DNA from: an uncultured Legionella sp.
GTDB taxonomy: Bacteria > Pseudomonadota > Gammaproteobacteria > Legionellales > Legionellaceae
NCBI GenBank assembly: GCA_964605275.1
Contig: CAZSAO010000003.1
Location: 27,248-91,247 of the forward strand
Direction: 5' to 3'
Length of the DNA stretch: 64,000 bases
The notes below the pieces were generated by a model. It saw only the letters and a list, made by a program, of their open reading frames with translations, did no database searches and was not told where the DNA came from. Both the position numbers and the translations under genes were made by a program. Below, in pieces: positions 1 to 64,000 of this stretch. Position 1 is the first letter of the stretch. Each line of letters begins with the position of its first letter.

Positions 1-87
1 AATAAACTTTTCTCGCCTGAAACTTAAGCAACCATTACCGCCATTACCGGCATCTACTTTAATCATTGCTTCATCAACGAATTTCAT
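1..87 (-). CDS. obg: GTPase Obg/CgtA, N-terminal fragment (gene continues beyond window start)
   Basis: Reverse-strand ATG at 87 translates to [29 protein letters not shown], the conserved Obg N-terminus. It sits downstream of rplU-rpmA as in other gammaproteobacteria. Confidence 0.85.
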
Positions 88-102
88 GATAAACCTTAAG
101 CT

Positions 103-127
103 AAAAAAAAACCCCGTTGCCGGGGTT
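103..127 (-). terminator. Intrinsic terminator/attenuator between rpmA and obg
   Basis: GC stem accccg/cggggt (111-126) is followed on the minus strand by a run of 8 T (103-110). Confidence 0.7.
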
Positions 128-188
128 AAAATTCAAAAACACATAACGAATTATTGTTTGCCTCAGTACTGCTCTATTAATCTAATGA

Positions 189-467
189 TTAATTTACAGT
201 TTCTGGTAGTTGTTCAGCAACAATAGTAACGTATTTGCGATTTTTTTCACCTTTAACGGTAAATTGAACTAAACCATCAACCAAGGCAAATAATGTGTGA
301 TCACGACCACAACCTACGCCTGCACCTGGGTGGAAACGAGTACCACGTTGTCTAACAAGAATTTCACCTGCAAGAACAAACTGACCGCCATAGCGCTTTA
401 CACCAAGATACTTTGGATTCGAGTCGCGGCCGTTACGGGTACTACCGCCTGCTTTCTTATGAGCCAT
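189..467 (-). CDS. rpmA: 50S ribosomal protein L27
   Basis: [24 protein letters not shown]... is the canonical L27 N-terminus. The gene is 92 aa and follows rplU. Confidence 0.97.
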
Positions 468-479
468 TACTATCCCCTC

Positions 480-791
480 TTACTTACTGATCGCAGTAAT
501 TTTAACTTGCGAATAATATTGTCTATGCCCCATTTTTTTCATATGGTGCTTACGACGACGAAACTTAATAATTCTTACTTTTTTATGGCGTCCATGATCA
601 ATGACTTCTGCCTTAACTACTGCATTAGCAATGAACGGTGTACCACAAGTCACTTGATCACCATCAGCTAACATCAGAACTTCAGAAAACTCAATTACGT
701 TACCAGCATCTTCTGGCAGTAATTCAATTTTCAGCACGTCACCTTCTTTCACGGTATATTGCTTACCGCCAGTTTTAATTACCGCATACAT
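480..791 (-). CDS. rplU: 50S ribosomal protein L21
   Basis: MYAVIKTGGKQYTVKEGD... is the canonical L21 sequence, 103 aa, 12 nt upstream of rpmA. Confidence 0.97.
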   Translation of the reverse strand: MYAVIKTGGKQYTVKEGDVLKIELLPEDAGNVIEFSEVLMLADGDQVTCGTPFIANAVVKAEVIDHGRHKKVRIIKFRRRKHHMKKMGHRQYYSQVKITAISK

Positions 792-844
792 AATTCTTCT
801 CCAATTCGCCTGATTTGCTTAGCTAAATTACAACAAAGTGGCAT

Positions 845-873
845 ATTCTATGAAATTATGGCAATTACTTCAA
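845..873 (-). promoter_or_regulatory. Candidate sigma70 promoter of rplU-rpmA
   Basis: The minus strand reads TTGAAG (873-868), a 17-nt spacer, then TAGAAT (850-845), about 55 nt upstream of the rplU ATG. Confidence 0.5.
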
Positions 874-911
874 GTTCATTTTAAAATAATCTAGGTAATA
901 ACCAATTCAGA

Positions 912-940
912 TTGTGACAATGCCAAGGATATTGTATACT
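912..940 (+). promoter_or_regulatory. Candidate sigma70 promoter of rplY
   Basis: TTGTGA (912-917), a 17-nt spacer, then TATACT (935-940). This leaves a ~105-nt leader before the rplY ATG at 1053. Confidence 0.5.
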
Positions 941-1052
941 CTAGCACCCTTTCTGTCTAAATGCATGCGAATGTCTCCATGTATTACTAGTTCAGTTATT
1001 TTATCTGGTCGCGGATTAAATAAGAGGGTTTATTAATTTTTGGAGTATACCA

Positions 1053-1661
1053 ATGTCAACTATTCTTTTAGAAGCACAAACAAGAACGGATATGGGGAAA
1101 GGTGCGAGCCGCCGCCTACGTCGTCTTGACAATAAAGTACTAGCTGTTATTTACGGTGGCGAACAAGCACCTGCCTCTATTCAGTTTCAGCATAATAAAG
1201 TAGTCAAAGCATTAGAATCAGAGCGCATTTATTCTAGTGTTTTTGATATTAGTGTTGATGGCAATGTAGAACATGTTATTTTAAAAGCAATTCAACGCCA
1301 TCCGTACAAACCATTAATCATGCACATGGACTTACAACGTGTTTCGAAGAAAGACATTCTTGTAAAAGCAGTTCCATTGCATTTCATTAATGAAAATCTA
1401 TCTGCTGGCGTTAAAGCAGGCGGTATGATCAACCACACAATGAATCAAGTTGAAGTGCGTTGTTTAGCAAAAGATTTACCTGCGTTTATCGAAGTAGATA
1501 TGCAAACGGTTGCTATGAATGGTGTTGTCCATCTTTCGGATCTAAAATTACCTAAAGGCGTTCATTTAACAACTGATGTAACTGATGGCTCTCATGATGC
1601 ACCTGTTGTAAGCATTCATGCTCCTAAAGGCACTGCTAGCGAATCAGCATCAGAAGAATAA
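1053..1661 (+). CDS. rplY: 50S ribosomal protein L25 / general stress protein Ctc (long form)
   Basis: The 202-aa product has an L25/Ctc N-terminal domain (GKGASRRLRR...VLAVIYGG) plus the Ctc C-terminal domain. It lies upstream of pth as in many bacteria. Confidence 0.9.
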   Translation: MSTILLEAQTRTDMGKGASRRLRRLDNKVLAVIYGGEQAPASIQFQHNKVVKALESERIYSSVFDISVDGNVEHVILKAIQRHPYKPLIMHMDLQRVSKKDILVKAVPLHFINENLSAGVKAGGMINHTMNQVEVRCLAKDLPAFIEVDMQTVAMNGVVHLSDLKLPKGVHLTTDVTDGSHDAPVVSIHAPKGTASESASEE

Positions 1662-1678
1662 TCATTCTTTTGTTGTGC

Positions 1679-1707
1679 GTGTAACCTGATTTTTTATCAG
1701 GTTACAC
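1679..1707 (+). terminator. Hairpin downstream of rplY (terminator-like)
   Basis: Perfect 12-bp stem gtgtaacctgat/atcaggttacac with a TTTTT loop. There is no clear trailing U-tract, so function is uncertain. Confidence 0.45.
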
Positions 1708-1750
1708 CCTCAATGTATTATCAAATATTCTAAACACACTACGGTTTCCC

Positions 1751-2320
1751 ATGGCAATTAAACTGATTATTGGCTTACGCAATCCCGGTTCTGCCTATGA
1801 ACATACCCGCCATAATGCGGGCGGTTGGTTAGTACAACGACTAGCACACTTATACCATGCAACATTCAGTAGCAATAAAAAAATGAATGCAGAATTGGCC
1901 TCAATCGACGTAGACTTAAATTCATGCAAAATACTGTTACCACTAACGTTCATGAATCTCAGCGGCCAACCCACACGCGCCGTGAGTCAATTCTATCAAA
2001 TTCAACCCAATGAAATACTAGTAGTCCATGACGAGTTGGACTTAGCCGTTGGGCGAGTTAAATTAAAAACAGGTGGTGGGCATGGTGGACATAATGGCTT
2101 AAGAGATATTATCAGTCACTTAGGCACGCCTGACTTTCATCGCTTACGCATTGGTATTGGTCACCCAGGACATAAAGACTTGGTGCATCAATACGTTTTA
2201 AATAAGCCTTCTGTTGCCGACAGAAAACAAATAAACGATGCTATAGAACATAGCATTACTGTATTGCCCGAATTGCTTGCTGGTACCATCGCCAAAGCAA
2301 TGAATCAATTAAACGCTTAA
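1751..2320 (+). CDS. pth: Peptidyl-tRNA hydrolase
   Basis: LIIGLRNPGSAYEHTRHNAGGW and FMNLSGQ are Pth signature regions. The product is 189 aa. Confidence 0.95.
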   Translation: MAIKLIIGLRNPGSAYEHTRHNAGGWLVQRLAHLYHATFSSNKKMNAELASIDVDLNSCKILLPLTFMNLSGQPTRAVSQFYQIQPNEILVVHDELDLAVGRVKLKTGGGHGGHNGLRDIISHLGTPDFHRLRIGIGHPGHKDLVHQYVLNKPSVADRKQINDAIEHSITVLPELLAGTIAKAMNQLNA

Positions 2321-2343
2321 CGCATTCTTAATGAGGTATTTTT

Positions 2344-3435
2344 ATGGGATTTAAATGTGGCATTGTTGGATTACCTAATGTAGGTAAATCGACTTTATTT
2401 AATGCACTGACCAAAGCAGGCATTGAAGCAGCAAACTATCCTTTTTGCACTATTGAACCCAACATGGGCATTGTAACCGTTCCCGATCCTCGTCTTGATG
2501 CATTAAGTGAGATTGTTAAGCCGCAACAAATAATTCCCACTACCATGCATTTTGTGGATATCGCAGGCTTAGTAAAAGGCGCTTCAAGTGGTGAAGGCTT
2601 GGGCAATCAGTTTCTGGCAAATATTCGTGAAACAGATGCCATTGCCCATGTAGTGCGTTGCTTTGAAAACGACGACGTTATTCATGTAGAAGGACGTGTT
2701 AATCCGTTAAGTGATATTGAAGTTATTAATACAGAATTAGCTTTGGCCGATATGGATAGCGTAGAAAAAGCATTGTTAAAAGCTGCTAAACTTAGCCGTG
2801 GTGGCAATAAAGAGGCGATAGCGGAATGCAAAGCTTTAGAAAAAGTTAAAGTCCATCTAGATGCCGGACATCCTGTACGTTCATTATCATTAACACCCGA
2901 AGAACAACAAATTATTTATCGACTTTTTTTACTTACTGCGAAGCCTGTTTTATATATCGCTAATGTTAGTGATGATGGTTATGAAAATAATCCATTATTG
3001 GCACAAGTACAAAAATTAGCGGCCGAAGAAAAAGCCAGTATAGTGGCGTTGTGCGCTGCAACTGAAGCCGAGTTAGTAGAGTTAGATGATGCAGATCGTC
3101 ATGAGTTTATGGTGGATTTAGGTTTAAATGAACCTGGTTTAAATAAAGTAATTCGTGCAGGTTATGATTTATTAGGCTTACAAACTTATTTTACCGCAGG
3201 CGTTAAAGAAGTCAGAGCATGGACCGTACTCAAAGGTGCAAGTGCCCCGCAAGCCGCGGGTGTTATTCATACCGATTTTGAAAAAGGTTTTATTCGCGCC
3301 GAAGTAATTGCTTATGATGCCTTTATTGCATGCCGCGGCGAGCAAGGAGCGAAAGAGGCCGGAAAATTACGCTTAGAAGGCAAAGAATACATTGTCTGCG
3401 ATGGTGATGTGATGCATTTTCGCTTTAATGTCTGA
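2344..3435 (+). CDS. ychF: Ribosome-binding ATPase YchF
   Basis: It has the P-loop [18 protein letters not shown] and the C-terminal TGS/YchF end [11 protein letters not shown]. The product is 363 aa, in the pth-ychF arrangement. Confidence 0.97.
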
Positions 3436-3460
3436 TATTATTTACGCTTATTAAGTCTCT

Positions 3461-3497
3461 AAGCACACAACAATACGCAACGTATTATTGTGTGCTT
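3461..3497 (+). terminator. Intrinsic terminator after ychF
   Basis: 17-bp stem (aagcacacaacaatacg / cgtattattgtgtgctt, one mismatch) with a 3-nt loop, followed by a T/A-rich tract. Confidence 0.6.
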
Positions 3498-3604
3498 TAT
3501 ATAACACTTGACCCCACCCTAAAGTTTAAGCTAACGTAAATTAAAATTATCAAATTTTAAACGATGTCACTCAATATTAAACGGACTTTAATTGAGGAAT
3601 AGAA

Positions 3605-4669
3605 ATGTTATTGCACTTCAGACGCATCAAAAATATACTAACAGAACACTGTAATAAAATTGAGCAAACATACGCTATGGCTCTTGTTTTATTGGTATGC
3701 AATGTATTAGCCGCGCTAAAAAATTTATATACCTCATGGACACTTAGTACCTTTTTTTTATTCATTAATGTATTAGGTGTTAGCTGTCTGCTAATCGGTT
3801 TAAAGAAACAAAAGAATACACAACTAACAACTCATGCTCTTAATTGCCTGTGTATGATCTTTATCGCTCTGATAAATATAAATCTAAACAGTAATGTACC
3901 TTCACTAATTAATTGGTTTTACCTCATACCGATATTAGCGACCCTCACCTTAAATCGTAGCGGTTTATTTCTTTATGGCACGTTAGCTGGGGGGATGATG
4001 TTACTATGTTTAATAACCGTTAATCCTGTTGAAGGCGTTATATCATTCTCAACGTGTAGCAACTCTTTGCTTGTTTATACAGGAATATATATCTTACTTT
4101 ATGCTTTGTTAGTCGAAAATAAGCGCCACGAGACAAAATTAAAGAAACAAAATATTCGTCTTAACGCAGATAAAGAAAAATTTCACTACTTATCTCATCA
4201 CGATTCGTTAACTAATTTACCTAATCGTAGTTATTTTCTCGAACATCTCGATCTATTATTGCAAAAAAGTATCGCCGAACAACAGGTCCTCACCCTTTAT
4301 TTTATGGATTTAAATGGCTTTAAAAAAATAAATGATCAATACGGCCATGAGATCGGCGATACACTTTTATTAGAAGTAGGCAAACGTTTGCGTTCATGCT
4401 TTCGAGAAGATGATTTTATCGCCCGACTCGCCGGCGATGAGTTCACCGCCCTTATCACTCATCAAGCCCAAGACAACCTACCTAACCTGTTGATTACCCG
4501 AATTAATAAAGAGTTTTTACAACCCTTTTTAATAAAAAACACCCGCTTAAATTGCTCTATTAGCATTGGCATAGCAACCTATCCTACCGATGCCAAGCAA
4601 GCGGAACAACTATTGGCTATGGCTGATCGCTCGATGTATCGACGAAAGAAAATAAATGCTTTTTATTAA
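3605..4669 (+). CDS. Membrane-anchored GGDEF-domain protein (diguanylate cyclase family) with an AGDEF active-site variant
   Basis: The N-terminal ~170 aa are hydrophobic with multiple TM helices. The C-terminal GGDEF domain carries the motifs DSLTNLPNR, DLNGFKKINDQYGH, REDD-FIARL-AGDEF and SIGIA. The start could be 3605 or the Met at 3677. Confidence 0.85.
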   Translation: MLLHFRRIKNILTEHCNKIEQTYAMALVLLVCNVLAALKNLYTSWTLSTFFLFINVLGVSCLLIGLKKQKNTQLTTHALNCLCMIFIALININLNSNVPSLINWFYLIPILATLTLNRSGLFLYGTLAGGMMLLCLITVNPVEGVISFSTCSNSLLVYTGIYILLYALLVENKRHETKLKKQNIRLNADKEKFHYLSHHDSLTNLPNRSYFLEHLDLLLQKSIAEQQVLTLYFMDLNGFKKINDQYGHEIGDTLLLEVGKRLRSCFREDDFIARLAGDEFTALITHQAQDNLPNLLITRINKEFLQPFLIKNTRLNCSISIGIATYPTDAKQAEQLLAMADRSMYRRKKINAFY

Positions 4670-4771
4670 TGCTCGTTGCATCGAATGATTGGAAGCTGAA
4701 CCAGTCTTTAATAATCTTATTACCGCCAACACGATTAAATTAAACAGAGCCCATACAAAATATAACCCCAT

Positions 4772-5380
4772 ACGTCATCCCGAACGCAGTGAGGGATCTC
4801 CTTGTGGTGGCTGATATTTTTTGAACCGCCAAAATTTTTAATCAATTCTCAAAACCATAATATCGCTATCTCATAATTAATTTTAGCAATGCAAGGGCCG
4901 AGCACATAACCAGTATTCGTGGATTTATTCACACTACATGAAAAGGCCTAAAATTCCATTCCAGTGATTTTTTCTGATATTATGCTCATCCCTGCAGGAT
5001 ATTGTCAGGGTATAAATAGTCCAACACAACAAGGAAGCGCTCATGCATAGAGAGTCGTACGTTTACCTATTGGCCAATAAATACAATAATGTATTGTATA
5101 CCGGTGTCACCTCTGATTTGATACGCCGTGTTTATGAACACAAGAACAGTCTAGTAAAAGGCTTTACACAAAAATATAATGTGAATCGCTTGGTATATTA
5201 TGAGGCATGTGCAAATATCGTTGTAGCTATTGAAAGAGAAAAACAGGTAAAAGCATGGTCGCGAAAAAAGAAAGAGGCTCTGATTAATACATTAAATCCT
5301 GATTGGGAGGATTTATATCGATTGATATGTTAAAGACCGTGCTGCAGCAAGGAGATTCCTCGCTGCGCTCGGAATGACGT
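4772..5380. mobile_element. GIY-YIG gene cassette bracketed by 33-nt inverted hairpin repeats (candidate selfish or REPtron-like unit)
   Basis: 4772-4804 (acgtcatcccgaacgcagtgagggatctccttg) matches the reverse complement of 5348-5380 (acgtcattccgagcgcagcgaggaatctccttg) at 29 of 33 positions. The four differences form two compensatory base pairs in the predicted hairpin. Confidence 0.5.
5043..5333 (+). CDS. GIY-YIG nuclease superfamily protein (small UPF0213/YhbQ-like)
   Basis: The 96-aa product has YVYLL...LYTGVT..L..R..EH, which are the GIY/YIG, Arg and Glu core motifs, followed by a KKKE..LI tail typical of stand-alone GIY-YIG proteins. Confidence 0.85.
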   Translation: MHRESYVYLLANKYNNVLYTGVTSDLIRRVYEHKNSLVKGFTQKYNVNRLVYYEACANIVVAIEREKQVKAWSRKKKEALINTLNPDWEDLYRLIC

Positions 5381-5481
5381 GACGATAAAATATTTTTAAA
5401 ATCATTACAGCATATGCTCATTATGGTGAAAGAAAATGTACCGTTCCATACTTTTTCAACAGCAATTCCCGCTGAAAAACT

Positions 5482-5757
5482 ACGTCATCCTGAACGCAGG
5501 GCTCTCCTAAATCAGGCTCAGTACCCAGGGCAAGAGCATGAGTGGTTGAACATGTTCCTAATTGCCTACGTACCAGGCTTTATGCGCGGTATCCAACGAT
5601 CTTTCACTATTGCAAGATCCTATGGACACGCCACAGAAAATAGAAATTGGACTTAAACCATATAAAAAATTTGAGTGCTTTAATTTAAATCACTCATGCG
5701 TTTGCCCTGGCTCAGTACCCTGTCTAGAGGAGACTTCACTACGTTCAGTGATGACGT
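5482..5757. mobile_element. MITE-like non-autonomous derivative of the GIY-YIG-flanking repeat
   Basis: 5482-5545 and the reverse complement of 5691-5757 form ~65-nt imperfect terminal inverted repeats. They start with the same acgtcatc...gaacg.ag motif as the 4772/5380 repeats. There is no credible gene inside. Confidence 0.5.
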
Positions 5758-5883
5758 ATTTGGCAAAATTTATGCAAAATAATGTTCGACTATATTTTTT
5801 TATTTAAAAGAGTATTTATTATTTTTTAATAGGTTGTAATCTGAAATTGTGTGTTTTTTAAATAAAGCTTCGGTACATTTCAT

Positions 5884-6600
5884 TTACTCACCATTTTTAT
5901 TCTCAGAACTACTTAAAATCTGCTGCAATGCCATTGCCAGATCTTTTTTTATAGTAAGCTCAGGCTTATTCAACACTAAAGATTGATTAATTTCAATTTC
6001 CAACCCACTATAATCTGCTGCTGCATAGCGTGCACGCATTGCCGTTGTCACGCCATCGCTAATTCCTTTATACGGGTAGTTCATGCGAATTCGATACTGA
6101 TTTGTTTCTTTTTGAATGTGCTCTTTCCATAGGCGTGCATATTCCTTTTCTAATGCACGTTTAGGATCATAAAGAAAGCTCAGCTCTGCGTTGCGTATTT
6201 GATTATTAAATATCGGGGTAAATGAATGTATTGAACAATGCAATACCCGATCGCCTGCGGCTATGATGTCATCTATTTGCTGAATAATTTTTTGGCGATA
6301 AGGTAGATAATAAGTAGCGATCACTTCTTCTTTTTCTACAGGTGATAAACTTTCACTAATGGATGAAAAACAATGACCATGTAATGAACGATTATAATCT
6401 ATTAATAAGCGTGAGGTTGATGCCTGAATTAATACACAAGAAAACACTTGCTGCATATATTGGGCGGCCTCTAAGGCGCCAAAATCCACTCCTTGATGAG
6501 TATTCAAACGCTCAGTAAAAGGTTTAAATAAGGCGCTATACGCATCAGGAATAAAATTCGTCGCATGTTCACAACTCAATAACAAAATTGTTTTATTCAT
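5884..6600 (-). CDS. N-formylglutamate amidohydrolase-family (FGase) hydrolase
   Basis: The LLSCEHATNFIP N-terminal motif and the length (238 aa) are typical of the FGase/HutG-like family. The start overlaps the stop of the upstream GCS2 gene (ATGA). Confidence 0.8.
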   Translation of the reverse strand: MNKTILLLSCEHATNFIPDAYSALFKPFTERLNTHQGVDFGALEAAQYMQQVFSCVLIQASTSRLLIDYNRSLHGHCFSSISESLSPVEKEEVIATYYLPYRQKIIQQIDDIIAAGDRVLHCSIHSFTPIFNNQIRNAELSFLYDPKRALEKEYARLWKEHIQKETNQYRIRMNYPYKGISDGVTTAMRARYAAADYSGLEIEINQSLVLNKPELTIKKDLAMALQQILSSSENKNGE

Positions 6601-7817
6601 AATTGCTCATTAGTTAATAGACATGTGGGTAGATAGGAGTAGACCCTTTTTAGGGTGCTCTTATCCGGATTAGGGCCGGTCAAATTAAGAATACGCTCGC
6701 TTAAATTTCCTTGCGAAAGAATATACTCTAAAGCCTTTTGCTCTTGATTGTTTAGTGAGGTACTTATTTCTTCAATTAAAAAGGCCCAAACAGCACGCAT
6801 TGTTTTTAAACGCTTAGGAACTTGCCATTGTAAAAATAAACTCCCATCCGCAATAGCTGTATTCAGGCCTGATTTAATCGCTGCATCATAAGCGTGCTTC
6901 AATGGCATGATGGAGGCAGGATGAGCTAAAAAATAATCCGAAGTGTCACACCATTTTTTTAAAATCGCACTAATGGCTTTGGCAATAGCAATATCAGCGT
7001 TAACACATTCTTGTGTATCCACAATGCGAATTTCAATCGCTTTGAGATCAAACTTAGGAATACAACCGCGCGAATTGAGCCACGGCTCTTGTAATAAACC
7101 CTCTTTATCAAAGGGACGAATTTCTTGATACATCGGTGTTAAAATGTGTTGTTGATATTCTTCTTCCGAGCCGATGAATGGTGGAATAATATCACCGCTA
7201 ATACTTCTAATACGTTGTTGATTTTGCTCATAATAATAAAGGCGTGAGTCTAATAATCCGGTGAATTTACCATCCAAAATAGGACTACTTGCCGCAAGAG
7301 CAGGCAATAAAGGCAATATTAACCTTATCGCATTGTGTAATAATTTAAACTCTTCATCATTGGCATAAGGTAAATTAACATGCATGCTTTGCAAATTAGA
7401 CCAACCATGACCTTTACAGTTAAAAATTTTATTATATTGCTGATATATTTTATTATTGCCATTATCCCACAGGTAGGTTTCAAGATGTGGATTCATCCAT
7501 GGATGAGCAGCTGAAGGCATTAAAGATAAATGATGTTGGGCTAATAAAGGCTGTATTGCATGAATAGCCTCTTGAAAATGTTCTGCAATCGGCTCATCCA
7601 ATCCTTTGGGCCCATTGTTTTTAAACTCCACTACATGTTTGACCAGCTCATTACTCAACATAATATTGCCAAGCACTGCTTCGTTTATATTCTCGCCACT
7701 TAGCGCATGCAACAGCACATCGGTTTTGGGTTGAATATTAAGCAACTCCTTATCCACCAACATATATTCGATTTCAATACCAACGGCCGAAAAAAGTGAT
7801 AAATTAGACATAGCCAT
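6597..7817 (-). CDS. Carboxylate-amine ligase, glutamate-cysteine ligase family 2 (GCS2/YbdK-like)
   Basis: VGIEIEYMLVD, SNELVKHVVEF and WSNLQSMHVNLP are characteristic GCS2 blocks. The product is 406 aa. Confidence 0.85.
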   Translation of the reverse strand: MAMSNLSLFSAVGIEIEYMLVDKELLNIQPKTDVLLHALSGENINEAVLGNIMLSNELVKHVVEFKNNGPKGLDEPIAEHFQEAIHAIQPLLAQHHLSLMPSAAHPWMNPHLETYLWDNGNNKIYQQYNKIFNCKGHGWSNLQSMHVNLPYANDEEFKLLHNAIRLILPLLPALAASSPILDGKFTGLLDSRLYYYEQNQQRIRSISGDIIPPFIGSEEEYQQHILTPMYQEIRPFDKEGLLQEPWLNSRGCIPKFDLKAIEIRIVDTQECVNADIAIAKAISAILKKWCDTSDYFLAHPASIMPLKHAYDAAIKSGLNTAIADGSLFLQWQVPKRLKTMRAVWAFLIEEISTSLNNQEQKALEYILSQGNLSERILNLTGPNPDKSTLKRVYSYLPTCLLTNEQL

Positions 7818-9255
7818 GCTTCCTGCGTATACGCGTTAAAAATACATTCATGATTTGATAATATAAATTGTCACCTAAAATCTTGTCCTCAACTCCATGA
7901 TCAATATTAGGATTATCATTTATTTCAATCACATAATACATATTATCCTTACCCTTGATATCCACACCATACAATCCATCACCAATTAATTTAGTAGATT
8001 TTAACGCCAGCTTAATCACCTCTTCAGGCACCTCACTTAAAGGAATTGCGTCTGATTTTCCTTCTTGCAGGTCTTTACCGCCATTCCAGTCATAAATTTG
8101 CCAATGATCTTTAGCCATAAAATAACGACAGGCAAATAAAGGTTTATTATCGAGAATACCAATACGCCAATCAAATTCGGTGGGAATAAAGGGCTGTGCC
8201 AACACTAAATCGGATGTTTTAAAAAATTCACGTAAATTTTTTGTTAATGCCTGCGCGTCTTCAATTTTAATAACGCCCAAAGAAAAGGCACTATCGGGTT
8301 GTTTTAAAACGCAAGGTAATTGCACAGCAGGCGGCGTTGTATCATATTTATTAAAGAAAATGGTCGGTGGTGTTTTTATTTGATGCGTATTTAATAGTTC
8401 TGCTAAATACACTTTATTAGTGCACTTAATTATTGACAGATGATCGTCAATAACTACCAGATTTTCTTGTGATGCCTGCCGTGCTAAACGATAGGTATAA
8501 TGATTAACCGCAGTTGTCGCGCGAATGAATAAGGCATCATATTCCCCTATGCCTTTATGTTCATTTTTATCAATAAAATCAACGTTTATTCCCAACTCTT
8601 CTCCGGCTGCAACAAAAAAGTCTAACGCTTTTTTATTCGACGGAGAATGCGACTCCTCCGGATCAACCAAAATTGCTAAATCATGATAGCGCTGTTTTTT
8701 TCGTGATTGATATACTCGTTTTTTAGAAAGATAATTTTGTGCCGCTTGATACATAAAATCCATATGATGTTCAGGAAGATCATTGACAGATAAAGGAATA
8801 ATCTCTTTAATACTCCACTCTCTTTTTAACTCTAAAGAAAAACGAATTAATGGCAGAGGAAATAAATTGTGTAATTGTTTTGCTAAATTGGTGTATTTTT
8901 TCGCCATATTTTGACCAAAATATAAGCTTAAAACAAAATGTTCCGCTTTAATGTCATGAAGACTACGTTGTATTTCATCATGAATGTCTTGCGAGATTAA
9001 ATTCATGCCGATATTTAATACATCTTGAATTCCATGTACCGAAGGAAAGGCTTTATGTTCTCGGGCTTGAGCGAGTAATGAGACATAATAACCAATACTT
9101 TGATACGCATAAGCATTACACAAATTAATGACACGAAACGATTTATTATAGTGATATTCATCGGCACTAATATAAGTAGAGCTTGATATAATAGGGGCAA
9201 AACATTCCAAAAAAGCCCAGCTGGTTGGTTCATCAGTTATTATTATTGTTTGCAT
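7804..9255 (-). CDS. RimK-type ATP-grasp ligase with ~190-aa N-terminal RLAN-like domain
   Basis: The C-terminal ~290 aa have RimK/GshB-like ATP-grasp blocks (VLKQPDSAFSLGV, DWRIGILD, GVDIK...YVIEINDNP). The N-terminal region (NLCNAYAYQSIGYYVSLLAQAREHKAFPS) resembles the RimK-like ATP-grasp N-terminal domain as I remember it. Confidence 0.85.
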   Translation of the reverse strand: MQTIIITDEPTSWAFLECFAPIISSSTYISADEYHYNKSFRVINLCNAYAYQSIGYYVSLLAQAREHKAFPSVHGIQDVLNIGMNLISQDIHDEIQRSLHDIKAEHFVLSLYFGQNMAKKYTNLAKQLHNLFPLPLIRFSLELKREWSIKEIIPLSVNDLPEHHMDFMYQAAQNYLSKKRVYQSRKKQRYHDLAILVDPEESHSPSNKKALDFFVAAGEELGINVDFIDKNEHKGIGEYDALFIRATTAVNHYTYRLARQASQENLVVIDDHLSIIKCTNKVYLAELLNTHQIKTPPTIFFNKYDTTPPAVQLPCVLKQPDSAFSLGVIKIEDAQALTKNLREFFKTSDLVLAQPFIPTEFDWRIGILDNKPLFACRYFMAKDHWQIYDWNGGKDLQEGKSDAIPLSEVPEEVIKLALKSTKLIGDGLYGVDIKGKDNMYYVIEINDNPNIDHGVEDKILGDNLYYQIMNVFLTRIRRKHGYV

Positions 9256-9968
9256 TATCCCTCTTTAGGCTCAATGATGAGTAAGTTCGCATCGTACGTT
9301 AACACCCCTAACATAATGGAGTTGATTAAACGATTTACACTTACTTTGTAATAATTCGTTCCAAATAAAGGATTAGTATGATGAGGGTCGGCCACCACCA
9401 CTAATCTTTTTTTCACATCATAACCACACAAAACAACAAAATGACCACATGGCGTGCCACGTACATCATCATAAATCGATTGTCCATCTAAAGTAAAATG
9501 CTCCCTGGCACTGCGATAAAGATAAGTGGCACTAAGCGCCGTTAAAATAGGAACGCCCTGAGCAAAATACTTTTTAATTAAATCCACGTTTAAAGAATGA
9601 AAGCAAATTATTCCGCCTTTATGCAAATAATCTAAATAAGCTAAACTTTCTTTAACGATAAAGGGATCTTTTTTATAATGCATTTGCTCTGTTAATTTGC
9701 GAATTAAAAAATCATTATCCCCTTGAGCATGCGCAAACCAAGTGGGATCAAATAACGTTAAATTATAAACATATATTTTCGTCTTAAATCCTTGTGTTAA
9801 TGCATGAGAACCTAACATCGGACTAAGCGTGCCGCCCGAAATAGACCGCTCTATTTGTGGAATGAGCTCTTCCAATGTAATATGTAAACCATAATATTGA
9901 TATATTGCGTGTAAACACGTAGGACCACAGGTTTCATCATCGGGTTGTGCTTGAATGACAATTTCCAT
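9255..9968 (-). CDS. Papain-fold cysteine peptidase (C39-like), first gene of the amidoligase operon
   Basis: Candidate catalytic residues occur in papain order: Q7...C14 (QPDDETCGPTCLH), H (TPCGHFVVLCGYD) and D (VVVADP). The stop shares one nt with the start of the ATP-grasp gene. Confidence 0.65.
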   Translation of the reverse strand: MEIVIQAQPDDETCGPTCLHAIYQYYGLHITLEELIPQIERSISGGTLSPMLGSHALTQGFKTKIYVYNLTLFDPTWFAHAQGDNDFLIRKLTEQMHYKKDPFIVKESLAYLDYLHKGGIICFHSLNVDLIKKYFAQGVPILTALSATYLYRSAREHFTLDGQSIYDDVRGTPCGHFVVLCGYDVKKRLVVVADPHHTNPLFGTNYYKVSVNRLINSIMLGVLTYDANLLIIEPKEG

Positions 9969-10081
9969 ATGGCATTACCCCATGATATTTAAATATATAT
10001 TTAAAACTAGGCCCCTGCGTCTTACTTGTCAAATAACATCTATACTTGAATACATATCTCAACGTGTACAAGGAAGCCTGC

Positions 10082-10933
10082 ATGTGTCGCCTAATTGCGT
10101 ATATAGGAGATAGGCTATTACTAGCTGATGCGTTAATAAAACCGGACAATTCTTTAGTAAAACAAAGTTTAAGTGCCAAAGAAACAACCTCACTGACTAA
10201 TGGGGATGGTTTTGGGTTAGGTTGGTATGTGCCAGAAATTAGCACCGAACCGGCACTGTTTTCATCCATTTTTCCCGCATGGAATGATGAAAATTTATTA
10301 CATTTAGCAAATAAAACGAAAGCACCACTTTTTTTTGCCCATGTTCGAGCCGCCAGTATTGGTGGTGTAAATACTTATAATTGCCACCCCTTTATCTATC
10401 AAAATTGGATGTTCATGCATAATGGACAAATAAATAACTTCTCCGCAATAAAGCGCGCACTACGGCATTTATTAGATGATGATATTTATAATTGGATTCG
10501 AGGTGAAACGGATTCGGAACATTTATTTGCGCTGTTTTTACAATTAGCTAAAGGAAAAGACTTGAGTCAACTTACACACATTGCACAACTGTTACAAACC
10601 ACATTCAAGACCATACAACAGCTGCTGCACCAAACAGGAGTCGACACTACATCTTATTATAATATTTGTATGACAGACGGCCAACGTATTATTGCTAGCC
10701 GTTATTGTACCGATAGTCACATAGCGCCCGAATCATTACATTTTTTAGAGGGTAGCTATTTTTGGTCTAAAAATAATGGTTTAGAAACAAACCCACAAAA
10801 ACCACAACATTGTGTTCTTATCGCATCAGAGCAGTTAACCGATTTTAATGACCAATGGCAGGTGGTACCCGGCAATCATTTTCTGTTAGTAGATAGTGAT
10901 TACTCCGTTAGTATTAAGCCGATAGTGCTTTAA
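10082..10933 (+). CDS. Class II (Ntn-type) glutamine amidotransferase, YafJ/EgtC-like
   Basis: The Met-Cys start (MCRLIAYIG) is needed for the N-terminal nucleophile Cys, so 10082 is preferred over the ORF-track start 10046. Further motifs are NGDGFGLGWY and HVRAAS...NCHPF. Confidence 0.85.
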   Translation: MCRLIAYIGDRLLLADALIKPDNSLVKQSLSAKETTSLTNGDGFGLGWYVPEISTEPALFSSIFPAWNDENLLHLANKTKAPLFFAHVRAASIGGVNTYNCHPFIYQNWMFMHNGQINNFSAIKRALRHLLDDDIYNWIRGETDSEHLFALFLQLAKGKDLSQLTHIAQLLQTTFKTIQQLLHQTGVDTTSYYNICMTDGQRIIASRYCTDSHIAPESLHFLEGSYFWSKNNGLETNPQKPQHCVLIASEQLTDFNDQWQVVPGNHFLLVDSDYSVSIKPIVL

Positions 10934-12678
10934 TACTTAACCCCATACCCAACCTCTTTTTTGGCAATAACTGCGGCCATGCCTATATTTCTCGGATCCG
11001 CTGTAGCGGTAAGTAATTGCGGATTTTTATCCCAAGTAATAACTTGCATGTTGCCATAATATTGTAATAAAGGCATTAAATGATGGCCCATACTTTTTAA
11101 ACGATCTTGAATCGTAGTATTAAAAGTATCCGGTTCAAATTGAATCACATCCGGTAAATACTGATGATGAAAACGCATTGCTGAAGCCATAGGAATAGCA
11201 CCAGAGCCATCATAAAATAACAAGGATGCTAACAATACCATGGTTGGAATACGACTTCCGCCAGGAGTACCCAAAATAGCTACGCGTTCTGGCAACTCAA
11301 GAAAGGTAGGCGTCATACTGGATATGGGCCGCTTACCAGGAGCAATGGCATTGGCTTCACTGCCCACTATGCCAAACACATTAGGGGAACCTACAGCAGT
11401 GGCAAAATCATCCATTTCATCATTAAGTAACACCCCAGTTCCTTTGGCAATCACGCTAGAACCAAAGATATAATTCACCGTCAACGTAGCCGCTACGCGA
11501 TTACCCGCCTCATCGATAATCGAAAAGTGCGTGGTATTGTGATGATTTTCTTTAATAGGCTGGCCTTGTAATACATTACTATCAATGGCTTTATTGGGGC
11601 TAACTAAAGAAAATAATCGTTTCGCATTTTGTGCCGAAGTTAATTTATCAACCGGTACCGATATAAAATCTGGATCGCCTAAAAACTCATCTCGTTGCCA
11701 ATAGGCAAGTCGCATGGCCTCCACAACATAATGTATCCATGCTGCTTTTTCTAGAGTATTTAGTGGCACATAAGATAAAATATTAAGCATCGTTAATAAA
11801 CTAATCCCGCCCGCGGATGGCGGTGGAGCAGTAATAATAAGCATATTATGATATGCGCCCACCAAAGGCTCACGTACTGCTATTTGATATTGAGCTAAAT
11901 CAGCCAGGCTCCAATGACCGCCGGCGTTATTAACCCCCTCGACTAATCGTTTGGCCACCTCGCCTTGATAAAATCCTTTATGTCCTTGTTGCGCCAAAAT
12001 ACGCAACGTGTTAGCCAAATCTTTTTGCACTAACCGCTCACCACGTTGATACGGTTTTCCGTCATGCAAAAAAATGGCCGCAGTCGCAGGATATTTTTTA
12101 ATCCATTCCAACCTATCGCCCATCATGAGGAAATAATTAAACTGGTGATCAACCACAAACCCTTCTTCGGCTAATTTAATCGCCGGAGCTAACGACTGTG
12201 CTAAAGGTAGGCGGCCATAATGTTGTGCAATAAAGGCAAATGCGGCAGGTTGCCCGGGAATAGCCGCGGCTAAACCACCATTCAAAGATAATCCAGGAAT
12301 CACCCTACCTTTGGCATCAAGAAACATATTTTTACTAGCGGCTAATGGCGCTTTTTCCCTGCTATCAACAAAAACATTTTTGTGCGCTTTTTCATCATGC
12401 AATAACCAAAAACCACCGCCGCCAATGCTGGTATGATAAGGCTCGACTACGGCTAAAGCAGCAGCTACCGCAATTGCGGCATCAAAGGCATTGCCACCTT
12501 GAGCTAAAATCTCTAAACCGGCATTGGTTGCCAAAGGATGAGCACTCGCAACAGCATGCCCGGGAGGATTATTAGGTAGAGCAAAAGAATAACTAAAGCA
12601 AGAATAAAACGTTAAAGACAGTATTGAAGTGGAAATAAAATATTTAAATTTATGCATTTTTTCTCTTCTGCAATTCAT
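10930..12678 (-). CDS. ggt: Gamma-glutamyltranspeptidase (periplasmic)
   Basis: It has a signal peptide, the autoprocessing/nucleophile region NTTHFSIID and PGGSRIP near the C-terminus. An alternative start at 12657 gives MHKFKYF. The 5' end overlaps the coaD 3' end. Confidence 0.93.
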
Positions 12679-13132
12679 TGACTACCGCCACGGGCACAAA
12701 TTGAGACACATCACCATCATAAGCCGCAATTTCTCTAACTAATGTTGAAGAAAGAAACATTAAATGTTCCGCGGGCGTTAAAAATAATGTTTCAATCTCT
12801 TTTACCAACTTACGATTCATGCCGGCTAATTGAAATTCATATTCAAAATCGGATACCGCGCGTAATCCTCTAATAATAATGTGTGCATTTTGCTGTTGCG
12901 CAAACTCGATTAGTAAGGTTTCGAAACCCACCACGTGCACATTGGATAAATGCGTTAATGATTCCTCAATTAACCGAATGCGGGTAGCTAAATCAAAAAA
13001 AGGATGCTTCACTTTGTTATTCGCAACAGCAACAATTAACTGCGGAAAAATACGTGCCGCACGAGTAATTAAATCAATATGACCATTAGTCACAGGATCA
13101 AACGTACCAGGATAAATTGCTTTTTTTTTCAT
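12650..13132 (-). CDS. coaD: Phosphopantetheine adenylyltransferase
   Basis: [21 protein letters not shown] aligns from residue 1 with E. coli CoaD, so the Met at 13132 is preferred to the upstream Met at 13153. Confidence 0.93.
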
Positions 13133-13216
13133 TTTTATTCTGCTCGATTGCATATGGCCACAGTCTAGCGTATTGTGAAATGAAAAACTATAACTAACAC
13201 ATGGATAAGGCCTGCA

Positions 13217-13819
13217 ATGAATGCTATAAAATATGGGATAATTCCCTTCGTTGTTTTTCTAACCGCCTGCGCCCCTACCCCTCGCCCTGCCGAAATGCCC
13301 TCAACCGATAAAGTAATACCTGTGGAAGTACGCCAAAAACAAACGGCCACGATTTCCTCATGGGAATTAAGTGGCGCACTGGCGGCTAAAAATAATAATA
13401 AAGCCTGGTCTGCTGCCATGAACTGGGTACAACATGGTCCGAATGCTTATCAAATAAGATTAATAGGTCCATTAGGCGGTGGCACCGTTTTAATTAAAAA
13501 AACAGGTAAAACGATTACCTTCAGCGATGGGCAAAAAAGTATTTCCTCAACGAATGCGGATGAATTATTAGCCCAACAAACAGGCATTCGCTTACCTGTT
13601 AATAACTTATATTATTGGGTTAGAGGATTACCCGCCCCAGGAACTGCACAAAAAGAACAACGCGATCAATACAATCATCTGGTACAGTTAAAACAAAATG
13701 GCTATACCATTGATTTTGCTCGTTATACCTCAATTAAAGGAATTGACGTTCCTAGCGTGATTCGACTCGAAGGCAATAATTTAATGATTAAAATAATCAT
13801 TAAAAATTGGAGCATTTAA
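13217..13819 (+). CDS. lolB: Outer-membrane lipoprotein LolB
   Basis: It has a lipobox (FLTAC). The blocks WSAAMNWVQ...[16 protein letters not shown]...[14 protein letters not shown] match LolB. The position upstream of prs is as in E. coli. Confidence 0.85.
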
Positions 13820-13825
13820 TGTGTG

Positions 13826-13858
13826 AAGAGCGCTCGCTGCGATTTCAAGAGCGCTCTT
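13826..13858 (+). terminator. Hairpin after lolB (weak terminator candidate)
   Basis: 9-bp stem aagagcgct/agcgctctt with a 15-nt loop, followed by an A/T-rich tract. Confidence 0.35.
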
Positions 13859-14028
13859 AATAACAATTTTGAACAACAAAAAAACAATTTCAAATTATTT
13901 ATAAAATTTTGTCTTTTAAAAGTTGACAACAACAGAAAATCGCTGCAAAATATCCAGCATATCGCAAGGACGATAAAGATAGTTAGTTCAAAAGGTAATT
14001 TGAAAATCAAATAGTTATAGGGGTGTCG

Positions 14029-14103
14029 CCAAGCGGTAAGGCACAGGGTTTTGATCTCTGCATACCTAGGTTCGAATCCTAGCACCCCTGCCATAATCTT
14101 GAA
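14029..14103 (+). tRNA. tRNA-Gln (anticodon UUG)
   Basis: A 75-nt cloverleaf folded by hand: acceptor AGGGGTG/CACCCCT, anticodon stem CAGGG/CTCTG with loop TTTTGAT, T-arm with GGTTCGAATCC, and an encoded CCA. It closely resembles E. coli tRNA-Gln. Confidence 0.93.
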
Positions 14104-14262
14104 GTATAATCCAAATTTTCAATTTGGGTTCAAGTAAACAGACGGCAGGAGATACTCGAGAAGGATGCGTTCTTCGTACCGCTCAAATAACAATAATATC
14201 TTTTTGGCTGTCTTCTGCTATGTGTTTAAGTTAACTGATGTCTCTAATCCAAGGCTTTACAC

Positions 14263-15210
14263 ATGTCCAGCATGATGATTTTTACAGGGAATGCTAACCC
14301 TGAATTAGCACAAACTATATCTTCTCATTTACAAATACCCATAGGCAAAGCAACCGTAGGCACCTTCAGTGATGGTGAGACTATGATTGAAATTCTTGAA
14401 AATGTCCGTGGTAAAGATGTATTTGTATTGCAATCTACTTGCGCTCCGACCAATGACAATTTAATGGAACTTCTTATTATGGCGGATGCCTTAAGAAGAT
14501 CATCCGCTGCACGAATCACCGCAGTTGTTCCTTATTTTGGTTATGCTCGTCAAGACAGAAGAGTACGTTCTGCTCGCGTACCTATTACCGCTAAAGTGGT
14601 TGCTGATATGATGGCATCTGTTGGAATTTGTCGTGTATTAACCGTAGACTTACATGCCGATCAAATTCAAGGTTTTTTCTACATGCCAGTAGATAACGTC
14701 TATTCAACACCTATTTTATTAGACGATATATGCCGACAAAACTTATCCAATATTATGGTGGTTTCTCCCGATGTGGGCGGAGTAGTTCGTGCCAGAGCCA
14801 TGGCCAAACGACTAAATGATGCCGAGTTATCTATTATTGACAAACGCCGCAGTGGTCCCAATAAATCAGAAGTAATGCATATCATTGGTGAGCCAACAGA
14901 TAAAAACTGCATTATTGTCGATGATATCGTTGATACAGCAGGCACACTATGTACTGCCGCGCATGAATTGAAAAAAAATGGCGCAAAAAGCGTACGTGCA
15001 TACATAACCCATCCCGTACTTTCCGGCCCGGCAGTGACCAATATCACGAACTCTGTTCTTGATGAAGTCGTTGTAACAGATACCATTCCTTTGTCAGAAC
15101 AAGCACAACAATGCCCTAAAATTAGGGTAGTCACTTTAGCTGAAATGCTTGCTCAAGCTATAAAACGAGTGAATATAGAAGAATCTGTTAGCTCAATGTT
15201 TGCGGAATAA
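14263..15210 (+). CDS. prs: Ribose-phosphate pyrophosphokinase
   Basis: The product is near-identical in pattern to bacterial PRPP synthetases ([37 protein letters not shown]). It is 315 aa. Confidence 0.97.
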
Positions 15211-15297
15211 CGCATTAAAGCACGTCAGTTTTTTTAGTAGGGTTTAAGTACAATTTCTACGTCCTGTGGCTTGTCCACAGGATTCAACAATAGTTAC

Positions 15298-16245
15298 CTA
15301 GTTACTTGCAAAAACCCGGTACGTACTGCCTGATATTGCTTTTGCCTCATACATCGTTAAATCTACATTATGTAATAACGCCTCTTTATCGTAATAACAT
15401 TGCGGTGAGCAGATGGCAATACCTATACTAATAGCTACATATAATGATGTAACACTCAAATTAAAGGGTCCGTTCATTGCGTCAATAATTTTTTGCGCAA
15501 TAACCTCACTATAGAGTGCATTAGAGATATCCTCCAACAATATAGCAAACTCATCACCACCAAAACGGGCAATAGTATCTTCTGCGCGTAATGATTGCCT
15601 TATTCGCGCACCGACTTCTTTTAATAATTTATCGCCAATCGCATGACCAAACACATCATTTACTTCTTTAAATCCATCTAAATCTAAAAATAAAACACTC
15701 ATTGTTCGTCTGTGCCTTTTAGCTTTGACTAACGCCATATCCAGTCTATTTTCAAACAATCCGCGATTAACTAAACCAGTCAACATATCATAATTAGCAC
15801 GCATAATTAAAACATGCTCAAATTCTTTGCGTAAAATAGCGTATTGTATTGCTCGTCTAATCGTCAGACTATCCGTTTGCCCTTTGAATAAATAATCTTG
15901 TGCGCCACTTTGAATTGCCTCCAAGGCTTTTTGCTCATCTTGGTACGACGTCAACACAATAACCGGAAGTTTAGGTGCCATATTTTGAATACTAAATAAG
16001 CCATTGGCTCCTTTTGCATCGGGTAAATTACGATCAAGCAAAGCGACATCAAATTGTTGTTGCGATATATGCTTCAACCCCTCTTCTAAAGTTTTTACTA
16101 TCACAAGATGGCAATCCCCTAACAAAGCCTGCTCAATAGTCTTGGTAATAAGCAGCGCATCACCTCTATTATCTTCAATAATAAGAATTTTTAATGGCTG
16201 AGGCAGAGGCATTATATGATTACTAGTCGAATGTACCTGCTTCAT
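15298..16245 (-). CDS. Response regulator with GGDEF output (REC-GGDEF diguanylate cyclase)
   Basis: REC domain: ILIIEDNRGD...LLDRNLPDAKG. GGDEF domain: canonical RFGGDEF preceded by the I-site RAED five residues upstream. The start shares a nucleotide with the stop of the upstream kinase. Confidence 0.9.
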   Translation of the reverse strand: MKQVHSTSNHIMPLPQPLKILIIEDNRGDALLITKTIEQALLGDCHLVIVKTLEEGLKHISQQQFDVALLDRNLPDAKGANGLFSIQNMAPKLPVIVLTSYQDEQKALEAIQSGAQDYLFKGQTDSLTIRRAIQYAILRKEFEHVLIMRANYDMLTGLVNRGLFENRLDMALVKAKRHRRTMSVLFLDLDGFKEVNDVFGHAIGDKLLKEVGARIRQSLRAEDTIARFGGDEFAILLEDISNALYSEVIAQKIIDAMNGPFNLSVTSLYVAISIGIAICSPQCYYDKEALLHNVDLTMYEAKAISGSTYRVFASN

Positions 16246-16970
16246 TATTCACACTCCTCTACAGGTAATGTAAACATTATTTGCGTGCCGCCCCCAGCCC
16301 TAGATTCACACCAAATGATGCCTTTATGCAATGCAACAATTTGTTTTGCAAATGCTAGCCCAGCGCCCAATCCAGGATATTCTTCTTGCGTATGCAATCG
16401 TTCGAATAAGCCAAAAATACTGGTGTGGAATGCGTTATCAATACCAATCCCATGATCAACACATTGAAAACAAAGCTGCTTATTGATTAATACTGTAGAG
16501 ATAGTAATGTTTGGATGGGTTCCAGGCACATAAAAAGTTAGGGCATTATCCAACAAAATAGTAAACAGCTGTTGTATCAACTGCGGACTACCTTTGATTT
16601 TAGGCAAAGGCATGCACTCAATACGAGCACCTGTTTGAGTTATTTTTTCTCCTAGGATTATTTTGCATTCATCTACTAAATGATTCGCATCAAGCCAAAT
16701 AAACGGCGACGTAGTCGTTTGCAAATGAGACAACGTTACCAGCGCATCAAGCTTCTGAAGTAAGGTAGTACCATTCTCAACAATAATTGCTACATATTCT
16801 TTGCCTTCCTCATCTAAAATTGCCGCATAATCTTTTTCTAATAAGCGAGAAAACTCCACCATTAAACGAGCAGCACTATTTAGGTCATGCGACACATGAT
16901 AAATAAATTGATGCCGTTCTGCTTGCTGCATCATTAATTGTTGGACTGTATCTATTTGCTCTGTGTTCAT
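16245..16970 (-). CDS. Soluble histidine kinase core (HisKA+HATPase, no sensor domain)
   Basis: It has the H-box HVSHDLNSAARLM, N-box LLDNALTF, G1 DHGIGID and G2 GLGAGLAFAKQIV. It is only 241 aa, with no TM segment and no PAS/GAF domain. Confidence 0.85.
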   Translation of the reverse strand: MNTEQIDTVQQLMMQQAERHQFIYHVSHDLNSAARLMVEFSRLLEKDYAAILDEEGKEYVAIIVENGTTLLQKLDALVTLSHLQTTTSPFIWLDANHLVDECKIILGEKITQTGARIECMPLPKIKGSPQLIQQLFTILLDNALTFYVPGTHPNITISTVLINKQLCFQCVDHGIGIDNAFHTSIFGLFERLHTQEEYPGLGAGLAFAKQIVALHKGIIWCESRAGGGTQIMFTLPVEECE

Positions 16971-16975
16971 AATAT

Positions 16976-17440
16976 TTAACTCTGTTTCTCATTAGATTCA
17001 GGGGAAAGTACCAGTGAAAACCAAAACTGTTCTATTTTTTGCATGGCAATGATGAAATTCTCCAAGTTGATAGGCTTAGGGATATAAGCATTGCCATGTA
17101 ATTCATAACTCTTAATCACATCTTGCTCTGCCTTCGAACTAGACAGAATAAGTACCGGAATACGTTTCAACTCGGGCGTATTCTTAATAATTTTTAATAA
17201 CTCATGCCCTTTCATTTTGGGTAAATTTAAATCCAGTAAAATCAGATCGGGAAGCTCCGTATTAATATACTCGCCTTCTTGTAATAACATCGCCAGGGCT
17301 TGCTCTCCATTATTAGCCACCACAAGGTGATTAATAATTTTCGATTCTTTTAATGCTCGACGAGTTAAAATCACATCACCTCGATTATCTTCAACAAGTA
17401 AAATACGAGCAATTTTATGTTGTTCTTTAATAGTATCCAT
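16976..17440 (-). CDS. Single-domain response regulator (CheY/Rcp-like)
   Basis: ILLVEDNRGDVILT...LILLDLNLPKMKG...PVLILSSS...K is a complete REC domain, 154 aa, with no output domain. Confidence 0.9.
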   Translation of the reverse strand: MDTIKEQHKIARILLVEDNRGDVILTRRALKESKIINHLVVANNGEQALAMLLQEGEYINTELPDLILLDLNLPKMKGHELLKIIKNTPELKRIPVLILSSSKAEQDVIKSYELHGNAYIPKPINLENFIIAMQKIEQFWFSLVLSPESNEKQS

Positions 17441-17442
17441 GT

Positions 17443-19179
17443 TTATTGCTCCTTAACTTTCGGCAAAGTGAAATAAAAAATACTGCCTATGCCCACTGTT
17501 GATTCCACCCATAACCGACCACCATGGTTTTCGATAATTTTTTTACAAATAGATAAACCAAGTCCAGTGCCTTTAATTTCATCCCAGGTGTGTAATCGTC
17601 GAAAAGGTTGAAAAATTTCAGCCAAGAAATTAGATGCAATCCCTAAACCATTATCAGTGACACTAATACACCAATAAGCAGCATCATCACTATTTAAACC
17701 AATATGAATAATGGGTTGTTTATTAGGCTCTTGATATTTGATTGCATTGATAATTAAGTTTTGCAAAACACGTCTAAATTGAATTAAATTACCATAAAAA
17801 CAGGGTAGATGATCGTGGGTTATATGCACATTTTTTTCATACAGCAATACCCGAATATTAGCGAGCGTACTTAGGAAGAGCTCTTCCCCATCAAAAAAGA
17901 CCGATTGATTTGCCTCATTATCAACGCGTGAGTAATCTAACAAATCATTAACCGTATCGTGCATACGTGTGCCTGCATCAGCAATAATATTAAGATAATC
18001 CATGCCTTCGTCATCTAATTTATCTTTATAATCAGCAACAATAATATGGCTAAAATTAGTAATCATGCGAATAGGTTCTTGCAAATCATGAGATGCAATA
18101 TAAGCAAAACGCTCTAATTCGGTATTAGATGCTAATAGTTTTTGAATCATTTCCTCTAGATTTTGGTTTAATACCACCAGTTTCTTTTCTCGTTCATGCA
18201 ACTCCGCCTCAATTTTTTTACGCTCACTCACATCACGATTAATTTCTAATACGCCAATAGGTACGCCCTCTTGATCACACTCTAATGCCCAGCGACTTTC
18301 AACTATCAGCTTTTTCCCCCACCTGGTCGTATGAATTAACTCACCATTCCATGTTTTTTGCTTATATAATTCCTGTTCAATTTCATCTAATTGTTTCGGA
18401 AATTGGGTTTGTAATAATTTATGGGTTAACTGCCCCATGGCCTCATCAGTATTCCAACCATAGGTTTGCTCTGCTCCTTTGTTCCAAAAGGTAATCACAT
18501 CATTTTTATTGCGTACTAAAATCGCATCATTAGCAAGGTGTAATAAAGCAACATGACGTGATAAGACATCATTCATCAATTTTCGTTCGGTAATATTTTG
18601 AATTTGTGAAACAAAATATTTAGGTGTGCCATTGGCATGCCAAACCAGCGATACATTCAGTAAAACCCAAATAATTTGACCGTGTTTATGAATATAACGT
18701 TTTTCTATCTCATATGAATTAACTTTTTTTGTGAGCACTTTTTGCACAAAATCCAGATCTATATCTAAATCATCAGGATACGTAAGCGATTGAAAATTAG
18801 TCGCTAGGAGTTCATCTTCACTATAACCCACAAGTTCACATAAAGCAGGATTTACTTTTAACCAGCGTCCTTGCGGTGACACTAATGCCATACCAATAAC
18901 CGCATAATTATTTGCGGAACGAAAAGTTTCCTCACTTAAAATAAGCGCTTTATTTTTTTCTATAAATTTAACAGTACAATAAACACATAAAGCAATAAAC
19001 AAGGCCAGGAATAGACCAATAATTATCACAATAAAAAAGGTATTAGAGAAATGAATAACCCACTCAAGCAAAACCGTATTAGCTATTAAAATAATAGTGA
19101 TGATACAAAAACAATTGAAGAACAACACGATATTCGCGTGAGTTAATTTAGAACGCAAATAAGATATTTTAGAGTACAT
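17443..19179 (-). CDS. Membrane sensor histidine kinase with tandem PAS/PAC domains
   Basis: Two N-terminal TM helices, two PAS-like blocks (NPALCELVGYSEDELL; WNKGAEQTYGWNTDEAMG), a coiled-coil linker, H-box ASHDLQEPIRMI and a HATPase domain (DNGLGIA, GTGLGLSICKKI). Confidence 0.9.
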   Translation of the reverse strand: MYSKISYLRSKLTHANIVLFFNCFCIITIILIANTVLLEWVIHFSNTFFIVIIIGLFLALFIALCVYCTVKFIEKNKALILSEETFRSANNYAVIGMALVSPQGRWLKVNPALCELVGYSEDELLATNFQSLTYPDDLDIDLDFVQKVLTKKVNSYEIEKRYIHKHGQIIWVLLNVSLVWHANGTPKYFVSQIQNITERKLMNDVLSRHVALLHLANDAILVRNKNDVITFWNKGAEQTYGWNTDEAMGQLTHKLLQTQFPKQLDEIEQELYKQKTWNGELIHTTRWGKKLIVESRWALECDQEGVPIGVLEINRDVSERKKIEAELHEREKKLVVLNQNLEEMIQKLLASNTELERFAYIASHDLQEPIRMITNFSHIIVADYKDKLDDEGMDYLNIIADAGTRMHDTVNDLLDYSRVDNEANQSVFFDGEELFLSTLANIRVLLYEKNVHITHDHLPCFYGNLIQFRRVLQNLIINAIKYQEPNKQPIIHIGLNSDDAAYWCISVTDNGLGIASNFLAEIFQPFRRLHTWDEIKGTGLGLSICKKIIENHGGRLWVESTVGIGSIFYFTLPKVKEQ

Positions 19180-19223
19180 ATACGTTTTATTTTCAAGGAT
19201 AAGCCTTACCCTTTAGTATATGC

Positions 19224-19247
19224 TAAAAATAGGGGCTCAGCCCCTAT
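19224..19247 (-). terminator. Intrinsic terminator after queF
   Basis: Stem ataggggc/gcccctat with a 3-nt loop, followed on the minus strand by TTTTT. Confidence 0.65.
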
Positions 19248-19260
19248 TGAATACGCACCT

Positions 19261-20100
19261 TTATTGCCGCGGCAAACGAATATTAGACACATGCTCTAAG
19301 GAGCACGCTTTTGTCGTGCGATAAGGATTAATATCTATGCCTCCTCGACGCGTATAACGACCATATACAGTCAACTCTAAAGGACGACAATAGGATAAAA
19401 TATCCACAAAAATCCGTTCAATGCATTGTTCATGAAACTCATTATGATTCCGAAAAGAAACAATATACTGCAACAATCCCTCTCTATTAATTTGGGGTCC
19501 TTTATATTGAATCCAAACACTTCCCCAATCCGGTTGAAACGTCACCAAACAATTCGATTTTAAAAGATCAGAATAAAGTGTTTCTTCCACCTCTAACTCA
19601 GTTGTTGATAAAAAAGTAGGTAACACTTCATACGCATCGCACTCTATATCTAAAGTATCAAGACATTCCCCTGTAAGCATGGGATGCATAGACGTTTGCT
19701 CTTGCCCTAAAACACGAAGCGTTACCACAACATCAGAATGAATGCTTTGCGATAAATCGTTTACAAGCACGGCATGCACCTCATTAACCGATGCAAAACG
19801 CGTATTATTAAGCGTATTAAAATACAATTTTAAAGACTTAGATTCAATTATATAAGGTGAGAGACAATCATAGATAATCTCAGCAATAGCCACCATAGGC
19901 TTACCTTTAAGGTTTAACCAAGAAACCTCATAATGATTCCACAAATCAAAACCATTAAAGGGCAGTTGATTTGAATCGATACCTAGCTCTAAACGTTTGG
20001 CCGTGCGTAAAATAGGAAATAACTTACTGGCATCGTAATGAGCGTGATACTCCGATTTTTGTCCCAGCTCTAATTTTTTATCGTTAATATCGTTCATCAT
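19261..20100 (-). CDS. queF: NADPH-dependent 7-cyano-7-deazaguanine (preQ0) reductase, two-domain type
   Basis: It aligns along its length with E. coli QueF (ESKSLKLYFN, LLKSNCLVTFQPDWGSV, SFRNHNEFHEQC, YTRRGGIDINP). Confidence 0.93.
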   Translation of the reverse strand: MMNDINDKKLELGQKSEYHAHYDASKLFPILRTAKRLELGIDSNQLPFNGFDLWNHYEVSWLNLKGKPMVAIAEIIYDCLSPYIIESKSLKLYFNTLNNTRFASVNEVHAVLVNDLSQSIHSDVVVTLRVLGQEQTSMHPMLTGECLDTLDIECDAYEVLPTFLSTTELEVEETLYSDLLKSNCLVTFQPDWGSVWIQYKGPQINREGLLQYIVSFRNHNEFHEQCIERIFVDILSYCRPLELTVYGRYTRRGGIDINPYRTTKACSLEHVSNIRLPRQ

Positions 20101-20118
20101 TCATTCTCATTCACACAT

Positions 20119-20451
20119 TTACTTTTTCACTGACTCTTTTTTCACATTCACAACACTTTCTTTTTGCGTTTCGCGCACGATTCCATGCATTGCCTGTTCT
20201 AATATCTGAAATGATTGTTGCATATAATCTAAGGTTTTATGGCCATTTTCTACAATAACGCTAAGATGCTTCTCTAAAAACTCTTCTGGCTTTTTAATAT
20301 GTGCTAAATCTTCTGGTTTTAAATAATCAAAACTTTGTAATGTTTTAAGATTTAACTCAGCAATCGCTTGAAAAGGCTCTTGCGCTTTTTTTACCATGTC
20401 ACCTAATTGTTCATAATTTTGAAATTGCATGATATTCTCCTCACTCATCAT
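20119..20451 (-). CDS. Phasin-family (PHA granule-associated) protein, putative
   Basis: A 110-aa helical, charged protein next to phaR and phaB. The N-terminal F.N.EQL...P....ELN.KTL pattern resembles phasins. The call rests mainly on context. Confidence 0.5.
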   Translation of the reverse strand: MMSEENIMQFQNYEQLGDMVKKAQEPFQAIAELNLKTLQSFDYLKPEDLAHIKKPEEFLEKHLSVIVENGHKTLDYMQQSFQILEQAMHGIVRETQKESVVNVKKESVKK

Positions 20452-20513
20452 ATTAAATGCTGCACCGCACCATTTAATATTGGTCCATTTTTAACCTTTT
20501 GTCAATCAAATCG

Positions 20514-20903
20514 CTATTTGAATAATTTGGTCCATTGCATCATGGCCTCTTGCATGGGTTCAGTCCATGGAGAAGAGGCGGTTTGATAAGGATTTGTTTG
20601 CTGTGCTTGATTCATTGCACCTACCATGTGCTCCATCATTTGTTTAAAAGAAGCATGCATAGGATGATTGGCCCATTGAATCATTTGACGTAATAAATCA
20701 GCAGAAAAAAACGGGGTTGTACCGGCTTCCATTTCAACAATAATTTGTAATAATACTGCATTGGTTAGATCCGCTCCTTCAGCATCCTCTACTTTAAAAA
20801 TCACACCATCAATAACATAATTTTGTAATTGTTCTAAGGTAATATACTGGCTAAGTTCCGTATCATAAAGTCTTCGATTTTTGTATTTTTTAATTAATCG
20901 CAT
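20514..20903 (-). CDS. phaR: Polyhydroxyalkanoate synthesis repressor PhaR
   Basis: MRLIKKYKNRRLYDTELSQYITLEQL is the conserved PhaR N-terminal DNA-binding motif. Confidence 0.85.
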   Translation of the reverse strand: MRLIKKYKNRRLYDTELSQYITLEQLQNYVIDGVIFKVEDAEGADLTNAVLLQIIVEMEAGTTPFFSADLLRQMIQWANHPMHASFKQMMEHMVGAMNQAQQTNPYQTASSPWTEPMQEAMMQWTKLFK

Positions 20904-20985
20904 GGTTCTTAATCCTAATCATTTATACCTTGCTCACCTAATCAAGATATAAATGATTCTTAATCCATATGCAAGTCATCAGACA

Positions 20986-21726
20986 CTACATATATTGTCC
21001 ACCATTCACATCAATGTTTGTCCCCGTAATAAACCCACTATCAGGCGATACTAAAAAAGCCACCACATCAGCGACTTCTTTTGCTGAACCAAGACGCCCT
21101 ACGGGTATATTGGCAATAATAGAGTTTAAGATTTCTTCCTTCATACTCGATAGCATAGGTGTAGCAATATATCCCGGAGAAATAGTATTCGCAGTAATCC
21201 CTTTACTCGCCGTTTCTAATGCTAAACTTTTAGTAAAGCCATATAAAGCAGCTTTTGTTGCAGCATAATTACATTGACCAAACTGCCCTTTTCTGCCATT
21301 AATCGAAGAAATGCTGACAATACGTCCGTATCCATGCTCTAACATTCGCGGCAATACATTACGCGTCATATTAAAAACACTGGTTAAATTAGAATCTAGA
21401 ACGTGTTGCCATTGTTTCGGGGTCATTTTACGTAGGCAAGAATCTTGCGTAATACCTGCATTATTAACCAAAATATCAATAGAACCATAACGTTCGGCAA
21501 CTAAATGAACTAGTTTTTCGCAATCATCATACTGCGCAATATCACCATAAACCACATCAATAGAGAATCCCGCTCTTTCTTGCTCTTTTTGCCATTGATG
21601 CGCCTCGTCGTGATTACCATTCTTGAAATAACATGCAACAACTTGATAGTCATGAGCTAATCGCTGAGAAATAGCCGAACCAATACCTCCTGTTCCTCCA
21701 GTTACTAACGCTATTTTTTTATCCAT
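20986..21726 (-). CDS. phaB: Acetoacetyl-CoA reductase (SDR family)
   Basis: TGGTGGIGSAI cofactor motif, NNAGIT and the YAATKAAL catalytic motif. It is 246 aa and adjacent to phaR. Substrate specificity is inferred from context. Confidence 0.8.
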   Translation of the reverse strand: MDKKIALVTGGTGGIGSAISQRLAHDYQVVACYFKNGNHDEAHQWQKEQERAGFSIDVVYGDIAQYDDCEKLVHLVAERYGSIDILVNNAGITQDSCLRKMTPKQWQHVLDSNLTSVFNMTRNVLPRMLEHGYGRIVSISSINGRKGQFGQCNYAATKAALYGFTKSLALETASKGITANTISPGYIATPMLSSMKEEILNSIIANIPVGRLGSAKEVADVVAFLVSPDSGFITGTNIDVNGGQYM

Positions 21727-21812
21727 CAGTCGCTCCCTGTCTGATTTAAATATTTTTATTTCATCGTTAACTCAATTGATATTAGACCAAAAATAATTTT
21801 TTGCTGAAAATA

Positions 21813-21843
21813 AAAAATAAAAAAAAGCCCGTTTTCAACGGGC
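21813..21843 (-). terminator. Intrinsic terminator after the desaturase gene
   Basis: Stem gcccgtt/aacgggc followed on the minus strand by a long T-run (the A-run at 21815-21826 on the plus strand). Confidence 0.75.
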
Positions 21844-21851
21844 AGCTAGTA

Positions 21852-23036
21852 TTAAACTTGATACAAGGGAACATAACCTCGCAACTGCATAGCGAATTGA
21901 CGCAGCACATCAAGCCCAGAAGCTTCCGCCTGCCGACACCACTGTTGCAACGCATCCACTAATTCTTTTTGTGATGAGGCCGTTTTTAGCCACACAGCCT
22001 GCAAAGAACATTTATAGATATAGACAAGACGAAGTTCATCGCAACTCATTAGCACACGTTCCAAACGCTCTTTTGCTTTTTGCGTTAATAACCGATCTTC
22101 ACGACGCAATAAGCGTGCGGCTTGTTGTAATAATTTTTTCTCATCTTTATGTACTATTTTGCTTTGTTGTTCTTGTTGCACCATGGGCCGAATGACGGCT
22201 TTATAATAATTAGACATCACCTGGAAGCGATTAGAAATGACCGCTTTCACCGTTTCGAGATCAATTTGTGATTTACTCGAATCTAGGGCTAATTTAGGCG
22301 GCAATTTCTTTACTTTGGCTAAACCTAAAAAAGACAAAATACGAATATACAACCAACCCAAATCAAACTCCCACCATTTTACGGAAAACTTAGCAGAAGA
22401 AGCAAACGTATGATGATTATTATGTAACTCTTCACCCCCAATCCAAAAACCCCACGGGATAATATTGGTAGCCGCATCAGGGCATTCATAGTTTCTATAA
22501 CCCCAAAAATGACCTACGCCATTAATTACACCCGCAGCATGTAATGGAATCCATAGCATTTGGATAGCCCAGATACTCAATCCTGGCATGCCAAATAACA
22601 ATAAATCAAACACTAACATCAGTGCAACGCCCACTACCGCATGGGGTGAATACACATAGCGCTCTAACCAATCATCAGGTGTTCCATGAGAATACTTCTC
22701 GATCATCTCTTTATCATTACACGCTTGGCGATATAACTCAGCGCCTTGCCAAAATACTTTTTTAATACCAAGAACAACAGGACTATGAGGATCGCCCTCA
22801 ACATCAGTGGATGCATGATGTTTACGATGAATAGCAACCCATTGTGCTGTAACCATACCGGTCGTTAGCCAAAGCCAAAGACGGAAAAAATGACTGATGA
22901 TTGGATGTAATGTTAATGCGCGATGTGTTTGATGACGATGTAAATAAATAGTAACAGCCGCAATAGTGATTTGAGTGAGCACAAGCGTTGCTGCGACATA
23001 ACCCCAAAAAGACAGGTTTAACAAGCCGTAAAGCAT
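21852..23036 (-). CDS. Membrane acyl-CoA/acyl-lipid delta-9-type fatty acid desaturase (DesA-like)
   Basis: It has the three histidine boxes HRKHH, HNNHH and a further His cluster, plus N-terminal TM helices. The ATG at 23036 has a GAAAGGGGA Shine-Dalgarno sequence. The ORF-track start at 23069 is a TTG. Confidence 0.85.
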   Translation of the reverse strand: MLYGLLNLSFWGYVAATLVLTQITIAAVTIYLHRHQTHRALTLHPIISHFFRLWLWLTTGMVTAQWVAIHRKHHASTDVEGDPHSPVVLGIKKVFWQGAELYRQACNDKEMIEKYSHGTPDDWLERYVYSPHAVVGVALMLVFDLLLFGMPGLSIWAIQMLWIPLHAAGVINGVGHFWGYRNYECPDAATNIIPWGFWIGGEELHNNHHTFASSAKFSVKWWEFDLGWLYIRILSFLGLAKVKKLPPKLALDSSKSQIDLETVKAVISNRFQVMSNYYKAVIRPMVQQEQQSKIVHKDEKKLLQQAARLLRREDRLLTQKAKERLERVLMSCDELRLVYIYKCSLQAVWLKTASSQKELVDALQQWCRQAEASGLDVLRQFAMQLRGYVPLYQV

Positions 23037-23200
23037 AAGTTCCCCTTTCAAATAAACACAAATAGTCAATACGTTAGAATGTCCTATTCTTAGGTTAACC
23101 TCCGTGTTTCGGTATAATCATAACACAATTTAATTTATTTTATTGCATGATTTGTTTCTATAACTGATAATTAGATAACGTACTGTATTTAGGAACTAAA

Positions 23201-23431
23201 ATGGACGCCCAAAAACTCAAAGCTAGTTTTATCCCATTCGTAATGCTAGGCATCGCCATTACCGTAGGAATTGTCTTATTATTTATCTTCTTTTATCTTG
23301 CCTTTTGGGGTGTACTCATCGGTGGTGTATTATGGCTTAGTGTTGTGGCTAAAAACTATTTCTTTCCCACCAAACATACGGCACCTATTAAAAAAGACGG
23401 CCGAATTATTGAATACGATGAGCGAAAATAA
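23201..23431 (+). CDS. Small two-TM membrane protein, unknown function
   Basis: The 76-aa product has two hydrophobic helices. Its stop overlaps the mutM start (TAATG), which suggests translational coupling. Confidence 0.5.
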   Translation: MDAQKLKASFIPFVMLGIAITVGIVLLFIFFYLAFWGVLIGGVLWLSVVAKNYFFPTKHTAPIKKDGRIIEYDERK

Positions 23432-24252
23432 TGCCTGAACTACCCGAAGTAGAAACCACCAAAGAAGGCATCAAACCCTTTTTACTACAACAAACAATCA
23501 CTGATGTGATTATTCGTAATAGCAAATTACGCCTTCCTATTGACGCTAAACTTAAGGATTGGTGTATCAAGCAAACCATATGCGATATTACGCGTCGAGC
23601 AAAATATCTGCTCATTCATTTATCCCAAGGTACCCTATTAATTCATTTAGGTATGTCCGGCCATCTTCGTATAGTAGATGCCAACACACCACCCGATAAA
23701 CACGACCACGTTGATTTATCATTAAATAATAATAAAATCTTACGTTATTGTGATCCTAGACGTTTTGGTCTAATTATTTATATCGCAGATGAGCCAGAAA
23801 AACACCGCTTATTACATCATCTTGGACCCGAACCCTTAACCCCTGCATTCAATGGCGCCTACTTATATCAACACACCCGAAACAAAAGCCAGGCGATAAA
23901 AACCGTGCTCATGACCAATCAAATAGTGGTTGGCATCGGCAATATTTATGCTAGTGAGTGTTTATTTTTAGCCCGAATACATCCATTAACTGCGGCAAGA
24001 GACATAACGCAAGAGCACTATGAACAATTAGCCCAACACATAAAAGACGTATTACACGCCGCGATTAAGGCCGGTGGCACTACCTTAAAAGACTTTTATG
24101 GATTTGATGGTAAGCCTGGTTATTTCAGCATTTCATTAAACGTTTATGGTCGTAAAAATCAACCTTGTTTTAATTGTGGTACGACTATTGAGCATCTGAA
24201 CATTGCCAGGCGTAGCTCTACTTTTTGTCCTCTATGCCAAAAACCACACTAG
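23431..24252 (+). CDS. mutM: Formamidopyrimidine-DNA glycosylase
   Basis: It has the MPELPEVET N-terminus and the C-terminal zinc finger CFNCGT...FCPLCQ. Confidence 0.95.
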   Translation: MPELPEVETTKEGIKPFLLQQTITDVIIRNSKLRLPIDAKLKDWCIKQTICDITRRAKYLLIHLSQGTLLIHLGMSGHLRIVDANTPPDKHDHVDLSLNNNKILRYCDPRRFGLIIYIADEPEKHRLLHHLGPEPLTPAFNGAYLYQHTRNKSQAIKTVLMTNQIVVGIGNIYASECLFLARIHPLTAARDITQEHYEQLAQHIKDVLHAAIKAGGTTLKDFYGFDGKPGYFSISLNVYGRKNQPCFNCGTTIEHLNIARRSSTFCPLCQKPH

Positions 24253-24312
24253 TCAATCCTTTATAATTGTTGTATTATTTTACAATAACCCTTAATTTTT
24301 TCCATTTTATTT

Positions 24313-25038
24313 ATGCGTACCGGACGATTAAGAACGCTTTGGTTATTTGTAGTGCTGGCAATGTACACAGCTATCGCCTGCTTACGCTCTATTTTTAAAT
24401 ATCTCTTCTCTATACCTACAAGAGCATGGGTTGATAAAATAATTCACCAGTGGGCCGATCGTCTATTGAAAAAAGCACAAGTTACTTATGAAGTAATTAA
24501 TCCACTAAATATCCAGCCTCAGCCGGGTAAAGCCACTCTTTTAATGTGCAACCATTCCAGCCTTTTTGATATTCCGCTTGCTTTTAAAGCATTTCCGCAA
24601 CACTCCATCCGAATGCTCGCTAAACACGAATTATCAAAAATTCCAATTATGGGTAAAGGCATGACCGTTGCCGAATTTCCCTTTATTAATCGCAAAAATC
24701 GCTTTCAAGCAATAAAGGATTTACATTATGCGAAGGAATTGATGGAAAGCGGCATACTCTTATGGGTGGCTCCCGAAGGAACGCGCTCGGTGGATGGTAC
24801 TCTTGGAGCATTTAAAAAAGGTGCATTTATTACCGCCATTCAAGCAAAAGCAATCATTATACCTATCGGAATACGAGGAGCAGATGCCATTGTTCCTGCT
24901 AAAAAATTAGCCCTTAATTTAAAACAAAAAGCAGAAATTCATATTGGCGCACCTATCGATGCAACACAATTTACCTTAAATGATAAAAATAGGCTTCTTA
25001 GTCAAACGTATGAAGCCATTAAACAACTTATCAATTAA
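24313..25038 (+). CDS. plsC: 1-acyl-sn-glycerol-3-phosphate acyltransferase family protein
   Basis: HX4D motif (CNHSSLFDIP) and a PEGTRS block, with an N-terminal TM helix. Confidence 0.8.
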   Translation: MRTGRLRTLWLFVVLAMYTAIACLRSIFKYLFSIPTRAWVDKIIHQWADRLLKKAQVTYEVINPLNIQPQPGKATLLMCNHSSLFDIPLAFKAFPQHSIRMLAKHELSKIPIMGKGMTVAEFPFINRKNRFQAIKDLHYAKELMESGILLWVAPEGTRSVDGTLGAFKKGAFITAIQAKAIIIPIGIRGADAIVPAKKLALNLKQKAEIHIGAPIDATQFTLNDKNRLLSQTYEAIKQLIN

Positions 25039-25090
25039 AAATAAATGTGCTATACCTTAAGTAACACATATTGTTTATAAGGTTACCACC

Positions 25091-25789
25091 ATGCCTATAT
25101 TTAAAAGTACTTCCAGTGAATCGAATAAAAATATGGAGGACATTAATAAATCTGTACAGGAAGCAAAATCTATTAAAGAAGATCATTTACTTGTGTTCGT
25201 TACAAGACAAATGCTAGAAGCAGCCGCACAATTTCAAAATGACTTAAATAAGGCTGTACTAGAAAAAAAAATCACCCCTAAAGAAGGGAAAAAAATAATT
25301 GATGAAACGAGTATGCTTGCAAATCAAGTAAAAGATTTAGTAGAAAAAGTTGATTATAATGCACTGTTTGATGGTATGACCGATCTTAAAAAGAAATTTC
25401 AGAGCCTGAACAACAACGTTGAACAATTACCTGCAAAAGAACAATCCAGTATCAATTTTAAGGCCTTTTTTACCGCAGTAGAGTCATTTTTTAATAAAAT
25501 TAGTAATTTTATACTTAAATCCTTCAATGCAAATGATACCGCTTCAGTATTTACAAAGCAAACTGCACGCACAAAATCAATTGACTCCGACGACTCGGTG
25601 CATTCATTAAATACAGCCAGTACACACTCATATGCTAGTGAAGAGAGTCACAATATTAACCCATCTGCTAATTATAGAATAATAATGAGTAGCAGTAGAA
25701 ATGAAACTGTAGAAGAAGCCGTAGAATTAGAGCTCAACGTTATTGACGACGATGAGGAAGAAGAAAATAATCACGGATTTAGTAAATAA
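25091..25789 (+). CDS. Hypothetical protein: coiled-coil N-terminal half, Ser-rich region and poly-acidic C-terminus
   Basis: The ORF is 232 aa with no recognisable family, no signal peptide and no TM helix. The C-terminus is ...ELELNVIDDDEEEENNHGFSK. Confidence 0.6.
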   Translation: MPIFKSTSSESNKNMEDINKSVQEAKSIKEDHLLVFVTRQMLEAAAQFQNDLNKAVLEKKITPKEGKKIIDETSMLANQVKDLVEKVDYNALFDGMTDLKKKFQSLNNNVEQLPAKEQSSINFKAFFTAVESFFNKISNFILKSFNANDTASVFTKQTARTKSIDSDDSVHSLNTASTHSYASEESHNINPSANYRIIMSSSRNETVEEAVELELNVIDDDEEEENNHGFSK

Positions 25790-25829
25790 ACATCCTGATG
25801 CGAGTCAGCAGAATGCTTATTAATTATTA

Positions 25830-26855
25830 TTATACTACGGAAAAAATATGTTCTAATCGAGCTAATACAGCGGGAACATTTACCAAGCTCATGGTATGTT
25901 CCCCATGTACATGGGTACCCCACACATGTTCATCATAAGATTGCCCTAAAAATTGCTTACTCGCTCTGGGATATTCATCCACCACTAAATCAAGAAAAGA
26001 ATAAGGACCTGATACTCGTGAATTGGTAACCGCATGCAAAGCAACCACCGGAGTGTTCACCGCACTAGCCATATGTGAAGGACCAGTATCAGGACATAAT
26101 ACCGCTTGTGCTTTACTAATCACCGCTAATAATTGTTTGGGTTTTGTTTTACCCACTAAATCAGTTACCTGCACAGCGCTACCGATTTGCTCGGCCAAGG
26201 CTTTATCATAGGCACCAGGACCACCAGTCAAAACAATATGCACACCCCAACGTTGTTGTGCTACTAATAACACCTCAAAATAGCGCGCAACAAGCCAACT
26301 TCGCTCAGGCTTACTGGCCGCCGGATTAACCACTAAAATAGGTTTGCTATCTTGGGGCAAATGTGTTGTTGCCCATTGATAATCTTCTGCCGTAATAGGT
26401 AAATCCCAACGTATTAATGGTTGGGTGATCCCTAGAGGTTCGCAGAATTTCAAAAAACCTTCTAAAGTATGATCTTTACCTGCAACAATGCGTTCTTTAA
26501 CAACTAAACCATGGCCATCTTTAGCACGATGCGTATCGTACCCTATTTTTCGTTTTGCCTTAATTAACGGATAAAGCAAGTTGGTGCGAAAACTAGCTTG
26601 CGTTGCTAATAATACATCAAAACAACGCGTGCTCATCATGCGTTTAAAACGCCAAAAATCAGCTAATGATTTAGGTTTATCAATGACAATAAACTCAACC
26701 CCATCCATTCCTTCGACCAAATCATAGGCAGGCCGCGAAATAATCCAAGTCAGTTTTGCCGCAGGCAGATGAGCCTGTAAGGTCCGCACCAAAGGCACCA
26801 GCATCAGCACATCACCTAATGCCGAAAGCCGGACAATACAAATTGAATTAATCAT
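25830..26855 (-). CDS. Glycosyltransferase family 9 (LPS heptosyltransferase-like)
   Basis: ICIVRLSALGDVLMLVPLVRTL N-terminus and the GGPG...D.GP.H.A block. The ATG at 26855 overlaps the upstream stop (ATGATTAA), so it is preferred over 26879. Confidence 0.85.
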   Translation of the reverse strand: MINSICIVRLSALGDVLMLVPLVRTLQAHLPAAKLTWIISRPAYDLVEGMDGVEFIVIDKPKSLADFWRFKRMMSTRCFDVLLATQASFRTNLLYPLIKAKRKIGYDTHRAKDGHGLVVKERIVAGKDHTLEGFLKFCEPLGITQPLIRWDLPITAEDYQWATTHLPQDSKPILVVNPAASKPERSWLVARYFEVLLVAQQRWGVHIVLTGGPGAYDKALAEQIGSAVQVTDLVGKTKPKQLLAVISKAQAVLCPDTGPSHMASAVNTPVVALHAVTNSRVSGPYSFLDLVVDEYPRASKQFLGQSYDEHVWGTHVHGEHTMSLVNVPAVLARLEHIFSVV

Positions 26856-27042
26856 TTTGCAACACAAACCGTGAACCACAATAAGGACACACTTCCATAC
26901 CGGATTGTTCTATTGGTAAATACACTTTAGGATGAGCATTCCACAATTCCATGCTATCCGTAGGACAACTTAAAGGGAGCTCATGACGATGTACTATATA
27001 GTTTTTTTCCGTGCATGCCGGAGTTTTTTTCTCAGTTAACAT
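26848..27042 (-). CDS. Small zinc-finger protein (zf-CHCC / NDUFS6-like domain)
   Basis: The 64-aa product has SCP....HPKVYLPI.....CPYCGSRFVL, which matches the CHCC zinc-finger pattern. Confidence 0.7.
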   Translation of the reverse strand: MLTEKKTPACTEKNYIVHRHELPLSCPTDSMELWNAHPKVYLPIEQSGMEVCPYCGSRFVLQND

Positions 27043-27068
27043 GATATTCCTCTGGCGCCTAATCGCAA

Positions 27069-58068: not shown

Positions 58069-58960
58069 GATCATGCATGCATGAATCCTTACACTCTTGT
58101 ACGCTGCATTCTACCTGAATAGTCACATGGCCAATGCCAAATTGTTGTTGAATTTGGCCTACCCATTGAGTCCGCAAAGTATCATTTAAAGGTTCTTCGG
58201 GCATATATAAATGCACCGATAAAGCATTTTCTTGTGTACTTAAAGCCCAGATATGTAAATCATGTACGCCCACCACTCCCGGTTGCTCGGCAAAAAATTT
58301 ATTGACCAGCGCCCAAGAAATGGATGATGGCACACCATCAATCAATAAGCGAAAACTCTGGGCAAATAAGGACCATGCTCCTTTGATAATTAATAAGGCA
58401 ATAAGTAAGCCCACAATAGGATCAATCCATAGCCAATGGGTGTAATATAAAATAATGGCAGCAACCACCACGCCCAAAGAAATTAAGGCATCATAAACTA
58501 GATGTAAAAACGCACCATGAATGTTTAAATCATGACTTCCTCGCGCGAAAAACAAAGCGGTAGAACCATTAATCACAATACCAATAGATGCGATAATAAT
58601 CACCGACAGCGCATTAATATCATTCGGATTTGCCAATTTGAATAATGCTTCTGTCGCGATAACGCCACTACTAAAGATAAGTAATGAGCCATTAAATAAC
58701 GCGGCTAAAATAGAGGCTTTCTTCATGCCATAGGTCGCATGAGGCGTGGGTTTTCGCTTCATCAGATGCAAAGCAGCCCATGCGCCCATTAAACCTAAAA
58801 CATCACCAAGATTATGCAAAGCATCTGCTAATAAGCTCGTTGAATTGGCCCAATACGCATAGATAAGTTGCAAAAAAACAAACAGACCATTCGCCGCAAT
58901 AGCAATAAAAAAAGCCTTATCATACGCTTTAGGTGCTTCATGCATGTGATGATGAACCAT
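58055..58960 (-). CDS. Cation diffusion facilitator family divalent-metal efflux transporter (CzcD/ZitB-like)
   Basis: His-rich N-terminus, TM2 LLADALHNLGD and TM5 HLVYDALISLGV metal-site motifs, and a C-terminal cytoplasmic domain. Confidence 0.9.
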   Translation of the reverse strand: MVHHHMHEAPKAYDKAFFIAIAANGLFVFLQLIYAYWANSTSLLADALHNLGDVLGLMGAWAALHLMKRKPTPHATYGMKKASILAALFNGSLLIFSSGVIATEALFKLANPNDINALSVIIIASIGIVINGSTALFFARGSHDLNIHGAFLHLVYDALISLGVVVAAIILYYTHWLWIDPIVGLLIALLIIKGAWSLFAQSFRLLIDGVPSSISWALVNKFFAEQPGVVGVHDLHIWALSTQENALSVHLYMPEEPLNDTLRTQWVGQIQQQFGIGHVTIQVECSVQECKDSCMHDPNVC

Positions 58961-58966
58961 ATATGT

Positions 58967-59623
58967 TTACTCTTCTATTGTGCCATCAGTATAATAATTA
59001 ACGCCTATTTTAATCCGATCGCGTGTTTTTTGTCGACGCCAGGCATTAGTATCACGCAGCGAGTACACACAACCACAATACTCTTGTTTATAAAACTCTT
59101 CACGTTTCGCTATTTGATACATCCGTTCGCCGCCACCATTTTTACGCCAGTTATAAGTCCAATAAGCGACGTCATCATAAGGCTTGGCTGCACGTACGCC
59201 AGAATCATTAATTTGATTCATATCTTTCCAACGTGAAATACCTAAAGAACTGCATATCATTGGAAAACCATGCTCATGAGCATATAAAGCCGTACGTTCA
59301 AAGCGCATATCAAAACACATAGTACAGCGCGCGCCTCGTTCCGGCTCCCACTCCAATCCTTTAGCTCGTTCAAACCAGTTATCTTTATCATAATCGGCAT
59401 CAATGAATGGAATGTTATGTTTGATGGCAAATCGTTTATTTTCTTCTTTTCTAATTTCATACTCTTGTACCGGATGAATATTAGGATTATAGAAAAAAAT
59501 AGTAAACTCAATTTCCGAATAAATAAGTGCTTCCATTACTTCGCCCGAGCAAGGCGCACAGCACGAATGTAATAATAATTTATTTGCCCCATCAGGTAAT
59601 TCTAAACGTTCTCTATTAATCAC
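58967..59623 (-). CDS. queH: Epoxyqueuosine reductase QueH (DUF208 family)
   Basis: [12 protein letters not shown]-terminal Cys cluster and the C-terminal [11 protein letters not shown] motif. Confidence 0.88.
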
Positions 59624-60176
59624 TTTTTACATCCAAACAGTTAATAAAATGAGTGCGATAATATTTAAGCTCGTTAATTGAATCTTTAATATCATCTAAA
59701 GCCAAATGTTTTGATTCTTTCGTAATGCCCGCTAAAATTTCAGGTTTCCAACGTAGTGCAAGTTCTTTTAATGTACTCACATCTAAGTTACGATAATGAA
59801 AAAAAGCCGCAAGGGAGGGCATATATTTATACAAAAAGCGTCTGTCCTGGCAAATACTATTACCGCACATCGGCGATTTTCCTTTATCCAAATACTGTGC
59901 TAAAAATTTTATGGTTTCTTGCTCAGCATGCGTCTCACTAACACTGTCTTCAAGCACACGGCGCACTAGCCCTGATTGATTATGTTGTCGTGTATTCCAA
60001 GAATCCATACCGTCAAGTAATACTTGCGGTTGCGATACGGCAAAAGTAGGCCCTTGCGCCAGAATATTTAAATGCGCATCAGTTACAATTGTCGCTATTT
60101 CAATGATTCTATCATGCTCAGGATTTAGGCCGGTCATTTCTAAATCCAACCAAATTAAATTATGATTATTTTTCAT
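59616..60176 (-). CDS. orn: Oligoribonuclease
   Basis: [11 protein letters not shown] (Exo I), then [10 protein letters not shown] and the HLALDDI DEDDh motifs. It is 186 aa. Confidence 0.95.
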
Positions 60177-61395
60177 CTATATTCCAAGAGTTGATAATTA
60201 AGTTAATGCACGCTAATCGTCGTTGCTGCACTTCATTTTTTATAGCTATTCCTTGATATCCTTGTGCTATTATCGCATTAACATCCACTTTTGCGCACTC
60301 ATTTAAAATAAAATTCCAGCGCAATAGTGGTAGATATGAGTGTTTGCTAGCGGATGAATAAAGAATTTGGCAAACAATTAATAAAGAAGCACACAATTGC
60401 GGCCGACGAAATGCATCTAAGGCATCTAGCGTTGCAATGATAGTTGGAGCATCTAAAGTATCCAACTGATGCATACGATGAGCATACCGAGCGCCCATAA
60501 TAGCCAATTGCCGATATTCATTAGGAATACGTAATCGAGAACACAATGATGCGATTATTTCTATTGAGTGCTCCATATTCATTTCGCGAATAGGCCAGCA
60601 AGAGATGGGAGGTGAGGCAATACCTAAATAATACATTAACGCGGCAAAACGAATGACCGGGTCACTCGAGAAAGCACTTGCTTTTTCTAGTATTACTAAT
60701 GCATAAACACCACCATCTATGCTCTTATAATATGCAGGTGTAAAAGGGATACCAAACAACACATCGAGTTCAGGCAAAATAATACGTAACGCATCACATA
60801 CGCGTAATATTTTAAGAAATTGCACCGGACTATCTTCTTGTAAACTGCGATGCCATTCTTTCCATACGCGCTCAGCAACTAAAGCATGCAACTCGCCGCT
60901 ATGGACCATGGAATACATCAATGCACGCGTTTCATCGGCAAGACGAAATCCCAGATGATAAAAACGTGCCGCAAAACGAGCAACGCGTAATACCCTTACA
61001 GGATCTTCAATAAAAGCGGGAGAAACATGGCGTAATAACTTATTAGCTAAATCTGCTTGGCCACCATACGGATCAAAAATAACCCCTTCATTATTCATTG
61101 CCATTGCATTAATAGTCAGATCACGACGCGCTAAATCTTCTTCTAAAGTGACATCCGGACTAAAGGTGCAGGCAAAACCATGATAACCCGGTGCGGCTTT
61201 TCTCTCTGTACGTGCTAGAGCATACTCCTCTTTAGTATGCGGATGCAAAAAGACTGGAAAATCACGACCTACTTGTTTGTATTTTTTTTGCAACAGATCT
61301 TCAGGAGTTGCACCAACCACAACCCAATCTCGCTCTTTAATAGGTAAACCTAATAATTGATCTCGAACTGCTCCACCAACTAAATAAATATTCAT
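60166..61395 (-). CDS. cca: CCA-adding tRNA nucleotidyltransferase (with HD domain)
   Basis: [16 protein letters not shown]...DWVVVG...[10 protein letters not shown] is the class II nucleotidyltransferase head. It is 409 aa. Confidence 0.93.
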
Positions 61396-61515
61396 AAATT
61401 AAGCTCAACCTTATTCATGCTAATCCATTGACTTTTCGCTATCTTAGGTCAAGATCGTTATAGATTATTACCCAATATGAACGCAGCGTTCATTATTATA
61501 ATATAGAATACCAAT

Positions 61516-62481
61516 ATGAGTAAAAGACGCATTAACAAGCAACAAACAAATCGCATTGAAAAAAAACAACAAAAATATCAATTGAAAAAAGAATCCTCGG
61601 ATACTCTTTTATTTGATGGCTTGGTCCTTTCTCGTTTTAGCCGACATGTAGAAATTGAAGATGAGCAAGGGCGAAAAATACGCTGCTCCATAAGACCTAA
61701 TTTAGAGACCCTTGTTGCTGGTGATAAAGTAATATGGCAACAAGAAGGAACAAATCAAGGTGTAGTAGTAAGTATGCAACCACGTACCAGTGTTCTTGCA
61801 CGTCCAACAGAAAAAGGATTGGCTAAACCCGTTGCCGCAAACATTAGTCAGCTCATTATTGTCGTAGCACCTAAACCCGAAATAAGTTGGCCGCTACTTG
61901 ATAGCTATTTAATTATGGCAGAAATGCTCTGTTTGCCAGCGATTATCCTACTGAACAAAGTCGATTTACCCTGTGAGGCAATTAAAAATCAACTGTATAG
62001 TGATTATCAAGCATTAGGCTATCCTATAGTGATGCTAAGTCAAGATGACAACGAACGTCTTGCGCATTTTCAGCACATACTAAATGATCAACTCAGTGTC
62101 TTTGTTGGCCAATCTGGCGTAGGTAAGTCATCCATCATTTCTGCCCTCTTACCTCATGAAGAATCAATTGCCACGGGTAGTATTTCAACAATATCTGAAT
62201 TAGGCAAGCACACAACCAGCAACTCACGCTATTATCACATAACTTGTGGTGGTGCATTAATTGACTCACCTGGCGTGCGTGAGTTTAGCTTATGGAATGT
62301 AAATGCATCAGCAATAGCCAAAGGATATAAAGAATTTTCTCCTTATATTACTCAATGTAAATTTCGCAATTGTACTCATATTAACACGCCATATTGTGCG
62401 CTTATTACGGCAGTTAACGAAAATAAAATCTCAACACAGCGCTATAATAATTTTGTTAAACTATGTTCACAATATAAATAA
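61516..62481 (+). CDS. rsgA: Ribosome small-subunit biogenesis GTPase RsgA
   Basis: An OB fold, a circularly permuted GTPase (LNKVDL ... GQSGVGKSSII) and the C-terminal zinc finger CKFRNCTHINTPYC. Confidence 0.93.
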   Translation: MSKRRINKQQTNRIEKKQQKYQLKKESSDTLLFDGLVLSRFSRHVEIEDEQGRKIRCSIRPNLETLVAGDKVIWQQEGTNQGVVVSMQPRTSVLARPTEKGLAKPVAANISQLIIVVAPKPEISWPLLDSYLIMAEMLCLPAIILLNKVDLPCEAIKNQLYSDYQALGYPIVMLSQDDNERLAHFQHILNDQLSVFVGQSGVGKSSIISALLPHEESIATGSISTISELGKHTTSNSRYYHITCGGALIDSPGVREFSLWNVNASAIAKGYKEFSPYITQCKFRNCTHINTPYCALITAVNENKISTQRYNNFVKLCSQYK

Positions 62482-62586
62482 TTAAGGGTACAAAAGTATA
62501 CAAATTATGCCGGATAATTGCTGCATTCATTCGAATGAGTATGTTTTATCTTGAGAGTAAACAATTAAATTACAGCAATGTACTCT

Positions 62587-64000
62587 TTAATAAATACCTA
62601 AGGGCTCGGTGCGAGGACTTGCATCGAAGATATCATTAGTGAGATCACACGAAGTAATTTGCTCAAAATAATCTTGCAATTTAACCATAGATTCGGTGCC
62701 TATGGATTGAGCAGAGGATGCAATCTCTTTTTTATAAGTCTCAACTGATCCAATTAAAGTATCAGAATCGCTCCTGACTCTACTTAAAATGGTCTGGACC
62801 GCATTTTTATCAGCCAATGAAGAGATATTTTTTAATTGTTCTTTTATATATTCTACACAATTAGTTAAAAACAAGTCTTCATACTTTTCATAAGAGCATT
62901 TTTTTAAACATAATAATAATTCAATTCGTACCTCTACTTCTGCATTTTTAAGTAGCTCGGTTAAAATAATATTAGCTTGCAATTGTTTTGTTAGTACTGT
63001 GGCATCAGAACAACAAATATGCAGTACTTTATCCCAAACAGCGGCGATAGAAGAATTATGCTTTTTATAGTGAAACATCGCGTGAATAATTAATTCGATA
63101 GGATAGTATTTAGCATCAATTTTAGAGCATGTCTTTTTAATCACACTGCGTAACAAAGGTAACTCAGCATCAGTTTTAGATTCAAAAAACTGCGGTGAAC
63201 GAGAATTATCATTATGTGCTAGCTCATTGAATATTGCGACTATCTGCTTTTTCTCTTGATTATTAATAGCATCATTAAATTTTGCATATATTTGAGCTAC
63301 TTCGGCTGTTACTCGGCGCGTAAGATTACCTACTTTAATCAACTCCGTTCCAGGATAACGTTCATTATTAAATAAAGAAATAAGATAGCAAACGGCTTGA
63401 TTATAATCCTCATTATTTGCACGCATTTTATTAAGACTATATAACCAATCATGTACAGGTTTAAGGTAAGGCTCGATATCATAATTATTTATTTGATATA
63501 AATGAATTAATATATGAATAAAATAATGATTTTTTCCATTAAAGTTAATTTGCAAACCATACAAATAGAACAAATTAGTTTTATCATCATTAGTTAAATT
63601 AATTTTTTGCAAAAATAAATTTAACTTTTGTTTGAATTGCGAAATAGGTGCATTATCTCTTTTTAATTTATAAAATTCGTCAATGAGCAGGAAAAAATCT
63701 ACCATAATTGGCTGGGGTATTATCTGCTCAGGATTAAGCATAGGAAAAACTATTTTTTCTAAAAAATCCCACACACTAATAAAATGCTGATTATCAATTA
63801 TAAATTTACTTTTTTCCGATGGAATCTGTGCTTGTATACGATACAACTCTTTAATTGTTAATATTTTTTTGTCATTACTATTTACTTTAATAATTAAAGA
63901 CGGATGCTCCATCAAAAAGACACATAAGCTTTTTTTGTTAAATAAAGTTTTATCATCATCACCGATAAAAAAACTTGTTGTATTATTTGTCGACGCTAAG
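62587..64000 (-). CDS. Large AT-rich hypothetical protein, 5' end possibly outside the window
   Basis: The reading frame stays open from 62587 to the window edge. The first ATG is at 63912, the ORF-track start at 63915 is a TTG, and the 28 codons upstream contain no stop. I recognise no family, and there is no TM helix or signal peptide. Confidence 0.55.
   Translation of the reverse strand, partial: LASTNNTTSFFIGDDDKTLFNKKSLCVFLMEHPSLIIKVNSNDKKILTIKELYRIQAQIPSEKSKFIIDNQHFISVWDFLEKIVFPMLNPEQIIPQPIMVDFFLLIDEFYKLKRDNAPISQFKQKLNLFLQKINLTNDDKTNLFYLYGLQINFNGKNHYFIHILIHLYQINNYDIEPYLKPVHDWLYSLNKMRANNEDYNQAVCYLISLFNNERYPGTELIKVGNLTRRVTAEVAQIYAKFNDAINNQEKKQIVAIFNELAHNDNSRSPQFFESKTDAELPLLRSVIKKTCSKIDAKYYPIELIIHAMFHYKKHNSSIAAVWDKVLHICCSDATVLTKQLQANIILTELLKNAEVEVRIELLLCLKKCSYEKYEDLFLTNCVEYIKEQLKNISSLADKNAVQTILSRVRSDSDTLIGSVETYKKEIASSAQSIGTESMVKLQDYFEQITSCDLTNDIFDASPRTEPLGIY

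Follow-up and report, generated by a model that had tools for sequence, protein, structure and literature searches.

Four genes on the minus strand of the window (the whole stretch of 64,000 nucleotides that was analysed), here called A, B, C and D, form one translationally coupled operon at positions 5884-9968. Together they are a self-contained, horizontally mobile cassette that occurs in many phyla. The operon structure, the family assignments, the intact active sites, the co-conservation of the genes and the fusion of B with C are demonstrated. The chances are about even that the cassette encodes a cytoplasmic pathway that assembles a small glutamate-containing peptide independently of the ribosome and trims it. 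Literature searches found no characterised product of the cassette and no experimental work on it, as the initial annotation had supposed. The features discussed are as follows.

9255-9968, minus strand: gene A, 237 aa, papain-fold (C39-like) cysteine peptidase
7804-9255, minus strand: gene B, 483 aa, RLAN domain plus RimK-clade ATP-grasp ligase
8746-9180, minus strand: RLAN domain of B, Pfam match at aa 26-170, domain at about aa 1-178
7816-8685, minus strand: complete ATP-grasp ligase module of B, about aa 191-480, RimK/LysX/ArgX/Ddl type
6597-7817, minus strand: gene C, 406 aa, GCS2-family (glutamine-synthetase-fold) carboxylate-amine ligase
5884-6600, minus strand: gene D, 238 aa, FGase-family (N-formylglutamate amidohydrolase-like) amidohydrolase
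9969-10081: intergenic region between A and E, 113 bp
10082-10933 (open reading frame 10046/10082-10933), plus strand: gene E, 283 aa, Ntn-type class-II glutamine amidotransferase/amidohydrolase (GATase_4, EgtC-like)
10930-12678, minus strand: gamma-glutamyltranspeptidase, convergent with E, matched by Pfam and NCBIfam models

The positions of A to E in the open reading frame list of the window agree with those given in the initial annotation, and the sequence bears out the four-gene operon and the overlaps that it described. Adjacent genes overlap at all junctions. A and B have one nucleotide in common at 9255, in the motif TAATG, and C and D overlap in an ATGA at 6597-6600. The B/C overlap is 14 nt when C starts at the ATG at 7817 and 8 nt when it starts at the next ATG, at 7811. 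The latter has the better spacing from a Shine-Dalgarno AGGAAG and agrees with the 8 nt overlap called in L. pneumophila; judged from the sequence, C may start at 7811 rather than at 7817. It was correctly noted that the cassette in the window includes neither a transporter nor a regulator. The promoter of the cassette presumably sits in 9969-10081. A consensus scan detected no promoter-like site inside 9969-10081 and no excess of such sites over the region as a whole (23 found, 28.6 expected). All five proposed family assignments hold in profile searches with the Pfam gathering scores as threshold, A to E all lying above them.

Gene order was counted at 64 genome loci with sufficient flanking DNA from more than 10 phyla. 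The order A-B-C-D, on the same strand, is present at 35 of the 64 loci and A-B-C at 12, and D was found at 37 of 66 testable loci. The recurrence of one gene order at 35 plus 12 loci in many phyla places the arrangement far beyond chance, and the suggested co-conservation is thus confirmed for the four genes. The lineages include Legionellales, Planctomycetota, Bacteroidota, Fibrobacterota, Verrucomicrobiota, Acidobacteriota, Nitrospinota, Gemmatimonadota, Spirochaetota and Myxococcota, and the genes that flank the cassette are unrelated between loci. The RLAN, ATP-grasp and GCS2 parts also occur fused in one polypeptide (P0243, 975 aa; P0253, 984 aa). A second context exists in which B is accompanied by a GNAT acetyltransferase in place of A, C and D; the GNAT is fused or adjacent to B at 11 of 16 B-only loci. 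Either the GCS2 enzyme or the GNAT could supply an N-acylated carboxylate substrate. In two Phycisphaerales loci an MFS transporter gene is translationally coupled 3' of C, but most cassette loci lack a transporter, which counts against a small-peptide product. Inspection of the sequences of A to D revealed no evident signal peptide.

Gene A is matched by Pfam Peptidase_C39_2 (40.8 bits) and Peptidase_C39 (38.6 bits), both above the gathering scores, and gives no match to the Pfam phytochelatin family. The putative catalytic residues Gln8, Cys14, His176 and Asp194 are kept in at least 90% of 60 cross-phylum homologues. The papain fold proposed for A is borne out by an AlphaFold model (pLDDT 85.8), which has a helical insert at about residues 80-135. 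In Foldseek searches of the PDB the model matched the C39 domains of PCAT1, ComA and LahT (E 3e-5 to 6e-4), phytochelatin synthase Alr0975 (E 1.2e-4) and the pseudomurein endoisopeptidase PeiR (TMq 0.55). Phytochelatin synthase, captured in its structure as a glutathione acyl-enzyme, is about as good a match as the C39 domains, which favours the small-peptide reading. The N-terminal sequence of A is closest to double-glycine leader peptidases, whose substrates are ribosomal peptides, and this speaks against that reading.

The cassette could alternatively mature a RiPP, with A as the leader peptidase, B acting on a ribosomal precursor in the manner of graspetide or pheganomycin ligases, and C and D tailoring the product further. 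C39 peptidases are the family most often found with graspetide ATP-grasp loci (PMC8939145), and A carries the C39 N-terminal motif around its catalytic Cys. However, about 60 loci showed no conserved small ORF beside the cassette, evidence against a neighbouring gene for a RiPP precursor or a tag; in the window there is only the 113 bp gap upstream and nothing conserved downstream. An ABC exporter is also absent, A stands alone as a cytoplasmic protein and carries a large helical insert, and B has RimK, LysX and Ddl, not macrocyclases, as its structural neighbours. RiPP maturation is very improbable.

Gene B is matched by Pfam RLAN with 146.2 bits (cutoff 25), RimK with 38.3 bits and ATP-grasp_3 with 30.9 bits. 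The RLAN domain is predicted to fold separately as an alpha/beta domain, with a low-confidence linker (residues 179-188) after it. It has 38 invariant columns in 16 sequences from several lineages, and a profile search found no solved relative for it, the best match (eS12, E 0.43) not being significant. The ATP-grasp module matched Ddl, ArgX, LysX and RimK in Foldseek (TMt 0.72-0.80, E about 1e-15), and 47 sequences show no variation in its Lys, Asp, Glu and Asn columns of the ATP-grasp type. The closest NCBIfam models are the RimK family, the glutamate-ligase equivalogs MptN and CofF, and LysX, which favours the small-peptide reading. The Legionella and Planctomycetota versions of B share about 45% identity, and roughly 100 columns are invariant. 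This high conservation, together with an RLAN domain for which no fold relative was identified, would also fit the recognition of a conserved macromolecule and to that extent counts against a small peptide.

Recognition of this kind belongs to a reading in which B would extend the C-terminus of a protein encoded at another locus by one or more glutamates, as RimK does with ribosomal protein S6, C would glutamylate a protein amine, and A and D would process or de-conjugate the product. B lies in the RimK clade by sequence and by structure, including RimK complexed with RpsF (5zk6), and the extra RLAN domain of this very highly conserved protein could be a target-recognition module. C has the same fold as the pupylation ligase PafA, and the C39 family, to which A is similar, cuts peptides after Gly-Gly. 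Some B homologues are fused to a GNAT that is closest to RimI, a ribosomal-protein acetyltransferase (P0173, 90.5 bits, cutoff 86.4), but this similarity is weak evidence, as small GNATs commonly match the RimI model. B itself scores 56.3 bits against rimK_fam, under the cutoff of 143.4, and 20.5 bits against the S6-ligase equivalog. The MFS and GATase_4 companions at some loci point to small molecules instead. The initial annotation had offered a protein C-terminal tag as a possible product; this gained no positive support. No lineage has a conserved small gene or a candidate target beside the cassette, and protein or peptide tagging is considered unlikely.

Gene C is matched by Pfam GCS2 with 87.5 bits and scores under all NCBIfam YbdK and GshA cutoffs; its similarity to YbdK structures is distant (profile match to 1r8g, E 5e-4; 1tt4, E 0.003). 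Residues E15, E17, E57, E64, H105, R250, E262 and R264 are invariant across phyla. Gene D is matched by Pfam FGase with 83.9 bits and by PDB 2odf (Atu2144) with E 7e-18, matches no curated NCBIfam equivalog, and has conserved His, Asp and Glu columns at E11, H12, H35, D39, H121, H125, E201 and E203. Cross-phylum alignments show that catalytic residues are kept in all four proteins. B, C and D all fall under every curated equivalog or subfamily cutoff of NCBIfam, so that specificity is not transferable from characterised enzymes, and this too counts against the small-peptide reading.

The presence of two hydrolases inside a biosynthetic operon is unusual and likewise counts against that reading. 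Two hydrolases for two ligases would suit a pathway in which C glutamylates an amine with ATP, as in the PuuA/PuuD and Ipu routes, the hydrolases process and release it, and the cassette consumes a compound for catabolism or detoxification. Some genomes have further amidohydrolases, namely GATase_4 (the window, L032 and L037), an M20 peptidase (L083) and gamma-glutamyltranspeptidase (the window), and in P. aeruginosa about 5 kb separate a B homologue from ggt and a Glu/Asp ABC transporter. However, the conserved core has no oxidoreductase or other transforming enzyme that would act between ligation and hydrolysis, the cassette has no regulator or uptake system, and the known catabolic routes through gamma-glutamylation have no place for a second ATP-dependent ligase such as B. 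Such a function is improbable.

The initial annotation had also treated the divergent gene E as an integral, co-regulated member of a five-gene system. E is a real gene, matched by Pfam GATase_4 with 63.5 bits and by NCBIfam EgtC with 188.6 bits (under the cutoff of 218.65). Its Met-Cys start at 10082 holds; the ATG-TGT has an AGGAAG 6 nt upstream, and the alignments with PDB 3mdn (E 1e-42) and EgtC 4zfk (E 1e-9) both start at residue 1. E adjoins A in the window at a distance of 113 bp, and GATase_4 genes are found beside the cassette more commonly than expected for a low-copy family, in two distant phyla (L032, exactly in the position of D; L037, convergent after D). However, these are the only two instances among 80 other loci. 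The divergent arrangement is not kept in other Legionella: E is missing beside the cassette of L. pneumophila, and the closest relative (76% identity) has an M20 peptidase in its place. Conversely, the cassette is absent from 16 of 16 loci that hold relatives of E, and a 68%-identical orthologue is followed by a Glu_synthase-domain gene. E is thus a neighbour and not a core member, the five-gene version is improbable, and the count of three hydrolases or transferases and the shared control region apply to this genome only.

The gamma-glutamyltranspeptidase gene, which had gone unmentioned, overlaps the stop codon of E by 4 nt and is matched by Pfam G_glu_transpept (511 bits) and NCBIfam g_glut_trans (455.6 bits, cutoff 357.85). 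It fits the glutamyl theme but has no conserved link to the cassette (0 of 82 cassette loci).

Linked ATP-grasp and COOH-NH2 ligases typically carry out successive peptide ligations (PMC4431377). In the small-peptide pathway that we favour, C would join a carboxylate to an amine with ATP to give an N-acylated amino acid, the carboxylate most likely being the gamma-carboxyl of glutamate by analogy with the GCS2 family. B would then use ATP to add an amino acid, most likely glutamate, to the free carboxylate of this intermediate, as glutathione synthetase and the RimK-family N-acetylaspartylglutamate synthetases do, and its RLAN domain may bind the substrate or a partner. The type reaction of the FGase family is cleavage of an acyl-NH-Glu bond, and D would take off the terminal glutamate at a bond of the type predicted for B. 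With its Cys-His-Asp triad intact, A may hydrolyse or transpeptidate the product via an acyl-enzyme in the manner of phytochelatin synthase or BtrH. In the window, E and the gamma-glutamyltranspeptidase would cleave gamma-glutamyl bonds, the type predicted for C, as occasional, non-obligatory companions. The substrates, the order of the steps and the small-molecule nature of the product are what we infer.

Several known systems use related enzymes. The glutathione/phytochelatin pathway has the same folds, with a GCS2-type ligase, an ATP-grasp ligase that acts on an N-acyl amino acid and a papain-fold enzyme, and it includes a gamma-glutamyltranspeptidase, as does the window, although there the link is not conserved. 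However, C is under all GshA cutoffs, B scores 20 bits against the glutathione synthetase model (cutoff 408), A lacks a phytochelatin family match, and the FGase has no counterpart in that pathway. In ergothioneine (EgtA/EgtC) and butirosin (BtrJ/BtrH/BtrG) biosynthesis a gamma-glutamyl group is put on by a GCS2 or ATP-grasp ligase and taken off again at a later stage by a dedicated amidohydrolase, and BtrH is a papain-like acyltransferase. E is EgtC-like, yet it is under the EgtC cutoff and without a conserved link to the cassette, and EgtB, EgtD, carrier protein and aminoglycoside genes are all absent. The N-acetylaspartylglutamate synthetases RIMKLA/B with the GNAT NAT8L, and the NAGGN synthetase Ngg (GNAT plus ATP-grasp), combine a GNAT with a RimK-type ligase to make an N-acetyl dipeptide. 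The GNAT-RLAN-ATP-grasp fusions of the B family parallel these systems, whereas the cassette of the window has GCS2 in place of a GNAT. Identity of the fusions with Ngg was rejected, as TIGR03103 matches the GNAT part only (27-33 bits, cutoff 569).

RimK, which with RimA/RimB polyglutamylates S6, is an ATP-grasp ligase of the same clade as B, and a partner protease trims the product in this system (PMC11957791). B differs from RimK in its extra 180-aa RLAN domain and in failing the rimK_fam cutoff, and its partners are papain-like and FGase enzymes, whereas those of RimK are a retropepsin and a c-di-GMP phosphodiesterase. The survey of Iyer, Abhiman, Burroughs and Aravind from 2009 (Mol Biosyst 5:1636) is said to be the source of the Pfam RLAN domain and reportedly described operons of RLAN-bearing RimK-like ATP-grasp ligases with a COOH-NH2 (GCS2) ligase or a GNAT and with peptidases, their function being predicted only; it may also show this exact A-B-C-D order, and in Legionella. 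A later account credits Iyer et al. 2009 with multiple instances in which ATP-grasp ligases share an operon with COOH-NH2 ligases or GNATs (PMC4431377), which agrees with the initial annotation, where surveys of amidoligases were said to have noted comparable neighbourhoods. The cassette belongs to this type of linked-amidoligase neighbourhood, which comparative genomics had noted before.

The cassette is a minus-strand operon of four genes (A to D). A fifth gene, E, diverges from A across a 113-bp gap, and a gamma-glutamyltranspeptidase (GGT) gene lies beyond it:

9255-9968, minus strand: gene A, papain/C39-like Cys peptidase, 237 aa (ORF list)
7804-9255, minus strand: gene B, RLAN plus ATP-grasp ligase, 483 aa (ORF list)
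6597-7817, minus strand: gene C, GCS2 carboxylate-amine ligase, 406 aa (ORF list)
5884-6600, minus strand: gene D, FGase-family amidohydrolase, 238 aa (ORF list)
ATG-TGT at 10082 to ORF end 10933, plus strand: gene E, class-II amidotransferase, with AGGAAG upstream of the start
10930-12678, minus strand: GGT gene, convergent with E and sharing 4 nt with the E stop codon

The ORF coordinates of the initial annotation were reproduced exactly by the ORF list, and its family calls for A to E were upheld, each protein scoring above the Pfam gathering score (A C39, B RLAN and RimK, C GCS2, D FGase, E GATase_4). When the minus strand is read directly, A and B have one base in common in a TAATG overlap, GGATAATGCAA, and C and D meet in an ATGA overlap, TTATGAATAAA. 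The B/C overlap is 14 nt if C starts at the ATG at 7817 and 8 nt if it starts at the next ATG, 7811; the AGGAAG motif lies 1 nt from the former and 7 nt from the latter. The start of C may be the second of these, 7811, which has the more usual AGGAAG spacing and agrees with the 8-nt B/C overlap of L. pneumophila. Consensus scans of the region gave no excess of promoter-like sites (23, with 28.6 expected from shuffles) or of terminator-like sites (9, with 7.0 expected). None of the proteins A to E matched a PADLOC defence model at E<=0.01.

A pattern scan with one genome per species yielded 80 loci from Legionellales, other Gammaproteobacteria, Planctomycetota, Bacteroidota, Fibrobacterota, Verrucomicrobiota, Acidobacteriota, Nitrospinota, Gemmatimonadota, Leptospiraceae, Desulfobacterota, Myxococcota and others, with B proteins 42-66% identical to window B. 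ORFs were called in each locus and searched with iterated HMMs of the window proteins, and architectures were counted in the 64 loci with sufficient flanking DNA. A-B-C-D in the same order and strand was found in 35 of the 64 and A-B-C in 12, so that the co-conservation and synteny of the minus-strand genes are borne out across many phyla; the remainder had B-C (3/64), B alone (12/64) or another architecture (2/64). The core of the cassette comprises three or four genes rather than five. Five further contigs with precomputed gene calls carry the same cassette amid unrelated flanks, and it therefore moves as a unit. Joint action of B and C is independently supported by P0243 and P0253, representative proteins of 975-984 aa in which RLAN-ATP-grasp and GCS2 are joined in one chain.

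A divergent FGase was looked for in the loci with A-B-C only and none was found, the genes downstream being unrelated; in two Phycisphaerales loci an MFS gene (L035 5587-7023, L075 6451-7842) overlaps the GCS2 stop in the FGase position and is translationally coupled to C. In all-against-all clustering, recurrent extra neighbours were limited to GNAT, a small number of MFS genes and generic families, and the largest clusters consisted of shadow ORFs that overlap the conserved genes from within. In the loci with gene C, the 700 bp flanking the cassette on each side contain no conserved small ORF, nor is any apparent in the window. This excludes a RiPP precursor or tag gene beside the cassette, a result that concerns co-located genes only. 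A graspetide or other RiPP ATP-grasp cluster needs a co-located precursor gene; none was found and this assignment was rejected. A DNA search of the plasmid collection gave no match.

By sequence and by predicted structure, B has an RLAN plus RimK-like ATP-grasp architecture with a complete ATP-grasp module. RLAN (PF14401) scores 146.2 bits over aa 26-170 (cutoff 25) and RimK 38.3 bits over aa 280-468 (cutoff 21); among solved structures RimK is found by sequence at 1e-7. The model of B (pLDDT 83.1) has an alpha/beta RLAN module at about residues 1-178, which a disordered linker joins to a complete ATP-grasp; Foldseek aligns the ATP-grasp with Ddl, ArgX, LysX and RimK (TMt 0.72-0.80). B is not assigned to the TIGR00768 RimK family of alpha-L-glutamate ligases (rimK_fam 56.3 bits, cutoff 143.4) or to the S6-glutamate ligases (equivalog PRK10446, 20.5 bits, cutoff 331). 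The RLAN profile found nothing significant among PDB sequences. Its sole match was the eukaryotic ribosomal protein eS12, not significant at E 0.43, in a region equivalent to B aa 76-150 (window ~8806-9030), which is a lead for fold comparison only. B homologues number in the thousands, and the full scan of cluster representatives gave 375 clusters at E<=1e-30. The best 120 matches, where the source is named, are from Legionella (L. pneumophila included), Tatlockia or unclassified bacteria at 64-77% identity.

Gene C belongs to GCS2 (PF04107; 87.5 bits, cutoff 21), and the active-site columns E15, E17, E57, E64, H105, R250, E262 and R264 show no variation among 22-63 cross-phylum sequences. 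It matches YbdK structures at 3e-3 by sequence and 5e-4 with a profile. Neither the YbdK subfamily (TIGR02050, 63.6 bits vs 176.4; PRK13515, 68.4 vs 371) nor GshA (every equivalog <=50 bits, cutoffs >249) could be assigned. Gene D belongs to FGase (PF05013; 83.9 bits, cutoff 28.9) at the family level and matches PDB 2odf (Atu2144) at E 7e-18; for the HutG function, which takes a curated equivalog match, no NCBIfam model of the fold matched at E<=0.01. The relatives of A to E among solved structures are distant. B, C and D all fall below every equivalog and subfamily cutoff of the NCBI curated models, as E does for EgtC, and are therefore distinct, unnamed subfamilies.

Gene A matches Peptidase_C39_2 and Peptidase_C39 in Pfam and C39 domains among solved structures by sequence (5e-3). 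Its AlphaFold model (pLDDT 85.8) is a papain fold, for which Foldseek gives comparable scores to three groups: the double-glycine C39 domains of PCAT1, ComA and LahT; the phytochelatin synthase Alr0975, including its glutathione acyl-enzyme form; and the pseudomurein endoisopeptidase PeiR, with the top TM-score of 0.55. Across 60 homologues that represent many phyla, Gln8, Cys14, His176 and Asp194 are each retained in at least 90%. The PA2778-family equivalog scores 19.4 bits (cutoff 150).

Gene E is a genuine Ntn-type gene. The Met-Cys start described in the initial annotation is present as ATG-TGT at 10082, alignments to 3mdn and EgtC begin at residue 1, and E matches PDB 3mdn at 1e-42. As EgtC it was rejected: it is EgtC-like and below the cutoff of TIGR03442 (188.6 bits, cutoff 218.65). 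Its proposed membership of the system was not supported, as the linkage to the cassette is not conserved in L. pneumophila, in the closest relative or in other loci. In L. pneumophila the position of E is taken by BON-domain and other genes. In the closest relative (L083), where B is 76% identical, a divergent Peptidase_M20 gene at 5735-6856 (minus strand), a different amidohydrolase, stands in the place that E has in the window. An E-like GATase_4 lies beside the cassette elsewhere only in L032, directly after C at the place of D, and in L037, convergent and after D. These three adjacencies are independent and more than expected by chance for a low-copy family; with linkage not conserved, we therefore read E as an occasional accessory outside the core. 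Perhaps it is interchangeable in function with D. Neither the cassette nor GGT was found in 16 metagenome loci with E relatives. In one contig (L089 2564-5040, plus strand) a 68%-identical E orthologue is followed after 18 bp by a gene for a 534-aa protein with a Glu_synthase (FMN) domain, a kind of gene found nowhere in the whole 64-kb window.

The GGT gene, which was absent from the initial annotation, fits the glutamyl theme, and among cassette loci it is found in the window only. Its longest ORF overlaps the upstream ORF 12650-13153, presumably coaD to judge from its sequence, by 29 nt, so translation probably begins at a later Met (MHKF...). On the D side, a gene at 3605-4669 on the plus strand encodes a GGDEF diguanylate cyclase whose membrane N-terminal region matches MASE6 weakly, and a GGDEF gene is the distal D-side neighbour in L. 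pneumophila too (L001 17443-17455); synteny is thus partly kept on the D side and absent on the A side. A gene for a 96-aa stand-alone GIY-YIG nuclease domain (5043-5333, plus strand) lies between this GGDEF gene and D, from which about 550 bp of apparently non-coding DNA separates it.

B has a second context. In 11 of 16 B-only loci a GNAT acetyltransferase is fused to B or immediately adjoins it, and one such locus is from Legionellaceae (L006), where it holds a second, paralogous B. The GNAT domain is N-terminal to RLAN-ATP-grasp in many representative proteins and C-terminal in P0202. Assignment of these fusions to the NAGGN synthetase Ngg was ruled out, the GNAT part being RimI-like. P. 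aeruginosa pZYPA1927 (L104, 1-7470) carries a stand-alone 529-aa B homologue with 41% identity, which bears the annotation RimK family ligase and which we take to be PA1345. Its distance from ggt and a glutamate/aspartate ABC transporter is about 5 kb, which gives the B family a second and independent proximity to GGT. PA1345 has a predicted CpxR box (PMC12802237) and is still hypothetical in papers from 2024-2025.

What the analysis shows is the operon, the protein folds, active sites that are intact, and co-conservation. These can be read together as a scheme in which a small peptide with Glu is made and trimmed, and for which the substrates and the order of steps are those that we infer. 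To our knowledge, every characterised member of the B clade (RimK, MptN, CofF, LysX, ArgX) ligates a carboxylate to the amine of an acidic amino acid; the RIMKLA/B N-acetylaspartylglutamate synthetases act similarly, and glutathione synthetase does so more distantly. GCS2 and GNAT are both able to N-acylate an amino acid, with gamma-glutamyl and acetyl respectively. Either partner would yield an N-blocked carboxylate, the type of substrate that B-clade ligases extend, and the alternative GNAT partner suggests N-acylated amino acids as B substrates. The type reaction of FGase is cleavage of an acyl-NH-Glu bond, and D would cleave this bond, which is the one predicted for B. EgtC-like enzymes and GGT cleave gamma-glutamyl bonds, and E and GGT would cleave the bond predicted for C. 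Phytochelatin synthase and BtrH show that papain-fold enzymes can transfer acyl groups, and A could likewise hydrolyse or transfer one.

Protein tagging is retained as the main rival to this small-peptide scheme. B is very strongly conserved and the RLAN domain is uncharacterised, both of which keep it in contention. A pupylation-like or RimK-like protein conjugation, with the target or tag encoded elsewhere, is considered unlikely. Here A would expose a C-terminus, B, guided by RLAN, would add glutamate to it, C, with its PafA-type fold, would ligate the side-chain carboxylate of that glutamate to a protein amine, and D would reverse the mark. If true, bacteria would have a post-translational modification that is new, widely distributed and found in all Legionella.

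Why should this cassette be of interest? It is genus-wide in Legionella, L. pneumophila included, and occurs in at least 10 phyla with the main ligase at about 45% identity. Two ATP-dependent ligases, fused in some organisms, and two matching hydrolases make a compact, tractable target. The outcome could be a novel metabolite that contains glutamate, perhaps a peptide like glutathione, or else a novel modification of proteins, and the present analysis narrows the search to a core of three or four genes with no precursor gene attached.

No characterisation of the cassette was found in the literature searched, where the whole word 'RLAN' gave unrelated papers only; a paper on the Klebsiella ATP-grasp CfmP concerns another, TupA-like family. 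A is a putative C39-type peptidase, with the papain fold and the Gln/Cys/His/Asp residues of the double-glycine family. C39 leader peptidases are fused to or paired with ABC exporters and act on Gly-Gly leaders; no ABC transporter is fused to or adjoins A in the window or the compared loci, and no leader-bearing precursor lies near it. The likeness of A to phytochelatin synthase is structural only (E 1.2e-4, TMq 0.42, 9-12% identity), and A was rejected as a member of that family, with no Pfam phytochelatin match at E<=0.01. EgtC occurs in an ergothioneine gene context, whereas E has no EgtA, EgtB or EgtD and its neighbours are A and GGT. The window cassette is the Legionella member of a computationally recognised, experimentally orphan kind and will be no surprise to specialists. 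Pfam includes an RLAN family, whose name refers to this architecture. A passage of PMC4431377 describes multiple instances, from Iyer et al. 2009, of operonic links between an ATP-grasp and a COOH-NH2 ligase or GNAT, and states that enzymes linked in this way usually carry out successive ligations.
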